This document shows positions 1 through 64,000 of a DNA stretch of 64,000 nucleotides, one piece after another. Numbering within the stretch: the first letter of the stretch is position 1; each line of letters begins with the position of its first letter. Origin of the DNA: Candidatus Latescibacterota bacterium (GTDB lineage: Bacteria > Latescibacterota > UBA2968 > GCA-2709665); assembly GCA_965222075.1 (NCBI GenBank), contig OZ244937.1, forward strand, positions 2,432,001 through 2,496,000, written 5' to 3'. Both the position numbers and the translations under genes were made by a program. The notes under the pieces are model-generated. The model made no database searches and was not told where the DNA came from. It saw only the letters and a list, made by a program, of their open reading frames with translations.

Positions 1-1856
1 TTGCGCCAGGCGGTCTCACTTGCGTCCAGCGACAGGTTGAGGAAGACGACCGGTTGATCGGCCGTTTCTTCCTTGATTCTTCGGAGATAGGGCAGATTGC
101 CGATACACGGACCGCACCAGCTCGCCCAGAAGTCCAGGAGCACCACCTTGCCCCTGAACTGGCTCAGCGATACCGGCTGCCCGTCCAGGTCATCGAGCGT
201 GAAATCGGGCGCCGGACGCCCCGGTTGCAGCGTCAGCGCCTTGTCCAGGGCCGCCTGGACCGCCGCGTTGTATTCCGGATAAGGATTAATCTCCCGGAAA
301 TCTTCCCACTTGCGGTGGACCGACGCAAAGGCTTCGCTACCTCTCCTGAACCCGCTGATCAGCTCTCCGGCCAGGAACCAGTAGAGCACTCTCCCCTCCA
401 GTTTCTGACTGGCCAGATCGTATCTTCTTGAAAAACTCCACATCCTGGCACTGTTGGCATAGATCGAGTCGAGTTGCACCTGGACCGCTTCCGATAGCCC
501 CAGACCCGACAGATCGACCATCTCGGACAGCCTGAGCGGTTGACGGTGTTCGTAGAGAGAGTCCAGCCGGGCCTGGACTGCCTCCGACAGACCCAGACTC
601 GACAGATCGACCTCTTCGGACAATTTTGTCGTCCTATTAAGCTGTTCAAGACCTGTCCCTTCTTTCACAGGCAGCCGGAAAACCAGCGCCCCGCCCGTCG
701 TATCGACCCTGGGCGTGTCGATCTGACTTGAAGTGATGATGCTAAAGGACCTACCACTCTTTTCGAAAAATGAGTCGAGCCGGGCCTGGGCTGTCTCCGA
801 TAAACCCAGCTTCGCCAAATCGAACATCTGGGATAGCCTGGGCTTACCCTTCTTTTCGTACAGGGAGTCGAGCCGGGCCTGAACCGATTGCGACAGACCA
901 ACCCCTGACAGATTGACCATTTTTGACAGCCTGGGGCGTCGACCATCCTTTTCGTACAGAGAGTCAAGTTGGGCCCGGGTCTCCTCTGACAGCTCCAAAC
1001 CCGATAGATCGTACACCTCGGACAACCTGGATGGTCTGGGCATCTCATCCAACTCCCGGTCCAGGGTCCGAACAAGGAAGGTATGATAATTTCCCACGCC
1101 AATGGCCTTCTCGTCAACCAGCGGGATCTCCTTCAGAAAATCGTAGTACTCCGGCGTGATATCTCTGTTCTTGCGGCCGTTGGCAAACCGGTAATCGGTC
1201 GGGTACGAAATCATGAACCTGGCCCACCCGTAGTTGAAGTAGGCCGTCGCATAGTCAACAAACCCTGGAGAGAGCGCGTATTTCTCGCGCCGCCTGGCCA
1301 GGAAATCGAACTGGTCGCTACGCCACTGGTCCACCTTGTGAGAAAAGTCCTCCACCTTCAGATCCTTGTAATCCAGTCCCCGCTGGAAAGTCCGAAATCT
1401 CGGGATCCACTCCCCTATGAAGCGGCTGTTGTCCGCGTTTTGGCCACTGAACCGGAAGGAGGTAGAAAAATAGCCCGGATCTACGACGACATGCAGACTG
1501 TCCCCGGGTTCCACGAAAAGGGCCAGGGGGCCGGGAGGCCCGAACAGGTAGGCCCCCACCCACCGCACCCACTTCCATCCGGGCTGCCTGCTCTTGTAAC
1601 GCCCTATGACGAGGGTTCCCCGGGTGACAGGCAGCGTGAGGGTGAAGCGGTTCCGGCTGTCCAGAACAACACGCTGCTCGGACTTTCTTCCCAGAGCCAA
1701 CGGCGACTCGTAGCCAAACGTGATTTCCCGCGAAATTGGCTCCCGAATTTCACCGGTGATGATCGCCACCGATGGCTGGCTCTGGCCGCCTTCTGCGGTC
1801 AGGCAGGTGCTCGAGATGAGTATGGCAACCAGGACACGACAGTAATTGTTCGTCAT
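1..1856 (-). CDS. Secreted TlpA/ResA-family thiol-disulfide oxidoreductase with five internal ~29-aa repeats (3' end outside window)
   Basis: Not in the ORF track (no stop in window). Manual translation from ATG 1856 after CAGGAG gives MTNNYCRVLVAILISSTCL..., open through APDFTLDDLDGQPVSLSQFRGKVVLLDFWASWCGPC (CxxC redoxin motif). Confidence 0.85.
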   Translation of the reverse strand, partial: MTNNYCRVLVAILISSTCLTAEGGQSQPSVAIITGEIREPISREITFGYESPLALGRKSEQRVVLDSRNRFTLTLPVTRGTLVIGRYKSRQPGWKWVRWVGAYLFGPPGPLALFVEPGDSLHVVVDPGYFSTSFRFSGQNADNSRFIGEWIPRFRTFQRGLDYKDLKVEDFSHKVDQWRSDQFDFLARRREKYALSPGFVDYATAYFNYGWARFMISYPTDYRFANGRKNRDITPEYYDFLKEIPLVDEKAIGVGNYHTFLVRTLDRELDEMPRPSRLSEVYDLSGLELSEETRAQLDSLYEKDGRRPRLSKMVNLSGVGLSQSVQARLDSLYEKKGKPRLSQMFDLAKLGLSETAQARLDSFFEKSGRSFSIITSSQIDTPRVDTTGGALVFRLPVKEGTGLEQLNRTTKLSEEVDLSSLGLSEAVQARLDSLYEHRQPLRLSEMVDLSGLGLSEAVQVQLDSIYANSARMWSFSRRYDLASQKLEGRVLYWFLAGELISGFRRGSEAFASVHRKWEDFREINPYPEYNAAVQAALDKALTLQPGRPAPDFTLDDLDGQPVSLSQFRGKVVLLDFWASWCGPCIGNLPYLRRIKEETADQPVVFLNLSLDASETAWR

Positions 1857-1918
1857 GAGACTATCTCCTGAATTTAAGGTTCTACTTCACCGGGATTTTG
1901 CAGGCAATCCCGTCGCTT

Positions 1919-4036
1919 TCAGCGCCGACCGCGCCATACTGCCCGGGCGTCACCCGGTCGCCCGGGGGCCTCAAAGACAACCAGATTATCGTTCAGCACG
2001 GCGTAGATATAATCGCCCGCCGGAATGATGTTATTGTGCACCCGGTAGCTCAGGTAGCTCTTTGGGGGTTTGCCGACAATGCGGGAGACCTCGTCCTGGT
2101 CCGCAAGGCCCAGGGTCTCCCGCCGCGAAAAGGCGCCGTACCCGGTCAATGCATAAACCCCGATCTTCTTCCAGCCCAGATCGTAAGCGAAATCGCCGTC
2201 CATAGTCTTCAGTCCACCAGGAAAATAGCCCCTCGGGATGTAATCGACCTCCACCGGTCGTCGCGGATCGCTGATGTCCACCACGGCCAGCTCCCGGGGC
2301 AAGTGCCGCTCGACATAGGCCCTGTCGCCTCCCAGGGTGACGGAGCCCAATCTCGGCGGCGTGGCGACCCGGTAGTGGCGCTCGCCGTCGGCTCCCCGCT
2401 GGTACATATACAGTGCCCCCAGCTCTGGGCCGGCCTCTTCCAGCCTCTGTGCGAGAGATTCCGGAAGCGCTCCGGGAGACAACTGCTGATGGAGATTTTC
2501 GACCAGTTCCTCGTACTGCACGGCGCGCCCGAAACGACGCAGCGGAGTTCGGCTCAGCTCTTCAGGCCGGCCCGGATCCGTCAGATCCAGGACCACGAAA
2601 TCGTGCCCCAGAGTCAGAAAAGCGTGCGGGCCGGCCACGCGTATCTCCGAGTCGTAGTTCCAGACATGTCTGGTCGTCTTTTCGAGCGGCAGTACGTGGA
2701 CCGGTTGGGGCAAACCGCCCTCCCGCACGTCGAAACTGTGCAACTCCAGGAACTCCCTGCCGAGCAGGCCGGCGTACAGATGCCCCTTCCATACCGCCCA
2801 CCCCACCAGCCGGGGGATGCGCCGCAGCCACGGGGTGGGACCCTTCTCGATCGGATAGAGCAAGCTTTGCGCCTGCAGTTGGGGGTGCTCAGGCCGGCTG
2901 AGATCGAATACGGCTACGCCCACGCTGTCCTGGGCCTCGGCCTCTCCCCAGACATAGACAGTGGTGCCGGACAGGGCCAGCCGCTCGAGCCGCCAGCCCT
3001 CTATTTCCACCCGGCCGACCTCCGCAGGTGCCCGCGGGTCAGCCACGTCCACCACGCTCACCCCCCGCTCAAGCAGCACCACTGCCAGTTCCTCTTTCAG
3101 CGTCAGATCCGTGATACGCGTCGCAAAGGGAAGGCGGCCCACCGGCTCGACTGCCTTGACCGGCGCCTGCACAGAATACTCCGTAGCAACCAACCCGATC
3201 AAGATGACCCCACAGATCAGCGCGAGCCCTCCCGCGGTCCACTGAAAGCGCCTGCCCGCCTGCACCCTCAACCCGCGGCGCGCCCACAGGAGCACCCCCG
3301 CTGCAAGCAGGGCGGCCGCTGCGCCCCGGGTCAGGAAAAGAGAGGGGTCAAAGGCCTGGCGCAGGATTCCGGCATTGGTGTCTATCACACTGTAGAACAC
3401 CAGCCCGAAATAGAACCTGGCCATACGCGGAGCCAGCATCCACGCGCTTCCCAAAAAAAACAGTCCGACCCAGGCCACCATCAAGCCGGTCATCGCTGCC
3501 TTGAGGGGATGGTCGGTAAAAGCCGAAGCCAGGAACACTGCGGCGTACAGCACTACGTAGAGGAAAAACCACAGCAGAAGCATACGGAGGTAACCGACAT
3601 CCGCCAGGACCTCCTGGAAATTCACCCATACGCTGCTGTGGAGCGGACCCAGAAAAATCACCAACAGGAAGTTGAAATTCCCCCATTCCGACACCGCGAA
3701 CACCCCGGCCCAGTACGCCGCCAGCACTACCAGCAACCCGGCCGCTCCCACGGCGAACTTCACCCCCAGCAGCCGGCCTGGTCCCAGCGGTCGGCTCACC
3801 AGAAAGGGCAGCGTCCCCCGGCTGCGCTCATCGGCCACCACGCCAACACCCATCAGCACAGCGCCCAAAATGCCCACCAGATGGCTCGTCATCTCGATAT
3901 TCAGGCCAATGCCGCCGTGGTGGGAACCGACTTCGGGAAGGGCCAACCCGGCGACCAGAGCCAGGCCCGCACCGGCGGCGATTTTGTAGGCCGCCTCCCG
4001 TCCCTCTTTCCACAGCAAAGCTCGAATCGGATTCAC
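1919..4036 (-). CDS. ABC-2 type permease fused to LVIVD-repeat beta-propeller
   Basis: IRALLWKE start, ADERSRGTLPFLVSRP motif, several TM helices, repeated VVDVADPRAP / VLDLTDPGRP / VVDISDPRRP motifs. Confidence 0.8.
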   Translation of the reverse strand: MNPIRALLWKEGREAAYKIAAGAGLALVAGLALPEVGSHHGGIGLNIEMTSHLVGILGAVLMGVGVVADERSRGTLPFLVSRPLGPGRLLGVKFAVGAAGLLVVLAAYWAGVFAVSEWGNFNFLLVIFLGPLHSSVWVNFQEVLADVGYLRMLLLWFFLYVVLYAAVFLASAFTDHPLKAAMTGLMVAWVGLFFLGSAWMLAPRMARFYFGLVFYSVIDTNAGILRQAFDPSLFLTRGAAAALLAAGVLLWARRGLRVQAGRRFQWTAGGLALICGVILIGLVATEYSVQAPVKAVEPVGRLPFATRITDLTLKEELAVVLLERGVSVVDVADPRAPAEVGRVEIEGWRLERLALSGTTVYVWGEAEAQDSVGVAVFDLSRPEHPQLQAQSLLYPIEKGPTPWLRRIPRLVGWAVWKGHLYAGLLGREFLELHSFDVREGGLPQPVHVLPLEKTTRHVWNYDSEIRVAGPHAFLTLGHDFVVLDLTDPGRPEELSRTPLRRFGRAVQYEELVENLHQQLSPGALPESLAQRLEEAGPELGALYMYQRGADGERHYRVATPPRLGSVTLGGDRAYVERHLPRELAVVDISDPRRPVEVDYIPRGYFPGGLKTMDGDFAYDLGWKKIGVYALTGYGAFSRRETLGLADQDEVSRIVGKPPKSYLSYRVHNNIIPAGDYIYAVLNDNLVVFEAPGRPGDARAVWRGRR

Positions 4037-4932
4037 GGTCTTCCTCCTTCCGCGGGGCGGACGTGAGACACGAAAGCCTCCTCCAGGCTCAGGTCCAGTA
4101 CATCGACGACCCGCCCGCCCTGCGTCTCAATCTGCGCCGCCTGCGCCTCGCCGTATCCCATCACGGTCAACAGCCGCTGCGCCCCCTCTCCCTGCACCTG
4201 CCGCAAACCGGCAATACCGGTCAGCTCACCCGCCTCATCGCACAGCCGTACCACCACCCGCTTGACCGACTGTTTCACCTCGTCCACCGTGCCTTCCGCC
4301 ACCAGGCGGCCCTGATGGATAATGGCCACCCGGTCGGCCACCCGCTCCACCTCGTGGACCAGGTGTGACGACAGAAAGACCGTGCGCCCCTCCTCCTGGA
4401 TGAGCCCGATGATGCTCTCCAGAAAGTCACGCCGCACCAACACATCCAGCCCCATGGCCGGCTCGTCCAGGATCAACAGACGCGGCTCATGCCCCAGGGC
4501 CAGGGCCAGGGCCAGCTGGGCGTTCATGCCGCGGGAGAGGTGCTTGACCTTCTGCTCCGGGTCCAGGCCGAAGCGGTCGATCAGCCCCTCGACCTTGTCC
4601 GGGTTCCAGGTGTCGTAGAACTGGCCGGTGAACCAGACCAGCTCCCGCACCTTCATCCACCCGTACAGGACTGGATTCTCCGCCACGTACCCCACCTGTC
4701 GCCTCAGTTCCAGAAAATCCCGCGCCGGGTCCAGCCCCAGCACCTCTACCCGCCCCGCCGTGGGTTGGAGCAGGTTCATCAGTACCTGGATGGTCGTGGT
4801 CTTGCCGGCGCCGTTGCGCCCCAGAAAGCCGCAGACCGTGCCGGTGGGCACCTTTAGCTGGAGATCGTCCACGGCCGTACGCTTGCCGAAGCAGTGGGTC
4901 AAACCTGCCATGGCGATGGCTGTACCGTTCAT
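4033..4932 (-). CDS. ABC transporter ATP-binding protein (YtrB-like)
   Basis: Walker A GRNGAGKTT, LSRGM signature, LILDEP Walker B, SSH loop. Confidence 0.95.
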   Translation of the reverse strand: MNGTAIAMAGLTHCFGKRTAVDDLQLKVPTGTVCGFLGRNGAGKTTTIQVLMNLLQPTAGRVEVLGLDPARDFLELRRQVGYVAENPVLYGWMKVRELVWFTGQFYDTWNPDKVEGLIDRFGLDPEQKVKHLSRGMNAQLALALALGHEPRLLILDEPAMGLDVLVRRDFLESIIGLIQEEGRTVFLSSHLVHEVERVADRVAIIHQGRLVAEGTVDEVKQSVKRVVVRLCDEAGELTGIAGLRQVQGEGAQRLLTVMGYGEAQAAQIETQGGRVVDVLDLSLEEAFVSHVRPAEGGRP

Positions 4933-4951
4933 ATCGACTCCTTCCTTTGGG

Positions 4952-5332
4952 TCAATCCTCTCTTCGGAACTGGTTCAGACACTCCCGAAAGACCTGCAGC
5001 GTCTCCGCCGGGCTCAGCCCCAATTCGGCGGCCTGAACCAGGGCCCTTTCGAGCAACGGCCGCACGATCTCGAACTTTTCCTCCTGAGACATGGTCACCT
5101 CCTTCTCGGCCACGTACGTGCCCATGCCGCGCTTCTTGTAGATCGCCCCGTCGCGTTCCAATTCCAGATAGGCCCGGACCACCGTATTCGGGTTGATCAG
5201 GTAATGGCTGGCGAGAGCCCGCACCGACGGCAACTCGTCGTGCGCTTTGAGCACCCCCCGGGCCATCTGGTACCTGATCTGCTCGATGATCTGCAGGTAG
5301 ATGGGAACCCCATTGGCCGAATCTATGCGCAA
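4952..5332 (-). CDS. GntR family regulator, YtrA subfamily
   Basis: PIYLQIIEQI...LPSVRALA...INPNTVVRAYLELE...RGMGTYV, short C-terminus, heads an ABC operon. Confidence 0.92.
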   Translation of the reverse strand: MRIDSANGVPIYLQIIEQIRYQMARGVLKAHDELPSVRALASHYLINPNTVVRAYLELERDGAIYKKRGMGTYVAEKEVTMSQEEKFEIVRPLLERALVQAAELGLSPAETLQVFRECLNQFRRED

Positions 5333-5392
5333 GTGTAAAATGGCAACTCTCCTGATCTATCCTGTCCCTACCTCATAACGCATTGCCTACAG

Positions 5393-5424
5393 TATCACTG
5401 TATCGGTTAACCGATACAGTGATA
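5393..5424. promoter_or_regulatory. Perfect 32 bp palindrome, probable YtrA operator
   Basis: TATCACTGTATCGGTT|AACCGATACAGTGATA, 60 bp upstream of the GntR gene; TGTA...TACA core fits YtrA-type sites. Confidence 0.75.
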
Positions 5425-6012
5425 TAATAACCATTCCCCTCTGCTCAGTCAAGTACTTTTTTTTCCAACCGGCAAAAAAATGGGCCAGGATTTTAATACT
5501 GGCCTATAGCTTAATTATAAAAATCAATATGTTAGAAGAATTTTTTCTTTTTCAGCTTAGGACCAGTAATTTCCGGTTAAGATTTTGCTGGGGTCAAAAA
5601 GCTGTTAAAATCTCCGCAAGGTATTTCTAAACAAAATGTTAAGCATAAAAACTTGCTTCGACACGACCGATATCTACCTTGGATAACCCTGCCAAACGGC
5701 GCTCTCGGAACCCATCGCCTTCGGGATGACGCCCAGATTGCTCAACTCGACTGCTCTTTGATCAAAAAGACTGTGCCGAAAGGCCCAAATCGTCCAAAAG
5801 GCCATTGGAAAGGCCTCGTTTGTATCCGATTTTTCGCTCGGAATCCTTAAGCAGGATGGTATGGCAAGAAAGGCTTCTGAGTTAAACCTTTGTTTCTAAT
5901 TGTCTTATTAAACGTTCCTTTGGCAAGCAATTTTCTAACCGGAAATTACTGCTTAGGACAAAAAAACGGCGCTTTTTCGCGTCTTCGGACGGCTGCATCT
6001 ACGTCACGCTTT

Positions 6013-6108
6013 GGTTGTAACGCCGCTCACATGAAAAAATCGGACCCGATGCACGGGTCCGAGGGCACCAACGATGGCTGGATGAGGCCCTGACGGTGAG
6101 CGGTTGTA
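6013..6108 (-). other. attC-like imperfect inverted repeat downstream of the methyltransferase
   Basis: Minus strand TTACAAC-CGCTCAC ... GTGAGCG-GC-GTTACAA with an inner hairpin CGGACCCG/CGGGTCCG. Confidence 0.35.
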
Positions 6109-6179
6109 AAGAGTTGCACACAGGGCCCCAAGAACCTTTTTGAATCCTTCAAAAATTCCCTGTCTTCTACTTCTTGGCT

Positions 6180-7373
6180 TTAGAATAATGTCTGTTGGAG
6201 CGACGGTTTATCTACTGCCAGCTTCGCTCCCTCATCCTCCTGAATCGGTTCCGGCTTTTCATTTGTTGATTCGAATATCTCCTTGTTGAGTAAATTCCAT
6301 ACGCCACAATATTTCTCCTGTGGATTCGGATCATAGCGCATCTCGAATTCTCGGCTTGAGAGCTTCCTGATCTCTCTCAGACCATTGACCAGAATTTCCA
6401 ATTCCTGCCTTGTCATAACAGGAAATCCGTAGTTTTTGTTTCTGTATTTCAGTGCGCCCTTGACAGCTGTTCTCGCTCTTACAAATTCTATGTGTCTCGC
6501 CAGCCTCTCGTCAATATACTGATTGGAGAACTCTACAATGTCAGTTGTTCTTGCGATCAGTGCATCTGAAAAATTCGGGTCAATTTCATAGCCTACGCTG
6601 TTTCTGCAAGAAGCCATCGCAGCTGCCATAGAGGTGCCGGTTCCCAAAAAAGGATCCAAGATTAAATCTCCCTTCACAGAGAACATATTGATCAACCTGT
6701 ATGCCAATTCAAATGGGAAAGCCGCGCTTCTCTTCCGGACACCTTGATCATCCAACCTTTGCCTGGCTCCCTTCATATCCATCCAGATATCAGAAAACCA
6801 TATATTTCTTTCTTCCCAGAAAAAGCTGCTCCTCTTCCGGCGAAGTTCGTCTTCCTGCTTCTCGAACTCCCTCTTCCCTCCTTTCCTTAAGACAAGAATG
6901 AATTCGTGCTCTAAGGTAACATAAGCACCTGGCGGCAACATACCACTGCCCATGAACTTATTGGGTGCGTTAGTCTGTTTTCTCCACAGAATTTCCGGCA
7001 ATGCCTGAAAGCCTGCCTTCAAACAATGGTGTACAATTCTTGAATGGCTGGGATAGAGCTTGAAATCTCCGTTTATCGTTCTTGTGGCATCACCTATGTT
7101 GATGCAGGCAATACCTCCTGACTTCAAAACTCTATAGACCTCATGCCATACCTTATCAAGAAGCTGATTCATTAACTCAAATGCACGATTGCCATCTTTG
7201 TTCTGCAATGCTTCCCTTATTTCAGGATTCTGCTCACTAAAGACCTCATCCCACATCTCAATCATAGGATAAGGCGGTGAAGTAATCATCAAGTCCACAG
7301 AGTCGGACTTAAGTTCTTTCATATTATTGGCATTGCCAAAAAATATCTTATGTGTAGTTTTTAGCCCACCCAC
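6180..7373 (-). CDS. N4-cytosine DNA methyltransferase, beta class (M.MjaI/Zim-like, probably CTAG)
   Basis: TSPPY catalytic motif (ITSPPYPMIEMWD) N-terminal, DPFLGTGT SAM motif C-terminal; low GC. Confidence 0.9.
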   Translation of the reverse strand: MGGLKTTHKIFFGNANNMKELKSDSVDLMITSPPYPMIEMWDEVFSEQNPEIREALQNKDGNRAFELMNQLLDKVWHEVYRVLKSGGIACINIGDATRTINGDFKLYPSHSRIVHHCLKAGFQALPEILWRKQTNAPNKFMGSGMLPPGAYVTLEHEFILVLRKGGKREFEKQEDELRRKRSSFFWEERNIWFSDIWMDMKGARQRLDDQGVRKRSAAFPFELAYRLINMFSVKGDLILDPFLGTGTSMAAAMASCRNSVGYEIDPNFSDALIARTTDIVEFSNQYIDERLARHIEFVRARTAVKGALKYRNKNYGFPVMTRQELEILVNGLREIRKLSSREFEMRYDPNPQEKYCGVWNLLNKEIFESTNEKPEPIQEDEGAKLAVDKPSLQQTLF

Positions 7374-7495
7374 TTTTCCTAATCATCCTCCATACTCTTT
7401 TCCCAAGTTCAGTAGCCTGATACAGCCTGCTTTTGCGATCATTTTCACTCAGACATACAGACTGATATGTAATCCTGTAACATATCTCTATCTCG

Positions 7496-8095
7496 TCAAA
7501 ATAGTGTTGCTTGGTCTTCATCTGGTATTTCTATTCTAATACCGTCTTTCTTCTTATCATAATAGACAATAGTTGCATCAATTGACTCAGCCAGGCTTGG
7601 CTTTGATTTATAGGTGATTGGTTTGATTGAAACTGGCTGATCACCAACAAATCCATCTATCCCTTGTTTTTCTTCATAAGGATGAGCCAGACGATAATCA
7701 CAACCTTTCAACTCAGCCATCCTCTTCAAAATTGCTTCTTGAAACCGAAGGCCTGTAAAAGTCTTCACAAGCACTAAATCCTCGACCCATCTTTTGACAA
7801 GCTCTCGGCCAATAGCTGGAAATGCTGTTTGTAACTTTTCCAGCATTGACATAATCCTGTCAGTGGCACTATCAATCGCGTCGGGATTGTTTTGGAGATA
7901 CCACCCAACCCATTCCTGATATGTTCTGCCCGGAAACTGCTGAATCAGTTCGCTCAGTTGTCCGACTACTTTTGGTCTGGTTCCCTGCGCATTTTGATTA
8001 GCCAGATTGATTATCTGGGTTGTATATTTTGGAAAATCCGACAGAGGGGCATCTACATACTCCTGAATCTCTTCATTTCTGAGCTTAAGTCGCAC
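7496..8095 (-). CDS. MjaI-family type II restriction endonuclease
   Basis: FPKYTTQIINLANQNAQGTRPKVVGQLSELI and GIDG...VSIKP (PD-(D/E)xK-like); adjacent to the MTase. Confidence 0.82.
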   Translation of the reverse strand: MRLKLRNEEIQEYVDAPLSDFPKYTTQIINLANQNAQGTRPKVVGQLSELIQQFPGRTYQEWVGWYLQNNPDAIDSATDRIMSMLEKLQTAFPAIGRELVKRWVEDLVLVKTFTGLRFQEAILKRMAELKGCDYRLAHPYEEKQGIDGFVGDQPVSIKPITYKSKPSLAESIDATIVYYDKKKDGIRIEIPDEDQATLF

Positions 8096-8231
8096 AGATC
8101 ACCTCGCAGAAATATGGCCTCCACTGTCCTGGCTCTCGTAAGATAGTCACTATTTCTGAAATGGTCAATGGTAAGGACAACAGCGGGAAAAAATCCTTGG
8201 CCTTGCGTATCGGAAATTCTTCGTATCCTCA

Positions 8232-9839
8232 TTATCGGCTGAAAGTCGCAGTTCCGCCATCGCGGCGTGGGTCCGACGCTGCATCAAAGCCGCCCTGATC
8301 GATGACGATACACTGCACTCTGGCAAAAGATGGAGCGTAGTTGAAGAACTGCTGCTCGACCTGCATGCCCCGGCTTTGCAAAGCCTCCACCGTGGCCTGC
8401 GGGATGCGCAGCTCGCAGAACACGGGCTGGCCTTCACTGTGGAAGCGCGGCGCGGATACCGCCTCCGTGGGTGACATTCCAAAGTCCACAATATTCACAA
8501 TGGCCTGCACGACGGCCGAGGTGATAGACCAGCCTCCCGGCGCTCCCACCACCATGCAGGGTCGGCCATCGCGGAAGATGATGGTAGGGGAAATGGCGCT
8601 GGCGCGTGCCTTGCCGGGCACGTACGAGTTGGGCCGGCCCGGAATGGGGTCCATCAGCGCAACACAATCATTCCAGTACGTCCCTGTGCCGGGCACCACA
8701 ACGCCGCTGCATGTGGTCAGGGTGTGGGTTATGGTAACGCAGTTGCCCTGTTCGTCGGCAGCGCACAGATGCGTCGTGTGCCCGGGAGCATCGAGCGTTT
8801 TGTGGTCGGGCAGCTCGCGCCGCCTGATACGGGCGGCGATATCCGCGGCGTGCTCGCGGGAGAGAAGCTGCTCCACTGGCACGTCCCAGAACCGAGGGTC
8901 CGCCAGGTGCCGGAAGCGAGTCACGCCGGCCCAGGAGAGCGTTGCGGCGATGATATAGGCGTGGTCCGGCCCGTTGTGCTCCAGGGAAGACAGATCGAAG
9001 CATTCGAGCACGTTTAGCATCTGTTGGAGCAGAAGACCGCCGCCCGGCAGGGGAGGAGAGTGGACGTCGCAGTCACGGTAAATGCCCTGAATGGGTGATT
9101 CGCGCCGCACCTGGTAGCGTTCAAGATCGGCTCGAGTGACAAAGGCATCGTTCTCCTCGAAGTCGCGGGCGATCTCATCGGCCAGTTCACCACGGTAGAA
9201 ATCCTCCGGACCGTGCCTGACCAGCCGCTCCAAAGTACGTGCCTGATCGGGATTGCTGTAATGATCGCCGCGCCCGCGCAGCTCGCCGTCGGCCTTCTGC
9301 CACAAGGCCCTGATACCGGGGGTGCATTGCGCACGCAGCCTTGGGTGGGGCAGACCCTGGATGGATGACTCCCGCAGGACTGCGGCCACGTATTCAGGCA
9401 CGGGATAGCCTTGTTCGCTCCATTCAATAGCGGGTTGAAGGAGCTCCGCCCACGACCGGGTGCAATAGCGCCGGTGCAGCTCGCCCAGGCCGGCCACCGT
9501 GCCGGGGGTCATAATCGCCTGGTAGCCGAGCATGTTGCGGAAGTCGTCGAACAGGGCAAAGTGCCAGATATCGGTGAAGCCGCGCACATCGTTCACCCAG
9601 ATTTCCGGGTACATCCGCTCGCCGATGGTCGGCCAGAATCCGATGCTCTCGGTCCTGCCGCAGCGTGCGTCGTACACAGTGGCGCTGCCCCAGCCGCCAA
9701 GCCCGCACATAAACGGGTCGAACACGATCTGAGCGACCGCGGCAGCGACGGCGGCATCGAACGCATTTCCGCCGCGCTCAAGCATCCGGGCGCCTATCTC
9801 TGTGGCCATAGGTTGCGGAGCAACGACTACGCCCTTCAT
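8232..9839 (-). CDS. ggt: Gamma-glutamyltransferase family protein
   Basis: GGNAFDAAVAA, TTH nucleophile motif, GAPGG, PRFH, SDPRRDG; start moved to MKGVVVAP after GAGGAGG. Confidence 0.9.
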   Translation of the reverse strand: MKGVVVAPQPMATEIGARMLERGGNAFDAAVAAAVAQIVFDPFMCGLGGWGSATVYDARCGRTESIGFWPTIGERMYPEIWVNDVRGFTDIWHFALFDDFRNMLGYQAIMTPGTVAGLGELHRRYCTRSWAELLQPAIEWSEQGYPVPEYVAAVLRESSIQGLPHPRLRAQCTPGIRALWQKADGELRGRGDHYSNPDQARTLERLVRHGPEDFYRGELADEIARDFEENDAFVTRADLERYQVRRESPIQGIYRDCDVHSPPLPGGGLLLQQMLNVLECFDLSSLEHNGPDHAYIIAATLSWAGVTRFRHLADPRFWDVPVEQLLSREHAADIAARIRRRELPDHKTLDAPGHTTHLCAADEQGNCVTITHTLTTCSGVVVPGTGTYWNDCVALMDPIPGRPNSYVPGKARASAISPTIIFRDGRPCMVVGAPGGWSITSAVVQAIVNIVDFGMSPTEAVSAPRFHSEGQPVFCELRIPQATVEALQSRGMQVEQQFFNYAPSFARVQCIVIDQGGFDAASDPRRDGGTATFSR

Positions 9840-10036
9840 ACGTTGTCTCCTCCTCTTGTCGTGTGGACCGCCACGAAGCGGGTGATGCCACGATGCCTGG
9901 TGGTGAAACAGATCCGTTTTTGTACCATCCCGTCTCCCGGCCCGCAATCCCGAAGCACAAATGAGGAGAAACCATTCGGGAGATAAGCGACACGGTGGCC
10001 GATCCCCGGTATGTTGTCGCGTGATAGACGGTCGGT

Positions 10037-11062
10037 CTAACGCGGAGCTTCGCCTTCCCAGGTATAGTCCACGTATTCTCCCTCGGCCACGGCCCGGGCG
10101 GATGCCATCATCGTTTCAAGGTCCCCCCTGGGCCGGTACCCGATCCAGCTCTTCGCACGGGTGATGTCGTGGTCGTAGCGCCACCGCACGGGCAGGCGGA
10201 CCTCCAGAGGCTCCCGTCCGGTGATCTCGGCCAGCATCCCTGCCCCCTCGGGAAATGTGAATGGCGCGGGCGCCCCGGCGTTGAAGGATGCGTCTAAGGC
10301 GCCGGGCGCTTCCAGCGCGCAGACCAGGCACCCGGCGATATCCCGCGCATCGTTGGGCTGGTAGTACCACGGCCGTCCGTCCAGGTCCCGCATGCTGCAC
10401 GGCTGGTCCGGGTCTTCCGCCCGTGCCTCCACTTCCTCCCACAGCTTCCGCCCCTCGCCCGCGTAAAGCTCGCTTTTGGGGTTGTTCTCGGCCTTCCTCA
10501 GCACACTGCACACACAGGCAACCGTAAACTGCTTGAAAATCGCCGTCCCGGACAACACGTGGCTCGGCCGAACGATCACCGTCCGCAGCCCCGTGCACCG
10601 GGCCACCATCTCCGCGATCTCCTCCCCGATCAGCTTGGAGAGGGAATACTCGCTGTCGGGACGTTTCGGGTGCTGTTCGTCCACCGGGTGGTAGGCGCAG
10701 GCAAAAACTTCTCCGTTATTGGGAAAAACGCCGGAGGAACTCACGTAAATGTAGCGGTCGAGCGCGTCTGCCGCCTCACCACAGGCCCGGGCAACCTCCA
10801 GATTGGTCCGGACGTTGTTCTCGAAATAAGGGCCGACCAGATTGGCGGTGTGGATCACCGCATCCATCCCCCGCACCGCCTGTTTCGTGAACTCACCGTC
10901 GGTCAAATCGCCCGCAACAAGCTCGATATCCAGCCCCTCGATGCGCTCCAGCGCAGGATCTTCCAGGAGCACCGTGCCCCTCACCTCGTGGTTTCGTTCC
11001 AGGAGCTGCCGCACCAGCCGGCACCCCACCTGTCCGGCGGCCCCGGTGACAAGCGTTTTCAT
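10037..11062 (-). CDS. NAD-dependent epimerase/dehydratase
   Basis: LVTGAAGQVG Rossmann motif, YSLSK catalytic motif; start at MKTLVTG. Confidence 0.88.
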   Translation of the reverse strand: MKTLVTGAAGQVGCRLVRQLLERNHEVRGTVLLEDPALERIEGLDIELVAGDLTDGEFTKQAVRGMDAVIHTANLVGPYFENNVRTNLEVARACGEAADALDRYIYVSSSGVFPNNGEVFACAYHPVDEQHPKRPDSEYSLSKLIGEEIAEMVARCTGLRTVIVRPSHVLSGTAIFKQFTVACVCSVLRKAENNPKSELYAGEGRKLWEEVEARAEDPDQPCSMRDLDGRPWYYQPNDARDIAGCLVCALEAPGALDASFNAGAPAPFTFPEGAGMLAEITGREPLEVRLPVRWRYDHDITRAKSWIGYRPRGDLETMMASARAVAEGEYVDYTWEGEAPR

Positions 11063-11180
11063 AGCTTTTCCTCCATTTATCGTGAGTGCATCACACCAGC
11101 GCCGCTCCAGGCGCCTGCCGCGTGGAAAAACGTCCGGATGGTTCACCACTTCTTCAAAATGCAGGTGTCGCTTTTGACCA

Positions 11181-12153
11181 TCAATCGAAATTCACCTTTT
11201 CCGTCATCCGGCCGTATCGCGCCCGCAGTTCATCCACAACCTCCCGCGCCAGGGGAGGCAGGGCGAGGGCGTTCAGATTCTCCCGAACCTCGTCCGGGCT
11301 CTGGGCCCCCAGGATGATACAGGATACGCCGGGAGCAGCCAGGACAAATCGGATCGCCACCTGCGTCAGCGTCCTGTACGGGGCCCGAACGGCGATTTCG
11401 CGGAGTTCCTGGACGGTTCGGAGCGCGTATGCGAGCTTTTTCGGATTGTATCGCGCCCTGTGATCGTTGTCGGTGAAGACGTGGTCAGGCGCATACGAGC
11501 CAGTCAGGAGACCGCTTTCCAGCACCGTCCGCACGATAACCCCAACGCCGTTCTGTCCCGCCCGCTCAATCACCTCCATGTTCCGCTGTCGCAGAATATT
11601 GCAAACCACTTGAATAACGTCCACCTTTCCCGTCGCCATATAGGTATCGCACAGCGCCTCGGTCGCCGCTGTTACGTTCGGACCTTTGATCGAAGCCCCG
11701 ATTGAGCGGATCTTACCGGCCTTTTTGAGCGCAAGCATCTTTTCCAGCGCCTGCTCGATGACCTCCGGCGCTTCGGGCGGGGTGTGAAGAAAATAGACAT
11801 CCACATAATCCGTTCCGAGCGTTCGCAGCGTCCCTTCCAGATTTTCATCGATTTCGGCCACGCTCTCCGCGTCCGCACCCGCGTGGGTCTTGGACGAAAT
11901 GACAAGCAGTTCCCGATTTCCCGACTGCTTGAGATATTTCCCAATCATCCTCTCCGAATTGTTGTAGGTGCGTGCCGTGTCCAGGAAGTTCCCCCCGCCG
12001 TCCACATAGGCTTCCAGTACTTTCAGGGCCTGTTCCTCCGTTACCGCGCCATAGTTGAGGCGTGCACCCGTTCCCCCAAGGGGCCAGGTCCCCAACCTCG
12101 CTCACTTCCCGGCCCGTTCGACCCAGGCTCCGACGATTGATGTTTTTCAACAT
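11181..12153 (-). pseudogene. Aldo/keto reductase with a frameshift near codon 21
   Basis: N-terminus MLKNINRRSLGRTGREVSEVG is out of frame with LGTWPLGG...FLDTARTY...DYVDVYFLH. Confidence 0.75.
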
Positions 12154-12323
12154 TTCTTTTCTCTCTCCGTTGTAATGCAGACGGCCCCTGTGCCGGAATC
12201 GCCATTCTGAATATAGCCATTCCGTGGTGGAAGAGGCAAAGCCTTTCGGTACAAAGCGCAATCCCCGCCGGACAACGCAGCCAACGGGGATTGTCTGAAA
12301 CGGCGGCCCGGGAGGATCGCAAC

Positions 12324-13148
12324 CTAATCTTCCCACCGGTCCAGCCCCAGCAGCTTCCGCCCCAGCGGCGTCAGCTCTGCCGTCTTCCCTTCGTAATACT
12401 CTTTCTCCCGCTCGTTTTTGCCCAGCCCCGTCAGCCGCTCCTGCCAGCCCCGGATGCGCTCCTGGCGCGCCGCCTCGTCCGCTTCCCTCGCCGGCGACAT
12501 CGTGATGTACTGCGCGATCCGGGGCCGCTTAGCCCTGTTCGGGGAGCTCCCGTGCGGCAGCGCGCTGTGCCAGATCACCAGGTCCCCGGCCTTCCCCGAA
12601 ATCGGCGCGGCCTCCTGCCCGAATTCCTCCCTCACCCGCTGCCGGGGATCAACGCCCTCCGGCAGCCCCTCCAGCCAGTCCGCCAGCTTCCGGTGAAACC
12701 CTGGAATACACGTAAACGCCCCCTGGTTCGCCGCCGTATCCGCCAGATAGAGTACCCCCTGCACCCGAAACCGCGTTGGATCGCCCAGATCCATATCCCA
12801 GTGCAGATAAGGGCCTGTAAACGCGTAGCCCGGCCGCTCCGGCGGATTCAGGCTTGCCCGGTCGAAGCTCACCCACAGCCTCTCTGTCCCCCAGATCTCC
12901 GAAAACGCCCCATGCACCCGGGGGTACTGACGGTTGTCCCACAGCGCCTGGTGCTGGTAGATCTCCACCATAATCCCCCGCCTGGGCGGGTCGGGGTACC
13001 AGGTCTCCGGATCGTCCGGTTCCATCTCCAAAAACGCCCACACCGCCTGCTCGGCCGCCCGGCAGTTCTCCGGGGATGCGGCGCTACGTACCACCAGGTA
13101 CCCGTTCTCCTCCCAGAACCTCCGATCCTCCGCGCTCAAAACAGGCAT
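12324..13148 (-). CDS. Phytanoyl-CoA dioxygenase (PhyH) family
   Basis: FWEENGYLVV, LHWD, GDLVIWHSALPHG, R..QY. Confidence 0.88.
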   Translation of the reverse strand: MPVLSAEDRRFWEENGYLVVRSAASPENCRAAEQAVWAFLEMEPDDPETWYPDPPRRGIMVEIYQHQALWDNRQYPRVHGAFSEIWGTERLWVSFDRASLNPPERPGYAFTGPYLHWDMDLGDPTRFRVQGVLYLADTAANQGAFTCIPGFHRKLADWLEGLPEGVDPRQRVREEFGQEAAPISGKAGDLVIWHSALPHGSSPNRAKRPRIAQYITMSPAREADEAARQERIRGWQERLTGLGKNEREKEYYEGKTAELTPLGRKLLGLDRWED

Positions 13149-13240
13149 ACGAACCTCCTCTTGCGATCAGCAATCCCCCTTCGCCGCGTCGCCCCCATCG
13201 GTCCGCTGAAATACGGCGTCAACTCGCCTCTTCCTCCCCG

Positions 13241-14266
13241 TTAATTCTCCGAATTCACCGCCTGGATCATGGCCTTGATGTAGCCAAACTGGAAGGCAAA
13301 CGCCTGCTCGAAGCTCCCTGGAGCGTCATGTCCGGGCGCGTGGTCGGGCACGACCATATGGGGGTAGCCGACCTCTTTCAGGGTCTTCATCAGCGTGTTC
13401 ATATTCATCACACCTTCGTCCGGCCAGACCTCCTGGAATTTATTTCGACCTCCGATGATGTTTCGGTAATGGATCAGGTGAATCTTCTTTCGTTCACCGA
13501 AGTACCGGATGATGCCGGGCACCTCGTTGGCCGGGTCTTTCACACTCTCGGCCATACATCCCAGGCAGAGGTTGAGCCCGTGGTAGGGGCTGGGACAGAT
13601 CTCGAGGAAGTGCTTGAAGCCCTCGGCCCCACCCAGGACGCGGTCCACGCCCTTGTACCCCGGCGGCAGCCACGGATCGCACGGGTGGCAGGCCATGCGC
13701 ACCTTGCATTCCTCTGCAACGGGAATGACGCGCTCAAGGAAAAAGGTGACCCGCGCCCAGTTCTCCTCCGCGGTCACGGGCTTGTCGTACCGGGGCGTGT
13801 CCGCGTCGGCCCTGGAGAGATCCCAGGTGGAATATCTCACGCCGCCCCGGCCCGGCGGCGTGCTCTCCGTACGCTGGTTTTCCATCTCGCACAGGAAATA
13901 CTTGATGGCGGGGATGCCCGCATCCGCCGTCGCCCTTACCATCTTGCAGACCAGTTCGATCTCCTTCTCGCCCTTCTCCTGGTTCCCCAGCATGTAATTG
14001 GGAACCGATCCCCCATCTTCGTTGAACTGGTGAATGGGCAGAGCCACCATCTCCATATCTACGCCATAGCTTTTGCACTTCTCCTTCTTCGCGGCCAGTT
14101 CTTCCGCGTCCCATCCGTAGTCGTGAGAAAAGGTAATGTCGTTGACGGCCATACTGTTCACACCAAGACGCTCGAGAAATGCAAGGTGTTCATCGGATGT
14201 CGTGAACCGCTGAGTGCCCACGTGCATTTGCGGATTTTGGGGATCCCAGGACGCACTTGTTTCCAT
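13241..14266 (-). CDS. Mannonate dehydratase (UxuA) family
   Basis: FLERVIPVAEE, MACHPCDP, GLNLCLG, IHYRNI, EVWPDEG, VPDHAP. Confidence 0.85.
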   Translation of the reverse strand: METSASWDPQNPQMHVGTQRFTTSDEHLAFLERLGVNSMAVNDITFSHDYGWDAEELAAKKEKCKSYGVDMEMVALPIHQFNEDGGSVPNYMLGNQEKGEKEIELVCKMVRATADAGIPAIKYFLCEMENQRTESTPPGRGGVRYSTWDLSRADADTPRYDKPVTAEENWARVTFFLERVIPVAEECKVRMACHPCDPWLPPGYKGVDRVLGGAEGFKHFLEICPSPYHGLNLCLGCMAESVKDPANEVPGIIRYFGERKKIHLIHYRNIIGGRNKFQEVWPDEGVMNMNTLMKTLKEVGYPHMVVPDHAPGHDAPGSFEQAFAFQFGYIKAMIQAVNSEN

Positions 14267-14517
14267 TGTAAAGTCTCCTTTCTATGCCTGCCCTGTTGTG
14301 GTACTGTTGACCGCTCTCCGTCTTCTGCCCGGATCGGCAGTTTTCAGGCTTGAAGCCAGCCCCACTTTTGAACAAAGATTGATAATACACCGGTTTTTGA
14401 AGCCGCGCAAGCAGAAAGTGGCGCCCGGTCACCCGACAGAGAGGGAAAAAAACAAGTGCCGATCTTACATAAGTCGGCACTTGTACAACCTGCGAAAATC
14501 CTCGGGGTGTTTCCGGA

Positions 14518-14718
14518 TTATCGCTTCACCACGTTTGCGGCCTGGAGCCCCTTGGGGCCCTGAGCAATGTCGAATTCGACATTGTCACCCTCGGCCAACG
14601 ACTTAAATCCATCGCCCTGGATCGCAGAATAATGGACAAATACATCTTCGCCGCCATCCTGTTCGATAAAGCCAAAGCCCTTGGAGTCGTTAAACCACTT
14701 CACTGTGCCATCTGCCAA
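14518..14718 (-). CDS. cspA: Cold-shock protein
   Basis: [15 protein letters not shown]...DVFVHYSAI...GFKSL; TTG start. Confidence 0.95.
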
Positions 14719-15027
14719 CTGTCTTCACCACCTTTCTATATTGGAATTTCTGTGCCGGGTCGCCCAAATAAAAAAAACGGCAAAGATCGGAATTTCTGAT
14801 CCTTGCCGTATCATTTTCGTGTTCGACTGCACAGGAGACAGAAACTACATTCTTCTATTCGCCTGATAAGATACTCAATTCCTCCTTAAAAGTCAACAGT
14901 TTTTTATCTCATCCAGCAGCGCCCGGCAGCACCGCAAGCCCACCCAACGCAACCGGACAAGCGTGAATATTGAAAATTTTCAATATTCAGTATTCAGGTC
15001 TCTGCAGTAAACGCTTACCCTCACGCC

Positions 15028-16035
15028 TCACGCGCAGTCCGGATGCCCATCAACCCAGCGTCCGAATTTCACGTCCATCTGTCCATCCTGATTGACCTTC
15101 GACATCCTCTCCCGGGTCTCCAGCCACATCTCCGTCCATCGGTCCGCGTCCCGAAGCTCGGTTTCCGGATGCTTCCGGCTGCGGGCCACGAACCCCGGGA
15201 ACACCTCGCGGCCCGTGTGATGGCCGATCGGATTGTACCGCAGGTCGAAACTCCACCGGATCGTATCGCTCACATTGGGCAGCGACCCGTGCACCGTCTG
15301 CTTGTGCACCAGGATGACCGTCCCCCGTTTCACCGGTAGCGCAACCGTGCGCTCCACCTCGAACAACCGCTCCGGAATCTGCCTGCCCCCTGCCAGCTTC
15401 GGTCCGTTTCCGTGGTAATTCGGACAGTGGGTCAACAGGCCGCTCCTGTGGCTGCCCGGCACCACCTTCAGCGGCCCCTGTTCGAGTGAAACGTCCTGCA
15501 GCGCGAACCACACGGTCAGCATCCGGGTCTCATCCGCCTCCTCGATGACCACCCCCTGGTCCTGGTGCCAGTGCGTTTCGCCTAAGATCGGATTCCCGAA
15601 TTGATCTTTGGGCAGAATCTGTTCGGGCGGTTTGATACGAACGTGCTGCACCGGATTCGAATAGATCTCCGGCCCGATCAGGGATTCCACAGCATCCAAG
15701 AGGGACTCCGCCGTAAACGCGTTGAGCACGGCCTGTCCGGACCAGAAGGGCGTGTCCGGTTCCACCCCACTGAACGGCAGGGAGAAATCGAAATACTGCT
15801 TGTGAACGTCCCCCGTCTCAATGCAGATCTTGATGAACCGCTCGCCGAACGGCAGGTCTTCAAATCGCGAGGAAATCTCCTCCCGCTCATAAAGCTTATC
15901 CGCCAGACGGTCCAGCACGCCGGTATACTCCTCGATCACCGGGTCCAGGACCGCTTCAGGATCAAGCACGTCCTCGGCCACAACAAAACCCTGTTCCTCA
16001 AACTGTTCGACCTGTTCACGGGTCAACGCGCCCAT
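15028..16035 (-). CDS. Phytanoyl-CoA dioxygenase (PhyH) family
   Basis: FEEQGFVV, HWHQD, VVPGSH, HGSLPN...RWSFDLRY; start at MGALTREQ. Confidence 0.88.
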   Translation of the reverse strand: MGALTREQVEQFEEQGFVVAEDVLDPEAVLDPVIEEYTGVLDRLADKLYEREEISSRFEDLPFGERFIKICIETGDVHKQYFDFSLPFSGVEPDTPFWSGQAVLNAFTAESLLDAVESLIGPEIYSNPVQHVRIKPPEQILPKDQFGNPILGETHWHQDQGVVIEEADETRMLTVWFALQDVSLEQGPLKVVPGSHRSGLLTHCPNYHGNGPKLAGGRQIPERLFEVERTVALPVKRGTVILVHKQTVHGSLPNVSDTIRWSFDLRYNPIGHHTGREVFPGFVARSRKHPETELRDADRWTEMWLETRERMSKVNQDGQMDVKFGRWVDGHPDCA

Positions 16036-16175
16036 TGTATGTCCCTCCTTTTCAGTTCCAGGTTGCACGCCGTACCGAAAATATAAGGCAATTGTCACGT
16101 ACCGGAAACAAAAATCTGACCCTGACCCGCGTCCGTCTCTCAAAACCGCACACGATTTGTTCCTTCTGCCCCTGC

Positions 16176-16658
16176 CTATTTCCGGCTGCGCTTTCGCATC
16201 TCCTTCGCAGCCCCCCTCATCGCTTCCACAACCTTTGTGTAGCCCGTGCAGCGGCACAGGTTTCCGGCCAGGGCCCGGCGGATCTCATCCTCCGTGGGAT
16301 CGGGGCGATCGTTCAAAAGCGCAAACCCTGAAACAATAATACCCGGCGTACAGAAGCCGCACTGCAATCCTCCCAGGTCCACCATCGCTTCCTGAATGGG
16401 GTGAAGTTTTCCTCCCTCTGAAATCCCTTCAACGGTGGTGATCTCCCGCCCGTTGGCCTGCATGGCCAGGACCAGGCAGGAAGTGACCGGTTGGCCGTCC
16501 ATCAGCACCGTGCAGGCCCCGCAGTCGCCCGTACTGCACCCCTCCTTGGTCCCCGTCAACCCCAGCCGGTCACGCAACACGGCCAAGAGGGTCTTGCGGG
16601 GCTCTACCGACAGCTCGTACGCATTGTCGTTTACCGTCATCTCAATCTCGTATTTCAT
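16176..16658 (-). CDS. Xanthine dehydrogenase family 2Fe-2S subunit (CoxS-like)
   Basis: GTKEGCSTGDCGAC, QCGFCTPG, GNLCRCTGY. Confidence 0.95.
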   Translation of the reverse strand: MKYEIEMTVNDNAYELSVEPRKTLLAVLRDRLGLTGTKEGCSTGDCGACTVLMDGQPVTSCLVLAMQANGREITTVEGISEGGKLHPIQEAMVDLGGLQCGFCTPGIIVSGFALLNDRPDPTEDEIRRALAGNLCRCTGYTKVVEAMRGAAKEMRKRSRK

Positions 16659-17551
16659 GCGGCCCTCCTTCCCAAGCCTGACTTCAGCCGGGCATCCTCA
16701 CAGGCGGCCGCCACCATCCGGCCGGTCAGCACCCGGACCATCTCGCGCCGGAACTCGGCCGAGCCCCGCACATCGCTGATCGGCCGGGCTTCGCCGGCAG
16801 CCGCATCGGCCGCTTCGTCGATCAACCCGGGCGTCGGTTTCCGACCCCGCAAAACCCGCTCGGCCTGCTTTGCCCGCATCGGCACAGGCGCCACCGCGCC
16901 CAGGACGATCCTGATTTCCTTGCACGCGCCCGTGCGGGGCGCCAAGGTCACCGCCGCCCCCACGCCCACCGCGGCAATATCCATCGCCCCCCGGGGGGTG
17001 TGCCGCACGTAGGCCGAACCGGTCCGGGGCACCGGCACAGGCGCCTCAACTGCCGTTACAAACTCCCCGGCCTTAAGCGCCGTCTGCCCGGGGCCGGTCA
17101 TGAAATTTTCGACCAGAAGCGACCGCCGCCCGCCCGGCCCGGCGATCCGCACCCTGGCCCCGTGAACGATCAGGCCCGGCGCCGCATCCGCCGAAGGCGC
17201 GGCATTGCAGATATTCCCCACCACCGTCGCCAGGTTTCGGATCTGGAAAGAACCGACCACTCCCGCCCCCTGCGCAAGGGCCGGGTAGCGCCCACAGGCC
17301 ACCGGCGAAAGCTCCACCTGCCGCATCGTCACCGCAGCGCCAATCCTCAGGCCGCTCTTCCGGTTAAACCGCAGCCCGTCAAGCCCGGAAATCCGTGTCA
17401 CGTCCACAACCGCCTCCGGCTTCCAGACCCGGCCCTTCATCCGGACCAGCATGTCGGTACCCCCAGCCAGGACCATCGCCTCTGGATGCGCCCTCAGCGC
17501 CTCCACAGCCTCCCGAACCGTCCGGGGCGCGAAATAGTCAAAGCTGTGCAA
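16655..17551 (-). CDS. Xanthine dehydrogenase family FAD subunit (CoxM-like)
   Basis: LAGGTD, QIRNLATVVGNICNAAPSAD, SDVRGSAEFR. Confidence 0.93.
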   Translation of the reverse strand: MHSFDYFAPRTVREAVEALRAHPEAMVLAGGTDMLVRMKGRVWKPEAVVDVTRISGLDGLRFNRKSGLRIGAAVTMRQVELSPVACGRYPALAQGAGVVGSFQIRNLATVVGNICNAAPSADAAPGLIVHGARVRIAGPGGRRSLLVENFMTGPGQTALKAGEFVTAVEAPVPVPRTGSAYVRHTPRGAMDIAAVGVGAAVTLAPRTGACKEIRIVLGAVAPVPMRAKQAERVLRGRKPTPGLIDEAADAAAGEARPISDVRGSAEFRREMVRVLTGRMVAAACEDARLKSGLGRRAA

Positions 17552-17573
17552 TTTGTACCCCCCTTTCCAAAAT

Positions 17574-19766
17574 TCAATCCCGCAACGCTGCCACCACCCG
17601 CTCCGGCGTCATCGGCATCTCCGTCACCCTCGCGCCCACCGCATCGTAAATCGCGTTGGCAACCGCCGCAGCCCCCGGAATAATCGGGGGTTCGCCCACC
17701 CCCTTGGCGCCGTATGGCCCCAGCTCGCAGGGGTCCTCAACCAGCACCGTCTTGATGTTCGGCACATCCAGCGCCGTGGGAATCGCATAGTCCAGCAAAT
17801 TCGGGTTCAGCACCCGCCCCTCGTCGTCGTACTGGTAGCCTTCCATCAGCCCGAAACTGATCGACTGCACCGCACCGCCCTGCATCTGCCCCTCCACCAG
17901 CATCGGGTTGAGCGCCCGTCCCACGTCCTGCGCGGCCACCAGGTCGATCAGGCGCACCTGTCCCGTCCCTGTGTCCACCTCCACGGTGGCGACCTCCACC
18001 GAATAGGTCGGATAGGTGGGGATCCGGTTCAGCACCCCCCGCCCGCTGATCGGCCCTTCCTCCGAATCGATCGCCTTCTCGGCCAGTTCGCCCACGCCGA
18101 CCCTGTGGTCCGGCGAGCCGATCACCTCCACCCTTTCATCCGCGATCGTCAGGTCCTCCGGGGAGACCTCCAGCCGCTCCGCAGCCAGCCGCAGCAGCCG
18201 CTCCCGGGCCTCCAGGGCCGCCTTTCGGGCCGCCGTGCCCGCCGAATAGGCCGCCTTGCTCCCCGCGCTTAACGAGGTATAGGGCACCATATCCGTATCC
18301 CCCAGGGTCACCGTCACCTTCTCCACCGGCACCCCCAACTCCTCGGCCACAATCTGCGCCATCACCGTGTGCAGCCCCGTGATGTCCACCTGCCCGGTCA
18401 CCACCGACACCGACCCGTCTGCGGCCATCGTCACAAAAGCGCTCGTCTGCCCCGACGCATTCTGCCAGTCCCCTACCGCAATCCCCATCCCCTGGTTGCG
18501 CTTCAGCCGTCGCCTGCCCCACCGGACCGCCTCTGCGGCCTTCCGGATGGTATCCTTCATCCAGTCGTGCTGGAGGGGCGCCCCGCTCGGCGCATAGTCG
18601 CCCGCACTCAGCCCGTTCACCAGCCGGATCTCCACCGGATCGATCCCCAGCTCCCGGGCCACCATATCGATATTCGACTCCCGGGCCACCGCCGTCTGCG
18701 GCCCCCCCGGCGCCCGATAGGCCCCCGGGGTCGGCTTGTTCGTGCGCGTGGCAAACCCCTCCAACATCACGTTTGGAATCTTGTAAGGCCCCAGCAGCCG
18801 GTTCGAGGCCCCCCCGCGCCCTTCAATCCCCCCGTCCCAGACGATGCGCCCCTCCACCGCCATCAGCATCCCGTCTTTCCGTGCCCCCGTCTTCAGCCGC
18901 ACCCAGCACCCCGGCGCCGGACGGCCGTCCAGAAACTCCTCCTCACGGTTCATCGTCACCTTCACCGGCCGCCCCGTGCGTATGGCCAGCAGCGCCGTCT
19001 GAGCCTCCAGGATCAGCCTGTTCTTGGCGCCAAAGCTCCCCCCCGTCTCCGTCATAATCACCCGCACGCGGCCCTCGGGAACCTTCAGCGCGCTGGCCAG
19101 GTCCTCCCGGATGGTAAACGTGCCCTGCCCCGACTTCCACAGCGTAATCCGCCCATTCGCCTCCACCCGTGCAGTCGCCGAGGTCGGCTCCATATACGTC
19201 TGGTGGAAATAGGGCATGCGGTACTCCGCCTCAAACACCGCATCCGATTCTGCAAATCCCCTCTCCACATCCCCTTCCTCGATCACCTGGTACGACGTCA
19301 CATTGCGCAGCCGCCTCCCCTCCGAATCGGTCACCGCCTCGGTCGGCGCGCCCAGCTGCGCCTCCGGGGCGTCCGGGTGGATGGCCGCGGCCGGATCGAT
19401 CACCGGGGGCAGCGTCTCGTAGTTCACCTCGATCAGCTCCAGGGCGTCTTCGGCGATATCCAGGTCCACCGCCGCCACCGCCGCCACCTTTTGCCCCTCG
19501 TAACAGACCTCCTCCGATGGAAAGATCGACAGCTCCGGCACGTCCTGCGCGCAGACCACGTCCACCACCCCCGGCAGCGCCCGCGCTTTCGATAGATCGA
19601 TCCGCCGGATGCGGGCATGCGCGTGCGGGCTGCGCAAAATGCGCCCATAGAGCATCCCCGGCAGCTGAATATCATCCGCATAGGCCACCCGACCCGTCAC
19701 AATATCCGGCCCGTTGAGCCTGGGCACGCGCTTCCCCACGACCTTCAACGCATCCTCATGTCCCAT
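17574..19766 (-). CDS. Xanthine dehydrogenase family molybdopterin-binding subunit
   Basis: LRSPHAHARI, GGSFGAK, AYRAPG, GQMQGG, GAKGVGE; start at MGHEDALK after AGGAGG. Confidence 0.93.
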   Translation of the reverse strand: MGHEDALKVVGKRVPRLNGPDIVTGRVAYADDIQLPGMLYGRILRSPHAHARIRRIDLSKARALPGVVDVVCAQDVPELSIFPSEEVCYEGQKVAAVAAVDLDIAEDALELIEVNYETLPPVIDPAAAIHPDAPEAQLGAPTEAVTDSEGRRLRNVTSYQVIEEGDVERGFAESDAVFEAEYRMPYFHQTYMEPTSATARVEANGRITLWKSGQGTFTIREDLASALKVPEGRVRVIMTETGGSFGAKNRLILEAQTALLAIRTGRPVKVTMNREEEFLDGRPAPGCWVRLKTGARKDGMLMAVEGRIVWDGGIEGRGGASNRLLGPYKIPNVMLEGFATRTNKPTPGAYRAPGGPQTAVARESNIDMVARELGIDPVEIRLVNGLSAGDYAPSGAPLQHDWMKDTIRKAAEAVRWGRRRLKRNQGMGIAVGDWQNASGQTSAFVTMAADGSVSVVTGQVDITGLHTVMAQIVAEELGVPVEKVTVTLGDTDMVPYTSLSAGSKAAYSAGTAARKAALEARERLLRLAAERLEVSPEDLTIADERVEVIGSPDHRVGVGELAEKAIDSEEGPISGRGVLNRIPTYPTYSVEVATVEVDTGTGQVRLIDLVAAQDVGRALNPMLVEGQMQGGAVQSISFGLMEGYQYDDEGRVLNPNLLDYAIPTALDVPNIKTVLVEDPCELGPYGAKGVGEPPIIPGAAAVANAIYDAVGARVTEMPMTPERVVAALRD

Positions 19767-20000
19767 ACCGGTCCTCCTTTTGGTTCTACCTCGTCCAAGA
19801 GGTTGAAGAAAAACAGGTTGTGCCAAGATAATATCCCACAGTGGAAAGTCAAGAACAGAAATGGTCAATGAGCCAGGAAGCCCCCCGGAGCGATCGGTTC
19901 TGGGAGCGGTTCGCACCACTTTTAATGCCAGAGGCCTGCCTTGACTTCCCATCGGTCTTGCCGTATCTTCCTTTGCCTGCTGAGACCTTTTCTTAAACAT

Positions 20001-20030
20001 TCTCTGCGTCCTCTGTGTCTCTGTGGTGAA
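20001..20030 (-). repeat. Short intergenic CACAGAG-type repeated element
   Basis: Minus strand TTCACCACAGAGACACAGAGGACGCAGAGA: three imperfect CRCAGAG units; single copy in window. Confidence 0.4.
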
Positions 20031-20034
20031 TACC

Positions 20035-21267
20035 ATGGACAAAATCAGACTCGCCCTCATCGGCTGCGGCGGCATGGGCACCCGGCACCTCTACGGCCTC
20101 CGCGAACTGGCGCAGACCCCCTTCAACAACGTCGAACTCTGCGCCCTGTGCGACATCCGCCGCGAACACGCCGAACTCGCCGCCGCAGAGGCCGAAACCC
20201 TGCTGGGCGTCCGCCCACAGACCTTCACCGACCTCGAAGAGATGGTCCGCAGCATCCCCGACCTGGACGCCGTAGACGTCGTCACGGACCCGTCGGTACA
20301 CCACACCGTCGTCTGCAAGGCCCTGGACCTCTGCCTCCACGTGGTGGTCGAAAAACCCATGGCCATCTCCGTAAGAGCCTGCCGGTTGATGCTAAAAGCC
20401 GCCGAACGCAACAACCGCAAACTGTCCGTAGCCGAGAACTACCGGCGGGACCCCTCCGCGCGCCTGGTCCGCCATCTCCTGAACACAGGCGAAATCGGCA
20501 CCCCCTACATGGCCACCTTCCACGCGCTGCGCGAAGGCGACCGGATCTTCATCACCCCCTGGCGCCACCTCAAAAACAGGGGCGGCCCCCTCCTGGACCT
20601 GGGCGTACACTACACCGACCTCATCCGGTATCAACTGGGAGACATAGCGGAAGTCTACGGCGATACAAGGCTGGTGGAGCCGGTGAGGAGAAAACCAGAC
20701 GCGATCAGCGACCCCTACGCCTTTTACCAGAACCGGTTCAAAGCGATGCAACCGGAGGCTCCCGCCACGGCAGAAGACACATCGATTGCACTGTTCAAAA
20801 TGGAAAGCGGCCTCACCTTGAGCTGGATCATAGGCACAGGCGGCCACGCCGACTGCAGCGGACAGCTCATCCTGGGAGACCGGGGAAGCCTTCAAAGTTT
20901 CGGAACCCGGGGTGGCAGGGCCGTCCTGAAGCGGGCAAACCGGGAAGCGATGGACCACGCTGAGATCCTCGCATCCGTCGACGGATTCACCCTGCACCCC
21001 CTGGCCGAATACTTCTTTCCCGACCGGGTTGCCACCGAAAACGTGGACTGGAAGCTCATCGCCCTCGAACAGCACGAACTCGCTCAGGCCATCCTGGAAG
21101 GCCAGGAGATCGAAGTGGATGCAACCGAAGGCCTGAAAGACGTGGCCGCCGTCTATGCCATCTGTGAGTCCTCCCGAGCCGGCAGGCCGGTTAAAATGAG
21201 CGAAATTGAGACCTGCCAGGTTTACGACTACCAGGCCGAAATCGACGAAGCGCTGGGGATCGTATAA
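20035..21267 (+). CDS. Gfo/Idh/MocA oxidoreductase
   Basis: IRLALIGCGGMG, VVEKPMA, AENYR, DLGVHYTD. Confidence 0.9.
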   Translation: MDKIRLALIGCGGMGTRHLYGLRELAQTPFNNVELCALCDIRREHAELAAAEAETLLGVRPQTFTDLEEMVRSIPDLDAVDVVTDPSVHHTVVCKALDLCLHVVVEKPMAISVRACRLMLKAAERNNRKLSVAENYRRDPSARLVRHLLNTGEIGTPYMATFHALREGDRIFITPWRHLKNRGGPLLDLGVHYTDLIRYQLGDIAEVYGDTRLVEPVRRKPDAISDPYAFYQNRFKAMQPEAPATAEDTSIALFKMESGLTLSWIIGTGGHADCSGQLILGDRGSLQSFGTRGGRAVLKRANREAMDHAEILASVDGFTLHPLAEYFFPDRVATENVDWKLIALEQHELAQAILEGQEIEVDATEGLKDVAAVYAICESSRAGRPVKMSEIETCQVYDYQAEIDEALGIV

Positions 21268-21288
21268 ACCGCGCCAGCAGTGATCGCC

Positions 21289-22653
21289 TCAGGGAGGCGC
21301 TTCGAGTGCCAAACGGATGGCGGAAGCGGCCGACGTGCCCGTTTCGATTGCTGTTTCGGTATAGGTGGTTCCCAGGTAGTCCCCCGCCAGGAAGATGCGC
21401 CCCAACGGACATTCCAATGCTGCTTGAACCCGATGGCGCCCCGGCCGGGGGTGTGGAAGACCGTGCTCCCAGCGCTGGATATAAACCTCTTCAACGATGT
21501 CCGCGATCTGGGGAAACACGGAGGAGAGATCCTCCACGTACCGCTTCGCGATTTGATTATCGTCGAGATCGGCCAGGCGCCGGGCGAGCCCGGCTCCGGA
21601 GTAGACCATCAAACTCCCGCCCGGCTGACGGGTGTCGCTTTTCGGTCGCAGAATATTGGCCATATTGAACATCATGTTGAATGATTTCTTCGGCGTCGCA
21701 ACCGCGTAAAGATCATCCCAGGGCGCTGGGCTCGTTTCCCTGGTGAGAAACGCGGCCACGACATAGGGGCCATACGAGATGGCCTCCAGCGCTTCTCGTG
21801 TCTTTGGGGCAAGCCCCGGGATAATGCGTCGCGTCACATAAGCCGGTGTCGCTGCGACCACGTAACGGGCCAACCGTTCATGCGGCACGCCATCCTGCGC
21901 ATAACAAACACGAACACGATCGTCTTCGGTTGTGACCTCCTTGACCGGACACCGCAGGTGAACGCGATCACCCAGCGTCCGTGCGATGGCCTCCGGCAGC
22001 TGACTCGACCCGCCAAAAATGTTCCGAGCGAGTCCCGCCTGGCGGTCCCAGACCAGCTGGAAGTAGCCGATCCCGTAGCCCGCGGTGACTTCCTCGGGTT
22101 CCCCCGAAGAACGATTGATCGTGGGCCGAAACATGGCATCGACATCCTCCGGAACATCTCCAAGAAAATCAGAGAATGTCTCGTCGCCACGAAAGGACAT
22201 GATCCGGGTGCGGCGTTCCTCTGCGGACTCTCCCTCGCGCGGTCGGGACATCCGCCCATACTCGGAAACCGCCAGCCGCAGCCGGATGCCCGCCCGCGCG
22301 AGCGTCCAACGATCGCGCCAGCGGAGCGGCAGGCGAAAGGGATACGTCTCAACGCGGCCCGTCCTCAGAATCTTCCCTTTGAAAGCAAGACCCGTGAGCA
22401 CGCCAGGCACATCCCCAGCCGTGACCCCGGTCGCATCAAGGAGCCGGGCGGTGGCAGACCCCGCCCCCCCAAAAACGTGGGCGCCCACATTCAGCCAGTA
22501 GCGACCGCGGGGAATAGACTTGATGCGTCCCCCCACGCGATCCTCGGCTTCCAGGACCAGAACATCCCGGTCGCGCAACTCCCAGGCGGCGGCCAAACCC
22601 GCAATCCCGCCACCCAAGACAATGGCTTCGTTGACGTCCTTTCCAACGGTCAT
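21289..22653 (-). CDS. FAD-dependent oxidoreductase (amine oxidase/HemY-like)
   Basis: VLGGGIAGLAAA, VLEAEDRVGGRI, FLAGDY; the ORF-track N-terminal extension overlaps the ilv promoter and is not credible. Confidence 0.85.
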   Translation of the reverse strand: MTVGKDVNEAIVLGGGIAGLAAAWELRDRDVLVLEAEDRVGGRIKSIPRGRYWLNVGAHVFGGAGSATARLLDATGVTAGDVPGVLTGLAFKGKILRTGRVETYPFRLPLRWRDRWTLARAGIRLRLAVSEYGRMSRPREGESAEERRTRIMSFRGDETFSDFLGDVPEDVDAMFRPTINRSSGEPEEVTAGYGIGYFQLVWDRQAGLARNIFGGSSQLPEAIARTLGDRVHLRCPVKEVTTEDDRVRVCYAQDGVPHERLARYVVAATPAYVTRRIIPGLAPKTREALEAISYGPYVVAAFLTRETSPAPWDDLYAVATPKKSFNMMFNMANILRPKSDTRQPGGSLMVYSGAGLARRLADLDDNQIAKRYVEDLSSVFPQIADIVEEVYIQRWEHGLPHPRPGRHRVQAALECPLGRIFLAGDYLGTTYTETAIETGTSAASAIRLALEAPP

Positions 22654-22830
22654 GCTGATCTGCCTTTTGGCCTCACACCTCTCCTCAGTCGTCAATCGCC
22701 CGCTTCTCAACCTGTCCTTAATGAAATATAAACAATGGTTGTGAATCCTCCTAACGCGCTCTCTTGGGGAGACACCACAGACCGCCTCGGACGCCCAGAG
22801 TCCACCAGCCGAGGAGGAACCGTTTTTTTC

Positions 22831-22859
22831 TTGACAATAGACACCATTAATTTTATATT
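22831..22859 (+). promoter_or_regulatory. Sigma70-type promoter of the ilv-leu operon
   Basis: TTGACA-17 bp-TATATT. Confidence 0.7.
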
Positions 22860-22921
22860 TTCCAATCTCTAAAGTAGTAAAACAGCAATCTGTGGAAATA
22901 GGGTCAAAGAAATTTAGGCCA

Positions 22922-23210
22922 ATGAACCGATACGTCACATCCCAATTTACCGCCAACACATTCTGTCCACCTGCTTCTGCACAGGCTGGCCTGTCTGTAC
23001 ATTTTCCCCTCCTCACCTTGCCCCGGATTGTAGGGATTGCAGTACGTAAGGATAACTTTATCCTCCCCTTACTCCTGAGCCTCTTATTGTCCATCCTGCT
23101 GGCTATTATTCTACAATAAGAGGCTCCATTCCAAGTCGATTCTCCCAGAACACAAAGAAAAGACCACGGATTGAGCCTCTGGAGCGATTCACAGGCAGTC
23201 GCCGTTTTGT
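22922..23210 (+). promoter_or_regulatory. Leu/Ile-rich leader peptide (22922-23119) and attenuator
   Basis: ORF ends [19 protein letters not shown]; alternative pairings GAGCCTCTT(23077)/AAGAGGCTC(23118)/GAGCCTCT(23173). Confidence 0.65.
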
Positions 23211-23232
23211 ACCTATATTAAGGAACCCGCGC

Positions 23233-23730
23233 ATGCCCAAAAAACATACCATTTCCGCCCTGGTTGAAAACCATTTTGGCGTCCTCTGTCGAGTAGCCGG
23301 TCTCTTCTCCAGCCGGGGGTTCAACATCGACAGCCTCTCCGTTGGTGAAACCGAAGACGCCACCATCTCCCGGATGACCATTGTCGTGCGGGGTGACGAC
23401 CGCGTCCTGGAGCAGGTCGTCAAACAGCTCAACCGCCTCGTCGACGTGATACGGGTAATCGACATTACTCAGGGCGAATTCATCGAGCGGGAACTGGCCC
23501 TCATCAAAGTCAAGGCAGACACCACAACCCGGTCCGAAATCATTCAGATCGCCGAGATCTTCCGGGCCAACATCGTGGACGTGAGCACCTCATCGATGAC
23601 CATTGAGACCACCGGTAAAGAAGATAAGATCGTGGCAATCATCAACATGCTCCGCGCCTACGGCATTAAAGAAATGGCCCGTACGGGCACTGTGGCCCTC
23701 CTGCGGGACTTTCAGCCTAAAAAAACGTAA
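23233..23730 (+). CDS. ilvN: Acetolactate synthase small subunit
   Basis: [39 protein letters not shown]. Confidence 0.95.
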
Positions 23731-23779
23731 CCGAAGACCAGTAACGAACCGTGCGTACACGACCAGGGAGGATAACCCT

Positions 23780-24766
23780 ATGCAGATGTATTACGACAAA
23801 GAAGCCGACCTCGGCCTCCTCAGCGACAAAACCGTCTCCGTCATCGGCTACGGCAGCCAGGGCCATGCCCATGCGCTTAACCTGCACGACAGCGGGGTTC
23901 GGGCTGTGGTGGGCCTGCGGGAAGGAAGCGCTTCCAGGCAGGCGGCTGCCGACGAAGGCCTGGAAGTCATGTCGGTCTCCGATGCGGCCAGCGCCGGCGA
24001 TATCGTGATGATCCTGATCAACGACGAAGTCCAGCACGACGTCTATACCCGGCAGATTGCGCCCGGCCTGTCGCCTGGCAATGCGCTCGCCTTTGCGCAT
24101 GGATTCAACATCCACTACGGCCAGGTCGTTCCCCCTTCCGACATAGACGTCTTCATGGTCGCTCCCAAAGGCCCCGGGCATCTGGTCCGGCGCATCTTCG
24201 CCCAGGGCGGTGGTGTGCCTGCGCTGCTGGCGGTTCACCAGGATCACACCGGAAAGGCCAAAGAAATCGCCCTGGCCTACGCCAAAGGGCTTGGCGCCAC
24301 CCGCGCCGGTGTCATCGAGACCACCTTCCGGGAAGAGACCGAAACCGACCTCTTTGGCGAACAGTCGGTCCTCTGCGGCGGCCTCACCGAACTCATCCGC
24401 GCCAGTTTTGATACTCTGGTCGAGGCAGGCTACCAGCCCGAAGTCGCCTACTTCGAGTGCCTGCACGAAGTCAAACTCATCGTGGACCTCATCTACGAAG
24501 GGGGCATCGCCAACATGCGCTCCTCCATCTCCGATACCGCAGAATACGGAGACCTGACCAGGGGCAAGCGCATCATCACCGCTGAAACCCGAAAGGTCAT
24601 GGGGGAAATCCTCAACGACATCCAGACCGGTGCATTCCCCAGGGAGTGGCTGCTCGAAAACCGGGTCGGCCGCCCGGTCTACACCGCCCGGAAACGCCAG
24701 GACCAGGAGCACCTGATCGAGGAAGTCGGCGCAAAATTGCGGGGCATGATGTCCTGGCTGGAATAA
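23780..24766 (+). CDS. ilvC: Ketol-acid reductoisomerase
   Basis: [32 protein letters not shown]. Confidence 0.97.
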
Positions 24767-24958
24767 GGACGAATAATTGAAGATTGACCGAATCCGCAAC
24801 CTTCAATAACAAAAGGGGGTGAGACAGATGGAATCCGACCTTGGCGACCTGAAGGACGAAAGTGAACTGCACCTTATCGGGCAGGTGGGACAGCGCTGCC
24901 GGAGGGTTCCATCTGCCGGTTGAATACGCCTGCTCCGGCGCCGGGAGGCAGAACATCC

Positions 24959-26515
24959 ATGACCAGCAAAAAAAACAATTCAGACCGTGTCATTGTTTTC
25001 GACACCACCCTGAGGGATGCCGAACAGACCCCCGGAGCGTCCCTCACCGTCCGGGAAAAAGTGGAAATCGCCCACCAGCTCGCCCGGCTGAACGTGGACG
25101 TGATCGAAGCCGGATTCCCGATCTCTTCCGGTGAAGACTTTGAAGCCGTGCGGCGCATTGCCCACGAGGTAGAAGGCCCCATCATCTGCGGCCTGTCCCG
25201 GGCCATCGATAAAGACATCGACCGCGCCGGTGAGGCGCTCAAAAGCGCCCCCAATCCCAGAATCCACACCTTTATCGGCACCTCTCCCAATCACACCGCC
25301 ATGGTCGGAAAAACCACGGATGAAGTCCTGCAGATGGCTGTCAACGCGGTGGAACGGGCCAAATCGTATGGCGACGATGTGGAATTCTCTCCGATGGACG
25401 CCGCCCGGACCGATACGGCTTATCTCTACGACATCATCGAAGCCACCATCGAAGCCGGGGCCACCACCATCAACATCCCCGACACGGTCGGGTACGCGGT
25501 TCCCGAACAATTCGGCGGTCTTATCACAACGATCCGGAAAAACGTGCCCAACATCGACCGCGCCGTCCTCAGCGTGCACTGTCACGACGACCTGGGCATG
25601 GCAGTCATCAACAGCCTGACCGCGCTGAAAAACGGGGCGCGTCAGGCCGAATGCACCATCAACGGCCTGGGCGAACGGGCGGGTAACGCCGCCCTTGAAG
25701 AGATCGTGATGGCGGTCAAGACCCGGGGCGACTACTTCGGCCTCTACACCAATGTGAAAACCCGCGCGCTCATCGCCACCAGTCGCCTGGTCAGCCGATT
25801 GATGGGCATTATGGTGCCTCCCAACAAAGCCATCGTGGGCGCCAACGCCTTTGCGCACAGCTCGGGCATCCACCAGGACGGCGTTTTGAAAAACCGGGAA
25901 AACTTTGAAATCATCGACCCCCGGGACGTGGGGCTGGACGCCACCAGCATCGTGCTCACCGCCCGGTCGGGCCGCCACGCCTTGAAACACCGGCTGGAAA
26001 AACTGGGCCGCCAGCTCTCCCAGGAAGACCTGGACAGGACCTACGAGCGGTTCTTGAAGGTCGCCGACAAGAAAAAAGAAGTCTACGACGAAGACCTCCT
26101 CGCCATCGTCGGCGACGAAATCCGGGACATCCCGGCAAAGTACCACCTCGAATACCTCCATACCGTCAGCGGCACCGGCACCGTTCCTTCCGCCACCGTC
26201 CGCATCCTCATCAACGGCACGGAGGAGGTGCAGGAATCCGCGTGTGGAGATGGTCCTGTCGACGCGGCCTATAAGGCCATTGCCAAGACCTCGGGCACGT
26301 CCGTGGAAGTGCACGAATACGCCATCCGGGCCGTCACCAGCGGCGCCGAGGCCATGGGCGAGGTCAACGTGCGGGTCTCCCAGAACGGGACTGAAGCCAC
26401 CGGACGGGGCGCTTCGACAGACATCATCGAAGCCAGCGCCAAAGCCTACATCGACGCGCTCAATCGCCTGGCCGCCCGTGCAGGCATCGAAGAACAACAC
26501 ACCCAGGCGGTTTAG
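24959..26515 (+). CDS. leuA: 2-isopropylmalate synthase
   Basis: [33 protein letters not shown]. Confidence 0.95.
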
Positions 26516-26552
26516 ACAGCATGTCGTGCCCCACCTGGAGGGAAACCCGTTC

Positions 26553-27956
26553 ATGAGCCAGAGCCTGTTCCACAAGATATGGGACGCCCACGCCGTCCGC
26601 CAGCTCCCCTCGGGTCAGACGCAGCTCTTTATCGGGCTGCACCTGATCCACGAGGTCACCAGCCCCCAGGCCTTCCAGATGATGCGGGAGCGCGGGCTCC
26701 AGGTGGCCTATTCCGAGCGGACCTTCGCCACGGTAGACCACATCGTCCCCACAGACATTAGAACCCGCCCTTTTATGGATTCCATGGCTGAAGAGATGAT
26801 GGAGGCCCTCGAAGAAAACACCAGAGCCTTCGAAATCCCGCTCTTCGACCTCAACGACGACCGCCAGGGCATCGTCCACGTCATCGGGCCGGAACTGGGG
26901 CTTACCCAGCCGGGAATGACCATCGCCTGTGGAGACAGCCACACCTCCACACACGGGGCCTTCGGAGCCATCGCCTTTGGCATCGGCACCTCCCAGGTCC
27001 GGGATGTGCTGGCCACCCAGTGCCTGGCCATGGACCCCCTCAAGGTCCGCCGGATTGTCGTTACCGGCACCCTGTCCAAAGGCGTCTACGCCAAAGACGT
27101 CATCCTCAACATCATCCGCCGCCTCGGCGTCAAAGGCGGTGTGGGCTACGCATACGAATACGGCGGCCCGGTCGTTGAGGCCATGGGCATGGAAGAACGG
27201 ATGTCCATTTGCAATATGTCGATCGAAGGCGGCGCCAGGGCCGGCTATGTCAACCCGGACCGGACCACCTTCGATTACCTGAAAGGCCGTCCCCACGCCC
27301 CTGCCGACGATGCGTTCAACCGTGCGGTCGCGTGGTGGGATTCGATGGCCTCCGACGACAATGCCGACTACGACGAGATCTTTGAACTGGACGGCTCAGA
27401 GCTGCAGCCCACCGTCACCTGGGGCATCACCCCCGGCCAGGGCATCTATGTCACCGAAAAGGTCCCTGATCTCAAAGACCTTCCGGAAGACCAGCGGGAT
27501 GTGGCCTCCGAGGCCTACGACTACATGGACTTCAAGCCCGGCACGCCCATTGCCGGCACCCCCATTGACGTGGCCTTCGTCGGTTCCTGCACCAACAGCC
27601 GCATCTCCGATCTGCGGGAGGCCGCCCGAATCGCAAAAGGAAAAAAGGTCTCTCCTCGGATCAAAGCCCTCGTAGTACCCGGCTCTCAGGCGGTCTGCAA
27701 AGCGGCCGAGGCTGAAGGCCTCCACGAAATCTTCCAGGAGGCGGGCTTCGAATGGCGGGACGCCGGCTGTTCCATGTGCCTGGCGATGAACCCCGACAAG
27801 CTTCAGGGCCGCCAGATCTGCGCCTCATCCAGCAACCGAAACTTCAAAGGCCGCCAGGGCAGCCCCACCGGCCGGACCCTTCTGATGAGTCCGGCCATGG
27901 TCACCGCAGCCGCAATTGCCGGCGAGGTCGTCGACATCCGGACCATAATGAACTAA
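26553..27956 (+). CDS. leuC: 3-isopropylmalate dehydratase large subunit
   Basis: [35 protein letters not shown]. Confidence 0.97.
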
Positions 27957-27972
27957 GAAGGAATACAACCCC

Positions 27973-28569
27973 ATGAGCGCATCTGCTTCTTCGGTCACCC
28001 GAATCCCCGGTCGCGGCATCCCGGTCCGGGGAAACGACATCGACACCGATCGGATCATCCCGGCGCGTTATTTGCTCAGCATCACTTTCGAAGGCCTGGG
28101 AGAACACGCCTTCAAGGACGACCGCAAATCCAGCGTCCACCCCTTCGATGACCCCCGTTTCCTGGGGGCCTCCATCCTGATCGTCAATGCCAACTTCGGA
28201 TGTGGTTCCTCCCGGGAGCACGCCCCCCAGGCCCTGATGCGCTGGGGCATTAAAAGCGTCGTTGGCGAATCCTTCGCCGAAATCTTCCTGGGCAACTCGA
28301 CGGCTATGGGCGTCCCCTGCGTTACCCTGAAACGCGCCGACATCCAGGCCCTTATGGACGCCGTCGAGCACGACCCGTCTCAGGAGATCACCATCGACCT
28401 GGCGGACAAAACACTCTCCTGGAGAGGTGTGAAGCTCCCCGTCGATATCCCAGATGGCAACCGGGTACAACTCCTGGAAGGCGCCTGGGACGCCACGGGC
28501 ATGCTCCTGGAAGGCGAAGACGCGGTCCGGAAGGTTGCCGAGCGCCTGCCCTATGTTACAGGCTTTTAG
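27973..28569 (+). CDS. leuD: 3-isopropylmalate dehydratase small subunit
   Basis: DIDTDRIIPARYL, NFGCGSSREHAP. Confidence 0.96.
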   Translation: MSASASSVTRIPGRGIPVRGNDIDTDRIIPARYLLSITFEGLGEHAFKDDRKSSVHPFDDPRFLGASILIVNANFGCGSSREHAPQALMRWGIKSVVGESFAEIFLGNSTAMGVPCVTLKRADIQALMDAVEHDPSQEITIDLADKTLSWRGVKLPVDIPDGNRVQLLEGAWDATGMLLEGEDAVRKVAERLPYVTGF

Positions 28570-28620
28570 GCCCTCACCCCCCCAATCTTCAAATTCATAC
28601 ACCCTCGTCTGGAGGAACCC

Positions 28621-29685
28621 TTGTCCCACAAAATCGCAGTCATCCCCGGCGACGGCACCGGGCCTGAAGTGGTGGTCGAAGGCCTCAAGTGTTTGAAGGC
28701 CGCAGCGGAAAAATGCGGCTTCAAGTACGAAACCGTGGAATTCGACTTCGGCGGCGAACGCTACAAGCGCACCGGGGAGACCCTCCCCGACTCGGCCCTG
28801 GAAGAACTGAAGACCTTCAACACCATCTACCTGGGTGCCATCGGCCACCCCGACGTCAAACCGGGCATCCTGGAGAAAGGCATCCTCCTGCGCACCCGGT
28901 TTGAGCTCGACCAGTACATCAACCTTCGGCCCGTCAAACTCTACCCCAACGTCGATTGTCCCTTGAAGGACAAAGGCCCCGAAGAGATCGACTTCGTCGT
29001 GGTCCGCGAAAACACCGAAGGGCTTTATGCGGGCAGCGGCGGCTTTCTCAAAAAGGGCACGCCGGATGAAATCGCCACCCAGGAATCGGTCAACACCCGA
29101 AAAGGCGTGGAGCGCTGCCTCCGCTACGCCTTCGAACTGACCCGGAAGCGGAACAGGGACAACACCCTCACCCTCTGCGGCAAAACCAACGTCCTCACCT
29201 ACGCCTTCGACCTCTGGGAGCGGGTCTTTCACGAAGTCGGAGAGGCCGATTATCCTGACATCAAACGCGACTACGCCCACGTGGACGCCACCTGCATGTG
29301 GATGGTCAAAAATCCCGAGTGGTTCGACGTCATCGTCACCGACAACATGTTCGGAGACATCATCACCGACCTTGGGGCGATGGTCCAGGGAGGCATGGGC
29401 GTCGCCGCCGGCGGCAACATCAACCCCGAAGGCGTCTCCATGTTCGAGCCCATCGGCGGCTCTGCGCCCAAGTATACCGGCCAGGGCATCATCAACCCCA
29501 TCGCCGGGATTGCAGCCCTTCAGATGATGCTCGACACTCTCGGAGAAGAGGCGGCCGCAGACATCCTGGAAAAGGCCATCATCGCAGTCGCCAGCACCAA
29601 ACTGAAAAGCATGTCCGCAGGCCAGATGGGCTACAGCACGTCGGAGGTCGGAGACCTCATCGCCGACGCTGTTGTCCGAACATAG
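28621..29685 (+). CDS. leuB: 3-isopropylmalate dehydrogenase
   Basis: [38 protein letters not shown]. Confidence 0.93.
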
Positions 29686-29794
29686 CATCCGGTTTATGAT
29701 GAACGCAGAACCGCTTGGCAAGAGGGATCAACCCCTTTGACGGGTCGGCGATCAGAACCTGATCCCTTCCCGATGCTTTGCCAGGGAGACCCTT

Positions 29795-31411
29795 ATGTCT
29801 AATCTCGTACAGATCTACGACTCCACCCTCCGCGACGGGGCCCAGGCCGAAGGCATCTCGTTCTCCCTGGACGACAAACTTATGATCGTCGAAAGGCTCG
29901 ACGACCTGGGGGTGCACTACATCGAAGGCGGGTGGCCCAACCCGACCAACCCTAAGGACCTCGAATTCTTCCTCCGGACACGGGACATGGACTTCCAAAA
30001 CGCGAAAGTCACCGCCTTCGGCAGCACCAGGAAGGCGAACAATCCCCCCGAAGAGGACGCGATCCTCAACACCCTCCTTCAAGCCGGCACAGAGGTCGTC
30101 ACCCTCTTCGGCAAATCCTGGGGACTTCATGTCACCCACGTTCTGCGCACCACCCCTGAGGAAAACCTGAAACTGATTCAGGACTCTGTCGCCTATATCA
30201 GGGCCAACGGACGGGAAGTGATTTACGACGCCGAACATTTCTTCGACGGCTACAAAGCCGATGCCGAATACGCGGTCAACACGCTCTTAGCCGCACAGAA
30301 AGGCGGGGCCGGCATCCTGGTCCTCTGTGACACCAACGGGGGCACCCTCCCCCTGGAACTCCACGACATCATCGCTCACGTCAAGGAGCGGATCGCCATC
30401 CCCTTCGGTATCCACACGCACAACGATATCGGTGTGGGAGTGGCCAACAGCATCGTCGCCGTTGAAATGGGGGCCGTACAGGTCCAGGGCACCTTCAACG
30501 GTTACGGAGAGCGGTGTGGAAACGCCAACCTCTGTTCCACCATTCCAAGCCTGGAACTAAAACTCGGAAAACACTGTATCGGCCCTGAGAACCTCCAAAA
30601 AGTGATGGACTTCTCCCGCTTCTTGAGCGAGACCGCCAACATCTATCACGACCACAGGCAGCCCTATGTGGGAGAAAGCGCATTTGCCCACAAAGGCGGC
30701 GTGCACGTCGACGCGATGGTGAAGCAGCCTGCCACCTACGAACACTGCGCCCCCGAACGCGTGGGCAACCAGCGGCGCTTCCTCCTCTCGGAGCAGTCCG
30801 GCGGCGCCACCATCGCCGCCAAACTGGAACACCTGATCCCCGATCTGGACAAACGGCATCCAACGGTTCAGAGGCTGCTCCGGCAGATCAAGCAGCTCGA
30901 ACACGAAGGCTACGTTTTCGAAGGGGCCGAGGCCTCCTTCGAGATCCTGGCCAGAAAGGCCCTGGGGACCTACCACGACCCGTTCCGTCTGATCGGCTTC
31001 CGCACCATCAACCGGAAAACCGCGGAGGGCACCGAAGTAGAGGCCATTGTCAAAATCGAAGTAGAGGACAGGATTTATCACACCGTGGCCGAAGGCGACG
31101 GTCCGGTAAACGCCCTCGACGCAGCGCTGCGGCAAGCGCTGGAGACAGTCTATCCCGTGCTCAAGAAAGTCCATCTGGCAGACTACAAAGTCCGGGTGCT
31201 CTCCGGACATGACGGCACCGCCGCCAGGGTCCGGGTACTCATCGAATCCTCCGACGGCAAACGGGTCTGGAACACGGTCGGCGTCTCGGAAAACATCATC
31301 GAAGCCAGCTGGACCGCCCTGGTCGACAGCCTCAGCTACAAACTTTTGAAAGACGGGATCATCGCCGCCGAAAAAGCCGATCGTCCCAAAGCCGAAAAGG
31401 CCCTTGCATAG
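29795..31411 (+). CDS. cimA: Citramalate synthase
   Basis: DSTLRDGAQAEG, GGWP, YDAEHFFDGY, AFAHKGG, ENIIEASW. Confidence 0.9.
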   Translation: MSNLVQIYDSTLRDGAQAEGISFSLDDKLMIVERLDDLGVHYIEGGWPNPTNPKDLEFFLRTRDMDFQNAKVTAFGSTRKANNPPEEDAILNTLLQAGTEVVTLFGKSWGLHVTHVLRTTPEENLKLIQDSVAYIRANGREVIYDAEHFFDGYKADAEYAVNTLLAAQKGGAGILVLCDTNGGTLPLELHDIIAHVKERIAIPFGIHTHNDIGVGVANSIVAVEMGAVQVQGTFNGYGERCGNANLCSTIPSLELKLGKHCIGPENLQKVMDFSRFLSETANIYHDHRQPYVGESAFAHKGGVHVDAMVKQPATYEHCAPERVGNQRRFLLSEQSGGATIAAKLEHLIPDLDKRHPTVQRLLRQIKQLEHEGYVFEGAEASFEILARKALGTYHDPFRLIGFRTINRKTAEGTEVEAIVKIEVEDRIYHTVAEGDGPVNALDAALRQALETVYPVLKKVHLADYKVRVLSGHDGTAARVRVLIESSDGKRVWNTVGVSENIIEASWTALVDSLSYKLLKDGIIAAEKADRPKAEKALA

Positions 31412-31415
31412 GTTC

Positions 31416-31455
31416 GCGCCGGGCTGCGGTTTACGACCTGCAGCCCGGCGCTTTC
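31416..31455 (+). terminator. GC-rich hairpin after cimA
   Basis: GCGCCGGGCTGC...GCAGCCCGGCGC followed by TTT. Confidence 0.55.
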
Positions 31456-31468
31456 GCCTTGAGTGCCT

Positions 31469-32641
31469 ATGAAAATCACATCACGACGCATCGAGCGCCT
31501 GCCGCCCTACGTCTTTGCGGACGTCAACGCCCTCAAGATGAAGCTCCGCAGGCAGGGCATCGACATCATCGACCTGGGGATGGGCAATCCCGACCAGCCC
31601 ACGCCCGGACATATTGTGGACAAACTGAGCGAGGTCGCCCGCGACCCCAAGGCCCACCGATATGCCCTCCCCGAAGGCATGCAGGCGCTGCGCAACGCCA
31701 TCTGCCGACACTACAAGCGCCGCTTCGGCGTCGACCTCGACCCCCAAACCGAAGCCGTCGTCACCATCGGCTCTAAGGAAGGCCTGGCCCACATCTGCCT
31801 GGCCCTCCTCGACCCGGGCGACCTGGCCATTGTCCCCAACCCCGCCTATCCGCTACACCTCTACGGCGTGGCCATTGCCAATGGGAACGTTTTAAGCCTG
31901 CCCCTTCGGCCCGAAAAGGAATTCGTGCCCGAGATCCAGATGGTCGCCCGGGAGCTCTGGCCCAAGCCGAAGATTATGATCTTCAACTTCCCCCACAACC
32001 CCACCACGGCCACCGTAGACCTCGCCTTCTTCGAAGAGATCGTCGACTTCGCCCGGCAACAGCAGATCGTGGTGATCCACGACATGGCCTACTCCGACAT
32101 CGTCTTCGACGGCTACCAGGCCCCCAGCCTTCTACAGGTGAAAGAGGCCAAGGAGGTCGGCGTCGAATTCTACACCATGTCCAAATCCTACAATATGGCC
32201 GGCTGGCGCGTTGGCTTCTGCCTGGGCAATCCCGATGTCATCCACGCGCTTACGGTCGTCAAAAATTACTTCGACTACGGCGTCTTCACCCCCATACAGG
32301 TGGCGGCCATCGCCGCCTTAGACGGCCCCCAGGACTGCGTTCGGGCCGCTGCGGAGACCTACCAGAGACGGCGGGACGCCCTGGTGGAAGGCCTCAACCG
32401 GATCGGCTGGCCCGTTCCCAAACCCAGGGCCTCCATGTTCGTCTGGGCCCCCATCCCGGAAAAATACCGGCACCTCGGCTCCATGAAATTCGCGCTCAAA
32501 CTCATGGAAGAAGCCGAAGTCGCGGTCTCTCCCGGCATCGGATTCGGCGACCTGGGGGAAGGCTACGTTCGCATCTCCTTAGTGGAAAACGAGCAACGCA
32601 TCCGCCAGGCGGCTCGAAATATCAAAAGCGTACTGTTCTAA
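31469..32641 (+). CDS. Class I/II PLP aminotransferase (AlaC-like)
   Basis: LPPYVFA, DLGMGNPD, GSKEG, NFPHNPT, SKSYNMAGWRVG. Confidence 0.9.
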   Translation: MKITSRRIERLPPYVFADVNALKMKLRRQGIDIIDLGMGNPDQPTPGHIVDKLSEVARDPKAHRYALPEGMQALRNAICRHYKRRFGVDLDPQTEAVVTIGSKEGLAHICLALLDPGDLAIVPNPAYPLHLYGVAIANGNVLSLPLRPEKEFVPEIQMVARELWPKPKIMIFNFPHNPTTATVDLAFFEEIVDFARQQQIVVIHDMAYSDIVFDGYQAPSLLQVKEAKEVGVEFYTMSKSYNMAGWRVGFCLGNPDVIHALTVVKNYFDYGVFTPIQVAAIAALDGPQDCVRAAAETYQRRRDALVEGLNRIGWPVPKPRASMFVWAPIPEKYRHLGSMKFALKLMEEAEVAVSPGIGFGDLGEGYVRISLVENEQRIRQAARNIKSVLF

Positions 32642-32727
32642 GAAGCTGTCTTAAAATTTGGCCTTGTGGAAGATCCACACGCCATACTCCGGGTACAACC
32701 GGTGCAGGGCCGTTCTGTGAGGAACGT

Positions 32728-33924
32728 ATGGAATTCTCCAGCCGGGTGCTCGCCATCGAAGAGTCGATCACCGTCGCCACCACGGCCAGGGCCGACGCCA
32801 TGCAACGACAGGGCATCGACGTCATCTCCTTAAGTGCGGGCGAGCCCGACTTCGACACGCCTGACAACATCAAAGAGGCCGCGGTGCGGGCCATAAAGGA
32901 GGACCGCACCAGATATACCAAGCCGGCCACCGGCATTATCGAACTGAAAGAGGCCATCTGTGACAAACTGAAGCGGGACAACGCCCTGACCTACGATCCC
33001 TCCCAGATCGTCGTCGGGTGCGGCTCCAAGCAGACCATCTTCGATGCCGTCATCGCCCTCATCAACGACGGCGACGAGGCCATCATCCCCGCTCCCTTCT
33101 GGGTAAGCTACGCCGACCAGGTCAAGCTGATGGGCGGGGTACCCGTCATCGTCCGGACGGCCGCAGAGACCGGTTTTCGCATTACCCCGGAGCAGTTGAA
33201 AGCCTCGTGTTCTTCCAGAACCAGGCTTGTCCTCTTCAACAGCCCCTGCAACCCCACCGGCGAGGTCTACACCCGATCCGAACTCCAGGCCCTGGCCGAG
33301 ATCATCGCAGACGCCGGTATCTATGTTGTCTCAGACGAAATCTACGAAAAGATTCTCTACGACGACGCCCAACACGTCTCCATCGCCGCCCTCAGTCCGG
33401 CCGTCAAAGAAAAGGCGCTGGTCGTCAACGGCGTCTCCAAAGCCTATGCCATGACCGGCTGGCGCGTAGGCTACGGAGCGGGCCCGGCCGACCTCATCGC
33501 CCACATCGGAAAGATCCAGAGCCAGGAGACCACCAACACCTGCTCCATTTCTCAGTACGCCGCCCTCGAAGCCCTGACCGGTCCCCAGGACAGCGTTGAG
33601 GCCATGCGCCGGGCCTTCCAGGACCGCCGCAACCTCATCGTCCGACGCCTCAACGCCATCCCCCGCATCACCTGTTCAAATCCCCAGGGGGCCTTCTACG
33701 TCTTTCCGGACATCTCGGCCCTCTACGGCTGTTCTGCGAACAAATACCAGGTACGCAACGATGTTGACTTTTGCAACTACCTGCTCGAAGAGGCCCGGGT
33801 GGCGGCCGTGCCCGGCAGCGGATTTGGCACACCGGGCCATATCCGGATCGCCTATGCCACATCGATGGACCGGATCGAAGCGGCGATGGACCGGATCGAA
33901 GACGCCGTCGCAAATCTGGTGTAA
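32728..33924 (+). CDS. aspC: Aspartate aminotransferase (class I)
   Basis: GEPDFDTP, SPCNPTG, SDEIYE, SKAYAMTGWRVG. Confidence 0.88.
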   Translation: MEFSSRVLAIEESITVATTARADAMQRQGIDVISLSAGEPDFDTPDNIKEAAVRAIKEDRTRYTKPATGIIELKEAICDKLKRDNALTYDPSQIVVGCGSKQTIFDAVIALINDGDEAIIPAPFWVSYADQVKLMGGVPVIVRTAAETGFRITPEQLKASCSSRTRLVLFNSPCNPTGEVYTRSELQALAEIIADAGIYVVSDEIYEKILYDDAQHVSIAALSPAVKEKALVVNGVSKAYAMTGWRVGYGAGPADLIAHIGKIQSQETTNTCSISQYAALEALTGPQDSVEAMRRAFQDRRNLIVRRLNAIPRITCSNPQGAFYVFPDISALYGCSANKYQVRNDVDFCNYLLEEARVAAVPGSGFGTPGHIRIAYATSMDRIEAAMDRIEDAVANLV

Positions 33925-33944
33925 GCGGGAGGAACCCCGAACCG

Positions 33945-34904
33945 ATGAATAAAAAAACCTACCTCGACTTCGAACGCCCTATTGCCGAACTCGAAAAAAA
34001 AATCGAAGAGATCAAGGCCCACGCCGAGACCGAAAAGATCGACATGCCTGCAGAAGTGGCCATCCTTCAGGAAAAGGTGAAAAAACTGGAGCAGGAGATC
34101 TACTCCAACCTGACCCGGTGGCAGATCTATCAACTGGCCCGGCACCCGCAGCGCCCCCATACCCAGGATTATATCGACCTCCTCCTGACCGACTTTGTAG
34201 AGCTTCACGGAGACCGAAGCTTTCGGGATGATCCGACGGTTGTGGGCGGCCTGGGGCGGCTCGACGGGCAGCCCATCGTGGTTGTGGGCACACAGAAGGG
34301 CCGCAATACAAAAGAAAACCTCCACCGCAATTTCGGCATGGCGCACCCGGAGGGCTACCGGAAGGCCCTCCGCCTGATGAAACTGGCGGCCAAGTTCAAA
34401 CGCCCGATCCTCTGCCTCATCGACACCCCCGGTGCCCACCCCGGCCTCGACTCGGAGGAACGGAGCGTATCCGAAGCAATCGCCCGCAACCTTTTCGAAA
34501 TGTCCAGGCTCCCCACCCCCATCGTTGTCGCCATTATCGGTGAAGGGGGCAGCGGCGGCGCCCTCGGCATCGGGGTTGGAGACCGCATCCTGATGCTGGA
34601 AAATGCCTGGTACTCGGTCATCAACCCCGAATCCTGCTCGCTTATCCTCTGGCGTGCACGCGACAAAAAAGAAGAGGCCGCCGAAGCCCTCAAGATCACG
34701 GCCCCCGACCTTCTGGACCTGCGCATCATCGACCGGATCGTCTCCGAACCCTTCGGCGGCGCTCACCGGAATCCCGAAGGCGCGGCGAGGTCCTTGAAAG
34801 GTGCGATCCTGGAAGACCTCAGAGAACTCCGTCAGATCCCTCTCGATGAGCTTATCACCCAGCGCGTGGGCAAATTTCGTCGCATGGGGGTCTGGGAAGA
34901 GTAG
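33945..34904 (+). CDS. accA: Acetyl-CoA carboxylase carboxyltransferase alpha
   Basis: YLDFERPI, ARHPQRP, PEGYRKA, GEGGSGGA. Confidence 0.96.
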   Translation: MNKKTYLDFERPIAELEKKIEEIKAHAETEKIDMPAEVAILQEKVKKLEQEIYSNLTRWQIYQLARHPQRPHTQDYIDLLLTDFVELHGDRSFRDDPTVVGGLGRLDGQPIVVVGTQKGRNTKENLHRNFGMAHPEGYRKALRLMKLAAKFKRPILCLIDTPGAHPGLDSEERSVSEAIARNLFEMSRLPTPIVVAIIGEGGSGGALGIGVGDRILMLENAWYSVINPESCSLILWRARDKKEEAAEALKITAPDLLDLRIIDRIVSEPFGGAHRNPEGAARSLKGAILEDLRELRQIPLDELITQRVGKFRRMGVWEE

Positions 34905-35064
34905 CCTTCATGCCCACTTTTTCTGCTCATCATTATGTTGTCGGCATCCGGTTTGCGGACCTTTGCAGAAATCAGTTGTGTAAAGACCTGCATCTTGTTA
35001 AATTTCGACTTGCGAAGCCTGGAAAACACACCCCTGACAGAACACGACCCAAGGAGGTAAGGCA

Positions 35065-35322
35065 TTGCCCAAACTCAGATCGTCCCGTAAAAGACTCCGA
35101 CAGGCCCAAAAGGCCCGGTTGCGAAACCGGGTGGTGCGCTCCCTGATGCGCACCACCCTGAAAAAAGTGCAAACCGCACCCGCCAGGGCCGAGGCCGAAG
35201 CCCTCTTGCCGCAGGCCGTGTCCGTGATCGATAAGAGCGCGAAAAAGGGCGTCATCCACAAAAATGTGGCTGCCCGTTACAAATCCAAACTCGTGCGTGC
35301 AGTCGGCGCGATGGAGGCATAA
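35065..35322 (+). CDS. rpsT: 30S ribosomal protein S20
   Basis: SSRKRLRQ...IDKSAKKGVIHKNVAARYKSKL. Confidence 0.95.
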   Translation: MPKLRSSRKRLRQAQKARLRNRVVRSLMRTTLKKVQTAPARAEAEALLPQAVSVIDKSAKKGVIHKNVAARYKSKLVRAVGAMEA

Positions 35323-35349
35323 CCCGGCATAAAAAGCGCATAAACGGAA

Positions 35350-35384
35350 ACGCCCGGTGTCGATTGTGACATCGGGCGTTCTTT
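35350..35384 (+). terminator. Intrinsic terminator after rpsT
   Basis: ACGCCCGGTGTC...GACATCGGGCGT followed by TCTTT. Confidence 0.65.
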
Positions 35385-35388
35385 CCTG

Positions 35389-35416
35389 AAGGGAATGCGG
35401 ATCACCGGATCGTCTC
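35389..35416 (+). repeat. 28 bp direct repeat, left copy
   Basis: AAGGGAATGCGGATCACCGGATCGTCTC, identical to 43582-43609. Confidence 0.9.
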
Positions 35417-35841
35417 CGCATCCATACCGCTTGAGAGGGCATCTGGAAAGCGCTGAGCAAGTTTGGGGCCGTGCCCTGGATCTCAGGGACGACCCACAGA
35501 TGTGGCTCGCAGGGCCGCCCACTCAAAGCGAGCCGAAGCTGAAATGCGGCGTCGAACTCAGGCGGGAGCCGATTCACGTGGTTGACCCGCAGGGGCGCAT
35601 CATCCGCACCATTGGCCATTGATGGCTCGCGATCTCCTCTTTGGAAAGACCAAAATAGCGGCCCCGAAACCTGAGGTGATCCAGCCCCAAATCGCCAAAC
35701 GCATCTGATCGATCGTGTAACGAAAAGAAGGGTCGGGGCTCGCTCACGCGCGCCTCGACCCTTCTCAAGTAGGCAGGGCTTTTTTGGACGTGCTTTGTTG
35801 GATTTTCGGATCTTATTCCAGCTTTATCAGGTCACAGGATT

Positions 35842-36114
35842 CTACATCACATCCAATATGGCTTGAGGGTTCCTGTCTGCTACCATCAGTAGTGTCCGGG
35901 CCGCACCCGATGGACGCCGGCGACCCTGCTCCCAATCCTGCAACGTTCGAACAGACACACCCATCAATCGGGCAAACTGAGTTTGAGATAGGCCGACTTT
36001 CGCTCTTGTCTTGGCAATATCAGGCACAGTGATGATACGACCGTGTTCGCCTCGAATGATTTCCCGTAAACCAGAAAGAATCTCTTGACCAACATCTCTA
36101 TCCTTCTCTTTCAT
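35842..36114 (-). CDS. HigA-like XRE HTH antitoxin
   Basis: GLSQTQFARLMGVSVRTLQDWEQGRRRPSGAARTLL. Confidence 0.88.
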   Translation of the reverse strand: MKEKDRDVGQEILSGLREIIRGEHGRIITVPDIAKTRAKVGLSQTQFARLMGVSVRTLQDWEQGRRRPSGAARTLLMVADRNPQAILDVM

Positions 36115-36172
36115 TTTCAATCTCCTCACGGATTTGTTTGAGAATTCGGACAGGAATGTCGTCTTTCACATT
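36100..36172 (-). pseudogene. C-terminal remnant of a RelE/HigB-like toxin
   Basis: Frame reads NVKDDIPVRILKQIREEIENE overlapping the antitoxin start; no N-terminal part is visible. Confidence 0.55.
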
Positions 36173-36461
36173 TCCGCCGCGACAGCCGACCGGGGTCGGG
36201 TCCCGGAGCACCGATTGGCGTCATCCTCGGATTCTCATCCCTTTCGACACCTGCGCGCCCCAACCCATATCAAGAATTGTGCTCACAACGACAAACGCCG
36301 TCACGTTCAATACCCCGCCTTCGTCCTGTCAGACCTCATCCCACCGTTGACGTCTTCCTTTCGTGCCACATCTCAGAAAAAAATGGAAACCGGGACAAAT
36401 TTTGAACGATAGGACAAATCTTCCGTCTTGACATCCAGTGTGGCGTCGGGCATTATAGGGA

Positions 36462-36700
36462 CTAATAATACCTTGACATTGTCACATTACGAAAAGCCTA
36501 CAGCCTTGAGTTGGGTTTTTTCGCTACGCAAACGTGAGTTTCGAGATTGAAGCCTGTTGAGATGCTTCTTTCGGATATGGTCGACGGCTTCCTCAAAGGT
36601 AAGTTGCTTCTTGGGCATCACCACTTCCAGAATTTCAACAGCGTCCTGGAGGGTAATCAAGGGAACCTTTGGCTTTAGGGTCGGATCTGTGACCCATTTT
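36462..36700 (-). mobile_element. IS701-like transposase C-terminal remnant with element end
   Basis: VPLITLQDAVEILEVVMPKKQLTFEEAVDHIRKKHLNR resembles IS701 transposase tails; followed by GTGACAATGTCAAGGTATTATTAG. Confidence 0.5.
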
Positions 36701-36914
36701 TCGAACCAGTTTGAAGGAGAAAATACCACGCTGAGACCGTTTGTCAATTAGCGATTCAAGTGGTTCGAATTTTGGGGCGCACCCCCGTGTCTTTAGTGAC
36801 ACATTGGCAGTTTACGTGCACCAAATCTCCAACAGTGACGCCGAATTGCCGTGGGATCATCGCATCCGCACATTTGCAGGATTAATTTTTACCAGGGAAA
36901 TGGAGGATTGACAG

Positions 36915-38168
36915 ATGAAAACAACAGCCGTCACGCGAGCCATCCCGCTACTTATCGGCATAGCGATGGTCACGCTTGCAGAAAGTACGACGTCGTGGGG
37001 CGAACTCACAACAACGCATGCAATTGCGTTTAACGCCACGCCATCTCCGGACTTTGACGGCGATGGGATCGTTGGTTTTTCGGATTTTGTTGCATTTGCG
37101 AGCAAATTCGGGACGCAGCGCGGAGACGCAGCATTTGACGCGCGGTTTGATCTGGATGGGGATGACGAAATTGGATTCTCTGATTTTGTCGCGTTTGCCA
37201 GCCAGTTTGGCAAAACAGTTGAGTCCACGCCGTCCGGATTCGCGCCGCCCGACAGCGAAGCTTTCCAACGCTTGGTGACAGGCAAGCAGGTCGGAAACGA
37301 TCCCAATAACAGACTGCTATTCCCGTCCTCGGGTCGTATCCGGGAAATCGAGGATGGAACAGCTTATGAGGGCAATTACCAGTATGTCAACACCGGCGCC
37401 AATACGGGGACGTTGACATACACATATGATGTGACCGGCAACGACCCCGAAAGGGAGAAAGTGGTGATCGAGTTGACGTTTACGTCTGCCACCGCAGGCA
37501 CGTTTGTCAGCACCTATACCGAGGCAGGATCCACGCCTCAAACCTTGCGGGGCGATTTTCAGCTTGCCGACGCCGTTAATCGACAGCCTGTGGCCGTTGG
37601 CGTCATCGCCGCGCAGACTCTGACGGTGGGCGGTGCGGCCGGGACGGTGGATGTGTCGAGCAGCTTCGAGGATCCGGACGGCGATGCGCTGACGTTTTCG
37701 GCGGTTTCCAGCGATACCTCCGTAGCGGCAGTGAGTGCCTTGGATTCGATGGTAGAGATTACACCGAAGGCGGCAGGAAGCGCAACGGTGACGGTAACGG
37801 CGACTGACCCCGGCGGCCTGAGCGCCGAGCAGACCATTGACGTGGCCGTCGCGCAACCGACGACCGATGTTTACAGACCATTGGCAGGTCTTCGCGTGTC
37901 AGTCGGGAGGGTACAGTATCTGTTCTTCTCTGCGGGGCAATGCATCGTGATTTCCAACTCGTCCATCAACAATGTACGCTACACGACTCACAAGTCCAAG
38001 TGGCAGCGCAAAGCAGGCACGTCCTGGGTCGACGTTCCGGGCACGGAGCGCGACGGTCTGTGTGCTTATTCGCCCACCAGCGCCGGTGAATACCGACTGG
38101 TGGCGGAGATCACCATTAATGGCGTAAGGGGCAAATACGCCAGTGAAAATACACTCACGGTGGGGTAG
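36915..38168 (+). CDS. Secreted protein: dockerin/EF-hand pair plus Ig/cadherin-like domain
   Basis: Signal peptide, DFDGDGIVGFSDF and DLDGDDEIGFSDF, NRQPV...FEDPDGDALTF...VTATDPGG. Confidence 0.8.
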   Translation: MKTTAVTRAIPLLIGIAMVTLAESTTSWGELTTTHAIAFNATPSPDFDGDGIVGFSDFVAFASKFGTQRGDAAFDARFDLDGDDEIGFSDFVAFASQFGKTVESTPSGFAPPDSEAFQRLVTGKQVGNDPNNRLLFPSSGRIREIEDGTAYEGNYQYVNTGANTGTLTYTYDVTGNDPEREKVVIELTFTSATAGTFVSTYTEAGSTPQTLRGDFQLADAVNRQPVAVGVIAAQTLTVGGAAGTVDVSSSFEDPDGDALTFSAVSSDTSVAAVSALDSMVEITPKAAGSATVTVTATDPGGLSAEQTIDVAVAQPTTDVYRPLAGLRVSVGRVQYLFFSAGQCIVISNSSINNVRYTTHKSKWQRKAGTSWVDVPGTERDGLCAYSPTSAGEYRLVAEITINGVRGKYASENTLTVG

Positions 38169-38530
38169 AGCCGCCTGCATCCATTGACCGGCCGGCGCAC
38201 TCGAGGTTTCTTTCCGAAATACACAGCCAGGTGTTTCGCCCCCAACCAACGCGTACGTCGACTTCCTGAGTCTATCGGTCAAATGGGATCGACTCCGTCT
38301 CATTTCGCAGACGTGATCATCCGTTTTGAGGACTTCACAAACGCGCATACACCCACGTTCAATCAGGATGGGGCAGACAACTGTAGCAAATAACGACACA
38401 ATCATCCCGGAGTTCTGCTCCGATTTGGTCGCGCTTTGGAGGTCCACGTCAATAAGCTAATGGTTCAATTTAAAGAATCAGACAGACATGAGAGGGTTTT
38501 TGCATAAGACTAAGGAGAAGAGTTCGTCAA

Positions 38531-41500
38531 ATGGCTTCCACGAAACGAACGTTGTCCATAGCCGCCCTGGGGTTGCTGGCATTCGTGTGCCACGCCGCTA
38601 CGGGTTCCAGTGCAAACGATAATCGCACAACAACACATGCGATCACCGTCAATGCCACGCCTTTGCCCGACTTTGACGGCGACGGGACGGTTGGCTTTGG
38701 TGATTTTGTGAAATTTGCGGCAAAGTTCGGACTAAGTCAGGGTGATGACGGATATGACGCGCAGTTCGATCTAAACGGCGACGGTGGAATCGGGTTTGCG
38801 GACTTTGTGATCTTTGCGGAGAACTTCGGCAAAGAGGTGCCTTCCGACGACAGGGCCGCGCTGGTCGCGCTTTACGAGGCGACGGATGGACCGAACTGGA
38901 CGAACAAAGAGAACTGGTTGAGCGCCGCGCCCCTGGGCGAATGGTATGGCGTCACAACCGACGACAACGGGCGTGTGGCCCATTTGTACCTTGCCACGAA
39001 CCAGTTGACAGGGACGATTCCCACCGAACTCGCACGGCTCACCAGGCTCACCCACCTGGAACTTGGCTGGAACCAGTTGACGGGGACGATTCCCGACGGA
39101 ATTGGCGTTGACGGGGCTCACCAACTCGCACGGCTCACATCTCACAGATTTGAACCTTTACGGGAACGCAGTTGACGGGGACGATTCCCACCGAACTCGC
39201 ACGGCTCACCAATCTCACAGATTTGAACCTTGGCGACAACCAGTTGACGGGGACGATTCCCACCGAACTCGCACGGCTCACCAGGCTCACATCTTTGGGC
39301 CTTGGCAACAACCAGTTGACGGGGACGATTCCCACCGAACTCGCACGGCTCACCAATCTCACAGATTTGGGCCTTTACGGGAACGCGTTGACGGGGACGA
39401 TTCCCACCGAACTCGGCACGGCTCACCAGGCTCACATCTTTGGGCCTTGGCGGGAACCAGTTGACCGGCAGGATTCCGGTGGAACTGGCACAGCTCACCA
39501 ACCTCACATTTTTGAACCTTAGCGGGAACCAGTTGACGGGGACGATTCCGGTGGAACTGGCACGGCTCACCAACCTCACATTTTTGAACCTTGGCAACCA
39601 GTTGACGGGGACGATTCCGACCGAACTGGCACGGCTCACCAACCTCACATTTTTGAACCTTAGCGGGAACCAGTTGACCGGCAGGATTCCGACGGAACTG
39701 GCACGGCTGACCAAGCTCACATATTTGGCGCGAACCTTGACCGGCAGGATTCCGACGGAACTGGGGCTCACCAAGCTCACATATTTGAACCTTGGCAACA
39801 ACGCGTTGACGGGGCCGATTCCGACCGAACTGGCGCGGCTCACCAAGCTCACGGATTTGTACCTTAGCCTCAACCAGTTGACCGGCAGGATCCCGACGGA
39901 ACTGGCACGGCTGACCAAGCTCACATATTTGGACCTTTACGGGAACCAGTTGACAGGAACGATTCCGGTGGAACTGGGACAGCTGACCAATCTCACGGAT
40001 TTGTGGCTTGGCGTGAACCAGTTGACCGGCAGGATCCCGACGGAACTGGGACAGCTGACCAAGCTCAAGGAATTGTGGCTTAGCTTCAACCAGCTGACTG
40101 GAATGATTCCGGTGGAACTGGCACAGCTGACCAATCTCACGGGTCTGGTTCTCAGCGGAAACGCCGGATTGTCGGGACCATTGCCTCCGGCATTCACGGT
40201 CCTCACTCCGGAAGTGCTTGATTTGGCTGGCACGGGGGTGTGCGTGCCTCTGACCGTCGAATTCGTGGAATGGCTCGACAGTATTCCAAATCGTGCCGGA
40301 GATGCCCATTGCGCGGACCCGGAGAGGGAGGCATTGATTGCGCTCTACAAACAAACGAATGGACCGCATTGGACGAATAAAAAAAACTGGTTGAGTGGTG
40401 CGCCTCTGGGAGAATGGTACGGCGTGACCACCGACGCCTACGGGCGTGTGACACAATTAAACCTGAGGGATAACAACCTGAGCGGGCTCCTTCTCCTCTC
40501 TCTGAGCAGTCTTGTAAACCTGAAAACACTGAACCTCGCCGACAACGCCGCCCTGTCCGGTCCACTGCCCCTGGGGTTCACGCGTCTGCCCCTCGAATCC
40601 CTCGACCTGGAAGGGACGCGACTTTGCGCGCCCCCGCGCGCAGAATTCCAGACGTGGCTCAATGGAATTCGGGACACAGACGTTGCCCGGTGTACCGACA
40701 CCCGCCCGGATTTTTACGCTTTGGTCGCCCTGTACAGCGGGACGGATGGGCGCAACTGGACGGAAGCGACGAATTGGGCGAGCACCAAACCCCTGGACCA
40801 ATGGTACGGCGTGACCACCGACGCCAGCGGGCGTGTGACAGGATTGTCCCTCCATGAAAACAGCCTGCAAGGGACGATACCGGCGGAACTGGCGCAACTC
40901 ACCAATCTCGATTCGCTGAATCTATCCGGAAATCAGTTGACAGGCAAGATACCCACAGAACTTGGCCGACTCAACAACCTGGAAAGTCTGATTCTGGCGC
41001 ACAATAAGCTGTCAGGTGAGATACCTGCCGAACTGGGGCAACTCACCAACCTCAGAGGAATGGACCTTCGCCTAAACCAGTTGACAGGCAAGATACCCAC
41101 GGAACTTGGCCGACTCGACAACCTCAGAACATTGGATCTTTCTGACAATCCGTTGGACGGGGAGATCCCTTCGGAGCTGGGACAACTCAGCAACCTGGAA
41201 AGCCTGACTCTATGGTTTAATAACCTGACAGGTGAGATACCCCCGGAACTGGGGCGGTGCACAAACCTCAGAACGCTGTTTCTTGTCGATAACTTCTTCA
41301 CCGGCAACATACCCGCGGAATTGGGACAACTCACCAACCTCGAAGAGTTATGGATAATAAACACCACACTAACGGGCGAGATACCTCCGGAACTGGGGCA
41401 ACTCACCAACCTCTGGGGGCTGTATTTATCCACAAACCAGTTGACCGGCAACATCCCACCGGAACTGGGACAACTCACCTATCTCCAGAGGCTGAGTCTA

Positions 41501-43429
41501 TCCACAAACCAGTTGTCGGGCAATATCCCACCGGAACTGGGACGACTCACCAATCTCAAATGGTTGAACCTTCGCAAAAACCAGTTGACCGGCAACATAC
41601 CATCGGAACTGGGGCAACTCACCAGTCTCCAGGAACTAAATCTATCCACAAACCAGTTATCGGGCAATATCCCACCGGAACTGGGACAACTCACCTATCT
41701 CCAGGAACTGAATCTATCCACAAACCAGTTGTCGGGCAATATCCCACCGGAACTGGGACAACTCACCAGTCTCACAACGTTGAACCTCGCCTTCAACGGC
41801 GCACTGTCCGGGACGCTGCCCGCCGCCCTTACGGGTCTCACCCTTGAAACGCTGACACTGCACGAAACACTCCTGTGTTCACCGCAGGACGCCGAATTCC
41901 AGCAGTGGCTCAGGGCAATATCGTACACCCGCGTGCCGAACTGCGCCCGTTCCGACGAGGCAGCGGCCTACCTGGTGCAGGCGACCCAATCGCTGGAATA
42001 TCCCGTGCCCCTGGTGGCCGGCGAACCCGCGTTGCTGCGCGTGTTCGTCACGGCGGACAGGGAGGTCGATGCCACCATACCCCCCGTTCGGACCACCTTT
42101 TACAGGGAGGGGGTCGAGGTGCATACGGCGGAGATCGGGGGCCAGGCGACGAGCATCCCCTGGCAGATCAACGAGGCGTCACTGTTGCATTCAGCGAACG
42201 CGGTGGTGCCAGGCCCCGTGGTGATGCCGGGGTTGGAGATGGTGGTCGAAATCGATCCCGACCAGTCCCTGGATCCGGCCCTGGGCATCGTCGCCCGCCT
42301 GCCCCGGACGGGCCGCACGGCACTGGACGTGCGGCCCGTGCCGCCCTTTGATCTGACGCTGATACCGTTTCTGTGGGAAGAGAACCCGGACAGTTTAGTA
42401 CTGACACAAACCGAGGGCCTGTCTTCCGAATCCGATCTGTTCCGGCTGACCCGCGATATCCTGCCTGTGCGCGACTTCCATCTTACCGTTCACGACCCTG
42501 TATTGACTTCTGTGGATCCCACGTCCGACAGTGCTCAACAGTTGGGGCCCGAAACCGAGTTGATTTACGCCATGGAAGGCGCGAAAGGTTATTATATGGC
42601 CATATTCAGAAGCGTGGGCCGAAGCGGTCTGCAAGGAATAGCCCTACTACCGGGATTTGTAAGTCAGTCCATCCTCGACGAGAACGTCATTGCGCACGAA
42701 CTCGGCCACAACCTCAATCTGGCGCACGCCCCGGGGTGTGGCGCGGGTGGTCCGGACCCCGAATATCCCTACGAGGACGGCGGTATCGGCTCATGGGGAT
42801 ACGATTTCCTCAACGAATCGCTGGTGAGTCCCGAAACGTCCGATCTGATGACATACTGCAAGCCCCAATGGATCAGTGATTACACGTTTACCAGGGCGCT
42901 TGTCCACCGCGCTCAAGCTGAGAGCGCGCCTCTGGCGGCGGCCAAAGCGCCTTCCACGAGAGGCCTGCTGATCTGGGGCGGCTTGAACGAGAACAAAAAA
43001 CCCTTTCTCGAACCTGCCTTCGTGGTCAGCGTTCAACCTTCCCTGCCTCGGATAGACGGTCCGTACCGGCTCACGGGCGAGGATGACGACGGCAACAACC
43101 TGTTCAGCATGCCCTTCGGCATGCCTGAGTACGGGTGCGGCGCCAGGGGCGGCGCCTTCGCCTTCATTCTGCCGGTACAGGAAGATTGGGCCGGCAGGCT
43201 GGCGCGCATTGCGCTTTCGGGCCCTGAAGGGGTTTCCATCCTGGATGGCGAGGACGACCCCTCTGCCACACTCCTGCTGGACCGCGCCACGGGAAGTGTC
43301 CGGGGCATCCTGCGGGACTGGTCAGAGGCAGCTGCGAAGCCGCATGCAGCCCGCCTCGCGCCGCCGGAACCGGGACTGGAGGTCCTGACCAGCCGCGGCA
43401 TCCCGGATGCGGCGTCGTGGGAACGATGA
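38531..43429 (+). CDS. Giant secreted dockerin-LRR-zinc metallopeptidase, frameshifted at ~39100-39170 and ~39415
   Basis: ORFs 38531-39175, 39172-39522 and 39440-43429 form one continuous architecture: EF-hand pair, three LRR N-caps, 24-aa LxLxxNQLTGxIPxEL repeats, AHELGHNLNLAH. Confidence 0.8.
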
Positions 43430-43581
43430 CGTAACGCCCCAATGCGCTTGCCTTCGGGCAAAGCGATACGCCGGGACCACCGACCCTTCCCCTGTCCCAC
43501 TGAAATTCTGGAATGATACCCGGGATTCAGCGAGCACTGGGTACGATTGAAGCTTTAATTTTTCGATACATCTCGGAAAAA

Positions 43582-43609
43582 AAGGGAATGCGGATCACCG
43601 GATCGTCTC
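43582..43609 (+). repeat. 28 bp direct repeat, right copy
   Basis: Identical to 35389-35416; 20 bp from the cysK stop codon. Confidence 0.9.
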
Positions 43610-43629
43610 TCCTTGCTGCCCCTGCCTTC

Positions 43630-44556
43630 CTATTCAAACAGAAAGGCTCCCAGATACCGCTCTCCCGTATCCGGCAAAATCACGACCACCCGTCGGTCCT
43701 CGCCCAATTCCACCGCCACCTCAACCGCGGCGTGGGCGGCTGCGCCGGAAGAGATACCGGCCAGGATACCCTCCTCTTGCGCCAGCCGTCGGGACATGGC
43801 ACGGGCGTGGGTATTCGAGACCGCAATCACCCGGTCCAACACCTCCATGTTCAATACGGGGGGAATCATCCCCGCTCCCAGCCCGTCAATCTCCGTCGCC
43901 CCCGGTTGCCCACCCGACAGCACCGCAGAATCTTTCGGCTCCACCCCCACAACCAGCACCTCCGGACGCACCCCTTTGAGAACCTCCCCCACACCCGTGA
44001 CCGTACCGCCAGTCCCGACCCCGGCCACAAAGGCGTCGGGCGGCCCCTCCATCTGCTCTAAGATCTCACGCGCGGTGGCCTGCCGGTGAATCTCCGGATT
44101 GGACGGATTTTCAAACTGCTGGGGCATAAAATAGTCATCCCGGCCCTCTTTCAGCCCCAGGGCTTCTTGAATCGTTCCCCGGATGCCCTCATAGGCCGAT
44201 GTGAGCACCACCTCAGCGCCGAAAGCCCTCAGAAGGCTCTGGCGCTCTTCGCTGACCCCCTCCGGCATGGTAATAATCAACCGGTAGCCCTTCACCGCCG
44301 CAACCATGGCCAGTCCAATACCGGTGTTGCCGCTGGTCGGCTCCACAATGGTCATGCCAGGCTTCAGTTCGCCGCTCCGTTCGGCCGCTTCGATCATGGC
44401 AATCGCGATGCGGTCCTTCACACTGCCCGCCGGATTGAAAAATTCCAGCTTCGCCCAGATCTCCGCCCCCCCCGCAGCGCCCACGCGGTTGAGCCTGACC
44501 ATCGGCGTAGAACCGATCAGGTCCAGAACAGTACGCCCTCTTCTTAGCGCCCCCAT
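43630..44556 (-). CDS. cysK: Cysteine synthase A
   Basis: KLEFFNPAGSVKDRIA, EPTSGNTG, GVGTGGT, PDTGERY. Confidence 0.92.
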   Translation of the reverse strand: MGALRRGRTVLDLIGSTPMVRLNRVGAAGGAEIWAKLEFFNPAGSVKDRIAIAMIEAAERSGELKPGMTIVEPTSGNTGIGLAMVAAVKGYRLIITMPEGVSEERQSLLRAFGAEVVLTSAYEGIRGTIQEALGLKEGRDDYFMPQQFENPSNPEIHRQATAREILEQMEGPPDAFVAGVGTGGTVTGVGEVLKGVRPEVLVVGVEPKDSAVLSGGQPGATEIDGLGAGMIPPVLNMEVLDRVIAVSNTHARAMSRRLAQEEGILAGISSGAAAHAAVEVAVELGEDRRVVVILPDTGERYLGAFLFE

Positions 44557-44562
44557 AGGCCA

Positions 44563-44976
44563 TCAAATCCGGAAAACGATGCTCTTCCGCCGCACCTGAT
44601 GCCTCCGGCAGAGGTCTGCAAACGTAATTGAGGAAAGCACGCCTCCAATCGCGGCCTCGACCTCCTCCCACACCTCCCGCAGCACGTCCCCTTCTCCCCC
44701 CTCGCCCAGCAGGTCGACCGGCCCCTCCAGAATCGCCAGCACCTCTCCCACGGTGACCTCCTCGGGGCGCTTAAGCAGCGCATGTCCTCCTCTGGGGCCC
44801 CGAACGCTCCGCACCAGACCCGCCTTTCGCAACAGGTTCAGAAGCTGAACCAGATAGGATTCCGGGATATTCTGCCGGGCGGCAATCTCAGCGCTTTGCA
44901 CATACCCCCGGCCGTAATTCAGGGCCAGGTCGAGAATCGCCCGCAGACCGTAATTGCCCTTGGCAGAGATATGCAT
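44563..44976 (-). CDS. Rrf2 family regulator (CymR-like)
   Basis: ISAKGNYGLRA...YLVQLLNLLRKAGLVRSVRGPRGG; lacks the IscR Cys triad. Confidence 0.88.
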   Translation of the reverse strand: MHISAKGNYGLRAILDLALNYGRGYVQSAEIAARQNIPESYLVQLLNLLRKAGLVRSVRGPRGGHALLKRPEEVTVGEVLAILEGPVDLLGEGGEGDVLREVWEEVEAAIGGVLSSITFADLCRRHQVRRKSIVFRI

Positions 44977-45026
44977 CAACCGTCCTCGCGATCAAGACAG
45001 GGACCTGGGACTGGTCTTACAAGACC

Positions 45027-45323
45027 CTAACCTCCAGCCCCCTGTAAACACCCCCCGGCAATGGCCGGTACAATCGTCACACTATCCCCATCTTTCAGAG
45101 GGGTTTCCGTGCCATCTAAGAAACGGATATCTTCGTCGTTCACATACACATTCACGAACCGTCGCAACGCGCCCGTCTCGTCGACAAGGTTCTGCCTGAT
45201 ACCCGGGTGCTGCGCCTCTAAGTTGTCGATCATCTCCCCGACCGTTCCCCCCGAAACCTCAACATCCGCCCTATCCCCCGTAAATCTTCGCAAAGGAGTC
45301 GGAATACGTGCCGTCACAGCCAT
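45027..45323 (-). CDS. Ubiquitin-like sulfur carrier (MoaD/CysO-like)
   Basis: IPTPLR...FVNVYVNDEDIRFL...IVPAIAGG plus extension CLQGAGG. Confidence 0.88.
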   Translation of the reverse strand: MAVTARIPTPLRRFTGDRADVEVSGGTVGEMIDNLEAQHPGIRQNLVDETGALRRFVNVYVNDEDIRFLDGTETPLKDGDSVTIVPAIAGGCLQGAGG

Positions 45324-45336
45324 CGTTCAACCCTCC

Positions 45337-45804
45337 TTATATCTTACCCTCTCCACTCAACCAAACCTTCCATTCCCCTTCCCCTTCGTCCCACCCAAAC
45401 CCCTTCTGTCCGCGCACCTCTCCATCCACAACCGAGACCACCAGGTAGACCACGCCTGGATAGGCCGGTTCTCCCAAAAACATCGCGGCATTCCGATCTT
45501 CCTCGGAAAAGTAAGCATCGCAATCAATGTGCGAATGGTAAAAGGCCACCGCCCGCCCGCCCGCCTTCTCGGTCTCCCTCAGAATGCGACTGACCTGCAT
45601 ATCGTCCATACGGTAGGCCGTCCTGGAGGTGCGGGGATGGGCCTTTGGATCGCGCTGATGAAGCCTGTCCTGGATGTTGTCGCACCGGTGCACCCGGTAG
45701 TGCCCGTTGTCGTGTTCGGTCACAATCCCGCAGCACTCGGCCGGGTAGTCCTCCCGGGCATGCGCAAAGATCTGCTCCCGGATCTCCCGGTCCAAACGCG
45801 CCAT
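45337..45804 (-). CDS. JAB/MPN+ peptidase (Mec-like)
   Basis: YPAECCG, YHSH...YFSEED. Confidence 0.88.
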   Translation of the reverse strand: MARLDREIREQIFAHAREDYPAECCGIVTEHDNGHYRVHRCDNIQDRLHQRDPKAHPRTSRTAYRMDDMQVSRILRETEKAGGRAVAFYHSHIDCDAYFSEEDRNAAMFLGEPAYPGVVYLVVSVVDGEVRGQKGFGWDEGEGEWKVWLSGEGKI

Positions 45805-45805
45805 C

Positions 45806-46765
45806 CTAATGCCCTTTCTCCCGTTCCAGCCGCCACAGCGACGTACTCATATACTTCTCGCCGCTGTCTGGAAACAGGGTCACGACAACCCCCTGTCCCG
45901 CCGTTTCGGCCACGCGCAGCGCACCAACCAGGGCCGCCCCGCTCGATTGGCCCACCAGGATGCCCATTTCCCTTGTCAGCCGATGCACCGCCGCGTAGGC
46001 CTCCTCCGTCTCCACCTGGATCTTCTGATCGTAAACCGCAGGGTCGTAGATGCCGGGAACGATGGAAACATCCATGTTCTTCAGGCCCTCAATGCCGTGA
46101 AATTCCGGAGGCTCGATCGCAATGATCTGGATGTCAGGATTGTACTGCTTTAAACGCCGCCCCGTGCCCACCAGGGTCCCGCTGGTGCCCAGGGTGGCCA
46201 CAAAGTGGGTAATCCGCCCACCCGTCTGCTCCCAGATCTCCGGGGCCGTATGGAGGGTGTGGGCCCTGGGATTGGAGGGGTTGTTGTACTGGTCTGGCTT
46301 ATAATAGCGACCCGGATTCGCCGCCAGGATCTCCCGGCACTTCAAGATCGCTCCGTCCGACCCCTCCGTGGGGTCGCTCAGCACCAGGCGGGCGCCGTAG
46401 GACTGGATCACATAGCGTCGCTCCACGCTCACGTTTGCCGGCATCACCAGCTCCACCTGGTAGCCCCTGGCCGCACCGACCATTGCATAGGCAATCCCGG
46501 TGTTCCCCGACGTCGAGTCGATAATCACCTTATCCGGCGTCAGTTCCCCGGAGGCCTCGGCGTCCAGGATCATCTGCAGCGCCGGCCGGTCTTTCACCGA
46601 CCCGCCGGGATTGAACATCTCCATCTTGGCGTAGAGCGCTACTTCCTTCAGATGCTCGACAAATTTCCGAATGCGCAGCAGAGGGGTATTTCCGACCTCT
46701 TCTAAGATGGAAGGTCGAACGGAAGACCAGGTCTCCCGTCCCGTTTCCAGATCCAGCGTATGCAT
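45806..46765 (-). CDS. cysM: Cysteine synthase B / CysM-like
   Basis: NPGGSVKDRPA, STSGNTG, DQYNN, LGTSGT, PDSGEKY. Confidence 0.85.
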   Translation of the reverse strand: MHTLDLETGRETWSSVRPSILEEVGNTPLLRIRKFVEHLKEVALYAKMEMFNPGGSVKDRPALQMILDAEASGELTPDKVIIDSTSGNTGIAYAMVGAARGYQVELVMPANVSVERRYVIQSYGARLVLSDPTEGSDGAILKCREILAANPGRYYKPDQYNNPSNPRAHTLHTAPEIWEQTGGRITHFVATLGTSGTLVGTGRRLKQYNPDIQIIAIEPPEFHGIEGLKNMDVSIVPGIYDPAVYDQKIQVETEEAYAAVHRLTREMGILVGQSSGAALVGALRVAETAGQGVVVTLFPDSGEKYMSTSLWRLEREKGH

Positions 46766-46907
46766 ATCCGACACCTTTGTGGATTTCGGATGGCAGCTTT
46801 TCAATCCGAAACGAATACAGGGACCTACAAAAATGGCCCCATACAGGGACCGTTCCGAATTTACCTAATACAATATAATTTATGACCGGTTTTGTCAAGA
46901 ATCAATC

Positions 46908-47639
46908 TCAGCCAGCTCCCTCCCCCACGGAGACCAGCGCGGTGTGCATCCCGCACTCGGTCTTCGACGTGCCGGCCCACCGGCCAGCCCGTTCGTCCGC
47001 CCCTGCGCCCACCGGCCGGGTGCAGGGCCAACAGCCAATGCTGGGATACCCCTGATCGTGCAGGGGGTTATAAGGCACCTCGTTTTCCAGGAGATAGTCC
47101 CCCACCTGCTTCCGCGTCCAGCCGGCCATCGGGTTGACCTTCACCATGGCATGGCCGCCTATGACCCTGTAGGGTTCAAGCACCCGGATTTCCTTCCTGG
47201 ACGCCGACTGGTCGCGCCGCAGGCTGGCGATCCAGCCGTCCAGTTTCGCAAGCTTTCGCTGCAGTGGCTCTACTTTCCGCATCCAGCAACAGCGGTCCGG
47301 ATTCCGGTCGTAGAGCGCCGGCCCGTATGCCCCGTCCTGCTCCGCCACGCTCAACCGGGGGTGGATCACCTCGATCTCAATGCCGTAACGGGCCTCCACG
47401 CGGGCCTTGAGATCCTGTGTCTCGCCAAAAAGGAAGCCCGTATCGATGGAAAAGATCGGCATCTGAGGAACCGTCTTCTGGATCAGATCCAGCAGTGCCA
47501 TGCCGGTTGCCCCAAACGCAGTGCCCATCGCAACCCGGGGCCCCAGCGCCTCCCTGGCCCATACCAGGATCTCTTCGGAGGGCGCCCCCTCAAACCCATC
47601 GGCCAGACGGTTGAGTTTTGAGGCATCTATCAATTTCAC
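46908..47639 (-). CDS. cysH: APS/PAPS reductase
   Basis: IDTGFLF, CCWMRKVEPL, YPSIGCWPCT, ECGMH. Confidence 0.92.
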   Translation of the reverse strand: MKLIDASKLNRLADGFEGAPSEEILVWAREALGPRVAMGTAFGATGMALLDLIQKTVPQMPIFSIDTGFLFGETQDLKARVEARYGIEIEVIHPRLSVAEQDGAYGPALYDRNPDRCCWMRKVEPLQRKLAKLDGWIASLRRDQSASRKEIRVLEPYRVIGGHAMVKVNPMAGWTRKQVGDYLLENEVPYNPLHDQGYPSIGCWPCTRPVGAGADERAGRWAGTSKTECGMHTALVSVGEGAG

Positions 47640-47662
47640 ACGACTGTTCCTTTCTCAACCCG

Positions 47663-48190
47663 TCAAGAGAGATACCCCAGTTCTCGCAGCCGGGCAAGGA
47701 TCTTCTGAACACTCTGCTCCACCGACTCCTCTGCCGTATTTACAACCACCTCGGGATTTTCCGGGGGCTCATAAGGATCGTCAATCCCCGTAAACTGCTT
47801 GATCTCTCCCGCGCGTGCCCTCGCATAAAGCCCCTTCGTATCCCGCGCCTCGCACACCTCCAGCGGGCAATCGACGTAGATCTCCACAAAGTCTCCGATC
47901 TGTTCCCGGCACCACTGCCGCACCCCGCGGTAGGGGCTGATCGCCGCAGCAACCGTCACCACGCCGTTGCGCGTCAAAACCTTGGCCACCCACCCGATCC
48001 GCTTGATATTCGTATCCCGATCCGCCTTGGAAAACCCCAACCCCTTGGAGAGGTTTTGCCGCACCTCATCACCATCCAGCACTTCCACCTTGCAACCGCA
48101 CTCCTTCAAAATCGGCGTAAGATATTGTGCCAGAGTCGATTTTCCAGATCCCGAAAGACCGGTAAACCAGAGCGTTACCCCACATCCCAT
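47663..48190 (-). CDS. cysC: Adenylyl-sulfate kinase
   Basis: [33 protein letters not shown]. Confidence 0.95.
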
Positions 48191-48476
48191 AAAACCGCCT
48201 CCTATTGTTGACTATGTTGACCAGAAATATATACAATCCCATAGATCTTGTCAAGTCTTATGTATGACCATCCCGCCTCCTTCCATATTTCAGGAAACAA
48301 AAGATGGGGTTATAATAATCTTGACTTTTAAAAAGGGATGCTATAAGTTACAAGTACAATACACAACTCAGATTCACTGATCCGCCCCTTCCAAAGAAAA
48401 AAAGGCCCGATGCGTTGCGATCAGGGCCGTTCTTTTTTCAAACAAAGCCAGTATTTACTTATACTTAAAGTAAAAA

Positions 48477-48548
48477 TGAGCCCGGAAGGAATTGAACCTT
48501 CGACCAACGGCTTAAAAGGCCGCTGCTCTACCTCTGAGCTACGGGCCC
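48477..48548 (-). tRNA. tRNA-Lys(UUU), CCA not encoded
   Basis: GGGCCCGTAGCTCAGAGGTAGAGCAGCGGC-CTTTTAA-GCCGTTGGTCGAAGGTTCAATTCCTTCCGGGCTCA folds as a cloverleaf. Confidence 0.95.
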
Positions 48549-48643
48549 ATCCAATCCCCGGTGGGGACAGAGGCCGTGTCCCCTCAAGAGAACGTCTAAT
48601 ATAGAAATTCGCATCTCCCCTGTCAAGAAAAAGGGGCCACGCG

Positions 48644-49921
48644 ATGATGCACAGGCGCAGCAGGAACAGATCCCTTAAATGGAGCCTCTGGATCGTGGGG
48701 ATCTTAAGCCTCATTATAATCGCCCTTTACTTGATCAGGATCAACGACATTGTCATGGCCCGGGGAATTGTAGAACCGGGGCAGAAAATCTACATCGACT
48801 CCCCCCTCAGACGGGTTATTCAGAAAATCTACTGTCGTCCCGGCACACCGGTCAAAGCCGGACAGCCCGTCGCCCAGCTCTACGACGGCGACCTGCGCGC
48901 CGCTGTGGCCGAGGCCGAAAAGGAAGTCCAGCGCGCCCAGGCCAACCTGGAATTCGCGCTGGCTCACCTTGCCCTCCTGAAGGAAAAACCCACGGAAGAA
49001 GAACTCAAAATCGCAGAATCGAAGGTGGAACAGGCAAGAATCTCGCTAACTGCCCGCAAGCAGGAACTCGCCAGGGCCGAGCACCTCTACCTGGGGGAAC
49101 GCCTGTGGAGCCGTGAGGACCTCGAACGTGCCCGCACCAACACCGACCTGGCCCAAACCAACCTGAAGGTCGCCACGGAAAACCGCAACCTGATCAGACG
49201 GGGCGCCTCCCCTGCAGAATTACGTCAGGGCGAAGCCGAAGTCCGGCAGTCCGAAGCCACCCTCGACAAGGCCCGACACAGTTTGGATGCCGCCCGGGAG
49301 ACCCTGAACCTCGCCACGCTTCGTTCCCCGGTAGACGGCGTCGTCGCCCGTCTCGACCTCCATCCCGGCATGCTGGCCGATCTGGGGCAGATTGTCATGA
49401 TCATTGCCGGAAACGCAGGAGGGACCGTGATCGACGCCTGGGTGCCCGAAACCAACGCCTGGAAAATCCGTCTGGGACACCCCGTCGAAATCCTCAGCAA
49501 CCTCTTTGCAGACCGAGAAGGATTCGTCGGCTACGGCGAGGTCGCCAAGTTCTACGGCTACGCCATCCACGCAGGCGGCACCCAGACCTTCGAGCTGGAA
49601 GTTCGGATTGTCGAAACGCCCCTGCCGCTGAAAAACGGCTCTACGGCCGACCTCCGAATTATTGTGGGCAAGCGGAACATTCTCAAAATCCTCCTGGGCA
49701 TAGAAGACCGTCAGGTCATCCAGGCCGGGCGCCAGCAAGACCCTGTCCCACAGCCCGAGCCCGGCCCCGATTCGGTCATGGCCTTTACAGAACCGACGTT
49801 GGCGCTTGACACCTCCGATTCCCTCTCTACAGATTGGGTTTCCATGCAGACAACTCCCGACTCCGTCAGGACCGCCATCGATTCGGTCGGTGTCCAGGCA
49901 ACCATGCTCCAGGAACCTTAA
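48644..49921 (+). CDS. HlyD-family membrane fusion protein
   Basis: N-terminal TM helix, [13 protein letters not shown] lipoyl half, coiled coil, LRSPVDGVV. Confidence 0.85.
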
Positions 49922-49943
49922 GCTTCCCACAACGAGGCAAAAG

Positions 49944-52616
49944 ATGGCGAAGGCGAAAAAAACCGCAGCGCGAAGCCCCAGACGAAAAAAGTATGTCTAC
50001 TTCTTCGGCGAGGGAAAGGTCCAGGGCACGGGCGACATGAAAAACCTCCTCGGCGGCAAGGGGGCCAACCTGGCCGAGATGTCCAGGATCGGCATCCCCG
50101 TCCCGGCCGGCTTCACCATCACAACCGAGGTCTGTACCTATTATTACAACCACAACAAGCAGTACCCGGCCGACCTGGAAAGGCAGGTCCTGGACAACCT
50201 GAAAAGCGTCGAAAGGAACATGGGCGGAAAATTCGGAGACCCCCAAAACCCCCTCCTCCTCTCGGTCCGTTCCGGCGCGCGGGTCTCCATGCCCGGCATG
50301 ATGGAAACCGTCCTCAACCTGGGTCTCAACGACGAGATCGCCCGGGGCCTCATCGAAAAGTCGGGCAACGAACGCTTCGTCTACGACGCCTACCGCCGCT
50401 TTATCCAGACCTATGGCGATGTGGTCATGGGCGTCCAGCCCCAAGGCAAAGAAATCGATCCCTTTGAAGCCGCCATCGAAAAAATCAAAGAAAAACGAGG
50501 CGTCCACCTGGACACCGAACTCACCGCGGACGATTTACAGGAACTGGTGGCCGGCTTTAAAAAAATCGTAAAAAAACGGACCGGGAAGACCTTTCCCGAC
50601 GATCCGATGGAACAGCTCTGGGGAGGCATCGGCGCCGTCTTCGGCTCCTGGAACGGTCAGCGCGCCATCATCTACCGCAACATCCACAACATCCCCCACG
50701 ACTGGGGCACCGCCGTCAACGTCCAGTCCATGGTATACGGCAACATGGGCGACGACTGCGCCACCGGCGTGGCCTTCACCCGCAATCCCTCCACGGGCGA
50801 AAAGAAATTCTACGGCGAATACCTCATCAACGCCCAGGGGGAAGACGTGGTCGCCGGCGTGCGCACCCCCGAACCGGTGGCCAAAATGAAGCGGCAACTG
50901 CCCGGAGCCTACAAGACGCTCGAAGGAATCTACAAAAAACTCGAAAAGCACTATCGCGACATGCAGGACATCGAGTTCACCGCCCAGGAAGGGCGTCTGT
51001 GGATGCTGCAGACGCGCACCGGCAAACGCACGACCGCGGCTGCGCTCAAGATTGCCGTAGACATGGTCAAAGAGCGCCTCATCACCCAAAAAGAAGCCGT
51101 CGCCCGCATCGATCCGGCCCAGCTCGACCAGTTGCTCCACCCCACCTTCGACCCCAAGGCCGAGCGCAAAGTCCTGGCCAGAGGGCTTCCCGCCTCTCCG
51201 GGCGCCGCTTCCGGCCGGGTCGTCTTCCACGCCGACGAAGCCGAAGCGTGGGCCACAAAGGACGAAGACGTGATCCTGGTGCGTCTGGAAACCTCGCCGG
51301 AAGACATCGGCGGGATGAATGCCGCCCGGGGCATCCTGACGGCGCGAGGGGGGCAAACAAGCCATGCCGCCGTCGTTGCGCGGGGCATGGGCAAGTGCTG
51401 TGTGGCCGGATGCGGCGACATCGCCATCGACTACGGGAAGGACCTGTTCTCCGCCAGCGGCACGGTGGTCAAAGCCGGCGACTGGATCTCCCTGGACGGC
51501 TCCACGGGCGAGGTGATGTTGGGCGAAGTGCCCACCCAGGAGCCCAAATTCTCCGAAAACTTCGCCACCCTCATGCGCTGGGCCGACGGTATCCGGAAGC
51601 TCAACGTGCGCACCAATGCCGATACGCCTCACGATTCTGGAGTCGCCCGCAAGTTTGGGGCCGAGGGCATCGGCCTGTGCCGGACCGAGCACATGTTCTT
51701 CGAAGACGACCGCATCCTGGCCGTTCGGGAAATGATCCTCGCCGATGACGAGGCCGGCCGGCGGAACGCCCTCAAAAAGCTCCTGCCCATTCAACGGGGC
51801 GACTTCGAGGGGATCTTCAAGGCCATGAACGGGCTGCCCGTCACCATCCGCCTCCTCGACCCGCCCCTGCACGAGTTCCTCCCCCACGAGCGGGATCAGC
51901 AGCAGGAAATGGCCGAACAGATGGGCGTCTCCCTCAAACAGATCCAGGACAAAGTGGTCGCCCTGCACGAATTCAACCCGATGCTCGGACACCGGGGCTG
52001 CCGGTTGGGCATCACCTTCCCGGAAATCTACGAAATGCAGGTCCGCGCCATTTTTGAGGCCGCGGCCAACGCCCGCAAAAAACGCGTCAAAGCCATCCCC
52101 GAAGTCATGATCCCCCTGGTTGGAACCGTCAAAGAATTCACCCTGCTGCGGGAGATGGTCGACCGGGTGGCCGCAGAGGTCATGGCAGAGAAGAAGACCA
52201 GATTCGACTACCTTGTCGGGACGATGATCGAAATTCCGAGGGCCGCGCTGGTCGCCCATCAAATCGCCGAATCGGCCGAATTCTTCAGCTTTGGAACCAA
52301 CGACCTCACGCAGATGGCCTTCGGGTTTTCCCGGGACGATGCCGGAAAGTTCCTCCCCGACTATGTGGACCGGGGCATCCTGGAGATCGACCCCTTCCAG
52401 AGCCTCGACCAGGAGGGCGTCGGCCAGCTCGTTCAGATCGGCACAAAACGGGGCCGCAGCGCCCGCAAAACCCTCAAGGTCGGCATCTGCGGCGAACACG
52501 GCGGCGACCCCGAATCGGTCAAATTCTGCCACCGGATCGGCCTGGACTACGTCTCCTGCTCGCCTTTCCGGGTGCCCATCGCCCGTCTGGCCGCGGCCCA
52601 GGCCGCGATCGAATAA
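49944..52616 (+). CDS. ppdK: Pyruvate phosphate dikinase
   Basis: [47 protein letters not shown]. Confidence 0.97.
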
Positions 52617-52667
52617 GGGCGCGCTGCCCCGGCTTGATTTTTTCCCCCGATAGGTTATATTCTTACC

Positions 52668-53438
52668 ATGTCCAAAACCATCGCCATAGCCAATCAGAAG
52701 GGAGGGGTTGGCAAAACCACCACAGCGGTCAACCTCGCCGCCTGCCTGGCAACGGCGGAGAAAAAGACCCTGCTGATCGACATAGACCCCCAGGCCAACA
52801 CCACCAGCGGCTTCGGCGTTATCCTGGACGACGGGGATGCCTGCATCTACGAGGTCCTCCTCCAGGACTACCCCCTCCTGGAGATCGTCCAGGACACCGA
52901 AGTCCCCTATCTGAGCCTGGCCCCTTCTCACATCCGCCTCACCGGCGCCGAAGTCGAGATGGTCAGCATCGTCTCCAGAGAACGCCGGCTTCAGGCGCTT
53001 CAGACCGCGCTTGGCCCCGCCCGGGAGCACTACGAATATATCGTGGTCGACTGTCCACCCTCGCTGGGGCAGTTGACCCTCAATGCCCTCACCGCCGCCG
53101 ACTCTGTACTGATCCCCATCCAGTGTGAATACTACGCCCTGGAGGGACTGGGCAAGCTCCTGACCACCCTGCGTCTGGTGCAAAAACACCTCAACCCCCA
53201 GCTCCAGATCGAAGGCGTGCTCCTGACCATGTTCGACGGCAGGCTCAACCTCTCCCGGCAGGTCGCCGAAGAGACCAGAGCCCACTTTGGAGACAGGGTC
53301 TACAACACGGTGATCGCGCGCAACGTCAAACTCGGAGAAGCCCCCAGCTTCGGCAAGCCCATCATCCTCTACGACATCATGTCCCAGGGCGCGCAAAACT
53401 ACATCAACCTGGCCGGAGAGGTCATCAGCCATGGGTAA
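52668..53438 (+). CDS. parA: ParA/Soj ATPase
   Basis: [29 protein letters not shown]. Confidence 0.96.
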
Positions 53439-54327
53439 ACAACGCAAGGCCCTGGGCAAGGGCCTTGGCGCCCTCATCCCCGGCGCCAATGAAGAGACAT
53501 TGCACACCCCTTCAGAAGACGCGGCCGACCAGGGGCAACGCGTGGTCGAAATCGAAATTGCAGACATCGAGCCCAACCCCCACCAGCCCCGCACGGCATT
53601 CGACCCTGAAGCCGTGGACGAACTGGCGCAATCCATCCGGCAAAAGGGGATCATCCAGCCCGTCGTGGTGCGCCGCTTCGGCACCGGTTATCAACTCATC
53701 GCCGGAGAACGCCGCCTCCGCGCAGCGCGGCAGGCAGACCTCCAGAGCGTGCCGGCGCTTATCCTCAACATCGGCACCGATGAGGAAATGATGGAAATCT
53801 CGCTGATCGAAAACATCCAGCGGGAAGACCTCAACCCCATCGAAGAAGCCAGGGCCTACCGGACGCTGATGGAGGAATGCGTCCTGACCCAGGAGGAAGT
53901 TGCCCGGAAAGTCGGCAAAGACCGCTCCACAGTGGCCAACACCCTCCGCCTGCTCAACCTCTCCTCCCAAGTCCGGGAAGCCCTTCAAACCGACCAGATC
54001 TCCATGGGGCATGCCCGGGCCCTCTTGGGAGTGGAAGACGACCGGCTGCAGGCGGCCCTCTGTAAACAGATCGTCTCTCAGGACCTCTCCGTGCGCAGAG
54101 TCGAAGCCCTTGTAAAAGCCTACCGGGATGGAAAAACAGACCGGCCCAAAACGGCCTCCCACACCCATGACCCCCAGATCGTTTCAATAGAAGAGGATCT
54201 GCAGCGCCGCTTCGGCACGGGCATCAACATCAGCCGCCGGGGCAAAAAGGGAAAGATCGAAATCGAATTCTACAGCGACGACGACCTGGAGCGCCTCCTG
54301 GACATCCTCAGAGAGACCGCATTTTAG
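53431..54327 (+). CDS. parB: ParB/Spo0J
   Basis: [28 protein letters not shown]. Confidence 0.96.
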
Positions 54328-54424
54328 AAGCTGGCTATCCCAGCGTATCCGATCCGAACCACCAGGGCCGACCGTAGCGAGTCGGCCCCTTTTATGCAAC
54401 CCAGCGGGAGGCCGATCGTCTCCT

Positions 54425-54448
54425 GTAGAGGCGATGCACGCGTCCCCC
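54425..54448 (+). repeat. Degenerate GTAG-type REP
   Basis: GTAGAGGCGATGCACGCGTCCCCC, intergenic; related to the copy at 55517. Confidence 0.45.
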
Positions 54449-54475
54449 GGGCATGCACACATTTTGGGAGAACCT

Positions 54476-55414
54476 ATGCTGGGAAACCTCCTCAACAGAT
54501 TCAAAAAGGGACTGACCAAAACCCGGGAAGGGATGTTTGGAAAGATCAGGGAGGTCATCCGCCGCCACCCGGAACTCGACGAGCAGACCTTAGAGGACAT
54601 CGAAGACATCCTCATCCAGGCCGATGTGGGTGTCGACCCTACCCTGCGCATCATAGACCGCCTCCGGGAACGGGTGAAAATCCACCATGCGCCTGCCGAG
54701 GCCGAGGGGATTGTACAACGCTTCCTCGAAGCGGAAATCCTCCAAATCCTCCAGTCGCCGCAACCCCAGGCCCAACCCTCACCGGCCGCAACCCCTTATG
54801 TCATCCTCGTGGTGGGGGTCAACGGCGTGGGGAAAACCACCACCATCGGTAAAATGGCTGCACGCTACAGGGCCGGTGGCAAGCGGGTGCTCTTGGCCGC
54901 CTGCGACACCTTCCGAGCCGCTGCCATCGACCAGCTTTCCATCTGGGCCGAGCGCACGGGCGCCGACCTCGTCCGCCACCGGCCCGGCGCCGATGCGGCC
55001 TCCGTGGCCTTCGACGCCCTCTCCGCCGCCAGGTCCAGGGGCATCGACATCGTCCTCATCGACACTGCCGGGCGCCTGCACACCAGGGTCAACCTGATGG
55101 GTGAACTCAAAAAGATTCGACGCGTGCTGGGCAAGTGCCAGGACGGCGCCCCCCACGAAACCCTGCTCGTCCTGGATGCCGCCACCGGCCAGAACGCCAT
55201 TGCCCAGGCCCGTCAGTTCCACACCGACCTGGACATCACCGGCCTGATCCTTGCCAAACTCGACGGCACCGCCAAGGGCGGGGTAGTCATCGCCATTGCC
55301 GACGAACTCGGCCTCCCGGTCCGCATGATCGGCTTTGGAGAAGGCCCGGACGACTACAACGACTTTGACCCCGACGCCTTTGTCAAAGCCCTCTTCGAAG
55401 ATATCAAAGAATAA
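54476..55414 (+). CDS. ftsY: Signal recognition particle receptor
   Basis: [31 protein letters not shown]. Confidence 0.96.
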
Positions 55415-55516
55415 AACAACCAATTGTTTATAATAAAATTATTCACATTATAGAAAAACCTTGATGTTAACGTTAAAGTTGGGTATATTCCCGTCAGACG
55501 GCCTGATCCTCCACCT

Positions 55517-55543
55517 GTAGGGGCAAACGGCCGGTCGCCCCTT
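55517..55543 (+). repeat. GTAG-type REP
   Basis: GTAGGGGCAAACGGCCGGTCGCCCCTT hairpin. Confidence 0.55.
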
Positions 55544-55561
55544 AAGACACCAGGAATCCCA

Positions 55562-56779
55562 ATGTCGGTCAAAACCCCCATCTACATGGACTGCCATGCC
55601 ACCACGCCTGTCGATGAGCGGGTGCTGGAAGCCATGCTCCCCTATTTTGGCGAAAAATTCGGGAACGCAGCCAGCCGCACCCACACCTTTGGGTGGACCG
55701 CCGAAGCCGCCGTGGACGATGCTCGGCAACAGGTTGCCTCGCTGATCGGCGCAAAGCCCACAGAGATCATCTTTACCAGCGGGGCAACCGAGGCCGACAA
55801 CCTGGCCATCAAGGGCGTGACCGCCATGCACCCGGACCGGAGGGCGCACATCGTCACGCAGGCCACCGAGCACCACGCCGTCCTCGACCCCTTGAAGGCC
55901 CTGAAGCGGCAGGGCTACGGGATTACCGTACTGCCGGTCGACCGCTACGGGCGGGTCAGCCCGGAGGCCGTGGCCTTGGCCATCACGGACGAAACCACCC
56001 TGGTCTCCATCATGGCCGCCAACAACGAAATCGGCACCCTTCAACCCATCGCCGAAATCGGATCGATCTGCAAAGAACGGGGCGTTCTCTTCCACACCGA
56101 TGCCACCCAGGCCGTGGGCAAAATCTCCATTCACGTCGAGGCCCTGAACATCGACCTTCTCTCCCTCTCCGCCCACAAACTCTACGGGCCCAAAGGCGTC
56201 GGCGCGCTTTACGTGCGCAGCCGCCCCCGGGTGCGGCTCATCGCCCAGATGGACGGCGGAGGCCACGAACGGAGCATGCGCTCCGGCACTTTGAACGTAC
56301 CCGGAATCGTCGGCCTGGGGGCAGCCTGTGAAATCGCCGGCGCCGAAATAGCCTCGGAAGGCCCACGGATTCGGAAGCTCCGGGACCGCCTGGAAGAAAA
56401 AATCGCCGGCGGCCTCAACGAGGTCCACCTCAACGGCCATCCTCAAGAACGGCTCGACGGCAACCTCAATCTCAGCTTCGCCGGCGCGGACGGAGAAAGC
56501 CTCCTGATGGGACTCGGTGAAATCGCCCTCTCTTCCGGGTCGGCCTGCACATCGGCCACCTTAGAGCCCTCTTACGTCCTCCGGGCCCTTGGTGTGAAAG
56601 ACGACCTGGCCCAGAGCAGCCTCCGGTTCGGACTGGGCCGCTTCAATACCCAGGCTGAGGTCGCCCACGTCGTCGACCGGGTCATCGCAGAAGTCAACCG
56701 CCTGCGGGAGATCTCGCCCTTCTCAAAACGTGAAACCAGGGCGCGAAGACGAGCCAGTGTTTCACCTTTCACACCTTGA
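55562..56779 (+). CDS. iscS: Cysteine desulfurase
   Basis: ATTP, FTSGATE, SAHKLYGPKG, SSGSACTS. Confidence 0.94.
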   Translation: MSVKTPIYMDCHATTPVDERVLEAMLPYFGEKFGNAASRTHTFGWTAEAAVDDARQQVASLIGAKPTEIIFTSGATEADNLAIKGVTAMHPDRRAHIVTQATEHHAVLDPLKALKRQGYGITVLPVDRYGRVSPEAVALAITDETTLVSIMAANNEIGTLQPIAEIGSICKERGVLFHTDATQAVGKISIHVEALNIDLLSLSAHKLYGPKGVGALYVRSRPRVRLIAQMDGGGHERSMRSGTLNVPGIVGLGAACEIAGAEIASEGPRIRKLRDRLEEKIAGGLNEVHLNGHPQERLDGNLNLSFAGADGESLLMGLGEIALSSGSACTSATLEPSYVLRALGVKDDLAQSSLRFGLGRFNTQAEVAHVVDRVIAEVNRLREISPFSKRETRARRRASVSPFTP

Positions 56780-56795
56780 AAAGGAGCTTGTTACC

Positions 56796-57608
56796 GTGCA
56801 AATGCAGCCCGGCCCACCTCAGCCCCTCCCGGAAGTCCGGCACACCATCGCCGTATCCAGCGGGAAAGGAGGCGTCGGCAAAACCACCGTCAGCGTCAAC
56901 CTCTCGGTTGTCCTGGCCAGGTTAGAAGGCGCCGTGGGCCTCTTAGATGCCGACATCTACGGTCCCAACGTACCCATGATGATGGGCGTCAAGAAACAGC
57001 CCGAGGCCGTTGACGGCAAAATCCTTCCCCTCGAAAATTACGGCGTCAAGCTGATGTCGCTCGGCTTCATCACCGGCGAAGACACCCCGGTCATCTGGCG
57101 CGGGCCCATTGTCGGGAAAATCATCCAGCAGTTCCTCACCGATGTTGTCTGGGGCGCGCTTGAACACCTCATCGTCGACCTCCCCCCCGGTACTGGCGAT
57201 GCCCAGTTGACCCTCGCCCAGACGATCCCCTTAAGCGGTGCGGTGATCGTCACCACCCCCCAGGATGTGGCGCTGGAAGACGTTCGACGCAGCATCGCCA
57301 TGTTCCGGAAGGTCGATGTCCCTATCCTGGGCGTGGTCGAGAACATGAGCTACTTTGTCTGTCCCTGCTGCAAAGACCGGGCCCCCATCTTCGGAGAGGG
57401 CGGAGGCGGTAAAATCGCAGCCTACTTCGACATCCCCCTCCTGGGCCAGATCCCCATCGTTCCCGACATCCGTGAAGGGGGAGACAGGGGGAAGCCTGTT
57501 GCCGCTTCCGACGCTGAAACCGCCAAAACCTTTCTCCAAATCGCCCAAAATGTCGCAGAGCAACTCAACGCGCAGGAAGACACGGGCCCGGAGATCACCA
57601 TCTCATAA
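56796..57608 (+). CDS. mrp: Mrp/ApbC Fe-S cluster carrier ATPase
   Basis: [36 protein letters not shown]. Confidence 0.92.
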   Translation: MQMQPGPPQPLPEVRHTIAVSSGKGGVGKTTVSVNLSVVLARLEGAVGLLDADIYGPNVPMMMGVKKQPEAVDGKILPLENYGVKLMSLGFITGEDTPVIWRGPIVGKIIQQFLTDVVWGALEHLIVDLPPGTGDAQLTLAQTIPLSGAVIVTTPQDVALEDVRRSIAMFRKVDVPILGVVENMSYFVCPCCKDRAPIFGEGGGGKIAAYFDIPLLGQIPIVPDIREGGDRGKPVAASDAETAKTFLQIAQNVAEQLNAQEDTGPEITIS

Positions 57609-57676
57609 TAAGCATTCAATACATTGTTTCTGATCCTTTTTACGCACAGCAAACCCGCTTCCAAAGGGGGCACACG

Positions 57677-58861
57677 ATGGGCACAGCCTTCGACCAACAC
57701 ATCACCAGAGTCAAATCGGAAGTCCAGGAGATCTCCCCACAAGAGGCGCAGCAGCGTCTTGAGGAGGCGAACGCCATCCTGCTCCTGGATGTCCGGGAAC
57801 GTGAAGACTATGCGAACGGATACATTCGGGACGCAGAGAACCTGCCCCGGGGCTTTCTCGAGCTTCAAATAGAGGGAAAATCCAACGACCGGTCCGCCGC
57901 CATCCTGGTCTACGGCGATGAGAACCAGGGGCCGCTGGCCGCCCGCGACCTTCAAAACATGGGCTACACCGACGTAACCTGCATCGAAGGAGGATTTGAC
58001 GCCTGGGTCGCGGCGGGCCTCCCCCAGGCCCGGCACAGGGCCCTCAGCAAGGCCGAGGTCCAGCGCTACTCCAGACACCTCCTCGTCCCGGAAGTAGGGG
58101 AAAAGGGGCAGGGCAAGCTCTTAGACGCCAGGGTCCTGATGATCGGCGCCGGTGGCCTGGGAAGCCCGGCGGCGTTCTACTTAGCCGCCGCAGGAGTGGG
58201 CACCATCGGCATTGTGGACGCCGACATGGTCGATGTGACCAACCTGCAGCGCCAGATCCTCCACGGCACCTCCGACCTGGGGCGGCCCAAGGCCATCTCC
58301 GCCTATGAGACCCTCCGGGACCTCAATCCGGGGTGCAACGTCGTTCCATACGTGGACTACCTCTCCTCGGATAATGTGATGGATATCCTGGCCGACTACG
58401 ACATCGTGGTCAACGGGTGCGACAACTTCCCCACCCGCTATCTGATCAACGACGCCTGCGTCTTCACACGCAAGCCGCTTGTGGACGGATCCATCTTCCG
58501 CTTCGACGGCCAGGTGACGGTCTTTACCTGCGATTCGGAAGGGCCCTGCTACCGCTGCCTCTATCCCGAACCACCGCCCGCCGAACTGGCCCCCTCCTGC
58601 GCCGAGGCGGGCGTTCTGGGCGTGCTGCCGGGCACGGTTGGCGTGATCCAGGCCACGGAGACGATCAAACTTATCCTCGGCCAGGGCGACCCGCTCATCG
58701 GCAAGCTGCTGATGTATGACGCGCTTTCCATGAACTTCAAAACCTTCAAAATAAACCAGGATCCGAACTGCCCGGTATGTGGAGACAATCCGTCGGTCAC
58801 CGAACTGATCGACTACGAGGCCTTCTGCTCCGGAGTGAACCATCAGGTCGCTGCCGATTAG
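57677..58861 (+). CDS. moeB: Rhodanese-like + ThiF/MoeB adenylyltransferase (MoeZ/MoeR-like)
   Basis: LLDVRE...GGFDAW, RYSRH, GAGGLGS, NLQRQ, CYRC, CPVC. Confidence 0.9.
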   Translation: MGTAFDQHITRVKSEVQEISPQEAQQRLEEANAILLLDVREREDYANGYIRDAENLPRGFLELQIEGKSNDRSAAILVYGDENQGPLAARDLQNMGYTDVTCIEGGFDAWVAAGLPQARHRALSKAEVQRYSRHLLVPEVGEKGQGKLLDARVLMIGAGGLGSPAAFYLAAAGVGTIGIVDADMVDVTNLQRQILHGTSDLGRPKAISAYETLRDLNPGCNVVPYVDYLSSDNVMDILADYDIVVNGCDNFPTRYLINDACVFTRKPLVDGSIFRFDGQVTVFTCDSEGPCYRCLYPEPPPAELAPSCAEAGVLGVLPGTVGVIQATETIKLILGQGDPLIGKLLMYDALSMNFKTFKINQDPNCPVCGDNPSVTELIDYEAFCSGVNHQVAAD

Positions 58862-58873
58862 CGTTGACGCAAC

Positions 58874-58905
58874 AAAAGGGGCGCTCTTTTAAGAGCGCCC
58901 CTTTT
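58874..58905. terminator. Bidirectional intrinsic terminator
   Basis: AAAAGGGGCGCTCTT...AAGAGCGCCCCTTTT. Confidence 0.85.
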
Positions 58906-59081
58906 CTTTGTACGGCTTGTGCCTTCTGGTGGGTCAATTGGTTTGGTTATAGCCAATGGATTGATTTCGATGTATACTTGAGCATCGCCATAAGATTTAC
59001 CGGAGTAACATTTGCCCTGGAGGTGCTCGATGGCTCTGGGATAATCTCAGGTTACCACCGAAAAGTCCAATTCCGTCTGAA

Positions 59082-59134
59082 TCATAACAAGCGAAGGGCC
59101 GAATGGCCCGGAGCCGGGCACAGTCGTGTTATAG
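59082..59134 (-). other. Short attC-like site downstream of the GNAT gene
   Basis: Minus strand CTATAAC...GTTATGA with inner palindromes; its GGCACTTCCTATAAC end complements the cassette start. Confidence 0.55.
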
Positions 59135-59161
59135 GAAGTGCCAGCATGACAACTGCGCAGT

Positions 59162-59605
59162 TTATTCAGGCAATCTTACCATCTGAACGTGAGTAGAATC
59201 TTCATCGGCGATCTTGAATCCCAGCCTTTGGTAGAAGGCGATGCCACGGGGGTTGATCTTTAATACTTGAAGGGTCACAGCCTTCTCCTCAGCGCCAGCA
59301 TCGTCGATAATGCGTGTCATGCACGCTGACCCGATTCCTCTCCCCTGGTACTCAGGGAGGATAAAGAGCTGATGGACCTTGAGCGAATCGGAAGTAGAGG
59401 ATGTAGACAAGATACCAACGTCGTTTCCTTGAAATCGGATAACGTGAAAATCCTGTGAAGCAAACCGCGTATTATGTAGTTCCCTTTGATGGGTATGGTC
59501 CCAGCCCCAGACCTGTTCCACATATCCGCGGAATGCTGCCTCCTTCACGGCAAAGGCAAAGTCGCTGTCAAGCGCATTCGCCTTGCGAATGCTCAACTCC
59601 TCCAC
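59162..59605 (-). CDS. GNAT N-acetyltransferase (cassette gene)
   Basis: LFILPEYQGRGIGS, LQVLKINPRGIAFYQRLGF; GTG start assumed. Confidence 0.88.
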   Translation of the reverse strand: MEELSIRKANALDSDFAFAVKEAAFRGYVEQVWGWDHTHQRELHNTRFASQDFHVIRFQGNDVGILSTSSTSDSLKVHQLFILPEYQGRGIGSACMTRIIDDAGAEEKAVTLQVLKINPRGIAFYQRLGFKIADEDSTHVQMVRLPE

Positions 59606-59687
59606 GGCAAGACTCCCGATGCCACACTCGTCATGCGCCAAACTACTCACAACGTGTTGTCCCTGGTGACCATTTTGATGGCATTTC

Positions 59688-59853
59688 CTATAACGTTTGG
59701 CGTCTGCGACGGCTTCCGGTCCGGCGCAGCCGGATTGGCGCAGCAGTTGCCATTCGCTTCTTTTTAAAATCACTTGCAACTGACGTGACAAAGGAAGCTG
59801 TGTCCGAAGGGCCGAAGGAGCGTAGCGACTGAAGCGCAGACATGGTGTTGGAC
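59688..59853 (-). other. Long attC-like site
   Basis: Minus strand GTCCAAC-accat-GTCTGCG ... CGCAGAC-gccaaac-GTTATAG. Confidence 0.65.
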
Positions 59854-59950
59854 GAAGTTCTTGGGGTGGTGCCACTATCAGTTTTACATTCAAGGCGTTG
59901 ATAAAGCACGCGACATTAGGATTCGTTGCTTTTTTTCAGGACAGAACGGG

Positions 59951-60793
59951 TTATCCAGTAGGATAGGCACAGTCTGCATTTCCATTATCATAACTCCAAT
60001 AAACCATTGTTGCACTATCTTTTCCCTTTTCTTGATCAACCCTTTTCAACACTTCCAACACATTTGATTTGATCCCAACTTGCCCATCTGTGTTCTTCCT
60101 GGATAAACTCTCATAAAGGAATTCGGAATTCTCAAAAGGTCGAGACCCGCATTCCAATAATCCATCAGTGATCATGACTATCTGATTCTCGCTTTTTCTC
60201 AATTCTCTTGTTCCTGATGTATAACAGGGTACCGGCAAATCAAAAGAACTCACCTGCCCAATCCACTCATAATAGCTCCTTTGATTTAGAGCGTACTGGC
60301 CAAGATGGGCCAGCTCCGAATGGAACAAATAAATAAGGCAGTCTCCAATTGAAAACCACCATAAAAACCGATCTCTTTGAACACAGATCAAGCAAGCAGT
60401 TTCCCCTCGAATCTGTTTGCATTTGGTCTTAAAATCCTCCGAAGTGAACAGATCAATAAGAAGCCGGTGTAGTAATGAAAATAGCTTCTCTACGGGTAGA
60501 CCCAAAATGGCAGTAATGCGCTCTTCCTCTGATTCAATCATATCCAGAACCAATTTCGCGCTTTGAATGCTATTGTGAGCATCGAGCAATACTGCAAACT
60601 TCCAAGCCCCATTTTCTGCACACCAAACTAAAGCTCCATCCTCATTTTTGACAGCACCAGCGTCTGAATTGCCTCCATAACAGCCGACAATGACATCTCT
60701 ACAAGTTTGGATGGTGGGTTCATCCAAATACATATTATCACTGCCTAACCACCTAAATTTCAAGATGTTTCCATGATGCTCCGGAGTTTCCAT
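59951..60793 (-). CDS. PP2C-like protein phosphatase domain protein
   Basis: KNEDG, LLDAH, SIGDC, ITDGLLE, KDSAT metal-binding motifs; low GC. Confidence 0.75.
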   Translation of the reverse strand: METPEHHGNILKFRWLGSDNMYLDEPTIQTCRDVIVGCYGGNSDAGAVKNEDGALVWCAENGAWKFAVLLDAHNSIQSAKLVLDMIESEEERITAILGLPVEKLFSLLHRLLIDLFTSEDFKTKCKQIRGETACLICVQRDRFLWWFSIGDCLIYLFHSELAHLGQYALNQRSYYEWIGQVSSFDLPVPCYTSGTRELRKSENQIVMITDGLLECGSRPFENSEFLYESLSRKNTDGQVGIKSNVLEVLKRVDQEKGKDSATMVYWSYDNGNADCAYPTG

Positions 60794-60814
60794 TTACCTT
60801 GCCCTCCTTTAGCC

Positions 60815-63800
60815 GCTTCAATGAGGCCGCCTGCCTGTGCGGTGCACGCAGACAGGCGATCTAATGACCGCGGAAATAACCGGATACACGGACAGGGGGG
60901 TTAGGGGGGGAATGCTTCAATGAGGCCGCCTGCCTGTGCGGTGCACGCAGACAGGCGATCTAATGACCGCGGAAATGATGGATTCCGATTTCACTCCGGG
61001 GGTGACGCGATACCTGCTTCAATGAGGCCGCGATCTAATGACCGCGGAAATCCGAGGCACATATATCATACCCTGGCAAAAATCGTTGCTTCAATGAGGC
61101 CGCGATCTAATGACCGCGGAAATCCAGATGGACAGCACGGCTCATCGTGGTGGCTATATGCTTCAATGAGGCCGCGATCTAATGACCGCGGAAATGACGC
61201 CCCCGACGACCTCATAAAGAAATTCTACGACGAGCTTCAATGAGGCCGCGATCTAATGACCGCGGAAATGTGGGGTGGCAGCGGGCAAGAGGGGTATGAA
61301 GGCGATGCTTCAATGAGGCCGCGATCTAATGACCGCGGAAATACGAATTCGGATCCGCCTTCGGGGAGCTCGACGTCGCTTCAATGAGGCCGCGATCTAA
61401 TGACCGCAGAAATAGGCTGGGCAAGGGCAAGTCCGGCCCCATCCCTCATATGCTTCAATGAGGCCGCGATCTAATGACCGCGGAAATGTACTTTGGTATT
61501 CTGATTATGGCTTTGTTTCGGGGGCTTCAATGAGGCCGCGATCTAATGACCGCGGAAATGGATATGGACAGGTCAATACGAGAGGCGCTAATCAGGCTTC
61601 AATGAGGCCGCGATCTAATGACCGCGGAAATGGACCGGAAGGTAATCCATGACCGTATCGACAGACACGCTTCAATGAGGCCGCGATCTAATGACCGCGG
61701 AAATCCCACACACCGCCAGCACCCAGGCCGGCCGTCGTGATGCTTCAATGAGGCCGCGATCTAATGACCGCGGAAATCAGGATCACCAGCCGCAATGGGT
61801 ATGCCGGGTTGCCATATTGCTTCAATGAGGCCGCGATCTAATGACCGCGGAAATAAGCACCAGGAAGCACAAGACGCCACCTCCGAGAGGAGCTTCAATG
61901 AGGCCGCGATCTAATGACCGCGGAAATAGGGGTGCTTCGGGCCTTGCTGCCTTGCAACATATAGCTTCAATGAGGCCGCGATCTAATGACCGCGGAAATG
62001 CCCACCAACGCGATGCACACTTTACGCCAGGCATACGGCTTCAATGAGGCCGCGATCTAATGACCGCGGAAATAGGGCGAGGGAGAGGGGGGCGCGAATC
62101 AGTTCACTATGCTTCAATGAGGCCGCGATCTAATGACCGCGGAAATGTCGGGCCGGTGTTCCATGTCGAGCACGGTGCCCCCGCTTCAATGAGGCCGCGA
62201 TCTAATGACCGCGGAAATATGCTATGGTAATCTTTGAGCCGGCGAACGTTAAGTAGCTTCAATGAGGCCGCGATCTAATGACCGCGGAAATCACTTCAGA
62301 CCAGAACGAGAAGACCCGATATGACAAGCTTCAATGAGGCCGCGATCTAATGACCGCGGAAATATAGGTGGCCCCCTCAAGGCTATTCGCCATACCCTGG
62401 CTTCAATGAGGCCGCGATCTAATGACCGCGGAAATCGCTGTCGGGCAACTCACAATGGAGTAACTCTGCCTCGCTTCAATGAGGCCGCGATCTAATGACC
62501 GCGGAAATGACGTGAAATACGGCCTCAGCAACTTCGAGGACAAGACGGCTTCAATGAGGCCGCGATCTAATGACCGCGGAAATTCATCGTATGCCATTTC
62601 AACCCATTTCTCTTGACCTTGCTTCAATGAGGCCGCGATCTAATGACCGCGGAAATCACCCTCAGCCCGGCGGGCGCCGAGCCCTGGCCGTAGGCTTCAA
62701 TGAGGCCGCGATCTAATGACCGCGGAAATTCTTGGGGCCGGAGACGCTGCATCAGCTTCAGTGGTTTGCTTCAATGAGGCCGCGATCTAATGACCGCGGA
62801 AATTACACTATCGGATCGGCAAGCACAACGGGTTTCATTTGCTTCAATGAGGCCGCGATCTAATGACCGCGGAAATGCGGAAATTCTTGCGCTGGTTGCG
62901 TCGTTCCGCGACGTCGCTTCAATGAGGCCGCGATCTAATGACCGCGGAAATAATCTTTGGGGTGCGCCATGCTCACTCTCCGCTCTCGCTTCAATGAGGC
63001 CGCGATCTAATGACCGCGGAAATTTCAATGACGGTGTTCGCGACGGTGCCAAATTTGACGCTTCAATGAGGCCGCGATCTAATGACCGCGGAAATTTGGT
63101 GATTTATCAACTGGCTTTGAGTGACCTATTTCGCTTCAATGAGGCCGCGATCTAATGACCGCGGAAATGTATGGCGTAGAAATCGCCCCGGTGCTGACCA
63201 CCTCGCTTCAATGAGGCCGCGATCTAATGACCGCGGAAATGTGCTGATGGCCGAGACCCTGGAGGCGTGTATCAATCGGCTTCAATGAGGCCGCGATCTA
63301 ATGACCGCGGAAATTCGAAGTCGTCGTCGTCCTTATCGCAGGCGTAAAGGCTTCAATGAGGCCGCGATCTAATGACCGCGGAAATTTAATCTCATTCGCC
63401 GTCTTCGTCAGGCTGTTCAAAGCTTCAATGAGGCCGCGATCTAATGACCGCGGAAATCCTATGGCGTAGACCAGTTTCCCCCTCTGGGCGTCTTGCTTCA
63501 ATGAGGCCGCGATCTAATGACCGCGGAAATATGGCGAAAGCGAAAGCGGAAGCCTTGCATCAAAGCGCTTCAATGAGGCCGCGATCTAATGACCGCGGAA
63601 ATGCAGCTGGGGTCCGTCTCTGAGGTCATCGACAACAAGCTTCAATGAGGCCGCGATCTAATGACCGCGGAAATGCAGCTGGGGTCCGTCTCTGAGGTCA
63701 TCGACAACAAGCTTCAATGAGGCCGCGATCTAATGACCGCGGAAATGCAACCCGAAGCTCCGTTACCGGCGCAAGTCTGACAGGCTTCAATGAGGCCGCG

Positions 63801-64000
63801 ATCTAATGACCGCGGAAATCGTTCTTTGATTCTCTTTCATAACTTCGATCAGATAGCTTCAATGAGGCCGCGATCTAATGACCGCGGAAATGCGCCGGGG
63901 TGGGCCTTAATCCCGCTGAGCTCAAAGATGCTTCAATGAGGCCGCGATCTAATGACCGCGGAAATGCGGCAATTGCGCGCCGACCTTGTACGCCTGTTCC
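60815..64000 (-). CRISPR. CRISPR array, 43 repeats counted, truncated by window end; type I-G (I-U)-like repeat
   Basis: 36 bp repeat GCTTCAATGAGGCCGCGATCTAATGACCGCGGAAAT (reverse complement ends ATTGAAGC); spacers 35-41 bp; no cas genes in window. Confidence 0.99.

Follow-up and report, generated by a model that had tools for sequence, protein, structure and literature searches.

What placed the same 27-nt hairpin at the same position in two neighbouring repeats of a CRISPR array? The question is raised by the end of an array in the window (the whole stretch of DNA analysed here, 64,000 nt). The trailer-most repeat, R1* (60815..60877, minus strand in crRNA sense), is 63 nt long and consists of a 36-nt repeat plus a 27-nt insert. 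This insert is a GT loop variant of a hairpin, CCTGCCTGTGCGGTGCACGCAGACAGG, which lies on the plus strand at 60830..60856 between a G and a C of the repeat and, read in crRNA sense, interrupts the repeat stem within its 3′ arm. The second repeat from the trailer, R2* (60914..60976, minus strand), is also 63 nt long and 100% identical to R1*, with the same hairpin (60929..60955, plus strand) in the same site and orientation. Both repeats read as GCTTCAATGAGGCCG, the 27 nt, and CGATCTAATGACCGCGGAAAT, and joining GCTTCAATGAGGCCG to CGATCTAATGACCGCGGAAAT gives the 36-nt consensus repeat. Spacer S1 (60878..60913, minus strand, 36 nt) has an insert-bearing repeat on either side, and beyond R2* follows spacer S2 (60977..61015, minus strand, 39 nt), whose crRNA 3′ handle would come from R2*; both spacers are ordinary and unlike one another. 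With up to 3 mismatches allowed, the window has two occurrences of the 27-mer, compared with 0 expected from 100 shuffles. Apart from its insert, the terminal repeat R1* is perfect and not decayed.

Two enlarged repeats in a type I-G array

An assembly or sequencing artefact, with the insert or its second copy absent from the organism, had to be considered because repeats are hard to assemble and hairpin copy 2 was bridged directly in only one run, X1, possibly that of the source sample. Against this explanation, Logan contigs from runs of three studies joined the unique left flank to the start of the repeat and the hairpin with 0 differences (60703-60844 in X1, 60766-60844 in X3, 60766-60877 in X4 and 60766-60858 in X5), an X1 contig covering 60829-60943 linked hairpin 1, across spacer S1, to the beginning of hairpin 2, and further genuine copies of the element lie in frame within conserved genes. 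The lack of a contig on spacer S1 in runs X3-X5 was not counted as evidence. We therefore regard an artefact as extremely improbable; the window sequence and the contigs, which bridge both inserts in X1 and back the left junction in runs of three studies, confirmed the preliminary description of two 63-nt repeats sharing an identical 27-nt insert around an intact spacer. The insert in the two neighbouring repeats is real.

The host locus is a type I-G CRISPR-Cas system, with Cas3g, Cas8g1/Csx17, Csb1/Cas7g, Csb2 (Cas5/6), Cas2 and a fused Cas4g/Cas1g encoded beside the array (all calls from NCBIfam models over cut-off, except Cas2, which was called by Pfam). Counted over the whole genome sequence, the array has 50 repeats, of which 47 are perfect, one carries a G->A change and two carry the insert. 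Its remaining part in the window (61016..64000, minus strand) is made of normal 36-nt repeats and extends to genome position 2496475, ending ~475 nt beyond the window, where the leader and cas2-cas4/cas1 follow. On the opposite side, a PP2C-family phosphatase gene (59951..60793, minus strand) has its start codon on the same strand just 21 nt past the terminal repeat, so that a leader would not fit there. Since the leader and the cas genes lie to the right, R1* and R2* are the trailer-end repeats. This orientation, already proposed from the repeat sequence, was borne out by the position of cas4/cas1-cas2, by a non-coding stretch of ~185 nt, and by a sub-threshold match to Rfam CRISPR-DR16 on the minus strand. 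Rfam returned no family for the hairpin itself, its only other results being chance matches.

No such insert was present in the second array of the genome, which has a 37-nt repeat and about 88 repeats, as estimated from 87 counted copies of a repeat 20-mer. Related arrays in two other genomes (G009 and G021) ended in intact, insert-free terminal repeats, and the same-genus genome G001 contained just a degenerate array of 4 repeats at a different locus. Neither the hairpin in its repeat context nor the plain repeat was matched in metagenome contigs (0 matches each); among these contigs, themselves without the plain repeat, no allele with zero or one enlarged repeat was found.

A dispersed 27-nt hairpin and its insertion sites

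The element consists of CCTGCCTGTGCG, two variable bases and GCACGCAGACAGG, together forming an imperfect hairpin of 27 nt. We found 39 copies in the genome (up to 3 mismatches) vs 0 in the control. The arms are near-invariant, with only 2 differences over the 39 copies outside the two loop positions, and the element starts with CCTG and ends with CAGG in all 39; the GT loop of the array copies recurs in 2 of the 37 others. The wider superfamily pattern, CCTGYCTG...CAGRCAGG, had 100 matches compared with 0 in the reversed genome. A sister variant of the element is 30 nt long, and two hairpin families are nested in one another in both directions, the nested sister family ending in CAAG. The earlier suggestion of a miniature mobile-type hairpin, which had hinged on further copies outside the array, agrees with these counts and with the occurrence of the 27-mer in 15 of 41 genomes (G000 and 40 relatives).

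Beyond this group, identical arms occurred in at least 118 stretches of genome contigs, which among the listed matches bore the labels of many phyla and included several contigs >50 kb, and the element was present in 17 stretches of viral contigs. A plasmid collection yielded one true match (26 of 27 bases), in an intergenic position on a Sulfuricystis multivorans plasmid. Copies per genome mostly numbered just 1-4; genome G019 held 48-49, carried within a larger repeat. A CRISPR-like repeated context was found for 0 of ~100 copies that lay in other genomes or on phage contigs, and for 0 other superfamily copies in this genome. Thus, the insert is a copy of a dispersed, very small element that is not peculiar to CRISPR. 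Literature searches with 12-13-nt hairpin strings matched only unrelated papers, apparently by chance, and we found no report of the element in the literature on palindromes in CRISPR repeats or arrays or on in-frame, duplication-free palindromes; the available part of a paper on Geobacter ‘multicopy sequences’ (PMC2700814) does not describe it.

Movement of the hairpin is what we infer from its presence or absence at matching sites. AcrB measures 600 nt here over the compared region vs 573 nt in 25 of 25 relatives searched, and at the empty site of the same-genus orthologue CCGA is followed directly by TCAC. A paralogue of a UPF0236 transposase showed an exact 27-nt gap opposite an identical 27-mer. 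In such orthologue and paralogue comparisons the empty sites differed by an exact unit of 27 nt or 30 nt, with no target duplication. The insertion point in this genome is an R^Y step (a purine and its complementary pyrimidine) that follows C-S-S-R, a motif confined to the left flank: among 36 sites, −4 was C in 29 (p about 4e-10), −2 was S in 35 and −1 was R in 35, and positions −1 and +1 were complementary at 32. The left flank of the repeat site, GCCG, is without the usual C at −4 of the family.

These comparisons also bear on a second way of reading the insert given in the preliminary description, as 25 bp flanked by a duplicated GC, which had to be given up: A^T sites of the family have inverted, not direct, flanking dinucleotides, and the GC ‘duplication’, present as letters, is yet not a target duplication. 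Insertion at the apex of pre-existing palindromes, as a rule, was rejected because too few flanks were complementary: at least 8 of 12 positions paired in 3 of 100 cases vs 0.7 expected, and in 0 of 34 in this genome. We likewise discarded an origin by fusion of the ends of a full-length insertion sequence, the solo half-sites being longer-looped or nested hairpins rather than IS ends.

Many copies lie inside genes. In-frame copies were found in AcrB, xanthine dehydrogenase, LRR/fn3 and FG-GAP proteins, transposases and cas4/cas1. In the cas4/cas1 gene of the array locus itself, the 30-nt variant encodes a 10-residue insert that is missing in 2 of 2 orthologues found; a phage terminase also carries an in-frame hairpin, in a segment missing in a homologue. 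The element has 0 stop codons over six frames, and location in ORFs of at least 250 aa was recorded for 33 of the 70 elements of a length divisible by 3 vs 5 of the 30 others (Fisher p = 0.006). The element thereby gives working proteins (AcrB, Cas4/Cas1, phage terminase) 9-10 extra residues, so that it both generates small protein insertions and can mislead annotation.

Candidate enzymes and known classes of element

The element is non-autonomous, and the Y1 genes of the genome proved to be ordinary IS200 genes. PF01797 had two matches in the genome, one intact and one broken. The intact Y1 gene scored 148.6 bits as IS200 vs 32.8 for the RAYT model (cut-off 80), the broken gene looks IS200-like by its translated motifs, and the RAYT model NF047646 gave 0 genome matches over its cut-off. 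No superfamily hairpin lay within 5 kb of the intact IS200 or of two weak Y1-like ORFs; a 25-nt hairpin relative lies 295 bp from the broken IS200, a repeat of another kind accompanies one weak Y1-like gene, and the hairpins at IS200 ends in this genome are unrelated to the 27-nt element. The two Y1-like genes span genome positions 3242104-3242871 and 1858300-1859472. Among the neighbours within 4 kb of 97 hairpin loci no protein family recurred, the largest neighbour cluster coming from four related phage contigs. The search for a RAYT or IS200-like Y1 transposase suggested at the outset thus yielded no partner enzyme.

The element resembles REP/REPIN sequences in being a short, GC-rich, imperfect hairpin with tens of copies per genome, a conserved stem and a variable loop. 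The term ‘REP-like’, applied to it initially, nevertheless fails in the strict sense. Membership of the REP/REPIN-RAYT class was rejected on the lack of a RAYT over cut-off and of a family hairpin near the Y1 genes checked, on the ends CCTG/CAGG in 39 of 39 copies in place of the GTAG/CGTC tag that is a feature of the REP class (PMC3733652), and on the many intragenic copies, an extragenic location being a feature of that class.

Judged by behaviour and description, the closest known kind would be the cyanobacterial small dispersed repeats SDR4-6. Those of the Nostocaceae (Elhai et al. 2008) are reportedly dispersed palindromes of 21-27 nt that show insertion polymorphism and nesting and have no known transposase. 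By these criteria, rather than by compared sequences, the 27-nt family is like SDRs in its size, dispersal, insertion polymorphism, nesting and lack of a transposase found. The insertion site reported for SDR5 is HIP1, a short palindrome (PMC5861425), and the R^Y step here is likewise a tiny palindromic target. Unlike SDRs, which the same source describes as restricted to Nostocaceae (PMC5861425), the 27-nt family has the same arms across many phyla, among the matches listed, and in phage contigs, and it lies in frame in genes.

Other classes shared fewer features with the element. A MITE, with terminal inverted repeats and a DDE target duplication, was rejected because the empty sites are without duplication and the solo half-sites included no full-length element bearing these ends. 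Like IS200/IS605 elements, the 27-nt element is hairpin-based, leaves no target duplication and enters just 3′ of a short motif; membership was rejected because its orientation shows no replichore bias (16/14 and 4/5) and the IS200-end hairpins are unrelated, and it is a single 27-nt hairpin, in contrast to the two distinct subterminal hairpins of IS200/IS605 miniatures. Rickettsia palindromic elements and mitochondrial GC clusters are palindromic selfish DNA that keeps the reading frame of the genes it occupies and lengthens their products by a short peptide; they are several times longer than 27 nt and belong to one lineage or organelle. The present element also persists in frame, and unlike them it measures 27 nt and crosses phyla. 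Tn7-like transposons target CRISPR repeats (PMC11837452), and as in their case foreign DNA has come to lie within a CRISPR repeat; unlike them, it amounts to 27 nt rather than kilobases with dedicated targeting, and there is no sign of CRISPR-specific targeting here.

It is a rather improbable, speculative idea that the hairpin is a self-contained single-strand DNA parasite which, having no need of its own transposase, is excised and inserted by a universal host enzyme, with type IA topoisomerase as the candidate. In bacteria and archaea, topoisomerase I chooses its cleavage sites by a cytosine 4 nt upstream of the bond it cuts (PMC3467081), and this preference suggested the idea because C mostly stands at −4 of the insertion point in this genome, and the CAGG end on both strands, CAAG in the nested sister family, places a C at −4 of the other junction too. 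If true, it would explain why the arms are common to many phyla and phages, why no gene is linked to them and why there is no target duplication. The CRISPR copies would then be a by-product, the 63-nt repeat having been duplicated by Cas4/Cas1-Cas2 or by repair, and that duplication would serve as a natural experiment on how type I-G controls the length of its repeats.

Origin of the repeat pair and its consequences

We consider it likely that a very small mobile hairpin landed once in the array and was then copied to the neighbouring repeat. One copy would have landed in this type I-G array between a G and a C that belong to the 3′ arm of a repeat's stem, an insertion that would cost little at the trailer end, and the neighbour would have been reached by copying. 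The route may have been gene conversion or template switching between repeats, re-insertion of the first copy over a short distance, or spacer integration that duplicated the enlarged repeat. Type I-E repeat-length rulers are reported to correct or shorten irregular repeats (PMC5039180), so that the adaptation complex cannot be assumed to duplicate a 63-nt repeat faithfully.

A single insertion followed by copying is likelier than two hits because the two copies have a rare loop, a site and an orientation in common and are adjacent. Two independent insertions would require the site in the repeat stem to be preferred, with separate transpositions into neighbouring repeats. The target preference of the element would fit this, as would the G^C site itself, with S at −2 and −3 as at 17 other G^C sites here, and the locus was struck a third time, in cas4/cas1. 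Independent hits are nonetheless unlikely: 48 of the 50 identical repeats are unhit, adjacency would arise by chance in 49 of 1225 pairs, the GT loop is scarce among the other copies (the sum of p^2 over loop types being 0.27), no other family copy stands in a CRISPR-like context, and related arrays are clean. The preliminary description had offered either site-specific targeting of the repeat stem or the copying of one insertion; the second fits better, and the unhit repeats and the lack of copies in other CRISPR-like contexts speak against the first.

In predicted folds, the normal repeat RNA forms an 8-bp stem (−13.2 kcal/mol), and the 63-nt repeat RNA folds around the insert (−25.4 kcal/mol) with the normal stem lost; the hairpin alone, on the crRNA strand, has a predicted energy of −14.6 kcal/mol (z = −3.35). 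As the insert should take the place of the normal repeat stem in the transcript, R1* and R2* probably escape the Csb2 (Cas5/Cas6) nuclease, and the two oldest crRNAs (S1 and S2) would be left unprocessed or with a long 3′ tail. Altered processing of the terminal crRNAs, as anticipated in the preliminary description, is thus predicted from a fold that loses the normal repeat stem.

The hairpin might instead be a selected feature, acting at the RNA level as a barrier or insulator that separates the array transcript from the PP2C gene, or serving to decoy Cas proteins. This would agree with the array and the PP2C gene lying 21 nt apart on the same strand, with the better folding of the hairpin in the crRNA sense (−14.6 vs −10.2 kcal/mol), and with a terminal repeat that is otherwise perfect and without decay. 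We rate it as very unlikely, given that no T run follows the hairpin, which is thus not an intrinsic terminator, that the same element occurs at dozens of unrelated sites, coding sequence included, and that related arrays are without the insert.

With a single landing followed by copying as the preferred origin, the enlarged repeat pair provides natural material on how type I-G systems copy an irregular repeat and on how far Csb2 tolerates a branched stem. For array-finding software, it means that a ‘degenerate’ repeat at the end of an array can be an intact one with an insert. More broadly, very small mobile palindromes, so far represented by one cyanobacterial family, now include a single 27-nt sequence that phages and many phyla have in common, which raises the question of what enzyme inserts exactly 27 nt without duplication.

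Two enlarged repeats at the trailer end of a type I-G array

Both the window sequence and a repeat finder placed the start of the CRISPR array at 60815, where two mutually identical 63-nt repeats (60815-60877 and 60914-60976) are followed by 41 normal 36-nt repeats within the window. Each enlarged repeat is a normal repeat with CCTGCCTGTGCGGTGCACGCAGACAGG placed between ...GAGGCCG and CGATC..., and these are the only two matches to the 27-mer in the window (chance expectation 0). Over the whole genome the array holds 50 repeats and ends at 2496475; 47 repeats are perfect, one carries a G->A change and two contain the insert. Logan contigs from sequencing runs of three studies joined the unique left flank to the repeat-plus-hairpin with zero differences, and a single contig of run X1 extended from the first hairpin across spacer S1 (spacers being numbered from the left) into the second hairpin. 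The two identical inserts of the preliminary description were thus confirmed. Because run X1 may be the source sample, independent support is weaker for the second copy than for the first. Contigs of runs X4 and X5, from another study, led from the 5′ flank of the neighbouring PP2C gene into unrelated sequence at window position 60795 instead of the array, which suggests strains with the array absent or located elsewhere.

The genes cas3g, cas8g1/csx17, csb1/cas7g, csb2 (cas5/6) and a fused cas4g/cas1g (all above the NCBIfam cut-offs), together with cas2 (Pfam), are encoded on the minus strand, right of the array, and identify a type I-G system. A non-coding stretch of about 185 nt lies between cas4/cas1 and the last repeat, the PP2C gene on the left lies on the same strand with its start 21 nt beyond the first repeat, and the best Rfam repeat model matched the minus strand with a score under its gathering threshold. 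The array is therefore read from right to left and the enlarged repeats are its trailer-most and oldest, in agreement with the leader position proposed earlier. Elsewhere in the array, the adjacent spacers S38 and S39 (window 63603-63638 and 63675-63710) are identical, marking a duplicated repeat-spacer unit. Spacer S18 (window 62147-62182) shares 30/30 bases with a spacer (genome 1676548-1676577) of the second array of this genome, which has a different, 37-nt repeat, and S25 (window 62657-62693) matches its own chromosome at 36/37 bases (genome 4922490-4922526), possibly as a self-target or prophage target.

A dispersed hairpin inserted as an exact unit

The 27-mer proved to be a dispersed repeat, with 39 copies in this genome at ≤3 mismatches (20 forward and 19 reverse; control 0), 49 at ≤5 substitutions, and no orientation bias by replichore. 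The loop at positions 13-14 varied freely among the 39 copies (TC 14, TT 12, GT 4, TG 4, others 5), while the other 25 positions showed two differences in total. The imperfection of the stem was conserved, both irregular pairs being G-U on the strand corresponding to the crRNA sense of the array; the predicted fold of that strand reached −14.6 kcal/mol (z = −3.35), compared to −10.2 for the opposite strand. The broader pattern CCTGYCTG...CAGRCAGG matched the genome 100 times and the reversed genome 0 times, and this superfamily includes sister families of 25, 27 and 30 nt as well as longer or nested forms, with two hairpin families each found nested within the other. The nested families are CCTGCC...CAGG and CTTGCC...CAAG (genome 4023658, 3043064, 818664 and 2646021). 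Family hairpins often adjoin a separate ~130-nt repeat with >50 copies genome-wide (for example, in the flanks of 854166, 1713100 and 3341949).

Comparison with empty sites revealed insertion as an exact unit. An AcrB-family gene (1080 residues) contains the hairpin within a stretch that measures 600 nt here and 573 nt in all 25 relatives searched. The same-genus genome joins CCGA to TCAC without a break exactly where 27 nt separate them here. Where a UPF0236 transposase gene holds the identical 27-mer, a paralogue of 91% identity has a gap of exactly 27 nt, and xanthine dehydrogenase paralogues showed a gap of equal size. The locus's own cas4/cas1 gene contains an in-frame 30-nt variant (genome 2498224-2498253, ~2.2 kb beyond the right end of the window) that lengthens the Cas4 domain by the 10 residues LPVRHRTQTG and is missing from the only two orthologues found in five genomes searched (G009 and G021). 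In two phage contigs, a GpA-type terminase carries an in-frame hairpin, a segment missing from one homologue. Presence and absence at orthologous sites, together with the dispersed copies here and in relatives, thus supported the proposed mobile hairpin. One orthologous position (genome ~4466400) holds a 27-nt hairpin in the same-genus genome G001 and a 34-nt sister variant here, suggesting replacement or fast remodelling in place; at a second site common to both genomes, the apex has gained 15 nt here.

No target duplication was found at the AcrB, transposase paralogue, cas4/cas1 or phage terminase sites. The preliminary description had alternatively read the insert as 25 bp flanked by a duplicated GC; this reading was not supported, since the GC is a palindromic G^C step and the flanking dinucleotides at A^T sites are inverted, not direct. 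The left flank was tightly constrained over 36 distinct sites of this genome, with C at −4 in 29/36, S at −2 in 35/36, R at −1 in 35/36, and +1 complementary to −1 in 32/36.

Distribution, tolerance in genes and candidate enzymes

The element was found in 15/41 genomes (this one and 40 relatives), mostly in 1-4 copies. G019, from another genus, has 48-49 copies, nearly all with the GT loop of the CRISPR copies, and there the hairpin forms the core of a ~100-nt larger repeat present ~48 times; this larger repeat also occurs in contigs L090 and L124. A wide scan of one genome per species returned at least 118 stretches. Record titles among the listed matches included Thermodesulfobacteriota, Nitrospirota, Verrucomicrobiota/Kiritimatiellae, Planctomycetota, Latescibacterota, Bacillota, Pseudomonadota, Methylomirabilota, Chloroflexota and others, plus a single short contig from a Methanosarcinales bin; several of these matches lie on contigs >50 kb, the largest of 5.9 Mb, and the flanks of the listed cross-phylum matches are mutually unrelated. 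In the cross-phylum set (n = 100), −1 was G in 82, +1 a pyrimidine in 81 and −4 C in 40. Seventeen stretches of viral contigs and a plasmid of one cultured betaproteobacterium (26/27 bases) also carry the element.

The element lacks stop codons in all six frames. Eighteen long ORFs span copies, 13 of them with an assigned Pfam family, including AcrB, molybdopterin dehydrogenase, LRR/fn3, FG-GAP and five kinds of transposase; transposase ORFs hold 9/39 copies. Superfamily members of a length divisible by 3 lay in ORFs ≥250 aa in 33/70 cases, compared to 5/30 for other lengths (Fisher p = 0.006). Both shares are below the 81% of random 27-nt windows in such ORFs; the element is therefore partly kept out of genes, yet in-frame lengths persist there.

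The search for a Y1 transposase partner, prompted by the suggested REP-like nature of the hairpin, yielded no partner enzyme. The two PF01797 genes of the genome (one intact, one broken) are ordinary IS200 with end hairpins unrelated to the element, and a 25-nt relative of the hairpin lies 295 bp from the broken one. A RAYT model search of the genome gave nothing over the cut-off; two weak Y1/HUH-like ORFs below it (1858300-1859472 and 3242104-3242871) have no family hairpins within 5 kb. The former is a tandem duplicate flanked by its own GC-rich repeat unrelated to the hairpin. No gene family recurred near the hairpin in 97 loci of other genomes and phages. On the tested features, membership in REP/RAYT, MITEs and IS200/IS605 derivatives failed. 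Compared by description, the behaviour of the hairpin agrees with that of the small dispersed repeats of Nostocaceae, which reportedly were not found in HIP1-enriched cyanobacterial genomes outside Nostocaceae and, in one case, insert into a short palindrome (PMC5861425). A speculative lead for movement is topoisomerase I, which in bacteria and archaea is described as selecting a cytosine four nucleotides ahead of the bond it cleaves (PMC3467081); this selectivity agrees with the C that targets in this genome carry at −4 and with the CAGG element end, on both strands.

Origin and consequence of the neighbouring copies

Two independent hits on adjacent repeats are unlikely: the copies are identical, have site and orientation in common, share a loop type seen in only 2/37 other copies, and are neighbours among 50 identical targets, as are 49 of the 1225 possible pairs. 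Site-specific targeting of CRISPR repeats, one of the two readings first proposed, was not borne out: neither ~100 copies elsewhere nor any other superfamily copy in this genome had a CRISPR-like context, which likewise makes independent hits less likely. In G009 and G021, the related arrays finish with intact, insert-free repeats, which also speaks against independent hits. G001 has a small array with this type of repeat, in decayed form (L043 1351-1600), whose last repeat lacks 7 nt at approximately the place of hairpin insertion. Simple duplication of a repeat-spacer unit was excluded because S1 and S2 differ. The second copy could have arisen by gene conversion or template switching between adjacent repeats, by a short-range second insertion with the first copy as template, or by duplication of the enlarged repeat upon integration of S1; the last route appears weakened, by analogy, because repeat-length rulers described for type I-E correct irregular repeats (PMC5039180).

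In the crRNA sense, the insert interrupts the 8-bp stem of the repeat within its 3′ arm. This stem was predicted in 86% of the ensemble of the normal repeat; the 63-nt repeat was predicted to fold around the insert, with the stem lost in both the minimum-energy and centroid structures. The effect would be expected to be limited to the two oldest crRNAs, S1 and S2, in agreement with persistence of the insert at the trailer end. Its presence in the CRISPR array is probably a near-neutral accident. More interesting is the underlying element: a duplication-free hairpin of 27 nt, invariant in its arms, that occurs in many phyla, in phages and in protein-coding genes.
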